Source: Amoeboaphelidium protococcarum X5 (taxonomy: Eukaryota > Fungi > Aphelidiomycota). Taken from it: a DNA stretch of 64,000 nt. The notes beneath the pieces were generated by a model that was not told the DNA's origin, searched no databases, and worked only from the letters and a program-made list of their open reading frames with translations. Where the stretch lies: contig JALDTO010000237.1 in NCBI GenBank assembly GCA_023515725.1, positions 186,001 through 250,000 on the forward strand. The letters run 5' to 3'. The translations under genes were made by a program, and so were the position numbers. The number at the start of each line of letters is the position of its first letter. Within the stretch, counting starts at the first letter, position 1. This document shows, piece by piece, positions 1-64,000 of this stretch.

Positions 1-675
1 TAGAAATTTAAAAAAGTTCTCATCAATGATTTGTGTGATGAACTGTATCTTGGCGTTAAAGGAAATACAGATTCTGAGTATGCATTCGCACTCTATTTGT
101 AGATTCTCTTTGATGGTGATCCAGAGGGAAATAAAGATCGCTTGAAGAAGGGTGGATTCAGTGCTGAAGAATTAGCTGATGCCATGGTGAAAACTATTGC
201 CAGGATTAACAAGTACTGCCTGGATTATCACCGTAAAGTTCATGGTGATGATTTAAGTTCATTCGGTACATCACTGCTCAACTTTGGCCTCACAGATGGA
301 GAGACTGTGATTGCCACACGCTATGTTAACCATCGCGAAAATGAGCCTGCCTCATTGTATTACTCTACTGGATCTGCGTTTGAGTAATGCAGTCCTGGTG
401 TGTATAAAATGCAAAAATCTTAGATGCGAGAGAATGTGTGTATCATTTCATCAGAACCACTTACCTATGAGTGTCGGGACTGGATGTCTGTACCAGCCAA
501 TACCATGATCATATTAGATACTCGATGGTTTAATATCAAGGTGTGTCCAATTCAAGATGAGTATTGGTCTCCAATTGCCTCTAGAAAGAGTCCGGCGTTG
601 AAGTAGATTGAATTATCAGATCCTCAGTTATTCGATCATGCTAAGAGTCCTCTAAGTCCAGCCGTATGGGGATGA
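1..675 (+). CDS. DUG3: Class II glutamine amidotransferase, DUG3-like (5' part outside window)
   Basis: Frame open with TAR=Gln to TGA 673-675; motifs GNTDSEYAFAL, LLNFGLTDGETVIATRY, SLYYSTGS, IISSEPLT. Confidence 0.85.
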
Positions 676-804
676 ACATCTCTGTCATGTTTTAATGCTA
701 ATTTAATTGTAACCTATCATTGCTTTAATTATAACTTTTCTATATCTCTCCTCCTTACGACTATTTTTTATCAAACCACCTCTAAATACCTTGTAAATTT
801 TTGA

Positions 805-1599
<795 letters not shown>

Positions 1600-1660
1600 A
1601 TAATAAAGTGTTGATAGTTAGCGAGTATAAAATTATGAATATCTAAATAACACAAAGATC

Positions 1661-2320
1661 TCATATTCTCTTGGATACCTCAATGGCAACTTTACATCCA
1701 GTTTGTATTACAGCACTAAAGACATTATAGAACGGGGTTTGTTGAGATTCATTGGCCACAGCATGATCCAGATGCTCCATCTCTTCATCGCGGAACGTGG
1801 TAAATAAAGATCTCATACTCTCCAACGCCTATCTATCTTCTATGCGAGTACTATCATCCTGTATCATACGCGTAAGATCCCGTATCTAATCATTATAATG
1901 CTTCCCAATTACAGTCTCCACAGATTCTGTGCAAAGCATCGCCGCGCGTCTGCCCATCAGAGCTGTGGAGAATCCCAATCCAAAACCGAGCACATTCCAC
2001 ACAGGCCACATTGCAGTCGGCCGAATGTTATTCTACTATATAATCTTATTAAATGTATCGCTATGATGTATTTCCTGTTCATACATATGTTTTACCAATG
2101 AATGGATTTTATTACTTGGATAGTTATTGAGCAGCTTCAGTGCAGCAAGTTATCCCTAATATATTCTGATAGCGCCAAGTTCACCAGCCTAATTAACACG
2201 CATCATCTCATGCAATTATTCGCTCTTGGGTACTTTAATCTTATTGATACCAGTTACCTTTGGCATATTATTTGCAGCATATAGTCTTTTATAAATCTAG
2301 AGGCGCATCATCATAATCAT
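1661..2320 (-). CDS. COQ7: 5-demethoxyubiquinone hydroxylase (di-iron)
   Basis: [53 protein letters not shown]; conserved Gln residues encoded by TAG. Confidence 0.92.
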
Positions 2321-2427
2321 TATCCACTTTAAAGTTCAAGACAATAAGCAAAAAGAGATTAAAGGACCGTTTACGCAGAAATCACGATTTCTATTTTTTC
2401 TTATCATAAACACTGTAATACGTAAGA

Positions 2428-3438
2428 ATGACAGGCTCAATAATAAAAGATTTATCAGAATAATTATTAGATGTCGACCAGCCTCTGGCTACTCGATTTA
2501 GAGCTCTATTCTCTCTAAAGGCTCTCAAGGCTGATGTTGATGCAGTGGAGGGAATCTGCTCTGTATTTGATGAAAAGAGACTAAAAGACGGTGTAGATGG
2601 AGCATTGCTAAAACACGAAGTCGCGTACTGTCTTGGTTAGATGGCAAATAAGGCGGCTATTCATACACTGGCGCGTGTATTAAAAGATTAGAGACAAGAT
2701 TCTATGGTAAGACATGAGGCAGCTGAGGCATTAGGAGCGATTGGATGCGATGAGTATGATGGTCTGAAGGTTGTTGATCTCTTGTCAGAATATCTACGCG
2801 ATGATGATGTGGTTGTATCTTAGACATGTGAGTTGGCACTGCAGAAAATCAATTGTCCGAACAATGATAATGATAGTTTGAGTAAGAATAACACATTTAC
2901 CTCTATCGATCCTGCACCGGCATACTCGATTAATTAATTTTCAGTGAATCAGCTAAAAGCGCGTCTATTGGACAAATCTCAGCCTCTGTTTGAGAGATAT
3001 CGCGCCATGTTCACGCTGAGAAACATTGGGAGCGATGAGGCTGTGCTCGCCCTTGCAGATGGTCTCTCGCGGGAGTCTTCGTGTGAAACGGTCGGTAGCT
3101 CTGAGTCTGTGTAAGATGACGCCCTGTTCCGTCATGAAATCGCGTATGTTTTCGGGTAGATGCGACATCCGGCATCCGTTCCCGCCTTGAAGAAGAGTCT
3201 TAGTGACTTGGGTGAGGTGGCAATGGTGAGACACGAAGCAGCAGAAGCTCTGGGATCTATCGCGGAAGAAGGTGATTCACAGGATGTCTATGAACTGCTG
3301 AGAGACAAGACCAATCTGGCTGGCGAGTCGGTTGATGTTGTGCGTGACAGCTGTGTGGTGGCCATTGATATGTACGAGTATGAGAAGGACTGTAATCAAT
3401 TCAATTTTACCAGTGGTCAAGGGCCTATCGGCCAATGA
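2428..3438 (+). CDS. DOHH: Deoxyhypusine hydroxylase
   Basis: Duplicated HEAT-like repeats [24 protein letters not shown] (x2), [19 protein letters not shown]. Confidence 0.93.
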
Positions 3439-3893
3439 ATAATTAAGTATCAACAATAGATTGAACGTGAATTTTCAGTTTTGATAATCTTATCAGGTGT
3501 CTATACTATGAATTTATTTTTAAAAGGAAATGTACGCCACGTATCTGTCAAGACATTTTACTTGCAATGTCTTGTTATATGAAAGGCGTATTGTCGATAT
3601 TAGATCACATCAAAAGAACGCGTCATGAAACGTTATCATGACCTTCAAAACATGGAAAGACAATGAACTATTGTACTTTCCCCATCAAAAATGTGATCTC
3701 AAGAATGAATGAATGAAGAAAAGAAGGAGAAACGTCTCGTGACACGAAACGCGTCGCTCTGTCCGTCCCGTTCCGGTTCTTCTTTTCTCATTTCAGATTG
3801 CCTGCGATACACCTTTGTAATTGCTATTATTAAAGTGCCATAACACAGTCAAAGCTTGTAATTACAGAGACTCATAATTGTAATTCAAGAGAA

Positions 3894-5627
3894 ATGAGTA
3901 AGAAAGGTGTCAAGTATGATGATGATAAGTCTTCAGAATAGGATTTTCTCATTTAGACTAAAGTGAATCTGTACCTGTATAATCCTACTAATTAGATGTT
4001 TGTATTGCAGACTTCCGATGCATTTATTGAGATTGAGAAAACTGGATAGTTTGAGTACGTTCTTAGTGTATCTGACTCCAAGACTGACAATGTCTATATG
4101 TCTCAGCCTATTGATAGTTCAATGAATTCCGTGTTTAACAAGGAGCATGGATCATTTATCTGGGTGTATCACGATGAAGTGAAGAAGGTATCTTACTCGT
4201 GGTCGGTCAAGTTCTTGGAGAATGGTGGATACACTGAATTCTAGGAAGTATTCGGACCTTGCCTGTATGAATCTATGAATAGAGACAGTTTCAAGAAGGT
4301 GACCATTGGTGATAAGCAGTATCTGACCAGAGGATACGCGATTGAGGATGTTGAGATGACTGATGGTTTTGAGACTGCTTCTGAGCATCGCGGAGATGAT
4401 AGTGACGACGAGTAAAGCAGATATGATGATGATGGCGATGATAGAAGACATGCTGCTGCTGATAGTTCTGATTAGAGTGAGTCTGAAGATGAAGAGGAGT
4501 AGCCGTAGAGACGTATCAGAGGTGGTAAGACCAGTTTGTCATACAACGCCGACTTGCCGGAAGAGTATCTCTCATAGACTTAGAAAAATACTAATCTGAC
4601 AATGTCTTATGTGAATAATAGGTCTTTTGTTACGCGTGGTAACATAATCGGTGTCTTTAAGAATGATGTCGATAATGTTCAATACGCCACCACGATTAAT
4701 AATGTGAAGAGACCAAGTGATAAGAAATCATTTAGTCCGTCTAAAGTAATGCTGCACAATCAAGATTCTTCTCTAGTGCTTATGGATAGAGATAGACCGA
4801 ATGAGCTATACAGAATGGACTTGGAGGCTGGCAAGATTGTGGATGAGTGGAAAGTTAATGACTCTATTCAAGTTAAAGATTTCACTAACCTGACCAAGTA
4901 CGGGTAGACGGATACGGAATAGAGATTTGTGGGTGTTAGTCACAATGCCTTGTTTAATATTGATCCTCGTCAGCCTGATGCTATGATTCTCGATAATGAG
5001 ATGAAGCAATATAAGAGCAAGAATGAGTTCAGCTGTGTCGCCACCACTGGAAAAGGTGATTTAGTTGTGGCCAGCGATAAGGGAGATATCAGATTGTATA
5101 ACGATGTTGCCAAACGGGCCAAGACCCTTCTGCCTGGATTCGGCGACAATATCATTGGAGTAGATGTATCGGAGGATGGTGAGTACATTCTGGCCACGTG
5201 CAAAACCTACCTTCTACTCATTCCAGCCAAGGTATCCACTGATAATGGACTGGTTGATGGTTTCTCTAAATCGCTCGGCTCTAATAAACCGACTCCAAAG
5301 CGTCTACAGTTGCGGCCAGAGCACATTGCCTACATGAACTCTCAGATCTCCTTCACACCAGCCAAATTTAACACTGAGCCGGGAAGCAAGGAGAAGAGCA
5401 TTGTCACAAGCACGGGGCCGTATGTCATCACATGGAACTTTAGGCAGGTGAAGAATGGAAAACTGAACAGCTACAGTATCAACAAGTATCCCGGACGTGT
5501 CGTTGCTGATAGATTTATGCACAAGTCTGATAAACATGTTATCGTCGCATTGGAAGATGATGTGACTGTTGCCAGCAAGAAGGACTTTAAATCTCCTGCC
5601 AAGATGTTTACCACCAAGAAGGCTTGA
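3894..5627 (+). CDS. VID27: Vacuolar import and degradation protein 27 (PH-like + WD40)
   Basis: SWSVKF PH-like region; LYRMDLEAGKIVDEW, GDIRLY, RAKTLLPGFGDNIIGVDVS, RLQLRPEH. Confidence 0.9.
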
Positions 5628-5923
5628 CTATTACTTTGTATGTGCTTAAATGATTGGTGATTACTGACTCTTTTGATTTGAATGAATTTAATAAAGTAGC
5701 TTTGTATTTGCATAAATTGCACTGTACTCAATCAATTTTGCGGGATAGATTTTGTTCCCACCTTCCTCTTTAGTTTCTCTTGACTATGATTTTGATTGTC
5801 TTTTGTTGTTTCACTTCCGTTTCTGAGTGAAACAAGTTTGAACTTTTCTTCTCTTTACTGCTCGTATCGTTTATTTAATAAAGGAATTACTAATATTGAT
5901 AAATAAGTAATTGTAATTGCAGT

Positions 5924-6481
5924 ATGGACAAGATTAAGGAAAAGATTACACTGCTAAAGAATGAGATTGATGCAGCGAATAATCGCTATGACTCTGCAGC
6001 CAAGAAGCTGAATGGAGTGAATGATTTGTTGGCAGCGAAAGGTGAGAACTATAGCTATAGTTTTATGTGATTATAACTTATTCTGAATGATAATTGTGTA
6101 TTGCATAATGTAGATGAGGAAATTGCTAGTTACTTGGGAAAGATTGCCAGTCTGGAGGAAGATATTGCGAATTGCGAGGACAGATACAATGCTGAGAAGA
6201 ATCTGCAGGCTCAAGGCGAGAGTCAGAAAGGCTAGACTGATGCTTTGGTTCGCAAGATTTAGCTATTGGAAATCTCCTATAACCAGTTCACTCCAAAGAT
6301 CAAGGCTGCTGAAGATTAGCTGAGACAGCTTGAGAGCAGAAGCACCTAGTCCGCTGCCAAGATTCAAAAGTTGGAACAAGATAAGGAGAATTATGAGTAG
6401 CAGTATGAAGACATGTATGCCAAGAGCAACGCTGTGAAGCAGGAGCTAGAAGCGACTCTAAGATCGCTGCAAGAATTATGA
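5924..6481 (+). CDS. TPM1: Tropomyosin (intron 6042-6113)
   Basis: MDKIKEKI N-terminus, continuous heptad coiled coil of about 160 aa; GT..AG intron restores the frame. Confidence 0.8.
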
Positions 6482-6590
6482 TCATCGACTTGAGTATTAT
6501 GATAAGCGGTAGTATGTATGAGTGATGGATTTAAACAGTGATTGATAGTAGTTTTACTTGTTGAATTGGAAATTCCGATCCTCATTTTCT

Positions 6591-6779
6591 CATGTGGGTT
6601 AATCGATCATTGGTACACTTTAAAAAAGCTCCAGCAATCTTTTCATTGGGGTCCCCACATAGCCCCTTAATAGCAGAGCAACAGTATAGTACGAGCATAA
6701 CGATAAGCAATTACAAAACACTTCTATGATTTAGTGATCAGATGTTAAGCAAGGCGCAATAGAGTCTCTTGCAAGACCT
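6591..6779 (-). ncRNA. Candidate Fanzor omegaRNA scaffold / element right end
   Basis: Lies immediately 3' of the Fanzor stop; hairpin at 6644-6672 whose loop (AUGUGGG) is complementary to CCCACAU at 6592-6598; palindrome at 6767-6776. Confidence 0.4.
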
Positions 6780-9017
6780 TCATATGGACATCACGAACTC
6801 CTTGTATAGTGTCTAATCCGCTTAGTTCGCAGTAACCAATTTCACTTCTTCCTTAGAAAAACTTCGAGACATAACATTATATGATCCAACATTATCCCGA
6901 TATGCACGAAAATCACCCAACATGAAGTACTCATCAGCACCAAGACAGTTATGTAGCACATTCTGAAACGGATGTTGTTTCGACGTAAACTCCTCCGTTG
7001 TCACGAGCACGTACTTTCCAGATCTAAATATATTAGCTTATGCAATTGCAATAAGTTTCATACGACACTTGTAATGGCTAAACGCCAATAGAGTCTTCCG
7101 CGTATTTTTATGGAGAATATGCCCAGAATTTTATTAACCACGCGAGTGTGTTACCAGTACATCGGCCGTATCACTTAGAACGGGAGGTAGATTCAAACGC
7201 TCTCTCCGTTTCTTCACCATCTTAATAGTCAGAAACTCGGGAAGAATGATTAGATCATAATGCCGCATCAAAAAGTTGTCAATTCGGTTATGCAAATTCG
7301 ATACATATGCAGAGAATTTGGTGTAAGCACGACTAATGCCAATATCAGTGGGAACAACATTATTCTTTGATTACTTCCATGTGTGCCATAATTCTTTCTT
7401 CTACGCTTTAAACTCCTCCAGACTCAATTGTCCATTCTGTAAAGCAGCTGCGCGATTATCCATCTAATCTTTCAGAGACTATGCATTGGAAATCTATTCA
7501 CTCTTATTCTTATAAAGCTACTTGAAATCAGGCGCAATCGCAAAGAATGACCTGCGATCCAAATCGAAGACGGTCATGCTCACTCTAACACCTGGATCCA
7601 CCGAGCAAGTGTTTCCAGTTTAACGGCAACGCGCATCACGGCGGCTTATAAATGATCTAGCACCTTCAAGATTCTCATCTGCATTATTCATATCTTGCAG
7701 TTGCTAGTAATACCAATCAGTGAATGGACCTTATATACAGGAGGCATCATACGAAACAATCACAAAGAACTTTTTTCTTCTTTTCACGAGCTTGAACTCT
7801 CTTCCTCTGCCATAGCCAAACTTGATGAAACGGGGCCAGTAGTCAATCTTGCCAGGCTCTTAGAATAGAGGATCTTTGGCATACAGTTTCCCAAAGCTCT
7901 TGAGGAATGAAGGCAGTAGGCGGACGCGATTGCTATCTGGATCTACACGGGCATCTTACGCTTGAAACTGGAGCATCTAAAACTAATCATCATCTCTATT
8001 TGGCATAAAGTTGTAGTCTTTGATATCACCCTTTGTATACTTCTCATGAGCCGCATAGTAATACGTGCGAGTCGCATTAATAATCTCATCTTGCACTGTA
8101 GATGGCATTCGCATCCAACGCAATCTTGGGTCGTCATCAGGCACGCGGCACTTTTTGGCTTTGACTTAACTTAGCGCAACATGGTTCCTTAGCGCTTGTA
8201 TTGACACCTTTTCTCCTTAATCTCTGGAATCATTCAAAATGTTAATGATGAAATTGGCCATTTGAAACTTGAGATCCAGCCATTCATTGAATTTGTGTAT
8301 GAACTTCTTATCAGGGAATATACGAATATTAATCGAGCGTATCTGATCATACTGATTCAGTTCGGCAATCTCTCGCCGATTTTTCATCTTGCCGATTTTT
8401 GGTTTCATGTTTTCCAACGCCACTAGAGATTATTCCGAAAGCTGTAGCACTTTCTTCTTCTTCTTCTTCTTCTTCTTCAAACTCTTAGATGACGACTATT
8501 ACTGCTTAGATTTCCATTTAGCCATTAGAGAGTCTGTATCTGATGCAATCTACTGATTCCGCATTTTGGATTCAATGATATTCTCAATTTAATGCTGCAC
8601 CTGACTAAAACTTTACTTCTCCTGGCTCTCACTTACGTTTTGTCCCATGTCTTTACGATTTAAATTAGGATTGAACTTTGCTGTTAAGGAGTGTTCTGTT
8701 TATTAAGATTACGGTATTTGCCAGTCCTTGTCAGTGCATTTTAACAACAGTCGTTAATTGAACGCGTCTGTGTTGCCATTCCAAACATAATGTCCAAACC
8801 ATTCAGATTTAGTATTATACCAAAGGGCAAATACTGGAGCAAATGCGGCAAATGATGATGCGCCAAGTTCTTTGACTATCCGAATATCAACTTCATTGAT
8901 CACCTTAGCACACACGGAGAGAAATCCGGGAATATCTTGATGATATGCTTAAGTTTTGAAATCTTCTAGTGCTGTCTTTGCAGCCGCAGATAATTCACGT
9001 TTTTGGCTTGGCTACAT
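6780..9017 (-). CDS. Fanzor2 / TnpB-family RNA-guided endonuclease, 745 aa
   Basis: Single table-6 ORF: RSINIRIFPDKK..EW..MANFII (OrfB HTH/WED start), RuvC-I CSVDPG (D474), RuvC-II YDLIILPEF then TRKTLLAFSHYKCRMKL, VTTEEFTSK (E675), RuvC-III YRDNVGSYNV (D708). Confidence 0.88.
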
Positions 9018-9422
9018 TTTCAAATGATCAGTATTGCGATGAAAGAATTAGAACACTGTCAGTAAGCATTGAATACAATGCAATGATGAGATGTGACACG
9101 ACCAGTCATCATTTCATTGTGATATCAATGAGGATGGTCGCAGCTTAAAACCACTCAGGAGTTATTGGTATTGTTAAGGTATTGAGACAAGCTCAGAAGA
9201 TTGGCAATAAAGTAAACGAGTAATTAGATTCTTGACTTGTATTGAAGAGTATGTAAAAATATATAGAATCTCATTGATAATCGTATTTAAAATAAGACTA
9301 ACTATCATACAAATACTTTATGGATAAAAAATTTCAAAAGGACTTGGTGCACGAATGATTGATCCGCCCAATTTTCGCCTTTTTATTGAATTATCACGCT
9401 GTGATATTACTTGAATGGAAAC

Positions 9423-11411
9423 ATGATTAGAGGCTGGTTTAGGCATGATGGCGCTCACTTATACCTAAGATAAGCGATAGGATCTCGGTCGCATAGAAGC
9501 AGCTAAATATTTAGGAGAAGTATCACATAATCTACGCGCTTAGAAGATCACAGAATTAATTAAGAGCAGGTGCGTTTGATGTTTGATTGCGCTAAATCTG
9601 ATACTGATATCGAGACTGTGTTATAAGCAAATGCTGATGCTCTAGATGGATTAGATTCAGTTTAGCTTTCTTATTTGTATGAGTTTTAGATAAGGCCTGC
9701 TGTCTAGGATGGAATCGGATGGATGGATTTCTGGCGACAATTCAGAGAGCAATCTGCGGCAGATAAATCCTCGTTGGATGATAGTGAGTAATAGGACTAC
9801 GCTGGGCTTTAGCGGACATTTACCACAGAATAAGATAAGAAGATACTAGAGCTCATGGGCAAGCTTGGGATGTATCCTAGTCCGACCGAAATTGACCGTG
9901 TGATGCGTGAAATTGGCGCTGACGTATCTTTATCGTAATTAAGAGTACGATATCAGCGATTACTTAAATGGCGGTCGTCCAGCTCGCATCTATCATCTAA
10001 TAAATAATCAGAATTATCTGAAGAATCGGCAGTGGATGTTTTGAAGAATTACTTTAAATCTAAACCTTGGAATTAGCCAAATTAGACTAAGGTCGATGAT
10101 CAAAAATCTCGCGCAAAGATCGTATATCGTCATCTCCACCCTGCAGCTGCACCTGTCAATAACTTGGCTTAATTAATTTTGACAAATCAAGCATTGATGC
10201 TTGGCGCTGAAAGTGAAAGTAAATTGTTCCCACTATCTTAAATGACTTTGGAAGATTATAAGAGTAATCTTGAGCGTGGCCTATTAAGTTGCAGATATTA
10301 TATTCGAGCGGAAGATTCAGCCCAAAAGTTATCTGCTGATGAAGAGCAAAAGCTGCGCACTTTAATCTTGGAGGCCACTGGTGGATAACTTAATTTTAAT
10401 TCCCTTTTACCTTAATAGTGGAGTGAAATTGCTGGAAAGATGCAGATTAGTAAATTGCGCTGTAAACGCGTAGCTAAAGAGGTGATGTCTAAGTAGGTGA
10501 CAGGTGGCACCGGACACAAAGATAGATCGCTGCGTTCTGACAGTGATAGATATTCCACTGAAGTGACCATACTTCTTATTCGCAAGTGGCTCCAGTATCA
10601 GTCATTGGATGCGTTATTCTCTGCGCTAGACACTGATGAAGAGTTGGCGTAAGCGTGTGTAGCTCACCGCGGTTTTCTGTCTATAAAATCTCATTTAACT
10701 CGACTGGCACACCAGGCAATTCTCAAGCGTGGTAGAGGATACTCTTTTATGGTGCAATTGAACATCTCCGAGGCACAGTTATAGTAGCTGCTTAAAAACA
10801 ACAAAAGACGTGAAAAGAAGGGAACATAGATGTCATAGATTTAATAAAACCCGCATAACCTCTTCAAATTAAAACCATCTTATAACAATAAAAGCATCTG
10901 CAGCTCACGCACAAATTTACTCAAAGCTTAGCCCCGCTCATCTGCGCAATCTTAATACTCTGACGCATGCCGAGATCCAACATAATCTCCTCACTACCAC
11001 CCGGAATAGCATAAGCTCTCACCTCTCTGTACAAACGCTCAACCTTCTCGCCTTGACCGCCTCTGGTATACGCCAGACCACCGAATATCTGCGCAGCTTC
11101 TCTCGCACAGTACTCAAACACTTGCGTCGCCTGAGCTTTACACAAAGCAATTGGACCTCCCAACTTCAGCATCTACTACTCTTTCGGCATGGTCTTTGTC
11201 TAAAAGATCAGACTCTCCATCCAGGCATGAGTAGCTTCAATCTGGCGTGCCATGTGAGCCAACTTGTTCCTAATCACTGGATGGTCAACCAGGCGCTTTC
11301 CAAACGTCTTTCTCTTGTGAGCATACTTCAAAGCTTCTTCATAACAGACACGCGCAAATCTGGTGGACTGAATACAAATACCCAGTCTCTCATGATTAAA
11401 GTTGTACATGA
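9423..11411 (+). CDS. Hypothetical protein with Myb/SANT-like repeats; true 3' end probably near 10810-10900
   Basis: RTFTTEQDKKILELMGKLG..QLRVRYQRL and LSADEEQKLRTL..QWSEIAGKM; Arg/Ser-rich N-terminus; first in-frame TGA is only at 11409, inside the antisense ACAD gene. Confidence 0.5.
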
Positions 11412-12562
11412 TATACTTGAATCCCTGATTCTCTTTACCGATCAAGTTCTCTTTTGGCACCTTGACATCTTCAAAGGTGATATACGCCGTACCAGAAGAC
11501 CAGACACCAGAGCAGTCCATACGGCGAGTCTTAACACCAGGCATTGTGCGTTCAATTAACAGCAAAGAGATTCCGCTCATTCCAGCGTCTCCAGTTCTCA
11601 CTGCGACAGTAAAATAATCTGCCCACGCACCATTCGTAATCCACTTCTTTTCTCCATTCACAATATAATGCTCAGCGTCTTCACTCTCTCTAGCCTCACA
11701 TCTGATCTAGGCAACATCACTGCCAGCGTACGGTTCCGTGATTGCCAAGCAAATGCACTTTTAACCGCTCAAACACTCTGGTATCACTCTCTACTTCATC
11801 TAAGGGGATGCAAACATAACCAACGGTGGACAGCCTATACCTAATCCGCCTATAAGCGCCCATAATGTACCTCCAGAACCACAACGACTCAATTCATCAC
11901 ATACGATAAACTCATGGAAGGCGTCAAACTTCTCTGGCGCGATATCACCCACCATTGGACCCATGTATTCAGGAATATTACCACCGCAAACTGCAGCCAG
12001 TAAACCAATTTCTGCGCACTTGATGTATAACTATCTGGGAACCTGTTTAGCCTCGTCCCACTCATTACAATACGGCATGATCTCCTTCTCGGTGAATTCG
12101 CGCACAATACGGCGCACTCTGCGGTGACTTTCGTCATAGTAAGGAGATTGGAAGTCACTGTACCAGTACGGATCGCCAAATGGCACAAGATCACCAAAAG
12201 GTGCACTCTCAGAATCATCATGTGCCTATGCAGATTACTTCGGCTCATCAGCACCAACATCAGCTACAAACAACTTTGGACCATACTTTTCCAAGACTGC
12301 AGAATTATGGAAAGCGTCAAACTACTTGGTAGCATCAGTTCCCGCAGCTTTTAATAAAACCTTCTTACCACCTACATTAAACTTCAGTAATTAATTATGA
12401 TAATGATATTAATATGGAATGACGAAATTAGAATAAGATCTTACCAGGGTGATCATTCAGAAACTTGGTCACATCATACGCCTTTCCATGAACCACAATC
12501 CAAATGTCCATCTCACTGCTATGCTTAGCCACCTCCTCCAAAGTAACTTTCTTTCCCACCAT
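10921..12562 (-). CDS. Acyl-CoA dehydrogenase with N-terminal cytochrome b5 domain (intron 12372-12444)
   Basis: YDVTKFLNDHPGG b5 motif; CLAITEPYAGSDVA, NGEKKWITNG, QIFGGLAY, AIPGGSEEIM. Confidence 0.93.
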
Positions 12563-12960
12563 TGCTATACTTTAAATATGTGCTTCTAAGCGAATAAGTT
12601 AGTATCAAATATTTAATGAGATGGTCGTTCTCAAAGAACAGAGAATACAGTACGTTTCGGAACGGCGCGAGAACAGTCAGGCGAGAAACGGACGGCGAGA
12701 GTTGAGATTCCAAGTAAATAAAGCTCAAGTTGAAAACGCGAAAAGTTTTAGCGTTACGATTCTATGACACATTGTGATGTGGCGTGATCTGGTTGTGTTA
12801 GTAATTGAAGCATCAGTGCTATAAAAAGATATCGATTGGTATGCTTCTTCTCTTCTAGAAAAGGTGAAGAGTTCAGGATTATGCATGTGAGATATGAGTG
12901 AATAATACAATATTTACAATCTCAAGTAGCTCCTCCGCCGAAACAGTAACAGGTGTTTTG

Positions 12961-13629
12961 AACAGGTTGAAAAAACGTTTCAGTTTGAATGGTTTCAGAG
13001 TTCCAGGTACTTTCGTACAGTAGTTGTTTCTGATTAAATGAGTTTTTTTAGCTCAGTATGCATTGTCCTTGACTGATAAGAATATCATACTTAATGAAAA
13101 TGAAGAAAGTTAAAAGTAGAAACTGCAATCATTCAACCAAAATCTGTTTTCTCTCATCTCTCATTATCTCGAAGCCACTGCGCAATAGTCTCCGGGCTTA
13201 TTTAACCGTAGAGAATTGCTTGAGTAATCAAACTTAATTGATTACGGAGGCTAGGAGCAGGATCGCATACACCACCACTAACTTGACTGCGACGAGGCTA
13301 TTGATGTCTTGTACCGCGCCTTGTATTGCCTCTGGTATCGCGTCTTCCTCTAGTCAAGCGATCGAATACTTCAGCTAGCTTATACCAGAATCTTGCCTTT
13401 TAATACACGTCAATCAGTCTGACTACCATACCAGGCAGATAAGTCAGCCCGATTCCATACACGAGGCACTTCGTTGGCGAAGTCACAGCTGGCAAAATAT
13501 GCCAAAATCCATAAGTAGATAAGACACAATTAAAACCGAAAGCGCGCTTATCTTTTTACTAAGGAGGAGGATTTGGATTCGGTGGTAGCTAAGCGCGTCT
13601 CTCATTTTGTTCAATCACGAATTGTTGAA
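12961..13629 (+). pseudogene. Degenerate coding-like segment, unassigned
   Basis: One frame with TAR-rich protein-like codons, interrupted by TGA at about 13039 and 13420; no clear start. Confidence 0.2.
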
Positions 13630-14094
13630 ACAATGGAGTGAAGTTACTGTGGCGACTTGATGTATTATCTTGATCTTGGCTCATTTTTACAGTATTTTGC
13701 AGTGCCTAAGACTTATGATGTTTACGTTAAGAGTGGGCAGTTGATTTGATGGATAGAAAGAGAAGGAGTTATATTGATCAAATTGTGGCAATAATGTTGA
13801 TAACTGGATTTCACGATCAATTCAATTTCTTTCGGTCCATAAGGGGTACGTCAAGTTCTACAATGGTTGGTAATTAGTGCTCTATGGTGTGACAAACTTC
13901 TCAACGCGTAAACTGATTCCTATAAACTTCTATAAATTATAACTTGGATGCGGATTTGCTTCAAAGTAGCCTATACGTACCATCTCGCATACACTCACCC
14001 CTTGATTTCAGCCTCTCCACACCTCCTTTGATTTTGATATCTTTTATCAACTGTAAAATATCACTGTCCGGCATAAACAGATAGTATACTAATA

Positions 14095-15873
14095 ATGTAA
14101 TGTATTATTGTGCTAACAATGGCCGTTGTGTCTTTGGTGTAGTCTATGAATGTTGCGTATCGCTATTAGCCGAAAATAGGTGCAGTGAGCTTTGCAAGGC
14201 CCGTGCCGCGTCCTAGATTAATGCCTGTGCGCGCATCATCGAAAACTCCTAGTGGGGGACACAATTCTAATGAAGATGATAATAGTAATAACCGTGAGTT
14301 AGATGATTAGAGGCGCTTGTTAAATTCAATCTGGCATAGTCAGAGTAATTAGCTAGACAACCCCACTAAAGATCTAACTGGCGGCATGGTTGATGATAGA
14401 CTGTCCGATCTTATCTCTTTGAGTACTAAATGCGTCTATGACTTCTCTTTGAATGATTTACTCCGTCTAGTTAAGCTATGTGATGAGCTTTTGCAATAAG
14501 GCGTAACATACAACAATTTACAGAAGCTAGATAGAGTATATCAACGCTCCATAGAAGACAACTTAGGTGCTATAATTGCAACGCATATAAAATCGTCCAA
14601 CTCTATTGAATACTTTCCGCTGCTGAAAATGCATTTTGTGGTGTGTAAGGTGATGTAGAGCAGGCCTTACTTGACATTGAACGTTATTAAAAACTATTTC
14701 CGAGAATCAGTTTAATCATATAATGTTGCAGGTGGTCAGTTGGATTTTCTCATAATGGAGCTAGTGATGAAAAGATCCGGCGTGAATGGATATTAGGAAC
14801 ATTTCTTGGTTCAAGTACTTTAAGTGATCCAGGAGATTCTGGTAGATACTGTTACAGATGTCGATCAGGGCCGGGAAAAATTCGATGCTATTCTGCAAGC
14901 ATTACAGGCTTACGATATCAAGTTGGGTATCAGCACTTTTACGGGCCAAGTGCAATGGACATTGATGTTGCGTACCAATGATGGTTTAATGCGCACTATT
15001 CCGGCTCCTTTGCTTAATTTGTTTGCTGGCATCATATACCGATCTTAATTTACGAAAGGCCAAGAGTTTGGTGATGATCGGCCTATCAGCACCGTACTTG
15101 GTAGCATACCAGTTCGGCGCAATTCTGTTCGAGCTCCTAATTCTCTCATATCACTGGATTTTGAACCTTTACTTGCTATCATTAGGAAAGACAATATGGA
15201 ATTGTTGAATGAGGTTGCTCAAGATGCTATTAATGGCGAATGGCTATCATACTATTTGCATGAAGATTACGTGTCAAGTTTCCTTGCTCTTCATAGTGGA
15301 ATTTTTGAGAAACTGATGTCTGGATTTTCTGCTGTGGATTCAAAACTTGGCAAGATGTTTTCTAATGATCCGTCCAATCTACTTGATTATTTGGCGGTAA
15401 TCAAGGTCCAATGTATGCTTTTGCAAGCTATCGAGCCATTTGAAAAGCTGCTTGAACCCGCTCATCGAGATCGCCTATCTGTTGTTAGATGGAACACTTT
15501 TTTACTTGGCAAGAACTTCATATATCATACTCTCATCACTTCTCAGGATCAACAGTTATTTCACAAATTGATTTGGCGAATGTAGGAAACTTACAATATC
15601 ATAGATTCTAGCAATTAGATCATGAAATAGAATGCTTGGTACCGATACACGTTCTAAGCATTGTCAATCATTGTGGCAGACGCGATTCGGGCGGAGCGCT
15701 AAGATATTGTGGAGCTGGTGCGAGTCGCAATGTAAGATGAGTTTGATATCTCATTCACCGCAACCGTTTCCCCTGTCGGTGGACTATTTATGGTCTCGTG
15801 GCGTTGTTACATTGGTGGTGAGTCAATGATGATGGGGGTTTTTGAGAATGATTAATTTAGAGCTACTGAGTGA
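14095..15873 (+). CDS. Hypothetical secreted protein (about 592 aa)
   Basis: Long table-6 ORF joining track ORFs 14824 and 15196; signal peptide MQCIIVLTMAVVSLVQS. Confidence 0.7.
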
Positions 15874-15956
15874 TTAATTATAAAATTATAATTAAGAGGT
15901 GGTTTATATATTTTCTCTTTATTTTTACACGCAATATTGCGAAGATCCGATAAAAC

Positions 15957-16487
15957 ATGTCAAAATCTAAAAAGGCCAAAACTGATGATAATAATATTAA
16001 TACACAGCTGGTATGTGTGTACGCGTTCGTTATTCTATATCTATATCTATATAATCACTATAAAATGTAGTAATAAAATTCGCGTCTGGTGAATATGGGA
16101 GATAAGGATGCTATTAAAGGGTGCTCATTTAAGCCTGATCCTGGATATACTTTTGATAAAATCACTACTATGAATCTACCAGCGAATCTCATATAATCCA
16201 GCGATAAAGAAGTATGGCTCATGTAAATTCCAGCTAACTTTAATATCAAGTCATTGGAAGGTGTGACGTTGAAATTTAAAGATGGGGATCAGCAGCTTAC
16301 GGCATCGCATGATGGATACCGGGTTGAAATGTCTTTACCGGGTAGTCTTTAATCTGGCACTAATAACAGCAGTAATGGTAACATTGGCATGACTTACCTG
16401 GATGATAAGAGCACGCTTCAAATAGCCTCAAGTTCTGTATTTAAAAGACAGCTCACAGTCCGGCGAGACATCACTATTGACATTTGA
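15957..16487 (+). CDS. RNA polymerase I subunit RPA34-like (intron 16011-16070)
   Basis: KEVWLMQIPANFNIKSLEG motif and C-terminal FKRQLTV; GTATGT..TAG intron. Confidence 0.6.
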
Positions 16488-16823
16488 TATAGTATTGCTC
16501 AGTAATCACAACTATAGATTGTTCCAATATCATTACTCTCTAAGATTATTTCTTTAAGTTACACTTTTTTATACTAGAAATATTCCTATTTCATTATGTT
16601 ATTAACACACTTAAATGCGATACATTTTCATTGCCCATAAGTAGGTTGCCTTCAACAGCCAACACTAAGAAGTCTGACGCGTTTTCTCTTGTTCTTCTCA
16701 CTCACTCACTCACTGACTGACTGTCTGAACGCTTTTCTCTACTCCCATTCAAATCTCTAACTATTTTTTAGTCTTACTTTCCTGCTAATAAATCCCACAC
16801 TGTCGTAGTAATAGATTGCAGCA

Positions 16824-18113
16824 ATGGATAGCTTTGTAAATAAAGATATTAATTAATATGGAAATGGAACTGAATAAGAAGATATTCTTAAATTGATAGC
16901 TTTGGCGATTCCTTCTACTGAGCAATAGAGGCGGTAGTAAGGAGATGATGATGATTAAGATATGAACGACAGGGATTACAATGGTCAGTAGGTGATAACT
17001 CAACGAGATTTTCATGATACAATGTCTGCTATTATCAAAAGGGATTATTTTCCTGAATTGTAATAAAAATCGAATCTACCTGGCTACCTGTATCAACAGA
17101 GCGATGATAGTCATAGCGATGGAATGACATTGGATACATTTCTTGCAAAACACATTGGGGAGGAAGACGCGGAATTTGGAAGATTATTGGCCAGATAGAA
17201 TTAGGATAAAGTGAGTATGTTGGAAAAGCGATTATAAGCACAGAATATCGATACTTCGCGTCTTAGAATAGATTATAAGCCTTAGAAATTGTTGATGGGA
17301 GTACCTTCAGCGAATGACTTGAATTTATTAAATGCCCCACCCGAGACTCCGGACCTTATTTAGACACAGAATACTCGACTCAGTTAAACTGCCTCTACTG
17401 TCAACTAGAATCTAATGCCTGATGTAAGTGTAGTACATCCTCTGCCCCCAGATAATTACCAGTTTGTCAAGGATACGCCAGATCTGTCGTCTATGCAGTA
17501 GCCAGAGTTTACTTGGGGCAATGTCGCAGCGACACCTGTGATTATTCGTGAAGATGATGCGGAATCTTTAGTGTAATAATCTGTCTCTGAGCCGTTCAAG
17601 ATGCTTCACTTGTAGCGGAAGGACATTTTATCTAAATCTCTATCCGACAGAGCCAGTCGTTCTATTCGTGATAGAGCTGGTATTATTGCTGCCCATCCTG
17701 GAGCTAGTGGTGGAGAAAGTGGGCGATTTTCTAGACTACCGCCTGCATTTAATCAGCGTAATACATCGTCATTATTGTATAGATAGCGAGATAATGCGAG
17801 TGGCACTGCAAGTAGAAGGTTTTAAGGCAGTAGTAGTAGTGGCAGGAACCTGGGTATTAGAGACAATGATTCAACAATGGTGGCTAGTACGGCGCGGTCC
17901 TCCTCCCTTCACTCTAGTGTATCAGGCTTTAGATCTAGAGAGCGGCGATTGGCTGCTCTATCTCCCGCTGCTCATTAATTGTTGATGAGACATGGCTAGT
18001 AGAAATCATAGTCCTCGCAACTGCCGTATCGTCGATCATCATCCTCTTCTGCATAAACTCCTACGCTTACTCCTTTCACTCCAACAGTATAATAGCATTA
18101 ACAAGAAGAATGA
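16824..18113 (+). CDS. ESS2: Splicing factor ESS2/DGCR14
   Basis: IIKRDYFPEL, TLDTFLAKHIGEEDAEF, FVKDTP, FTWGNVAATP, LSPAAHQL. Confidence 0.85.
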
Positions 18114-18269
18114 AATTGTAAATACATAGAAACTGGATATAAGATCACTTTTAAAAAGCCTTTAATCTCTTTCTTCATCGGCACCTCAAACACTGCGATT
18201 AATTCTCTCCAACAAAAGCATCTTCGAGTTAATTATATAGAGCATATGGAATGCATTCCTATGTGCAAC

Positions 18270-19633
<1,364 letters not shown>

Positions 19634-20094
19634 TTTATTGTACTATGATTGTGCTTTAATACCGATATACGATAAAGCCCAAGTGAGATGTATACGAGTG
19701 TAAATGTGTTCAAGACCTTTCTATATACTGTAATAGGAGTGAGTGAGTAGGAGAGTAAAACAAGCAACGAAATCGTTTGTTCTTTCGTTTCTCGTTAATG
19801 ATCTCAGCGCTGACTTAGTTTGAGGCGGAGAAAAGAATGTGCGATTGAGCGAGCGAATCAGGTCTTCACAGCGTTTCATTTTATTTCATCGTGACAACGA
19901 CATTGATGGTGTGCTTGTGAACGAAGCGGATACTAAAAATTTTGGTTAGTAGACACTTCAGCTATGACGTGGACACCTATGTTAGTCGCGATTGGGTTAA
20001 AATAAAAGAGTTGTTACGATAAGCGAATACCTAAATGTATAATTACAGTTCGTGGGAGTCTATTATGCTAGCTATAGAGTCAAAATAGTAGTAA

Positions 20095-22527
20095 TCACAA
20101 GTTATTATGCCTGATAAAGTACGGATCATTAGGCTTGATTGTAAATTTCTTCTTGGCAAAGGAATTGCCAGAGCTGGCCACAATCTGTATCTGCCATCGC
20201 GCAAGATCCACTACCCCGTCTTGAGGAATGTACAATTGCAGAGGAATCTCTTTAGTTTCGCTAGCCACCAGCCCGCCTTTGATCAGATTACATCCAAGCC
20301 ATAGCGGTTAACCTGACGATTCTGTATCCTGCTCCAAGTCTATCACATATTCTATTGTCATGAACCATGACGTGTTTTTGAGTACAAGCGTCATTTACTT
20401 AATGTTGGCTGGCAGACTGTCATTGACCACTTTCTCATAGTAATCAACAATCACAGGGCAGTCATCGGATGTCTATTACGTGCGCTGATTAGAATTAGAA
20501 ATGGACTCCTTTTTCAAAGACATTACAGACCTCCGTTCTAATCGACTACTAATCGAGAGTCTTTACATGGAAGAGGCCGCCTAGGCTTTGAGCAGAGTCC
20601 TACTAAAGCCATTCGAACAAATTATATTATACATTTAGCTTTGTATAGAGAACGCTATCGTATTTAATCTTGCATTTAGAGGGGAGGCGAACGGATTCTA
20701 GAACTTGAACTTAAGCAGAGTTGTCTACCTACCAGGGAGAGCAATAGATGACGCAAGTGATTAATACTTTTACTCACCAATTGATATTCCAACTTGAGTG
20801 TCTTGCAGTTACACTTAGGTACTCAACGAATTCCACACCATAAGCGATACCTGGAGCCATATCTTCTTGGACGCAGTCGATAACTATTACTTGTTTGGAG
20901 GGGAAAGTTAAAGCAAATCCTCTTGACTACTAACCTCTGACAAGCTAAAGCTCTTCCACACGATAATGAGGAATGAACACTAGGATTTTAAAGAGTCAGG
21001 TTACTACTACTACTAGCTTTTCGCATTCTTGTCGCAAATATTGAGAAGCTCAATTTCTGCCTTCTCACTGAGTGAAGACTAAATACTGCCCATACAAAAA
21101 TCATCAAATACTTTAGATGGCGACAATTGACATTCCTAACAATCCTGAAGTAACAAAGATGCAACAGAGCCATACAATGATCCATAAAGTCGCACATTCT
21201 AATTATCCTTCAGAAAAGGCATTAATATATTGCCAATTCGCGATCGATTTTTAGCTTCAATGTATTGCAAGGCAGCGTGAAAAGAGAACTGACAATACTT
21301 TCTCATCATACCAAGCATTTTGTAGCAATACGCGCTCTATTCATACACAAATCCCACAGACAAGGCATCTATCACAGAAATGATCATCAGCAATGACTTG
21401 GCAGCCTCTCGGAACATTTTGGCCTCAATAAGAGCAGAGTGTACTGATACGACACAGAGCACAGCCTCAGTAAGATCCTCACTATTCACAAATCCATTAA
21501 ATGCAGACTCCAAGTATTATTCATAGTCTTTACTTGAAATACTTTCGGAATTGCTTGATGAGTTCACAAAGCTAGACGATTAAGCAACTTGAAGTATAAT
21601 ACACAGTGCAATCATATGCTGAGCGTTTGCATAATACTTCACAGCTCTGTCCGACTGAAAATCCTTCTTGACAATATCATAAATGACATAGGCGAACTTG
21701 TAATCTTTCAACATGAACGAATAGTCAGCCAGCCGTTAGAGAGTAATCTCAGTACTTTATGGTAGATAGACGCTCTTCACTGTGCCGGCGACCGAGATTT
21801 GTTATAGAGAAGACTACTTGGCAGCGCTGGTGGTAAAGTATCTACGGCCAACACTGAACAATCGTCCACTAAGTCCTCGCCGCGGATTGGCATAATTCTC
21901 GTTCCATAACTGCATCGATCTATCCATAAAAGGTATGAGTGACTAGCACATAAACTCACGTATAAATTGGATTAATAACTAATCGTCTTACTACTATGTT
22001 TGCAATAGATAGCAATGCAGACCAAACTTGCTCTTGACTTGTGCCAACGCCTAATCATGATTCGCAGTCTAAGTTTACATATTCTACACAGAGACTATAA
22101 GATTGTACTATAGCAAATCTTGATGCATATATTCCGGTAGACTTCTAGTTTACTACTATTACTATTTCTGCTATAGAGCGGTTAACTAATCCACGACATT
22201 TCCAGATTCCAATACGGCAACATTGACAACTGCCAAAGGATGTGACAAGGTTGAAAACTCTTGCACTTCTCGCTTAACTCTAAATGGTACAGTTTAAACT
22301 TCCTCATTGATTTAAAGACCGTTTTATATAGCAGGTAGTCGAGCATATCCAATCTGGTCCAGTTAAGAGGTGAAATGGAGACGAAGTTATTTCAAGTTCA
22401 CAGCATAAACTTGACCATTCAGCAATGACGGTCTCTGTAAAGGAACATTGAGACTGTTAATACTATTCAGTCTATCACATACACTATTAGCCAAGCCGTC
22501 ATCCTAACATTTAACAAGAATAATCAT
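20095..22527 (-). CDS. TRAPPC8: TRAPP III subunit Trs85/TRAPPC8-like
   Basis: LQRLADYSFMLKDYKFAYVIYDIVKKDFQSDRAVKYYANA motif in an 810-codon table-6 ORF. Confidence 0.75.
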
Positions 22528-22796
22528 AATTATAATTTATGGGAGGTTTGTACAACTGAATAAAACGAGAGTTTCTGCAATGGAGAAAAGAGAAAACGAG
22601 CGAACGAGATGATCTAACTGAAGTCACCAGCGTATAGTAAACAGTTTATGAATATATCGTCGTAAATTAAAGTTCAAAACGAAAATCTATGTTTATTTTT
22701 TTTTCATTACCACGAAGTTAATGTCATTCTTTACAGGTATGAGATGCAAGTGGAATGTATACAATCAAAGGCATTGAGATCAATGGACTGATGGCA

Positions 22797-23783
22797 TCAG
22801 CAGAGCCAGAGCCAGTACAGTGAGACACTTAGCAGACTGACTAAAGGTATATTTAAACTGTTGTAACTAGAGTAAGCACCAGACATCGCGTCAGAGCCCA
22901 TGCGACATTTAAATTGACCTTATACAATGTTATTCTGACCGCTTCCTGCCAGTTGTTTCTTTAGATCAGAACAAGATGTACCATTAGTATTTGTACCAAC
23001 CTGAATGTAGAATCCGCCTTCGATATTCTTCAACTTTGGTCCGAATGTCATCTCTTTCATATCTAAGCCAACCTGTTAGGTGACTGTGACAGTTCCCGAA
23101 ACAGTTTGAAGTTCTGCCAGATCAGTCTCGTTGAAACCGCGCCACTTTGTATTATCTTTCAAGTACATCGCACCATTGACTGTTTAGAGTTACGGAAGGT
23201 GGACCTGCTGCAGTTCATCATTGTTCTAAAACGCCAGACTTCCAACCTTGTTTAGATTTGGAAGTGATACGGTCTACATCTAGCATTCATTGATCTCAAC
23301 GACGCGTCCGACCTCTTATAATGCAGTCAAGTTGAACTGCTCAATGTACCACAGGCTCACGTTGTTCTCTGCCTGTTTCAGCGATTGCAGATTCAAAGTC
23401 TTCATTGAGCGTTTCGTATCGCCAGTCACGTAAAAACTTCCTACAGATTCCAGGGATGATAGGTCCACAGCATCGGCAGCAGTGTTGTCATAGATGCTGA
23501 TATCGTTGGAGACGCTTTTCAAGTCGGGCGCTAGGAATCGCAATAGACCAGGATTGTGGACAACTTGCAAGTTTCCTTTTATATGACGCACGTCTTTCAG
23601 TGTAACTTCTGCCTCGTTGATGGCTTTTATTACAACATTACCATCATAAGTTTGGCACGGGCTCAGTGAGGCTAATTGACCAGGATCAGAGATTGTGACA
23701 TCTCCACTGCACAATTGCTGATCGTCATCTCCCCTAACTAAATGAAGGCTAGCGATATAAAACATTAAGCTTGATATCAACAT
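22797..23783 (-). CDS. ECM33/SPS2-like GPI-anchored receptor L-domain protein
   Basis: Signal peptide; C..C-x-T-x-x-G start; repeated L-x-x-V motifs (PDLKSV, SSLESV, PNLNKV, PQLQTV); terminal Cys pair; hydrophobic tail. Confidence 0.75.
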
Positions 23784-23952
23784 TTCTTATTCTCTATTAT
23801 AAACGATCAAATAATTCAAAGTGGAAAGATATAAATGATTTGATGCAAAATGATGTCTATCTATATCTATCTATAAATTATTTGATGATGCTATCAGCAA
23901 GATGTCCGTGATCTTCAATAAGACTGATGAAATCAATACACACACGTTCAGT

Positions 23953-26100
23953 TCAAGCACATATTAAAGCAATGCGGCGCTTTCTAATCTTTGACAGCAC
24001 ATTATCACCTACAGCGCATAAACTGTGCATACCACCATTGCCAGCAATAAGTTTCTGGGAGTCAGGACCAATGAGAGTACACTGCTGGCATTCTTTAACA
24101 CTCAACTCTTTCAGATCAATACAACGGTCAACCAGCGCTTTTATTCCAACCACAGTGATCATTGTCTTGTTCATAGACAGAGACTACAGACTTGGGCAGT
24201 ACTTGGAAAGACACACAAATGTCTTATCAGTCAACTGCTGACAATCATTGAGGGAGAGAGCGCGGATCTATCGGCATTGTGACGCGATCATTACCAATGA
24301 TATGTCTGTTATTTTGGCACCATTTAGGTACAATGATTGCAATTTACGCAGTTTTTACACGTGTATTGCGCCATTATCCGTGACAAGTACACACCCAGAA
24401 ATAGAAAGACTAACCAAATCAGGACAATTGTTCGCTACCGCCTCTACTGCAATATCAGAGATTGGGAGTTGAAATAGACTTAAGCATTGCAATTAATTAC
24501 AATTCTCAACAATTGCTGTTATGCTGGAATCACCAACTCGAGCGCATCCATTAAGTGACAAAATTTATAAATGCTGCATATTCACAGCCATAGCAGTCAA
24601 TACATGGTCAGAAATAAAAGGCAGATGAGCCAGTGACAATGAAGCAATATTGGGACAATTGGTTAATAGAGAGCGAAGGGAGCCATCCTCTAATCGTTTG
24701 CAGCCGTTCAATGCTAAACTCTTCAGCGACTTACAATGCATACCCAGACCTTCAACAATGGCTCTATCTGTCAGCTGACTACACCAACTCAGATCTAGAG
24801 CCAATAAATTCTGCTAAGTGGACTGAGCAATCTTGATGACAGTGTCATCAGATAAACGTTCACAGTTTCGAAGTCGTAACTCTTTCAAGCTGGGATTAGC
24901 TTAGACCACGGCTGCTATAGCTTCATCGGCAATCTAAGTGCGCGGATTCATCAGAGGACGCGAAAGATTGAGCACCTCCAACCTGGTGCAGCCACGAGCA
25001 AGCTCTTCAACAGACTCTGTCGATACCAAATCGCATCGGTTGAGATTGAGGATTTTCAATTTTCGACAATGTCTAGCAACCAGAACCATGCTCCTATCCG
25101 TGATCTAGGAGCAATTTGAAAGAGTCAAAGATTCCAATTGCGGACAACTGATAGCCACCAGAGACACCAAAAAATCCAAATTCTGCTTCATGAACGACTC
25201 AGTATTGGAGCCGTGAGATGGTGTCAGGTAGATGCTTTTTATCATCTAGCCATAAATCCACCCATTTACCGGGGATGGAATTTACACAAAGAATTCATGC
25301 AACTAACAAGTCTCTGGCTAAGTGCCCCAACAAACGTTGCCTGCCATGACACTGCGACCAATCTAACCGCCTTTCTTACTGGAGCCTAATGTCCTAGCCA
25401 GACGCTCCACCGATACATCATTTCCCACTTTGACATTCTTGTACAGCATCTTGACGGCGCACTGATTCCACAGCTTAGAGACGAGAGCACATGAATGCAA
25501 CTTGGGCTTTGAGATGGTGTACTTAACAGAGTCCACTTTGACGAAATCCAATGGCTGATTAGGATCACTGCATAGAGTCATTGGAGATTCAAGAAATGAT
25601 AGTATGTGCAGCAATATTTCTGGAATATACAACGGATGAGGACGTGTTGGTACTCCTTATGAATCAATATCCATTCCAACCACAGAATCGATGACTGTAT
25701 CCTCTTGCGCGTCCAGCATGCTATGAGACTTTAAGATTTCCACACTTCCATCAGTAAATTGCTTGTCCCCAAAGGATGTTTTACCACTTTTAGATTGAGC
25801 ATAAGTAGACTGATCAACGGCATTATTCTTGGCACCATATTAATGAAATCCAAAAGCAGATGCAGCAGCCTTTACAACAGAGGACAAACCATGATGATGA
25901 TGATTACCCTTGTCGTGTTGCTTTGGTTTAACAACATGCTATGTACTGAATTAACCTTGCTACTATTACAGCAATGCAATGGCGGCTGGACTCAGCATCT
26001 CATTAACCTTCTTCATCTGCTGCTATTAGGCATCAGCAGAGATTGACCGACTAGTTACGCGAAAGGTTGACTATTTCTGGTTTGTAAATTTATCTCTCAT
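23953..26100 (-). CDS. F-box/LRR protein (GRR1/AMN1-like)
   Basis: F-box YIPEILLHILSFL..LHSCALVSKLWNQCA followed by many LxLxxCxxITD LRR-CC repeats. Confidence 0.85.
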
Positions 26101-26833
26101 TGTCGATGTTGTGTTATTAATGCAGTAGCTGTAAGGTGTAAGTGAATCTAATCAGACAGATATGGAGACGATAGGATGGAATGCAAACGTGACTACACAC
26201 ACAAATACAGTTAATAATACCGGTAAACATTTGAAAATACATAAATCACTTACTTACTAGTCGCTGATATCAATGAAGACTACTATCTATACACAGACAA
26301 TAAAGAGGGAGTGAGAGAATGAATACACCAAGGTAAACCAGACGGAAAATAGCCGCACCTGCCAACTTGTATAAAATTAGCCTGTTTCTATCGCGATCTT
26401 CTCACCAGTCATCACGTTTGATTTAAGGTGTAACAGTCAATGCTAGGCAACCATCGGATTGACCATCGGTCTACTATAATCTGCCAAACAGTACTTTCGA
26501 CTTACGCTCTCGACCGGACAACCACTAATTTGGTACTAAAATATTAGACAACTCAAGATAAACCGGTGCGCCTAAAATGACTTCTCGCGGTATCAATTAG
26601 ATCTAATGCACAATCACTATAGTACAGCGAAAGCGAAAGCGTAAGTCAAACAGCTAATGCACTGGGAAAATGCGCATTGGATATAGATATTATCTGAATG
26701 AGTTTGATATTTGAATGTCTTAAGCTACCATTGTGCGTTAACAGTAGTAAAAATCAACAGTGAGAATTGGGTGTATAGAAAGTGGATATACCAAATAGCT
26801 TATAACTTAAAATAACTACTTGACTTAATACAA

Positions 26834-27817
26834 TCATATTCTTGAGGATGCAGAGGCGGCTTACCGACCCTTAAAAATGTTCTTAAATCTAGCCCTAAAT
26901 GAGTTCCTGGCCTACTATTTTTAGCGATATTGTTGATGCACCTCATCTGCCATGTTCATTACGCGATCGTCGCCAAACACAAAGTATATAAGGGAGCTTA
27001 TTATACTACCAAACCCCCAAGGAAGAACAGGAATAGACCAAACTAACGTACCCCATATAACTAAATTCATTGTAAAGCCGAGGACAATTAAAGATCGTTC
27101 TAGTTTGTGAAATAGACGCTCAGACAATCTGCGATCATTCAGGGACATAATCACGGATCTAACGTATATGCTAATCATCAGACCAGTAGTCATTGTAAGC
27201 ATGAGTGTAGGCAGCAAAGAGCCAGACTTTGATGAACCATGAACGCCACCATTACTCCAAGTCAATTACAAAGTTTAAGATCTCACCTTCGAGTTAGAGC
27301 CAAATCTGAGTAACTTGCGTGAAACTTTCTCATGAACCTCAACCGTAGGCAAGCCTTTAATACTCTGCAAGAACTCCTGCAAATTATCAAGCTTGCCCAG
27401 ATCTAGAGAATTAGTTGCCAAACGCGATATTGAGTTAATGTATTATTAAGAGTTCCAGGTCATATCCTAAAATAGAGCTTAAAAGTTACGTCCTTGGTTG
27501 GACGTCATTTACACTACGCGTTCCTTGATGTCATGTGGCAGCTCTAGAGACATGATACTATTGACAGCATGTTGCAATTTGATACCATTATCGATCGCAC
27601 CACTCATGATAGAACGACTAAATTCTTTCAGTTATCCGTAATAATAAGATTGGCGATCGACTTCAACGAATAATTCATTAATGTCTCCGCCAGAAGCAGT
27701 GCTCATAGCCATACCAGAGAAGCTGTCACGAGCATTTTACATGGCTGATACGGTAGGATATAGGCAGCCCTGCCACAATACAGGCCACACCATACATAGA
27801 ACACGTGTGTCAATCAT
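26834..27817 (-). CDS. Hypothetical signal-peptide protein with C-terminal TM helices
   Basis: 327-aa table-6 ORF; hydrophobic N-terminus ending TVSA; 2-3 TM segments near the C-terminus. Confidence 0.6.
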
Positions 27818-28567
27818 CGATACTAGTAAAATGTGGAATATTCTGTTAAGATAATAATAAAAATACTACCTGTTGATAAAAATATTCTTAATGTCAGCAG
27901 AGAAAAAACTACGGATTCATTAAGAAGTTAGACTTACAGTGCATCTCCCTGCGCCACTCTGGTTAAGAAGCCCCTGAACCGATAGCTGAGGCGAATTATA
28001 TTATTTTAGAACGTATTCATATTAAAGAATAGAACGAAGTGAGCTGCTAATGACATTGTGACAGTGTGATGAAAACAAAATGTGCTCTATCAAATTGGTG
28101 CGGCACTTCAGTGTATTGCGCATGCAAGTTCAATAGTTTCTTTGGCGGCTACCGTAGAGTCCTTCATCGTTCGTCAAATTACCTCTAAAAAACTAACCGC
28201 CACGCAACAGCCTTACCTCTACCTAATCAACCAAGACATAAACATATGAATGGCGGGCTATAAGGTTGTGAAAAATGCAGTATTTATCATCCATCTACGG
28301 TAAGTTTGCATCATTCAGATGATCTGGTCAAACCAGCAGTGAAGCGCGTGAAAATCCTAAATCTGTTTCCGGTTTCATCATTCGAGTTCGTTTCACTCAT
28401 TCTTTTCTTTCCTTCAACTGAACAACAACAACAAACTGCGTACTTAAGTATTACCGAAGCCTTTTGTAGATTATTGCTAGCAGAATAGTATAATTATAAT
28501 TCTCTAAAATCTTTTAAAATAGTCCTCCGTTAATAGCCCGTTACTGTATTGAAGGATGCCAATCTTT

Positions 28568-29458
28568 ATGAATTCTGCCAACTCTGACAGGCTGCGTTAG
28601 TCAAGCAATCTGTCACTGCCAAGTCCTAACAAGGAGACCAAGGCTCTAATTAATATGGTCAAGGAAGTTATGGTGCATTTGTACTCTTCTAGGCCTGAAT
28701 ACCAGGAGCGTGCTCTGTCTACTTTTTATGCTCAGAATGCCCAGTTTACCGATGCCCTGTTGACTGTCAAAGGTCGCAAGAATATTGCCAGAGTGTTCAA
28801 CTTCTACTTTGGTATGGTGGCCAGATCGGTGCGCACGGATGTTCGTCATGTCTCCTGCGCTCCTGCTCCTATTGCCTATGGTCATCAAAAGTCTACTACG
28901 ACTCTGAAGAATGGAGTCACCATAATGGTTGATCATTAGATTGTAGTTGAAGAGTTTACCACCATTGGCAAGTTGTTGTATTTCCTCAGACTGCTTCCAC
29001 CATGTACATATTTGAGTTATGCCAACAATGAGAGCTCGAATATTGGTCTGCGAGTAATCTCCAAGATTGATTATGTTCCTGATGAGAGTGCCTAGTCTGT
29101 TAATGGAGCTTTAAGCATTGAAGAGAATGGTTTTATCGTCAGTCATGAAGATATTTATAGTGCGTCTGGAATTGTGTCTCTGGTCTACTTGTATCCAGTG
29201 TTTTGGATTCTATTCTACTTGAATGTTCTAGCATACGGCCTCTCTGTTGGATTGCAATGGATGAATGTATTTTTGAGTTTTGTGTCTCTCAACTTGATGA
29301 AGAATGTCACCTCTTCAATCCCTGCGGTTGATGTCTTTGCTTTTGAAAATGGACAAGAGGCTGTTAAGAAATCTATTGGCTGGCTTCTGTCTCAAGTTAT
29401 TTTGCCCATCACTGACCGCAAAGCGTCTCAATTGAATGGCCATATAGAGCGTAAATGA
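28568..29458 (+). CDS. NTF2/SnoaL-like protein with C-terminal membrane segment
   Basis: STFYAQNAQFTDALLTVKGRKNI, IVSHEDIYS. Confidence 0.6.
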
Positions 29459-29532
29459 ATAAGAGAATTGATACTTTATGAAAACTTTTCGTGATATTTT
29501 TAATTTTTTTTTGTGTTACACTAATAGTAGAA

Positions 29533-31575
29533 TCAATCATATCGCTTCACCTTCTGCTTCTTGTCTCTATTCCCTTAATCTTTACCAAGACTCTTTCCTG
29601 ATGACGCTGACTTGTTTCCACCTCTTTAACCTGATTAATTATTACTATTCTTGTTGACAAATAACTTTGCCGGTCTGGCTGCAATCTCGTCAGCGTGCTT
29701 GATCAAATTCTCTCCCTTCTTCAACTACATTTCTGCAATCTTGATCTACTTTTCCTATTTCTCTTCCGTCAAAACCGTTGATATCTTCGCCTCCAGCGAT
29801 TAAATCTACTCGCGATACTTTTTGACAACTTCTGAAGGTAATACGCGCTACTTGGCCACCTGGCCAGGCTTCAAATTCTTCAATACTGTCTTGACCATTT
29901 TACGCTCTCTCTCACCGACAAGAGTGACAGACTTACCATGCTTGTTGTTACGAGCAGTACGTCCAACTCTGTGCACGTAACGCTCATAGGAAGGTGGCAT
30001 CTGTAGATTGATTACCACCTCTATGCCAGCAATATCAAGACCACGCGATGCAATATCCGTACAAAGTAAGAAATCCACTTTACTATCCCTGAAGCGTTCA
30101 AGCGACTCAATTCTCTGCATCTGGGATAGATTTCCATGCAATTCTGTAGCTTTAAGGCCAGACAGACCAAAGATGACTTTCATACGGTGACACAGTATTT
30201 TGGATGGCATAAAAACAATCACACGCTTCCTATACGTTCTCTGACAAAGTGCTAACAGGATAGCTTCTCTCTGAGGTAGAGTAGCATGGTCAACAGCGCC
30301 ACTACTTGTCCCCGATTCGCCACCATCTCCAACGTCACTAACACTCTTACCACCGACATTTCTAATTCTGATAAACTCTTGCACCAGATTAGATGCAACA
30401 GCATTCACCGAGTCAATAAAGAGTCTGACTGGACGATGCAGAGAAAGTTGAACCAACTGGTCAACATTATCCGTCATGGTGGCACTGAAAAGCAGTCTCT
30501 AACAATTGCGCGGGCACTACTTTATAATCTCCGTCAACTCAGCTTGGAAACCTTCTTCCAGCATTCGATCAGCTTCATCCATCACTAAAATGTCAACCAT
30601 ATCTAATTCAAAAGATGCTGAATTCATCAAATGATCAACTAATCTACCTGGAGTTGCAAATACAATATCCGGTCGCTTTTTCAGCTCCACTTCCTACTAT
30701 TAACTGGAGGTACCACCAACACATAGAGAAATGGTTATATCCGTATACTTGGCCAACTTCACAGCGACAGAGTAACATTAGGCGGCAAGTTCACGCGTCG
30801 GAGTCAAAATCAGCACTCTCGTGGCAGCAGTACTGTAGCCATGACTTTTTGGCTTGTACAACAGTCGCTCCAATATAGGCAATAAGAATGCCGCACTCTT
30901 ACCGCTACCAGTCTATGCGGCACCACAAATATCTCTGCCCATAAGTGCAAGTGGAATCGCCATAGCCTAGATCTTAGTTGGTTTGTTGAATCCCAGATCG
31001 GCCAGTCCTTTCAACAGAGGACGTGATAGATTCATCTCTGTAAAAGTTTACGCGTAATTCTATTCATCATCTCCACCAGCGTCGCTCATAATATCTGGCT
31101 GTTCAAAGTACTCTGCCACCTTTTTATCAACCACTTTATCTTGCAATTTACTAAATTTACCTTCTATCGTATCTTAATGTCTAAATGCACTGTCGATGTC
31201 CTCGCCATCTTCATCACTGCCGCTATTATCTCCATCTTCAGAATCAGAGTCATCAACTGCGGCATCACCGTCTTAATCGGACGCGTCGTCAACATCGCTT
31301 AATTACCTGGCAATAGTCTCGTCAATATCGACCTCAGTGTACTTCCTCTTGATATGTTCCTTCACGGTTCCAAAGTCCCAACTGCTCTTTCCGGCTTAAG
31401 AGAGTCCCCTCATCTTGCCGAGCATATCACTATCATTCATAGTGAACGAGAAATTAGGATTGATCTCTTGAGGCTTATTCTCTTGTTCCACTTCTTGCTA
31501 CTCAGTATCGCTATGCAAATCAGTTGAGGTATGAGGTGTATCCTCAGCATCGCTTATTGTCATAATCAGATCCAT
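29533..31575 (-). CDS. DRS1: DEAD-box RNA helicase DRS1/DDX27
   Basis: [62 protein letters not shown]. Confidence 0.93.
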
Positions 31576-31794
31576 TTCTTCCTTAGTAACAATAGTTGAT
31601 GATATTATGATGATAGTTTGTGGTTTTATCACTTTTCACACGGATCAATGTGATGTTTTAACGCTCTTGGTCGTGAAGAGTTTTTACTGAAATGGAATAA
31701 CACATGTGATTGGGAAACAACTAAAAAAATTCTGTAATTTGAAATAAACCTTGTTTTCAACATAAACTATCACACAATAAATTCGTTATCGTTT

Positions 31795-32607
31795 TCAGTC
31801 AGCGCGCTTTTTAGGATCCATTTTTCTTTTGGGTGCTGTGATAGACTTTTTGGCGCTTTATTTCAGAGGGCGTGGAGCCGGTGGCGAAGGTGTCTTTGGC
31901 GCTTTGCTCGGTTAAGCAGGTGCAGGTTGAGCACTAGTAGCGCCATGCATTCTTCGGCTTTTTCGCAGCTCATCATGCTAATTGGGACCAGTGCCTTTAT
32001 ACATTGGGCCCTTCCCTTTGTCTTTTGCAGGATCGTATGGAGTAGGATTTCGAGACGTGGAAGAGGCGGAAGAGGTGCCAGATGATGAGGCACCAGATGA
32101 GGATGCACCAGAAGAGGAGCCACTACTACCACCACTTGTTGGCTATGTAACTGGAGTAGTAGGATAGCCGGGAGCTGGCTTCACAGTACCGGCAGGTACA
32201 CCTCGGGCAATGCCTTTGTTATGGTCCAACTCTTCCAGCCATGCTACAGAGTCCTCCCCAAATGCTATATCAGCAATTTTCTGATATTGGCCCATACTCA
32301 ATGGCACTTGATCCACAAAGTCACCTTTATGGTTAAAAATAGCGCCATCCTCGTACACAGTGTACTATTTTTTACCCTTGCCTACTTTAGTAGAACGCAC
32401 CGGTTCACCAGTTGCTGGAGGAAGTGGTGCCCACGGCTGTTATGAATATGTTATCTCGTATGGCTTTGAATTTGAACTTCCTCCTTGAGCTGTATTACCA
32501 GATTATCCTTACTGACCAGAAGCAGCAGCATTACTTTGAGGTTACTACTACCTTTGTTGTTACCGTTACTGTTGTCGCTATTACTGTTATTGAAACTTTT
32601 GATCCAT
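31795..32607 (-). CDS. Orphan low-complexity protein (polyQ, Gly/Ser/Pro-rich, basic tail) at the virus junction
   Basis: 270-aa table-6 ORF MDQKFQQQQQRQQQ...KRKMDPKKRAD; its ATG lies in the last 4 nt of the viral repeat arm. Confidence 0.55.
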
Positions 32608-33309
32608 TCATTGGGGTGCAAGTTGGAGGTTATTATTATTTCCTCGGCGTTTAAGGGATAACCTGCACCTTTTGTTTCTACACAGCATTTGTACTTGTCA
32701 CACCATTTGAGCAGATGGGATACTCCAATTTCTCCTCTGAATTCATCGATTAATACTTTCTTTTCCCCTTTGTATCCATCCCAGAACTTTGTAGTAGGGA
32801 GTTTATCATAGTATTCATCTCCCAGCTACTAAACTGCTCCAAAGGTTTTACCAGATCCAGAGACTCCATAGAAAACTTTTACTGAAATGTTTGGTCTTGG
32901 TCTGGCTACCATGTGGTCCATACCTATACGTCTTATCTAGTTATAACATCTAATTCTTATGTCAGCAGGAATTTAATCTACCTCTCCTTCAACGGCCTGC
33001 TGCCAGACTTAGTTCCAGTCCTCTTATCTATTTCTCTAGACAGGTCTTTCTCCCAGTTCAAACTATGTGCCAGGTACTCTAGTGTCCTCCTTCCATACAT
33101 AGTCATCTGCAGCCTAGCTTCTACTTTGTTCCAGGTGGCTCTAGTTTGGAAAGAAACTCTTAGCCTTGGTCAGGGTTACCTTTTTGTTAAACTAGGCCAT
33201 AATTTACCAATGATGGTAGCCACCCTCACCAACTTCTTGTTGACCCTTCAGATAGACTAGTTCATCTCTAATAGCGGGCACATACTCAGCAGCGAACGGA
33301 ATAGTCAGC
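32604..33309 (-). pseudogene. rep: Partial inverted Rep copy (left arm of inverted repeat)
   Basis: Reverse complement of 33444-34149; spans LTIP to PNEW; lacks the start codon and Arg finger. Confidence 0.9.
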
Positions 33310-34149
33310 CGAAATAGGAAGGTGCGCGTGAATATTGTCCTTAGCAACCGAGCAGCATAAAAGGGGAAGGACGGTGAGCTCTCTTTTCTTCCTCGTAACG
33401 ATCAAAAAATAAAAATGCCTTCCCGCTAAGCTCGCTATTATCTGCTGACTATTCCGTTCGCTGCTGAGTATGTGCCCGCTATTAGAGATGAACTAGTCTA
33501 TCTGAAGGGTCAACAAGAAGTTGGTGAGGGTGGCTACCATCATTGGTAAATTATGGCCTAGTTTAACAAAAAGGTAACCCTGACCAAGGCTAAGAGTTTC
33601 TTTCCAAACTAGAGCCACCTGGAACAAAGTAGAAGCTAGGCTGCAGATGACTATGTATGGAAGGAGGACACTAGAGTACCTGGCACATAGTTTGAACTGG
33701 GAGAAAGACCTGTCTAGAGAAATAGATAAGAGGACTGGAACTAAGTCTGGCAGCAGGCCGTTGAAGGAGAGGTAGATTAAATTCCTGCTGACATAAGAAT
33801 TAGATGTTATAACTAGATAAGACGTATAGGTATGGACCACATGGTAGCCAGACCAAGACCAAACATTTCAGTAAAAGTTTTCTATGGAGTCTCTGGATCT
33901 GGTAAAACCTTTGGAGCAGTTTAGTAGCTGGGAGATGAATACTATGATAAACTCCCTACTACAAAGTTCTGGGATGGATACAAAGGGGAAAAGAAAGTAT
34001 TAATCGATGAATTCAGAGGAGAAATTGGAGTATCCCATCTGCTCAAATGGTGTGACAAGTACAAATGCTGTGTAGAAACAAAAGGTGCAGGTTATCCCTT
34101 AAACGCCGAGGAAATAATAATAACCTCCAACTTGCACCCCAATGAATGG
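32604..34149. repeat. 706-bp inverted repeat with 134-bp spacer (33310-33443)
   Basis: Arm coordinates sum to 66753; track ORFs 32913-33260(+) and 33493-33840(-) translate identically; no mismatch found in spot checks. Confidence 0.95.
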
Positions 34150-34302
34150 TGGCCGGCCTTGGATGAGACAACTAAAGCTGCATTCCTAAGAAGAGTAACC
34201 GTAGTTCATTATGACAGACCATACGAACGAATGGTTGAACGAATGGCTGCAGTAGCCGGATTCGATGGAGTTGACGAAGATGGCCGACCAGTGCTCATGT
34301 GA
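33415..34302 (+). CDS. rep: CRESS-DNA virus replication-associated protein (HUH endonuclease + SF3 helicase), 295 aa
   Basis: Motif I LLTIP, II YHHWQ, III DYVWKEDT, Walker A GVSGSGKT, FWDGY, Walker B LIDEF, motif C ITSN, Arg finger FLRRV. Confidence 0.95.
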
Positions 34303-34562
34303 ATAATATGTATGTATGAACTGCTTAAAATGGAAGGGTTGACTGGGTCCCCCAGACTGGAAATAATAATGATCAGGTGTAAGGAATAAATTTATGTTTT
34401 GTGCGCTCAACGGGGCCCCTGCACCCCGGTTTCGCTTGTGTCCACTTACGCCTTTTTAGTGCCTACGCCTCGATCCCTCGGTCCGGCACATAAAAATGGC
34501 TACGCTGCCGGTATAAAAAAGATAATTAAAAAAAACGTATTTATAAATACGGTTATCACAAC
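34303..34562. other. Viral rep/cap 3' intergenic region with stem-loops
   Basis: CTGGG-tcc-CCCAG (34343-34355), GGGGCCCCTGCACCCCG (about 34412-34428), CCGGCA..TGCCGG (about 34483-34511), palindrome CGTATTTATAAATACG (34536-34551). Confidence 0.6.
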
Positions 34563-35081
34563 TCAACAATTACAATCTGAATCTCCAAGAACCTAAATAT
34601 CAGCCGTCGGATTTATAGTAAGATTATCAAAATCCTCTTAAGTGGGCAAAATAGTACAAGTTCCAATACTCTTTTCCTTGACTAACTATTCACCGCTGTT
34701 AGTAACGGTTTACCAAATAATATTATCACCATCTTGAACCATAGCTTCAATATTACGAGTAGCGTAATTTATAGGCTAATTACTAATCATTGGTCTAAAT
34801 TTATATGTTTTGTGACCAACAAATTTAACACAAACAGGAGCGCTTGTAATACGACGAAATATAATGGGAGGATCACGAATATTTGCTGTTACAGGAAATG
34901 AACGAATAATGGGCATGAAAGTATGAGTATACGGAGAAGCATACTCTGTACTCCACCTATCTGCAGCAACAACCTTGTTATAATTGATTTTAAAAATATG
35001 CTTATAGTTACCACCACCAGACATATTAATACGATGCACTTTAATAATTTTCCAATGTTTGTTAAATTCAGCAGACGATTA
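34563..35081 (-). pseudogene. cap: 5'-truncated CRESS-virus capsid (C-terminal 172 codons)
   Basis: SAEFNKHWKIIKVHRINMSGGGNYKHIFKINYNK resembles the CRESS capsid F..WK..K......G....H pattern; convergent with Rep; upstream in-frame TGA, no N-terminal Arg-rich arm. Confidence 0.65.
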
Positions 35082-35262
35082 TCATGACTTTGGGACACAT
35101 ATATGATCATCTGACCAAATGCTCAGCCTCTGATTGGAAGAAAATCGTATGATCTGAACACAATGTAAAATGTACAGTATACAGTTACAAGTACACGATA
35201 TGGTGAGATATCACTTCACAGGAATAAACTCAAAGAAGACCACAAGTGCAAAACAAGAGAAT

Positions 35263-36312
35263 TCATTAAAGACTTTGTTCAAGCAAAATCATGAGCTCAT
35301 CCACATTAAAGTGCCGGTTAAACGCCTTAAGGAAGACTGAATTCTCTTGCACGTCCGCAGTCTTTTACTCCTTAGCTGTGGCGGGAGATGGTGTGGATTT
35401 CATAGAGAGTTGAGTATCAAAATTCAGCAATTTCTAAACCGGATCAATATCATTAGCTGTCCTACCACCCAAAATCTAAACTTTCTTGGCCGATTTAGGC
35501 TTCTTTTACTTTTTACTAGTACTTACACTGGGAGGATGAGAGGGACTAACGTAATCTGATTCAACACTTTTATTCTACTTCTACAAGGTGGCACTTCCCG
35601 CTTTGCTATTCTACTTGAGCCAGTCTTTCAGCTTTCCCATAAAGCGCTAGATCATAAAAAAGTTATTCACAAACTGCTTCGTCTAATGCCTGTATCCAGG
35701 TAAGTCTTTAAGCCAATGCCACTTAATATCACCAATCTCCTTTCGCGTCTATGGGCAAAATTATGTCGCCTCTGAGATGTTCTAAATGACAAACATCTTA
35801 TTACGCTACTCGCCACGCAGAACCAGCTCAATAAACTTGCCCTCCTCTATCCTATCGCGAATATCAAACCCAGTCTCTTCCATAACTTCTCTCACTGCAC
35901 AATCCACATCGCTCTCATTCTAGTTGATCTTACCCTTGGGAAATGTCCAATTGCCTCTCGATCCCCATCCCTTGACTAGGAGAACCTTATCGCTGGACTC
36001 ATTTAACAATATGGCACCACACACGGGAACATTCATCTTGTACGCAACGAACCGACTATAAATCTCTTCCACACTGGACTACTCTATAAATTCAATAAGC
36101 AGTGGACATCTTTTGAACATTTCACCAGCGAAAGATTTCAGTTTAAAATGGGGCAGATTAGGCTGTGACTCTCTGATGAAGTCTTCATAGAACCAGTGAG
36201 CTTATTCTATCTAAAAGCACACCTACTCAATCGTAGATATCTCGCTCTCCGGGACATTTATGATAAATCTCGACATGAGATCTTCAAATATTTCCTGCAA
36301 TTGTGTGGTCAT
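35263..36312 (-). CDS. DCP2: mRNA decapping enzyme Dcp2
   Basis: BoxA EDLMSRFIINVP..FQIEQAHWFYEDF; YKMNVPVCGAILLN; Nudix [27 protein letters not shown]. Confidence 0.95.
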
Positions 36313-36638
36313 ATTACTTATTTCACTTTTGTGATATCTATAAAAAATATAGAGGAGTGTCACTTAAAAGTCTTTCGTAGGAGGAAACTGAGAAGAGGAA
36401 AGCTTGAATGGAACGGCGAGTCAAGCTAAGAGACGTAAATCTGAATAGTCTTGAGCGTGTGATAGATCGCTTTGTTAAAGTGTATTATTGGAGGGCTCTA
36501 ATGTCATCTAAAGCTATTATCAATAAGGCCTCATAGTGGCATAAAGCAAAAGCGAGAAGGATTCAAGGCAAGATAATGAAAGTATCAAACTACGACAGAA
36601 AAATTAAAAGTGAGTGGGCATTACTATTCTGACTATTA

Positions 36639-37235
36639 TCACAGACGCTAGTGAATGAAACGCGTTTCCGTAGACTTTAACATTCTTGCTGAAGGATCCA
36701 GAGACGGAATGTCTTCGCACGCAAGCTCAAATACTGGATTATCTGGTGAAATTAATTACAGTAAATCGCTAAAACCAGGTTCCTCCAACTCACAATTGTA
36801 GTCGACATATCCATTCTTGAATGCGCCACAAGTTAAAGTCGCAGGACCACGCAAAAGCTCATCAAATATTGGTTGAAGATCTAATCCTAGCCCGCTGTCA
36901 GTATCGCACAATGACTTACCGGCGATGCAGTTACACTTCATCTTGTCACATCTGGAGCTGATGGTGGATTCTCCGGTGCTCTTACTACCATCTAAAGCCC
37001 CACAATCGCTCATATCGCAATAGAAAGACGCGTCATCTTTAATCAGAAAACGCATTTGGCATTACGACGTTGACTGCTTGCATTCAAAACTCAAGTATCC
37101 TTCTCCGTGAGCAATATGATTGAACTGCTCATTGACAATAAAGCAAGTTTTTGTTTAACCGCTAATCAAGTCTTGAGCTTGAATCTAGTTCAACGTGGAA
37201 AGCAAGCTAATTAGGCCCAAAATAAATCCCTTCAT
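36639..37235 (-). CDS. Secreted Cys-rich protein resembling the ADP1 ABC-transporter ectodomain, stand-alone
   Basis: Signal peptide MKGFILGLISLLSTLNQIQA; SFYCDMSDC..CDKMKCNCIAGKSLC..LDLQPIF..LRGPATLTC..CELEEPGFSDLL. Confidence 0.6.
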
Positions 37236-37514
37236 ATCAGTAAATAGTTTGATGATTGCAAAATATGCACACAAGATTAACGCAGATTGACAGTAAGAAA
37301 AGAAGAACGCAATACATTAATCAATGTCAGGGGGTACACGTAAGCCACCGAAGCGTTAAAGGGCAGAGTACGACGGTGTTTTATAGTGCACACATTAAAT
37401 TAAAAGCTCAATTAAGAGCGCAGTTTATTTCAATAAAGTAAAAATTGATACTTTTGCATTTATTTGTACATTTAGGTGTAAACGCAACATACAACTGACG
37501 TAAGGAAAAAGTGA

Positions 37515-39527
<2,013 letters not shown>

Positions 39528-40030
39528 ATATTGCTACGTGGTTTTTTACTTTGCCTTTGGGTTATATATCGGAATGATAATGTTAAAAATAAATAATTTC
39601 CAAAATTGATGAGAATGATTCTGTAATGTTGATAAAAATAGCCTTCTAATTAACGGTGATTACCAAGACGCGTTGGAGTCGTTCCGTAACGACTATCGTA
39701 TATTCGCCATATAATTCAGTGTCATACTAAAGGACTTACTAGTCTGCGTACATGGATCCCTAATGCAACGCATATTAATAATTCAGTTCAGCATTTTATG
39801 CCCAAAAACTTCAATACCACCCAAGTCTGTAATTTTAGATTAATGCATTATGGATCTCTCTGTTGATTCGAACGATATAATTTGTCAATTCTACTGATTG
39901 GCTGATCTCAGATTGACTCGGTTTAATATCAAGAGATTGAATGATGATACGTCTTGTCTTCTATCTTCGGAATAGTCTTTAATTCAATACTCTGTAACGT
40001 CTAAGAATCCGCTAATATACTGAAAATAAA

Positions 40031-41107
40031 ATGACCTGCTCCATTGAAGAATAGCAGATATCTCTGATAGCCCAAATGGGTAACGTGCAAAAGGCCTTCC
40101 TAATCACGAAATTCTCGCGTCTCGGCAATTTCGTTGAGCTGCTGAAACAATTGTTCGCCGTCCAAGATTACGATGTCTGTCTGGTGATTGAAGTCATTCT
40201 GGCGTCTAATCAGTCATCATTCATCGTGCTGAATGGTGATGACTACCGCCGTATGATGAAGCTGGCGTACGATGACCTGGTGCAGGTAATACGCGTCCAC
40301 AATCTTACTGCTTGCATGAATCCCAAATTCTCTCAGATGAAATCGGTAAAGTTTGAAGAAAAGCTGATTGATGTCGATACTGATAACATTGACGAGCTTT
40401 CAGTTATCAAGTCTCCGGTAGATATTACTGAGTCTCACTATTTAATTCCAAAGCCTCCCTCTATCAAGCATGATCATCAGCATTACCAGTTGCTTCCTGA
40501 TGATGATGTTGCTGTTGAGAGCGAAACTGCTTCATCTGCGGCTGCGACTGAGCAACTTGTGGCTATCGATGATATCAATGACGATGAAGACGATTGTAAG
40601 TCTGTGATAATTCATGAACATTTCGCTGCCTCCACTTCTGCAGTGGATCAGATGATTGCTTTAAGAAACGCATAGCAGAAACTTCATGAATCCATGTTGG
40701 CGTAATGCGAGCAGAAAGTTTGTCAGATTGCTAGCAGATTGTAAATTCTCGAGTTGCAAAGCACTGCTCGTTCATTAAAGCATGTTGAACTACCGTTTGA
40801 GAATCGCTCATTGATTAATGAATGCGCTATTAGTAATGTTGCAGATTTCGCTGATGTTCATGAGCAAGTCGTTGATGAGGATGTGGATGATTGCAAGACT
40901 CTGGTTTGCGACAATCCAACTCCGTATTATCCAACTTTTATCGTGCTGTTGAATAATCTGACCAAGTGCCCAGTGTCTCACACTCTGTCAGTTAGGATGC
41001 CGGTTGACAGCGATTATCCTCCGTCTCCAACATCCACCTTATCAAACACTGAGCATGACTTTGATATGATTTCTGAGGCTGAGTACCAGGATGCAGTTGC
41101 AGCTTGA
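40031..41107 (+). CDS. Hypothetical protein, possible N-terminal PB1-like domain, acidic C-terminus
   Basis: Track ORFs 40076 and 40754 join in one frame through TAR codons. Confidence 0.6.
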
Positions 41108-41192
41108 GCAATATCTTTGCGTAAACATGTGTAAGATGTGATTAAATAAAAATGTAATGTATAAAATTGACAAATTTATTGTATCTCTACTG

Positions 41193-44100
41193 TCAATCTT
41201 CATCTTGCTCACTTCCGCTGTCCGACGCGTCATCTTGATCACTGGGCGAAATAAGTTCAACCATTTCAACTTTGAATCCATCTTATGTCCAGCCTTTCTA
41301 CATGGCATCAGTCATTGCAGGCATAGTAGTGGCAAATCCAATCGATTGCAGCGGATCGGTGAACTAACCCAAATACTGTTCAAATGCAGAGGAAATATCA
41401 GCTAAAGTGACCTTCTCAATCTGATCCAACATCCACTGCAAACGATGTTCCTTCTTCAACCCCTTAAAGACTGAGGAGATAAAAGATTCACTAGCCGCAG
41501 AGTGAACATTATCCTCACATTGAACCAGCGAGTAGAACAAGGAGCTCTTGGCACATTTTAGAAGCTGTTCATTCCATTTCAACTTTTAACTCGCATAGTC
41601 CTTCAATTCTTTCGTCACCGCTCCATACGCCTCATACCCATTTGGACTCCTATACACGCGATAATAAATCATTCCCATTTCTATTGAGATCTTCATGGAC
41701 ATATGGTACGCCAGTCCCTGACCACGAACAGATTTCCAAAATGGTCCCTCTAGCATGGTCAAATACTCAATTACAGTCATGAGAGATGGTAACATTGGAT
41801 CATTGTATGCAGTGGGTCCTTTGACATAGAACTGCATGTAAGAACTTTCAATAGATTTTATAGGACACAAAAAGACTTATCCAAGCAGCGGTTCCGTATC
41901 CGTCATTAAATCACGAGCTAACACTGGGAATTTATTAACTGCTACTGGCGCTTAGTCCCCTAATGCGAAGCTCTATTCTAAATGATCACGCAAATCTTTC
42001 GTCAGACTCTAACCACATACACCGTGTATTACGCAATGAGTTTTCTAAGCCAAGTCAGCACGCACAGCTTACAATGTTTATACCAAAGTGGAATCAGGAT
42101 TACAAGAGTCCAGAAATTCCTTCTACATTGACACAGTGCTGAGGTACTAGGCAGAATCGCTCTGAAACAACTTTCTACGTACCAAATCGTTGAGCATATA
42201 ACTGCCATCACGGATGTAATCTGGTATTTCACCCAGCAAACGATCTATGCTAACTTTGACTCGCTCCTCAGTAACTTGAGAGTGATTAATGACGTATCCT
42301 AACCATTTGACTGCATCTTAGACTTTGCTATTATGCGCCTTAACTTCCAACACGACATAAGACGCAAAAAGGCCACAAGTGAAGCTAGATCCAGCACCGA
42401 AACCTAGAGAATTACCATACGCAATAGTATCTTTGGTCAATCCTTATACGACATCTTCAGATGAAAGTGTAATTCCATCAGGCTTAAGCACTGGAAGAGT
42501 GAAGATGCAATCCATCAAAATCTCCAGAAGCAATTTCTAGGACTGATCCCATCCTGATACATCAACGATATACTCAACACTCACAAATTCAGTATCCACA
42601 ACACTGACGTATTTTAAGTCAGAGCCGCTAATAGAGACTCTCGCCTTTTTACGCTCTGGAGATGACACAAAGCCACCATTCTAACCATCAGTATTAACAA
42701 CTGTGACAGTAGGATCTGAAACTTGAATCAACTTGGATTTATCAACAGTGAACGCACCAAACTTCTACAGCACTTCATGAGGAATAGGAGTGTCATTTTC
42801 TTTTGCAGAATCAACCACCAGCTAATCAAGCCTTTTCAACTCCTCTTCAGACTTTCCCTTACAGAACTACTGGCAATACTAGCGATCTTCATCCTCAATC
42901 TCTTTACCCATTTTCAATGATGGTTCACTAATAATCACACAATGATCCTTCGATGTAATACTGCTCGTCAACAGATCATTCCAATATTATGACGACTAAT
43001 CTAAAAGAGCAGAGTAAAAGTCCACAAAAGCAAACGACATGTCTTCATCTGACTGTCCATACATAAACAGCGGGATGATATGACGAACAAAGTAAGACGA
43101 TGGATCAGTCTCCACCGTGTCTTGCAGATTAAGTATTCTACGCTGCACAATACTCTTGATACGGTCCATATCGATCGAATGAGATTGCAATACTTTATAT
43201 AAAAGCCCTTCAATTTATGAGAGATGATCAGTATTAGCACCAACAAATTCAAGAGATACTCCAACATCACTGTAATGCAACAGCGAATAGTCAACATCGC
43301 TAGCATATACAATCTTATCATCATTTTGGCCCTCAACAAATACCTTCTACAACACGGCCAATGAGGAATCTGTAAGATACTCCATCAGAATCTCAACAGC
43401 GACTTGGTCACGAATCATCAACTTTTTCTCATCCAATGATGAATTAGCAACTGTACAAGGGTTGTGTCCAATTCTCCATCCTATCAGCACCGAACCGACA
43501 CTATTATCATCGGATGGAAACTTGACATACTCCACTTTGTTACCACAATAAGCCTGTGGGAAATATCCACTCCAGACTTTAGATTTAATCTAGAAATTGT
43601 TCTGCTCAGTGTCATGATTAACATACGAGTCAAGATCATCCAAATGAGACGATAACTGATGCTATTCAATACCACCACAGACTATAATCAAGATCTGGGA
43701 TGTATTATAATGCTACTTGTGAAAGTCTCTGCACTCTTGAGCCTTCAATTACCGCAACTCTTTTACAAATCCACCAGTCTCATAAGATAAGGAACTCCCG
43801 CCATAAAGTGCACGGTGCAGTGCTAGATTTGACAAGTCCTCCATGGTATTCTAACGAGCCTTCATCTCGCTCACCACCACACCTCTCTACTCACCACTGC
43901 TGGTGTGATGAAATACTTCAGTTACGTATGCAGAATCAGTCAACGTGGGATTCAGGATATGATCAATATACACTGGCAGAATCTTCAACATTCCATCAAC
44001 AGAAGCCGTAGTAACAGTGTAAGCCGTATGATCAACATCAGTCCAAGCATTAGTACCATTAGAGACACTCAGATTAGCCAGTTGATCTAATGTGCCTTTA

Positions 44101-44276
44101 AACGGAAAATGCTAACTTCCCATAAAGATCAAATGCTCCAGAGTATGTGGCAGACCTTTATCATTATCAGCCTTCGTGGGAACGACAATGGTAGCATGGA
44201 TGATGGGACTCTTTGTATGGATATGCAACACCTTAAGCCCCTTCTTTGAATTCAATAAACTATACTTGACCGTCAT
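41193..44276 (-). CDS. M16 (insulinase-like) metallopeptidase, SDD3/YOL098C-like
   Basis: GLPHTLEHLIFMGS (HxxEH), GTNAWTDVDHTAYT, GVVVSEMQ, EGPFWKSVRGQGLAY. Confidence 0.9.
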
Positions 44277-44561
44277 ACTTAACCTGATAGAATAGAATAC
44301 AAGTTTTCAACGTGACAATAAGTATACTTTCGAGGTTTACAGTTAAACTACGTAGAACAGACCAGAGAAGAAATCTACACTGAAGAAATCTCTCGACTGT
44401 GTAAAGAGAAAGAGGAGGACGCGACACTAAACAATTTCAATGTTTTCCACCAGACGCGAATCAAAATTCTGTGTGGAATCTGAAAACACTTTTTTGAGAT
44501 ATCTCTCTGCTCTGTGCACAGGAAAACAGAAGTGACGTATTAAGAGGTTCAGTATTAAAAA

Positions 44562-45791
44562 ATGACTGTGAAACTGAAACCATTTATTCCGGCTTTAAAT
44601 AATGTGAAACCGGCCGTGGTTAGGAATACCTAATAGTAGTTAAGACGTCAGCGATTGATGAAAGACCCTCTATCTGAGACATTATCACCAGCGTAAGGGA
44701 AGGAGAATACTGCAACTACCAAGACCGGACGCGCTTAATAACTCAATAACCACGTTTAGAAGCCTGATGGTGCTACATCTATAAATGGTAATATCAATTC
44801 TAATCCATCTCAGACATCTTCTGCATCTCCTATAGGGAAGCGACCGTGGTATTATTCCAAGTGGGCTATTGCTGGTCACGTAATCGTTGTATATGCGGGC
44901 GTTTCGTATTACATTTAATAAGTATACGGAGAAAAGATTAAGCGTTCGCTGTAAGTTGACATAGCAGGTAGTAGTTCTGCTGGCACTCTCTAATCATCAC
45001 AATAGACTTCTCTAGCGCTCAATGCCGTCAGTACCGAGGAAAATAAAGCGAGTGGATCCGTTTTTGATAAAATAGCTTCAATGTACGATTCCAAGATTGA
45101 TTTGGATGAACTCATGATGGGTATCAAGGCGTTCAGGTGGTGGATTATTCGACAGCATGCGCGCGGAGATGTTCTTGAAGTATCTTGTGGTACTGGGAGG
45201 AATTTAAAGTATTATCATGGAAATAATATCTAAAGTATTCACTTGTTAGATTAATCCCCACATATGCTTGAAATTACCTAACAAAAGGTAGACAATTATC
45301 GTAATCTTTCATCTATCCCTACTAAAGTAGAATAGGCTGATGCAACGCGACTACTCTGTCCAGACAGCACATATGACACTGTGATTGATACTTTTGGACT
45401 TTGCAGTATTTTGACTTAGAGTGAATCTGGAATTAAATAGGACCACAGCCATGATAACCATAATGAGGAACGCGACGTCACAGATGCCTTGAATGAACTG
45501 GCGCGCGTATGTAAGCCTGATGGCAAAGTTCTCTTATTAGAACATGGTCAGAGTAATTATGAATTTGTGGAGAAGGCTCTTCGGGATGGTGCTGAGACAC
45601 ATCTCACCAATTGGGGCTGTCGATGGAATCGTGACATTGAACGGCTAGTCAGATCTAGTAATTTGGAAATTGAGTACATCAACAGATGGAACTTTGGTTC
45701 TACGTACTATATTGTTGCTCGACCCAAGAAATCAGATGCTGATACGTTGATGGATAGTTCTACTCTGTCGCTTTCAACTTAATCACTGTGA
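44562..45791 (+). CDS. OMS1: SAM-dependent methyltransferase, OMS1-like
   Basis: GDVLEVSCGTGRNLKYY, YDTVIDTFGLCS, GKVLLLEHG, WGCRWNRDI; N-terminal TM segment. Confidence 0.85.
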
Positions 45792-45883
45792 TAAATAAGA
45801 GATTTACTTTAGAGTTCCGTTTTCTCCTCTTATTGGAACTTCCTCTTTATCACCAACAATTTGAATTTTTCGGGAATTAGATA

Positions 45884-46340
45884 ATGTTTGAGCCTTTGAA
45901 GTGTAATAATACTGATTCCATATGTATAATTAATATATTCAAAGTACGTGCGTGTAGCGATTGAGGGATGGGTCGTTATGGTGGCTGGTGTCCATTAGGA
46001 GGCGGAAGAGGACTCGGTGATTGACAAGTTTAGTGATTTCGGTAAGGTGTAGAGCATACATATGAATCTCGACCGAAGGACCGGATTCGCTAAAGGATAC
46101 GCATTTATAGAATATGGAGAGTACGAAGAAGCACTGGAAGCTATTAAGAAGATGAACAACACAGAGTTGTATAATCAGATAATCCGTGTTGATTTCGCGT
46201 TCAAGAATGGCCCATCTTCAGCGACCCGTCGACAATTGTTGAATTCTCCTGCTAATGCTACTAAGCCGAAGGGCAATGTTGAACAACATTAAAATATTAG
46301 AAGGGAACGATCGAAAAGTCCTACTGCAGCGAAGGACTGA
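45884..46340 (+). CDS. RBM8A: Exon-junction complex RRM protein Y14 (intron 45903-45957)
   Basis: SIEGWVVMVAGVHQEAEED, HMNLDRRTGFAKGYAFIEY, VDFAF. Confidence 0.93.
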
Positions 46341-46419
46341 TAGTATCTATTTGTTGATAATACATTGTACATTAGATTACTCACTCTTCTTTAAAGAAAA
46401 GTTCATCATCACATTCATC

Positions 46420-47435
46420 TCATCTCTATTACTGCTAATCTGATTATGACAAGTTCTTGCTCTTTTACTTGCGCCACTCAGCGGCCAATTGCTTTACAGT
46501 TTCAGCAAATTTGAACTTTTACGCGTCTTATGATGTATAATCATCTTTCATCCTGCCTTCCATGATCTCCTTCCATCGCTGACTCATGAAAAGGTGATAA
46601 TCGTTAATGACAATGGATCCCTTCCTCTTACGCTTCTTCTACTCGCCAAACAGATTATGCATCGTCGCTTTACCATGAGCAGTGGTTAGTTGACTACTAT
46701 ATTCCTCTTTTTTAACTAGTCGCTGATACACAGATTTCTACTCTGAATCCAAAGATTTCCATCTATCCGCCAGGATGTTGACGATAGCTGCAAACGTTAT
46801 ATTCTTATCAGTGTATTCATCATAATGAGTTTTTACAAAGAGCTACCATGCTGAGGTGACAGCAGGTTGCGCCTTATCGCCGAGACTATGGAAATTTACA
46901 ACTTGTGCTTAATCGCGAATATCAGCCGCCCTTGTAGCATATTCCTACATACAGTATATTGCATTATAGCTTTATCGCGGCAAATGATAAACACAATAAT
47001 TCAAATGTATCTTACAATTTTCTGAGATGGAGACATTTCGCGCCATTTCGCAGCAATTTCTTTCATTATGCTCCTAGCGCCATCCTCTCTATGATGTGCC
47101 CGCTCCCTGTGCTTGGCGAATTCATCCTAAATAAATACTGTAAATCCGGACATTCGCGAGCTAGAAGTGACCTCACCATCCGCTTCATTACTCTGAGATA
47201 TCTTGACTTTGTGTACAATTTAATCCAGGTACTATTTATTCAATTGTTTAGCTCGCACTTGATATTGGACGCGGTCTGACTGAGGCAACTGATGCCATTC
47301 AGCTGAGGCATCCTTGATAGTTTTCTATAGAGTATCAAATGCCTTATTATTCTGCTTCATTTTATCAAAATAATCACGTAAAAAGCATGTATAAGACGTG
47401 GCTCTTTTCACTTTTAATGAATTTAATTTTATCAT
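46420..47435 (-). CDS. Multi-HMG-box protein (about 4 boxes; intron 46945-47015)
   Basis: Repeats such as SGFTVFIQD..IAAKWREMSPSQKIEY, SAWQLFVK..LADRWKSLDSEQKSVY, NDYHLFMS..LAAEWRK. Confidence 0.75.
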
Positions 47436-47811
47436 TTTACTCCATAAGTTGATCAGTAAATTCCTATCAAGAGACGATTAGCTTTGCAGGGCTACTCCTT
47501 CTTTTGAGCGGAATTGTAGTCGGAGTCAACTGTTAACAAATCTATAACAGCTTATCTTTTTATCAAATGGCTCTGTCATTGGGAACCAAAAAATTTCTTG
47601 TCGTGATCGCGTCAATGTACGTGGGCACTGAGGTGACTTAGTACATCATGAAGCCTCAACTGGTAAGATTAAATTACGACTTATGCAGTGATATCTCTCC
47701 CGTGACATGTGTAGTCTATTCCATCCGATCCTTCAAAAATACAAAAGAAATGACAAGTATAATGATCATAATTACATAGTAGATTTTTGTATATATTCAA
47801 TTAATACAATG

Positions 47812-48201
47812 TCAATCCACGTTCTATTTAAAAAGTCTTTGTTATACGCGTTGAGGTAGAATACGTCCCCACATTCTCTCCAGCACATGATTGAAGTAGT
47901 ACGATTTCCCAGATACTCGACCAAGACTGTAAAGGATTAAACTGTACACCGGCATAGTGGTCATTAGATACATAATCTTGAAAGACCACGGACTGTTGTT
48001 AAATAGAGTATACTTGGCGTTTGTGTTGTCAGCGAACGCATCTACCATGATTGTGTGATGCAAATACTACACTGCAGGTCTCACCACCAACATTGTGCTA
48101 GATCCTGTGACTGCAAACACACCCATAATCACAGAGCTATCCATCCACCATTATCTACTATAAAGCGGCGCCTTGGACAAACGCGTCAGAAATTAACTCA
48201 T
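47812..48201 (-). CDS. Small two-TM membrane protein (DUF6787-like)
   Basis: IMGVFAVTGSSTMLVVRP and MPVYSLILYSLGRVSGKSYYF..RMWGR. Confidence 0.6.
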
Positions 48202-48434
48202 CCCTTAGATGTCGATACTGATTATTAAACAATGAGGAACGCAATTCTAATGTTGGTGAAATCAAATGTTCGCTTACCAAATGACACGCGAAAAGTTCTT
48301 TGTAAGCACTTAATTCAATTCAAAAATCAATTCATCATATATTTTATTACAAATCATCATCATCATCATTATATCAAAAACACAATCATGGTATATAGAG
48401 CAAGAGAGAGAGAGATGGCAAATCCAATTAGTAA

Positions 48435-49211
48435 TCACTTACACGGAGAATGCAGTCCGGCTCTTGACGGACGTCCAACAGATTGACAGTAGCCGTTCGC
48501 AAGAGTCTTGCGCTGATGCTTCTTGAAACCATCCCAAGTCTTTATGTGCTTGTGACAATTTGGACATTTGTATCCATCTTTAGAGTGGACCTTGATCATA
48601 TGGCTGCTATACTCTAGTTGACTGTTGAAATAGTTTGGCACCAGACATTGAGAGCATTTAAACAGTTTACTCTTTACGGCACCATCGCCGTTCAGGATAT
48701 CCATTCTTAGAGGTGGCAACATCACCGGACATCGCGCATTATCACCACACACCTTCTTGAATGGAGTCTGCAAATTAGGGAGTTTATTCTCCTTTCCTTC
48801 AACATCACCATCGACTTCCTTCTCTTCGTTAATAGCACGTTTACTCTTCAAAGAGGCATTCTGTCTGAATGGAAACAGATTAGGTTCGCTATTGAATGGC
48901 AGGTAGAAGAGAGGAGGACTGACGATCACGCGCGGATCCAGAAGCTGGGTGGTGACATCGAATCCTAGAAGCGGCGTAAATTCAGAGAGAATAGCCGGTG
49001 ACAGAGGAGGTGAGTGGCGCTAATTATTCAGCCATTCTTCAACAGGATCATAGCATTATTCTTCAAGAGATAGATTGTGGGGGATATCGAGGATCGGCAA
49101 AGGTTGTTTTGTTTCAGATGATTTGTCGTCGTTAAGCAACGCGCTGATGTCGCATGTACTTGGACGCGCATTAGCCAGTTATAATTGACAATTACTATTG
49201 ATATTCTCCAT
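48435..49211 (-). CDS. C2H2 zinc-finger transcription factor
   Basis: FKCSQC..YSSHMIKVH and YKCPNC..FKKHQRK; N-terminal DISALLN motif. Confidence 0.75.
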
Positions 49212-49627
49212 TGATATAAGTATACTGCTGTAGAATATATATTTACTTATGAGTTGTTGACTGCCGAGTAGAAAGAAGAAGTTCAAGATCAAGTGGTTCT
49301 AAATCGAATTTCAAGCTTTGCTTTGCCAGTCCCATTTTGATTGGATGTTTAATGCACTCTAGAAATAGAAAGTCTGGCAAAGCTCCTGATGTGCTGTAAA
49401 TTATACTGGCTAAGAAAGAATTTCAATGCACCAATTTAATCAACACTATGAAGAGAAATAGATGACTGTACAATTGTTTCGAACTTGATTGTAATTTTTA
49501 CTCCTCTATGGTCGCTCTTCTTGTTCAGACGTCATCAGGTTAAAGTTGGTTGCTTTATCATTTGAATTGTTAAAAGTTCAATTGGATTACTGTGCTTGAC
49601 GCTTAGATTTACTGTATTTATCTGAAA

Positions 49628-51541
49628 ATGTCCACTTTAAACTATGAAGAGGAATGGCTGAAAGCACAAGCGTTTAAGTAATAATTACTGTCTAAACTTC
49701 AAGATGATCAGGCTGCAGAGAATGTTGCTGATTACTGGGAGAGAAGTGTGCGTCTGTTCAAGGACTTGCCTTGTATTGCTAGCGTGGATAATGACGTGTA
49801 GTTTACGTATGGTTAGCTGGATCGCATTGCGTCATGCATTGCTGCATGGAGTGTATAGTACATTTAAAAGAGTACATAGAAAGTATCCTCGTAACCGCAG
49901 TAGACCAGATGTATTGCGTTTGTTAGTAGAAACAGCTGCTTATATCCCGCGGTCACTATTGGATTAGCTAAAGTTGGCTGGACTATTGCGCTCATTAATT
50001 TTAATTTAAAGGGAGATTTGTTGGGACATGCTATCAAGATTGCCTAGCCATCGCTTTGCTTAGTTGATGAGGGATCCGTTGATAATGTTAAAGAGGCCTT
50101 ATCCGGTGGAGAGTATGCATCTCTGTCTCATCTGCCAATTTATACTCTATGCACGGACTAGGATGCAATGCATTTTTTAAATAAGGAGAAGATTGAAGAT
50201 AAAATGTCTACTAATCTTCAGCGATAAATGGTTGACTGGTGGAATTTTACTAGCTACACTTCTGATGAATTAGCCAGTCACAGACGCCATGTAAATCAAA
50301 GGGATCCTTTTGTCTACATTTACACGAGCGGTACTACGGGAGCCTCAAAGGCTGCTAAATTCTCTCACAAGCGATGGATTGGCTGTGGATTGAATTGGAG
50401 TTACCCATCGAAAGCTGAGACTGGATGCAGCTATTACATCCCTCTGCCTCTGTATCATGGAAATGGCGGTGCTGTTGCACTTTCGACCGTGTTCATGAAT
50501 GGTATGCGCGCAGTGATCAGAGAGAAGTTTTCTGTCAGCCAATTCTGGACCGATATCTCCAAATGGTAGTGCAGATACATGATTCATGTTGGTGAGCTGT
50601 GGAGATACTTGACCACTCTGCCCGCTGATAAAATCCCAAAAGAGCATCCTCTGCGTGTCATTGTGGGAAACGGTCTTAAGGAGGAGACATGGCGGTAGGT
50701 GATGGCTATGGGCATTGAGCGTATAGTTGAACACTATGGCTCTACAGAAATGCCTGGAGATTCCGTTGTTCAGTGGTTTAATGTAGTTGGCAGTTGTGGC
50801 TATGTGCCGCCGCAATAGAAGCACCTGTATTCTGGGGTGTTGGTCAAGTATAATTTGGGAGAGAAGTGCCCGGTGCGTAATGCTGCTGATGGCTTTATGA
50901 TTGAGGTTCAAGTTGGTGAGAGTGGAGAATTGATTATGCCTCTGGATGACGGCAAGTATGATGGTTATTTAGATTAGAGCTAAACTGAGAGGAAATTGTA
51001 CCGCTCCGTATTTCGAGATGGTGATGTCTGGTTCTCTACTGGGGATTTGTTGAAGTGTACTCAGGATGGTTTCTATTACTTTGTCGACAGAACAGGTGAC
51101 ACATTTAGATGGAAGGGCGAGAACGTGGCGACTGTAGAGGTTGAGAACATCATATACAAGTATCCTGGAGTATAGGAAGCTAATGTAGTGGGCGTTGCTG
51201 TGGAAGGATATGAGGGAAAGGCTGGTATGCTTATACTATCATTGAACGGCGACGACAAGAGTTAAAAATTCAATCTTGCAGACTTCTCGTAATACGTGGA
51301 TGCGAAATTACCAAAGTATGCAGTGCCATAGTTTATAAGACTGCTATCCAATGTAGAGAATGGCAATGAAAAGACTAGCACATTTAAATATCGCAAAGAC
51401 AGGTATGTCAAAGAGGGATTCGATCCGGCCATTGTAAAAGATGATCTATACGTATTTTAAAGATACAAAGACCGCGTCATATATACTAATCTATCGACTG
51501 GCGTGTACCAGAGCATTATAAGTATGGATATGAAATTGTGA
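49628..51541 (+). CDS. FAT1: Fatty-acid transport protein / very-long-chain acyl-CoA synthetase
   Basis: YIYTSGTTGASKAA, PLPLYHG, YGSTE, GDVWFSTGDLL, FVDRTGDTFRWKGENVATVEVE. Confidence 0.93.
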
Positions 51542-52129
51542 AACTATAATTATTCATTGTTTAACAATTTTGTCCATCATTTAATCTCGATACTAAGTCA
51601 GTTGTTATACGCGATTCTCCTACTCAATGTGTTATCGATCGATTATAGCATTAGCAAATATGATAACATACCTTATATTTGACAAGAACATAGTGATTTA
51701 CTTTGACAAACACGTAAGCTGAGACGTAGACACTGAACACAATCCTAGCGCCTTTCTTTATCCGCGCAAACGTTGTGATCCTGTCGGACATAGTTCGTTC
51801 TTTACAGTAGTTTGCTGTTTCTCCTGTTGTCAAGACGCGAAAGAAAGAGAGAGAGAAAAAAGCGATCAAACGTTCATAATCTTACCGGGTATCATAAGAA
51901 TGACTCCTCTAAAAAACTATCAACTTCTGGTACGATATATCATATCCATCTAACGTTTGAACTCGATCTTAATGAAATTTTATATTTTCACGCGTTCACA
52001 TATTATCACCATGACAACTGCTATTATCCACATCGAGACACTATATTTTTATGATTGAGCATCTTGACACCGCACACAAGAGTTGTTTCATCTAAAGAGA
52101 AATCTAAAATCTATATACAGTTGCTTAAT

Positions 52130-54325
52130 ATGAAATTGTTTGAAGCTGTGAATGCAGCTGCAACTGGTGCTTTAAATGCGGCAAGTGTAGTGGCAAATCT
52201 CTATTTCACCGTGTTTGTTGTCTATCCGATAAAGGCCTCCTACACTGTAGTGACCGCCCCGTATTAAATCACTGTTAAAAGTTTTTCTCTTGCAATCAGT
52301 ACCATGAGGTAAACTAGGCGAGTGATCAGATATGTCATTCCAGGTGGACATAGTAGCAGTGGTAGAAAGATTCCACCATTGAGTAAAGAGTACATGACAT
52401 CTATAGCGAAGGAAGAGAATGATCTGCACAAGACATATTCCGTCATGTCTGGCTATATCTTGCTAGTAAAGGAGGCTGAGTACGATGCAGATGTTGTTAT
52501 CGCGTTGAAACCTCGCGACATTTAAAAATTTCTGGCCAAGAAGATCAGCAAAGGACCCAAATCTCCGTAATAACAAAGTACTGCCGAAATGGATATATCA
52601 GTGGTGGATAAGCATGGCAAGAACTATAGAAAGCAGTTTATTGATAAGCATCTTAGATACGCAGATATCGTGGCATCTGATGGTATCCTTAAGATTTACA
52701 AATCTGGCGTGGACAAGTCCAATGGAACATTGATCAACCTGCGCGACTTCTCTGTGGAGTTGATACAACCCCAGAGTTCAGCGCCTGGCCGTTAATTTTC
52801 ACGCATCCATCCCATCAAAGTATCTCCACGTAGCAACACTGAGGAGGGGCAAGTGTATTATATCTACGCTCCAACTGGCATTGAGAAGGAGCAATGGTTT
52901 ATCAGTTTGAGTAAGGCTAGTAATCGCGTTCAAACTGAGGCCTATGTATAATCACACAAAAATTACATGGATGAAGTGATCAGTCATGTTGATCAGTTGA
53001 ATGGGCCTTCATCATCTACTCCATCAGTTGATTTGATGTGTTTGAACCTGATTCTAGGCCGGATGTGGGCTACTTTATGTAATCAGTAGCACGTAAACAC
53101 CTTCATCAAGGACAAGCTGGAAAAGAAGTTGGCACGTATGAACAAGCCCAAATTTGTTGGTGATCTCGTTATTAAGGACCTGTATACTGGTTCAAGCTTG
53201 CCTGTATTCTCCAACATTCACGATGTAAAGTATGACAATTATGGCCAAGTGTCATTTCTGGCCAACGTTCATTATAATGGTAGATTTCGCATAGAGATGG
53301 AAACTGAGGCCAAGTTTGATGTCAGTAGTATAAAGTCATACAAGGTGAAGCTATTGCTCGAGTGGATTATTGAGGAGGTAAGAGGTGAGGTTATGATTAA
53401 GATTCCCCCATTGCCTTCAACGCGTATATGGTGGGCGTTCACTTAATTGCCGTTTATGAAGAATCAGATCAGACCAGTGGTGAATGAGTAAAGCATTAAA
53501 ATGGGCCTGAGTATGATCAAAGATGCGTTCGAGTCCAAGATCGTTGAAGCAATGGAGGATGTCATTGTTCTACCCAACATGGATGAGATTTAGATTTGGA
53601 AATGTGATGGTAGCGATATCGAATGGGGAGTGGTCAGGCGCGGTGAGTTGGTTGAGCATCCCAACGCGTAGCCGTATTTGATTGATAAGTAGTAGATTCA
53701 ACTTGGTAATAAGAAGGGAAAGAAGCATAAGAAGGATCAGTCATCCACATCTTCCAATGGCTCAGATGTTATCACGGAATAACTTTAGAGTAGTCTCTAG
53801 TAGCTTTAAGATTAAATGCCAGCTATTGAAGAAGATTTTGGAAATATTAATTCTGATCGACGCAAATCTACCTCATCTCTGGCGTAAATTCTGAGTGAAA
53901 ACAATGGAATGACAACATAGGAGAAATTGGAGCTGGCTGCCGAGTCTATTCCAGCTTTAAATCTATCGCCTAATATGAGTCGTAAGAATAGGTTCTCACC
54001 GTCACAGTCTCAGCGTGTCATGGGTGATCTTGCTAATGTACTGGCTCCTGGATCAGCTAATTCAGGCCAAAGTCAAAGCGGTAGTAATAAAGTTTAGGAA
54101 TCATCCAAGATTATGCAATGGGCATCGTTCTACTCTCAGCAAATCAAGAAAGGTAGTGGTCATTAGCGTGAGAAATCAGGTGGCGGTATCACAAAATGGG
54201 GTATGAGAAAGCCTTCAACGACCACTACTGATAATGGAAATGGTTAGGAATAGAGTCCCACCACCATGGTGTCAACGTCTAGTCTGTCTGTGATTCAGGA
54301 TACAAATAGTGAGATTTCACAATGA
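52130..54325 (+). CDS. PH + SMP-domain lipid-transfer protein NVJ2/TEX2-like
   Basis: PH YIYAPTGIEKEQWFISL; SMP LNLILGRMW..KDKLEKKLARMNKPKFVG, PPLPSTRIWWAF, VLPNMDEI. Confidence 0.85.
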
Positions 54326-56156
54326 AGAATTTGAAGGTAAATGTGACTTTGGTAGAGCAATATAGACTAAAAATGCACGGAGAATGAGGAATTTATTATT
54401 ATTCTTTTTACTATTTTCTAAATGTTAAAGTTGACAAGAGAGACTTTTTGCGAGTTAGGTTGCTAATTTTAGTTTTACCATCAGATAGTGAGCGTAATCG
54501 CATGGCAGCTTCGCTCTGTAACTACTGCTAATCTTTAGTCTTAGCTTCATCTTGATATTACAACATGGATGAATTAGTGAACAACAATGCAGTAGGACCA
54601 GTGATATCTCCCGATTAAGATAATGGGGAATCTTACTAAGGCGCTTATGTAGCAAAAGGAGGCACTGTAATATCGGCATTAACCAAACTCACAGATACCA
54701 TTGGATTACTTCGCTGCCTTTCCATCACTCGCAGTCGAGGAGATTCACTCTGCGCAGCGTTCACATTCCGAGTGCTAGTACTAACTATAGACACAGCGTC
54801 ACTTGATATCTTTCTATCTTTTGACAACGTTGTGTTTTTATACTCCTCCAACTACCGCTATAATTAATCATTAGAGTATTTCAAATCTTCAACTTACTTT
54901 TAAAGATCCAAAGTATCATTGCCGTAAGTATTATCGTTATTAACAACCAAATCAGCATCAGTTTATGTGGCCTAATCTTGGCTTTCTTAGCCGTATACTA
55001 CTAAAATGTCATCAATCAACTGAAGCATTTCATCTCGTTGTAATTGACGGTCTAATACTTCAACAATCCAAGCCTGTAATTTATTCACGTAATCGTTACC
55101 ACCATCTTCAATCGCAAGAATCAATTTTCGAAGATCAGCATATGATAACACTGAAATCTATTCATATTAAACTCCATCAAATTGTACAGACTAAACATAC
55201 TAATTAAATGACAAACGTCTTCTAGTTAAAAATCTTTAAACTGATGACATTTAGTTTATCAAGAGCAATCTTCCAAATACAACTTGCCGAAATTACTCTT
55301 GCCATAAATTCTCAAATGATCGAGTGATCATGAGACAAGGTAACTCCTGCAGGGATTAGAGTAAGCGCATCTATTTAGTGAAATACGATGAGGTGGACTT
55401 ATTGTTCAAAGATAACATTCTTCTCTAACTCCTTACTTCTTACAAAGTCTTGTTCAAGTCAGTCTAATAAAATGATATCCTCCGTATACCAGATCTCAAT
55501 TATTACTAAGAGCTAGCAAACAATTCAGTAATTTAAATCAAAGTATAATCGCCAGACTTGATACGTTGAAAAGACATAAACTCACTTTCACACTTTTCAT
55601 TCAATTCTTTAACTTTATCATGATAAGACGTATGCCTATTTTTTAATGATACCAAATGATTCTTTAATTATTACACTTGTGGCTACCACTCCTCGCCAGA
55701 GTCGCTCTTAATAGAAAGAGAATCTAAAACTTTAATCATCTGAGGACAATTCAGAGTAAGAAATTTATTATGCTGTTAAATCTCCTGATGCAATGACTCT
55801 ATATTTCTAGCCAGAAGCTTACTGAAATGTTCTAGATTAAGTAGAGCAGCATAGTGAGCATTATTAATATGAAAGACATTATCTAGCGATAGAGCATCTT
55901 GTGAGAGCATTAAATTAGACGATACACTGCCCGTATTAGATATGGAAGATCGCGGACTTATAGAGCTAAATAGCAGATTATCGTATGCATAAGTCACTCT
56001 CTGGGCATCAGAAGAGATGGAAGACTGAGAGAAGGATATTCCATCAGGCTATTGCAAAAGATACTCTTTTTTCACATTCTAACCTTCACTAGTCAACAGT
56101 ACACAATTATCAATACTACTAACAGATGCGCCAGATAGAGCAGATATTATCACCAT
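54189..56156 (-). CDS. Hypothetical coiled-coil protein; true 3' end probably near 54380-54415
   Basis: Track ORFs 55776 and 54645 share one table-6 frame; first in-frame TGA lies inside the convergent NVJ2-like CDS. Confidence 0.6.
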
Positions 56157-57112
56157 TACTTACAATCAGTAAGAATCTAAATCTACTTAATCAGATAGAA
56201 TATCACTATCTCTGTTTCACTCAATGATTGAAAATAAAGCCGTTTCGAGCAGATTCAATGAGTGCAAGAAGTATTTGAGTAAAACGAAAAGATTTCCCGA
56301 CCTGTCTGTTGGAACGAGACGGCGCAATTGTTTTTGACTTTTCAGGAGATGCTCATCAATTGTTTCACAAGTTGTGCTGACTCATTTCTTTTCTATAGCA
56401 TTATTTCTCAAAGAGATGTTGTATTCAGCACAATGATGATGATGATGGAAGGTGGATCCTGAATCTATTTTATCCTCCCTGTTAACTCTTAATATCCTTG
56501 TATTGGAGCATTTTTGCAGAGTACTATTCTTAGCAAGTGCTTTTGGCGAGGAGACATGGGTAATTCAGTTGAAATGATAGTTGAAAACGTAGAAAGGCAA
56601 TTTTTTGTTTCAACTCATGATTGCAGGTTTGCCAGCTCAAACAGTTGTCTACCTATAAATGATTTCAAACTCAATTTTATTTGCCTCTAAGAGCGATGGA
56701 ACAGTAACTGAAATGTAACAAAGTCTACAGTTACATTCGATCAATCACTTGAGCCTTATTAACGCGTTGTGCGATCTTGGCCTGTGCGTTGATTGGTCAA
56801 TTGGTCAAGTGAGCTCTAAATCTAGATACTAATTGGATTGCTGATGATGATCGATAATTAATGAGCTCTCTACTTTCTTTGCTCTATAATCTCGTCAATC
56901 AAGTAATATTCACAATATAATCATTACTATTTGCGTATATTATATTGTTTTATTATTTACTGGAATTTGTTATTATATAGAATTGAAGCAATACTCTTAT
57001 AGATTAAAGATTGCTTTTTAGAATAGTGTTTGATATTATAATTGATTGATTTTTGAAATATTATCATTTGAATCTCCTCTATATAATAGATAATTAGTAT
57101 CAGTATCGAATA

Positions 57113-60100
57113 ATGATGTTTAGTAGTATCACGAATAACTCGAAGCGAAGACGCACCGTGATAGTGCAAAGATATTTGTGGGTGTTGGTTATATTCGCGT
57201 TGTTGGCTCATGGTGCGTTGGCTCAGCAAGGTACCGCCACTCCGCCAGCTTAGTAGAAGCGAGATGATTAAGTTGCTAAAACCCCGGTTTAGGCGCCATA
57301 GCAATAAACTAGACAGGCTTAGGCTGGCGCATCTACCTCACCACAGTAAAGTGATCCACCTAAGAAAGAAGAAGATGTCGACTCTCCAGTGAAGGATGAA
57401 GTCAATCCGCCACCTAAAGATACTCCTACTCCGCCTATTAAAAATGAAAACACTCCATAGCCAGGTACACCTGCTGATGGACCTGGAAAAGGAGATGCTA
57501 CTCCGACTCCTCCAGCTAAAGCTCCTACTGGACCAGGTAAAGACGATGATCCTAAGAATCCGCCTGGACCTCCAAAAGAGAATGACACTGCCCCAACTCC
57601 TGCGCCTCCGACTACCCCAAATCCGCCTATAGATGGCAATCCTACTGATCCGAAGGCTCCTCCAGGCAATGGAGATGGCCCAGGCAAGAACCCACCACCT
57701 GGCGAGGGTCCAATTGGTCCTAATTAACCACCGCCACCTTAGTCACCCACTCCTGCTCCATAGCCTTCTCCACCAATGACTCCGTCTCCACCTCCATCTC
57801 CTCCGCCTGCAGAGACTGAGCCTGCTCCTCCTAGACCGCCATAGGGACCACCTCCAACTGTTCCTAATCCTGTACCTGGTACTCCGGCTCCTGTTGATCC
57901 TGTCATTCCTCCAACTCCTGCCCCGGTTCCTTAACCACCTGCTAATCCTGCACCTGGACCTCCTTCTAATCCCGCTCCAGTGCCTGGTCCTAATCCAGCT
58001 CCATAACCAGCACCAGTACCTGCTCCGAATCCTATTCCATAACCAGCCCCAGTACCTTTACCTAATCCCGCTCCTGTTCCGTAGCCACCTGTTGGGCCTC
58101 CTGTTGACACTCCATCTCCAACTGGACCCCCATAGGAGCCAGCGCCATAACCTCCAACTCCAGCTCCACAGCCTCCAACTCCAGCTCCACAGCCTCCAAC
58201 ACCTGCACCGCCTGTCGGTCCTCCACCCGTCGTTCTACCTCCTGTAGTTCCCCCACCTGTTGTTCTACCACCGGTAGTTTAACCTCCTGTTGATTTACCA
58301 CCTGTGGTTGCGCCTCCTATCCCAGTACCGCCTATTTCGGTGCCTCCAGTCGAAAATCCTGCTCCTTCTCCTCCTTAGCCATCACCCCCTGGAAACGGTG
58401 ATGGTAGACCGCCACCTGGCGCTGGTTAGCCTCCATCTGTGCCTTCTCCCGGTTCTCCTCCAACTACACCACCGCCAGTTGTTGATGGCCCTATTGTCCC
58501 TCTGCCACCTCCAGTAGCTCTGCCTCCTGTCGCCGTAGATCCTGTTGTGGTTCCACCTGTGAAGATTGAACCACCATCTAACCAAACTCCTCCATAAGGC
58601 CCTCCTTCGTAGACCCCGCCTGGCAGACCGGCCACTCCTCCAGCTCCCGCAGAAGATAATCCTTCAGACGGAGTTAGACCACCTGCCTTGCCATTGCCGC
58701 TGACTCCTGCGCCAATTATTGGTGGCGGCCCTGTTGTGCCACCACTAAGCAGTATTGGTAATCCTATGTCACCTGCTTCGCTTGAACCTCCCTCCTCTGG
58801 CTCGGCAAGACCTTCACCCCCTGCAGAGTAGCAGGTTACTAGTGCTTCACCTCCATCTAATTCATCTCCTCCACAAGCTTAAAAACAACCAGAGCCAGCA
58901 CCTCCTTCTCTGTCAGATCTTGTATCTCCACCAAAAAGGACTTCTCCATCGCCAAATGGTGACGGCTCCTTGCCTCCTTCGTCATAACAAGGGTCTTAGC
59001 AGTCTCCTAGTATGGATTCTCCAGCCAATCCTCCCGCTCCATCAATTCCTGCATCTCCTCCTAGTCTGGCAAGAAGTTTGGTCACCAATCCTGGTATTGT
59101 TAATGATTAGCCTTCAACTGTTAGTCAAGAATCTGCCAAGCCTGATCAAGGTGTTGTACAGCAATAGAAGCCAGGTGCGAGAAACACCGAACAATCTGTT
59201 AGTGAACAGACCGTTTTCATTAATCCACCTTCTAGTGGAGCAGGATAAAGGCTTCTCAACTTGCTGCCAAACACGGCTGGATACGATAAGAGTGCTCTTG
59301 ACAATCTTCCTTCTGGTCTGGCTATTATTATTGCCGCATTTCACATGCCTTGTGGAGAGATTTGCCAATCATCATCCAATCCAACGCGCAAGACCTTCAT
59401 TGAAAAGTTTAAGGCTGACGTTGTTAGTGCAATGAAAGCTGCTGGATACGGAGCATCTCAGGAGGACAAGATTTAAGTTTTGAACATTGTTGAAGTATTG
59501 TCCGAGACTGCTATTCAGTTCACATTGTGGCCACTGTCTGACTCGACTGATTCTATTACTCAGGCTAATGCATTCAAATCCCAGTTGGATGATGCGAATA
59601 GCGCGCTGAGAAATGGTTAAATAACCAAGGATTTGGATCCGTCTGTTTTCGGTGTTGATGTCATAAAATCTCTGACTAACGATGGAGCTGCACGTCTCAC
59701 TGACTAAAATTCTCGTAACTTTATCATTGCTGGCTCAGTGATCTTTAACTGCGCGTTACTGGTTGTCTTTGGATTTGCCGTGAAGAAATATCGCGAGCGT
59801 ATTCAACAAGATCGAGTGCGTAAAGCTGAGGCTGCCAAGAATCAGAGTTGGTACTATAAGGATTTGCGTATTGATCCTAATCAGTAAGCAGAAATGGACT
59901 CTATCTTGGAGTTTGAAGCTGCTTTGAATTAGAACCAAGACGACAATGACGATGATGATGATAGCTTTATCAATGGTGTAAGTAGATTCAATTCTCCTCG
60001 AAGCTCAGCGTTCCATCAGAGACCGAAGACTATGAGTTTTGCACGCTCTGCTCTGTCCCGCTCTGTTATAACCAGTGATTTTGGTGAGAATAACACCAAT

Positions 60101-60301
60101 AACGACGAAGAGCTTGCTGATGGTGATAAGACTAGAAGAAATTCGCTGGAGACTTATTCTTTGACTGATGAAAGTTCTCTGGATTTCGCATCATTGCCTA
60201 ATATGGGATAATATTCGCTGTAATCGTCAGCTTTCACCTCAGTGACGACTTAGCCAAAGATGTCATATTAATTTGATGGCAACCAGTATGAAGAAGTTTG
60301 A
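57113..60301 (+). CDS. Proline-rich single-pass surface protein (signalling-mucin / Msb2-like architecture), 1062 aa
   Basis: Signal peptide; about 650 aa Pro-rich stalk; SEA/HMH-like domain ending FKSQLDDANSALRNGQITKDLDPS; TM FIIAGSVIFNCALLVVFGFAV followed by KKYR; cytoplasmic tail. Confidence 0.75.
58151..58210 (+). repeat. 21-bp coding tandem repeat (QPPTPAP) x about 3
   Basis: cctccaactccagctccacag repeated. Confidence 0.8.
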
Positions 60302-60395
60302 AATATAAAATTTAAAACTACGATTATAAAAAATGTCTATTCTGATTACAGTTTATTATATAATTTCTATAAAATCTTCTTCTTGAACACTCAAT

Positions 60396-61580
60396 TCATT
60401 TATAGCTTATTCTCCGTCTTTATCTAGGCCTCATTTGCTCATGCAGGTTCACAAAGTCCTAGGCGGTTCTCAAATCTTGACGAAATGCTCGACGATCACG
60501 CGCAATCTTACCAAGCTGGTCAACATCGCCAGCATGGTCAATAACCTGTCCCAAAATGGCACCCTGCTTAGCCACTTAGGCACTATCGCCTACCACCTGA
60601 CCAGCAAATCTTTTCAATGCTGCGTGTTTAGCACCAGTCCTAACAGCCTCCAATCCTTATTGTGGCAGTTTAGCTGCTTGCTGTGCAATTTACTACGCCC
60701 ATGATAACTTTGACGTTGCTTCAGTTGCAGAGCCAGCCGTAGAGGCAAGAGTAGCAGCATCTGACGCTGCGTCTATAGCAGTCAGTGACATTTACGAGGC
60801 GGATCCTACACGAGATAGACTCGATGCCACATTGCCAACATCTGCAACATCTTATGCAGCATTAGCCACCGTGGCAGCTGATGATGATGCACTTGAACTA
60901 GTACCGAGAAATGGTGCGGCCAACAGAGCAGCCTGGGGCAATGCTTCACCAAACGCGTGTCCCAGACCATGCTCCATCGTATGAGTCTTCAGAGCATGCC
61001 CCACGCCTTTCACCGTACCAACAGGATCTGTAATAGCATACTCTGCAAAATCTGCAATATCTTTAGCTGTACGCACAGGATGCAAAAATACGTTTGCAGT
61101 ACCCTCAGCGATATCTGCCACACCATCCACAGATCCATAAACGATATTGCGAGGCAAACTAATAGCTCTATACTGGAAAGCAGGATCACGGTATAAGAAG
61201 TCATTCCATGCCTCATCATATCCATCAATCAGTTCATCATCCTCTCCAAATGGTACATACATTTCAATAATCGGGACACCATCATCATCTATTTTCGGTG
61301 GCAGTACAACAGGATTCAGCTAGTATGGATGCATTTACAGTAAAACTAGATTATCTTCAGGAGGAGAAGGAGGAAGAGGAGGAGGGACAGATACCTATTA
61401 TTTATGTTGTTTTAGAGCCATAATATTGTCATTCTATTGTGAAGGCATATATGCATCACCAGTAAACGGTGCATTTGATAAATGCAAAGCAATGTCTGGC
61501 CTTTGAGTAGCATCAGCATAAACTGACATGAGAATGGATCCCGTAAAGAGAGCACATATTAATTAAGGTCGTAAAATCAT
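60396..61580 (-). CDS. Hypothetical secreted protein with Gly/Ala-rich amphipathic region
   Basis: 394-aa table-6 ORF; signal peptide MILRPQLICALFTGSILMSVYA; poly-Pro; GSVDGVADIAEG..HPVRTAKD..DPVGTVKG. Confidence 0.7.
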
Positions 61581-62149
61581 AAATTCTTTTATAAACGCGT
61601 AAACTATGCTGCAATGTTATCTAAAATAACGCAAGTGGTAATTGGATGAAAGAAAGTGATCTCAGGGGTCATTTACAATAATGGCGTAAACGCAAAGATC
61701 AAACGAAATGAAAATAGTGAAAGGGACACAAATGTCGCGTCAAGTCCAGAAAGACAAGGACGCGACCAGCAGAGTGTAAACACAAAGAGCAGTTCTGAAA
61801 TATATGTATTTCCAATTGTAATGGTTCGTACTTAGAATAGTAAAAATCATGTACGTTTCTCTTGCGAAAGTAATTCGATGCGCATCTCACAATAAAGGTG
61901 CGCATTAAAGTTGAATAGGCTATTTTGAGGCTCAACAAAGAAACTCATGCTTACGCCTCCTGATTATGCGTCAAACATTTCCTTTTAGGGACAATATGAA
62001 TGGGCCCGCTTTCCTAATCAAGCCTGAAACAGGATTAACATCACGCGTTTCATCGGTAAAGTGTCTTTAAACTTAGCAAATGTAATGAGGTTCACAAAAG
62101 AGCTACAAATTCGCATTTACCAAATACTATCAGTAAACGCAGGTAGAAA

Positions 62150-63220
62150 AGTATGTTGAAGAAGAAGTTGGAACGTTTTAACAAAAAGCAGTTGGTATAA
62201 ATTGCGTAACGCGTTGCTGTTATAACTGACCACTGTACTCGTGATGGAACCATTCAGAATATTCTTAGTTCTGGTTTATCTGTAAAACAATACAGTTCCT
62301 TCCACTGGGTGGTGATCGTGGGCACACCACTGAGATACACGATTTAAAGTCGCCTGCTTTGATCTTGGTTCCTCAAACGTCACCCATACCATCAGCATCT
62401 GGGCGCTCTCTAAAGTAAGATCGTGTCACTGACTCTGGGCTGCAGGGGTTGCATGATCTAAAAATCTCCAATGTTCTTGCGGGTAATTAGAGAAAAAGAC
62501 TTTACCAGATAGTTCTACAAGTTTTTTGTAGAGCACGTGGCTGAAACAAAGTCCATGGATGCCGTCAAACAGATAGCAGGAACTGGAGACGTTCCCCCTA
62601 ATGATGACTTGAATATGGTGCAATATGTAGCAAGTTGCGCTCAGAGTATGTTGTTATGTACTTTTGATAACGAAGATCGATATATAGGACTTAAGTCAAG
62701 TAATGCATAAAGGTATCACCGCTTTGAATGAGTGCAAGTTGTCAAAGGACCTCACTAAGCTAAAGATTTAAGTCCTGTCAGATAGCCTCAATCATATGAC
62801 CAATATGTGCAAATACTATAACTTCTTGGTGAGTGAATGTGTATTATGCGGACAATGTGCTGAGGATCAGATTCATGTGTTCAATTGTAAAGGAAGAAGA
62901 GAAGGCACTTGAACATGTCGGACGCTATAGAGCTGTACAGGTGCTGGCTCCAAAGAGCTGGACCTGTCAAGATTAATTAAGGGTGCAACTTATGCATTCC
63001 TTCCTGTAGGGCGCTAAGTAGAAACCAGTAGGTGGACAAAGCGGATACTTGACCGTGTGATACAGCCACTAATAAAGTTTATTCATTCAGGTAGCATTAT
63101 TGACTTAAGGCGAATAATTATTGGCAGCTATGAACCACAAGGAACGCGCAACCTTGCTGCAATTATGCTTTGCGTCACCTCTGCTACAATATATTATTAC
63201 AAACCTTCCTTTAAATGAGT
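62150..63220 (+). mobile_element. Degenerate non-LTR retrotransposon 3' remnant
   Basis: Broken frames; LTKLKIQVLSDSL..CVLCGQCAEDQIHVFNC (62838-62888) matches the LINE C-terminal CCHC knuckle pattern. Confidence 0.4.
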
Positions 63221-64000
63221 TGGCTTAAAGTTTTCTCTCGTTATTGAATGCTGCGCAATCTACTCCGCAATAGGTTGAACCTGATTCGAGCTTGGGATTT
63301 CCGTCTGATGAATTCGAAGAATTTGAAAGTGAGTATCCACGCACCTCTGAACTTTGAGTTGGTTTAATTAATATTTAAGCATATTGTTCCATGATAGTTT
63401 ATTGATTTTACCTCCTTAGAACGCTCTTAACAGTATGATGTTATTTACTTTACTTCTACGGCGCATGCTACTGTATATACGGCCTTTCTAAATGCGGAGT
63501 TAAGAAAGTAGTAATCAGGTCAGTCCAAAACTGCGCTGATTCGATTACTTTTTCTAGACTGAGTCGAATCACTTGATACTTTACAGAATCCTTGTATTAC
63601 GTGTATTCTACAATTTAGAAAAGTGGTAGAAGCATTGCATTATTTCGCAACGCGAAATCGTAACTCGATCGCCGCTCTCATCTTCATGACCGCACTCTTT
63701 TGACCTTTTTTCGATTGGATCAGTCATTGCCTTTCGCTAAAAGATCAATAAATTTTAATCTCAAACTGCTAAAAGGCTTTTCAGAACAATCACCATCTCC
63801 TTTCTGCTTGATGAAATCTAAGAGACTCAGTACTGGACGTTAGAGTGCTGATAATTAACGACGACCGCTCGGCGCGAATAAAGGCAGCATTAAGAAATAG
63901 AGGCGAAGTAATAATAACAATAGGACTGGACTTGAAAAGTTGGAAAACGATCTTAATCATGACTTTACAGAGTTCCGCGTACCTACTACAGCTAAGCGGA

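Follow-up and report, generated by a model that had tools for sequence, protein, structure and literature searches.

The window that we analysed, a 64,000-nt stretch of a contig of the aphelid Amoeboaphelidium protococcarum, contains a gene for a CRESS-DNA virus replication protein (Rep) written in a code in which TAA and TAG (TAR) specify glutamine. The locus raises the question of whether this is a viral gene residing in a host chromosome and, if so, whether the virus already used the host's code before insertion and which organism it infected. Our best explanation, in which we have considerable confidence, is that the locus holds a 2.5-kb CRESS fragment, likely a recent arrival, in one aphelid haplotype, and that the fragment comes from a code-switched sub-clade that likely infects the aphelid.

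The Rep ORF runs on the plus strand from an ATG at 33415 to a TGA at 34302 and encodes 295 aa when read with table 6; read with the standard code, the frame stays open for 124 aa at most. Both of its domains scored above the Pfam cut-off (PF02407 Viral_Rep, E 1e-12; PF00910 RNA_helicase, i.e. the SF3 helicase, E 6e-7) and it matched solved Reps in the PDB from E 1e-23. The motifs LLTIP, HHWQI, YVWKE, GVSGSGKT, LIDEF, ITSN and LRR were found and are conserved among relatives, in agreement with the sequence-only reading, which had described all HUH and SF3 motifs as intact; the protein has the HUH endonuclease fused to an SF3 helicase that characterizes Cressdnaviricota. Our recount of its Gln codons (five TAA, eight TAG, three CAA and two CAG) gave the same TAR share as before, 13 of 18, including the motif II Gln (Q45, a TAA codon), a position at which all 249 aligned relatives also have Gln. 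In the Rep of PCV2 the metal is bound by the motif II Gln and His (PMC8780604). Two further TAR-coded positions are conserved, Q5 being Gln in 86% of 230 relatives and Q92 in 84% of 255. Proteins identical to parts of this Rep carry the A. protococcarum label from their source. UAR has been stated to encode Gln in this species (PMC5304391), and the host genes on either side of the insertion also require this reading, with TAR shares similar to that of Rep: 24 of 40 Gln codons in the DEAD-box helicase gene on the left (29533..31575, minus strand; Pfam DEAD and Helicase_C under table 6) and 19 of 26 in the DCP2 gene on the right (35263..36312, minus strand; Pfam DCP2 and NUDIX).

The whole insertion spans 2,472 nt (32604..35075) and is present in one of two haplotypes; both of its ends were placed from the contigs of two samples (S1 and S2, described below) together with the end of an inverted arm. 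The left end is the end of that arm and corresponds to a loose end at 34149 in three of three S1 runs, and at the right end the contig of the other haplotype and the S2 contigs diverge from the window at 35076/35078. The arm belongs to a foldback copy that the sequence-only reading had missed: the left arm (32604..33312, minus strand) is an inverted copy of Rep codons 9-245 and is 100% complementary, over 709 nt, to the right arm within Rep (33441..34149, plus strand). The arms are separated by a 128-nt spacer or foldback joint (33313..33440), made up of the 102 nt upstream of Rep and Rep's first 26 nt, and beyond the arms imperfect pairing extends into this spacer. To the right of Rep, the viral intergenic region (34303..34562) lies between the convergent ends of Rep and the second viral gene, and its folding is not unusual (z -0.66). 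Along the minus strand, from the right end to the left, the order is therefore host DNA following DCP2, the second viral gene, the intergenic region, antisense Rep, the 102 nt upstream of Rep, the foldback copy and the remnant of a host gene. In the public annotation the left Rep copy is fused to the remainder of the host gene as a 398-aa protein (P0006), and the collapsed repeat arm stands on a separate 706-nt contig (P0004). No other Rep- or capsid-like stretch was found in the window.

The 102 nt kept upstream of Rep contain no NANTATTAC stem-loop, and the single occurrence of NANTATTAC in the element lies inside the capsid frame. The same sequence is present in 111 of 127 related contigs of at least 1.8 kb and, in most of the ambisense related contigs in which the upstream part is present, it lies 5-420 nt upstream of Rep. 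We read this as loss of the element's origin stem-loop by truncation. We examined a 9-mer 20 nt before the start of Rep as a possible divergent origin but discarded it, since it has no stem. A bacterial promoter scan returned nothing, and its model is not applicable here.

The second viral gene is represented by its 3' part (170 codons; 34563..35075, minus strand), the 5' part being absent. The fragment ends in TGA, has no internal TGA and uses TAR for five of its six Gln codons, bearing out the earlier remark that the capsid fragment also uses TAR. It had no Pfam match, but it matched a 394-position profile of the second-ORF family of related genomes at positions 254-356 (E 3e-10, against 5 bits for the best shuffled sequence). 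The relative P0197, which is full length (32% identity), gave a model with a pLDDT of 64.5, for which Foldseek returned STNV and geminivirus capsids at E of about 0.01 and probabilities of 0.97-1.0. These model-based matches suggest that the second gene likely encodes a capsid protein. Five close relatives of the fragment (49-87% identity) are themselves fragments of 56-158 aa; a further candidate from the capsid search, P0191, was dropped as a spurious repeat protein. Separately, in runs X3 and X4 we found a 34-nt match to the capsid fragment (34728-34761) in a contig with loose ends on both sides; this is probably chance and possibly a tiny second insertion.

We used seven DNA runs to determine whether the element is integrated: X1-X4 come from sample S1 and contain the stretch, and X5-X7 come from sample S2 and a different study. 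All seven were compared with stretches of the window that each include a single arm of the repeat. The S1 runs represent one sample of one study, possibly the source of the window itself, and their agreement is a measure of consistency rather than independent replication; the S1 evidence consists of assembled contigs, none of which covers the entire element. In each of the S1 runs X1, X3 and X4, a contig covering 34120-35425 joins the virus to DCP2 with 0 differences, and the left host junction (the loose end at 34149) and the foldback joint (an opposite-strand joint, 33313/33444) are both present. The per-contig depths in X1, X3 and X4 were 76, 67 and 100 for unique viral DNA, 73, 76 and 86 for the host contig of the same haplotype, and 148, 149 and 184 for the arm; in X2 the unique viral DNA had a depth of 80 versus 170 for the arm, i.e. 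the arm is at about twice the depth in all four S1 runs. No free virus was seen in the S1 runs, the viral depth being that of one copy, and the integrated form was the only form of the virus seen. The second S1 haplotype departs from the window at 35076 and therefore carries no insertion there; the two haplotypes differ by about 8-12% beside the element and by about 8-17%, depending on the piece, over 35076-37600. A. protococcarum is a hybrid, and two diverged haplotypes are expected of a hybrid genome. The site (35076/35078) is also empty in the S2 run X5. Virus-host junctions, an empty allele and chromosomal copy number were thus all found, in three of three runs of one sample and at the level of contigs, and the Rep-bearing element is an endogenous viral fragment, as the sequence-only reading had held. 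The insertion is likely recent, because the arms show 0 differences in 709 nt and both the other haplotype and X5 are empty at the site.

The element lies inside a host gene, of which the 3' remainder (about 270 codons; 31795..32603, minus strand) is left. This remnant is 83-84% identical to two full-length proteins, P0123 (84%) and P0124 (83%), which keep the first ~87 codons that are missing here (87 being the N-terminus of P0124); by eye, the missing N-terminus begins with a signal-peptide-like stretch. Because the N-terminal part of the gene is gone at the left junction, the insertion took the place of no less than about 290 nt of host sequence. The interrupted gene is intact on another contig. 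At 32605-32607 (minus strand) viral bases at the left junction supply an ATG that is in frame with the host remnant, giving a 270-aa ORF that lacks the signal-like start. Elsewhere in the window, a 745-aa ORF (6780-9017, minus strand, table 6) carries the motifs DPG ... E ... EEFTSK ... RDNVG, the spacing of which may resemble that of the RuvC domain of TnpB/Fanzor nucleases; the ORF had no match in Pfam, NCBIfam or PDB sequences and no clear terminal repeats, and its single-sequence model was poor (pLDDT 38). A proline-rich ORF of 1,062 aa (57113-60301, plus strand) has signal-like and transmembrane-like stretches by eye and no Pfam match.

The geometry of the junctions suggests a mechanism by which the insertion could have arisen, for which the host bases once present at the left junction were deduced from a protein alignment. 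Rolling-circle replication driven by Rep would have taken place in the nucleus, and the viral genes would have been translated by the TAR-reading tRNAs of the host. A broken chromosome end may then have been patched by copying viral DNA from within the capsid gene, through Rep, to a point 102 nt upstream; the new strand would have turned back on itself at a short inverted repeat with imperfect pairing, which could have primed this step, and copied 709 nt of its own sequence. This copied strand would finally have rejoined the host gene over two or three bases common to both, assuming that the host had a Trp codon there, as P0124 does. The integrated copy is probably replication-incompetent and a dead end: because it lacks the origin stem-loop and has only part of the capsid gene, it would not excise or make particles. 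Its Rep could still be expressed. It is conceivable, and in our view improbable, that the foldback acts as a heritable antiviral hairpin, i.e. that read-through from the DCP2 side would produce a 709-bp Rep dsRNA that silences a circulating, aphelid-specific, TAR-coded clade. If this were the case, the silenced clade would comprise the first aphelid-linked viruses in the literature searched.

The S2 runs share next to no sampled words with the window and are informative only at 80% likeness. At this level, X5, X6 and X7 each carry a Rep-like contig that differs at 45 positions over 300-305 nt (85% identical), and in X5 the likeness continues at 88% onward to 34278 and at 87% over the intergenic positions 34343-34493. 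The X5 element has depths of 61 and 67 versus 53-72 for single host contigs; no host junction was seen, and its integration is taken from this depth only. The S2 contigs leave the capsid part (34600-35028) and Rep before 33631 uncovered, which we did not take as absence. Substitutions between the two Reps were classed by hand, 39 of the 45 being listed and six near contig ends left out: under table 6 there were 26 synonymous and 13 non-synonymous changes (dN/dS 0.096, binomial p 7e-9), with a dN/dS of 0.052 for codons 98-162. Among these changes, TAR becomes CAR at Q101, Q105, Q110 and Q134, CAG changes to TAG at Q114, and TAG changes to TAA at Q92. Because synonymous swaps between TAR and CAR occur in both directions and dN/dS is about 0.10, we infer that the lineage evolved under TAR = Gln with purifying selection, and the earlier proposal that the virus was adapted to this code before insertion is borne out by the same comparison. 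In the S2 copy, three Glu residues (positions 70, 84 and 94) that 90-98% of relatives share are altered and there are three gaps, so part of the divergence between the two Reps is probably decay of the S2 copy.

We looked for the code among relatives of the element. Distant relatives with readable DNA were found at 164 loci, at about 53% identity or less, of which 146 aligned over at least 150 aa. No in-frame TAR was present in 141 of these 146, which together have 1,196 CAR versus 6 TAR codons; the conserved Gln of TQFE is CAR in 102 of 103, and the stop codon is TAA in 101 of 110 versus TGA in both viral genes here. The family members with readable DNA therefore use the standard code, unlike the TAR = Gln element. 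Five distant loci (L022, L050, L120, L121 and L020) have one or two in-frame TAA or TAG codons in Rep among CAR codons, which are likely errors or defective genomes rather than a code.

The close relatives (at least 58% identity) present a different picture. Thirteen of the 14 cluster representatives are fragments, mostly on contigs of 2.3-2.6 kb, and breaks are seen even in the relatives at 84-90% identity, of which two stand on contigs of 2,594 nt. The sole full-length close relative, P0005 (61% identity, 9 Gln, unbroken), lies just adjacent to the clade of fragments and outside it, and it was the only one returned by the near-length search, which would rank full-length close members first. 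Among distant proteins 115 of 127 were full length, a share inflated by the length windows of the search and by its basis in the best 120 of 570 matches. Four of seven premature C-ends (at three distinct sites) fall directly before a column in which the clade has Gln, such columns being 31 of 260; of the misses, two are on contigs of 1.0-1.2 kb and one (P0148) is a match of only 40 residues. P0148 stands on a 21,877-nt metagenome contig, on which the Rep match runs into unrelated sequence, and it could be a disrupted endogenous copy that belongs to a different eukaryote. The pattern of breaks suggests that the close environmental fragments have TAR codons, although contig ends or introns could explain some of them. 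A tree of the helicase half joins Rep with the fragments (FastTree support 0.93; 13 proteins among 246), as does an IQ-TREE helicase tree of a subset of 40 proteins (SH-aLRT/UFBoot 92.5/87 for Rep and the fragments, 10 proteins), in which P0005 and P0129 join next (89.5/80). DNA of the close clade was absent from the viral contigs searched (seven loci at 51% or less, then 0 matches in a second scan), from the metagenome scan (400 candidate stretches, which yielded 54 loci, none above 52%) and from the genome contigs (0). As regards the code of metagenomic relatives, the standard code thus holds for the distant ones (about 53% or less), and for the close ones, which are fragments, the use of TAR is inferred. 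Accordingly, the earlier suggestion that a whole LLTIP/HWQ/YVWK lineage belongs to the aphelid survives for the sub-clade and fails for the rest, in view of the 141 of 146 distant relatives that have no in-frame TAR. The parent virus likely belonged to a sub-clade in which TAR = Gln replaced the standard code, inside a large, unclassified and otherwise standard-code family.

The sequence-only reading had described this lineage as CRESSV2-like, a label that its motifs do not support. At all three motifs the element departs from the five CRESSV2 members given in Table 2 of PMC10821283, which have motif I of the FTxN(N/G/T) type, motif II of the H(L/F)Q(G/C) type and motif III YCxK, and CRESSV2 is not one supported lineage according to the main text of PMC9615429. 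The LTIP / HHWQ / AADxYVxK type instead matches the unclassified Cluster F of PMC10821283, one member of which has ILTIPV, HHWQI, AADKYVHK, VIIDEF and ITSN, compared with LLTIPF, HHWQI, ADDYVWK, VLIDEF and ITSN here. No host or altered code is given for Cluster F in the text consulted, and the match is by one member's motifs rather than a reference tree. Two Antarctic circular molecules described in PMC6893807 share the YVWK type. The new CRESS families as listed in PMC11532311 gave no way to place the element's family, and the accessions of three relatives were absent from one supplement text of PMC9615429.

Because the viral genes use the TAR = Gln code of the host, the virus likely infects the aphelid; the earlier view that the aphelid is its likely natural host is strengthened by these code-matched genes, the bridged junctions, the S2 element and the fragmented close clade. 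The code alone cannot name the host, as TAR = Gln is also found in ciliates and other groups. A virus of another such organism, e.g. a ciliate in the same waters, might have had its DNA caught by chance by the phagotrophic aphelid, a reading that is consistent with the occurrence of the code in several lineages, with the table-6 cruciviruses tied to ciliate-like codes (in the text of PMC7468197), and with the one-copy depth and the lack of free virus in the runs. We consider it unlikely, since two distinct related elements (85-88%) occur at different sites in two samples from two studies under the same species label, and infection would account for this more readily than several chance captures from a single narrow lineage.

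Two further explanations were weighed. In the first, a standard-code virus was inserted long ago, inherited, recoded to TAR in the host and retained as a domesticated Rep. In its favour, the TAR share of Rep (13/18) lies near that of the host, a dN/dS of 0.10 could equally reflect selection on a host gene, and the wider family uses the standard code. This old insertion is nevertheless very unlikely: the 709-nt arms are identical, the other haplotype and X5 are empty at the site, the relatives at 84-90% are also broken (two on 2,594-nt contigs), and the capsid fragment too uses TAR without an internal TGA. Still less probable, in fact the least probable of the explanations considered, is that a contaminating virus gave rise, through an error of assembly or amplification, to the element or to its inverted repeat. 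Chimeras made by phi29 typically take the form of perfect inverted duplications around a short spacer, and all of the supporting runs are from one sample. However, the same three joints are present in three of three runs, the viral depth is that of one haplotype with the arm counted twice in four of four, and the host gene interrupted here is whole on another contig. The preferred reading remains a likely recent insertion from a code-switched virus that likely infects the aphelid.

To our knowledge, the host is not known for most CRESS-DNA viruses. The nearest precedent for the element is BdDV-1 of the chytrid Batrachochytrium dendrobatidis (10.1101/2023.03.16.532857), which, as described in that preprint, shares with it nuclear integration of a CRESS virus, a zoosporic host of the fungal lineage, presence in some strains or samples only and duplicated Rep-like pieces at the locus. 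BdDV-1 is placed in Circoviridae, keeps both Cap and Rep, is expressed and sits at one subtelomeric locus among the positive strains tested, whereas the aphelid element differs in its motifs, retains a truncated capsid gene, contains an inverted foldback, sits within a host gene and uses TAR = Gln. The cruciviruses that need the ciliate code (PMC7468197) are likewise CRESS genomes with UAA and UAG as Gln; they have a tombusvirus-like capsid and their host was guessed, in the text available, as SAR protists, whereas here the genes lie in the chromosome of a non-SAR host. The assignment of Kirkoviridae/CRESSV1 to protists (PMC9615429) follows the same logic, in that an endogenous element names the host, which in that case is a gut protist. 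The words 'aphelid' and 'genetic code' are absent from the main text of that paper, and 'Amoeboaphelidium' from one file of its supplement. The literature searched held no report of endogenous viruses in aphelids or Amoeboaphelidium; subscription papers and preprint supplements lay outside it, and surveys there may list the element.

The clade has apparently been split into fragments by standard gene calling and is missing from the viral contig collection searched. The aphelid host is grown in culture, and the host link is therefore directly testable. Because the code switch is seen in an aphelid-linked lineage, TAR = Gln in a CRESS genome need not imply a ciliate host. Some table-6 CRESS genomes attributed to ciliates might infect relatives of fungi, as the sequence-only reading suggested. 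The element links one CRESS sub-clade, likely as its viruses' host group, to the aphelids, fungal relatives that parasitize algae, and suggests that this sub-clade took up its host's stop-codon reassignment within a family that otherwise uses the standard code.
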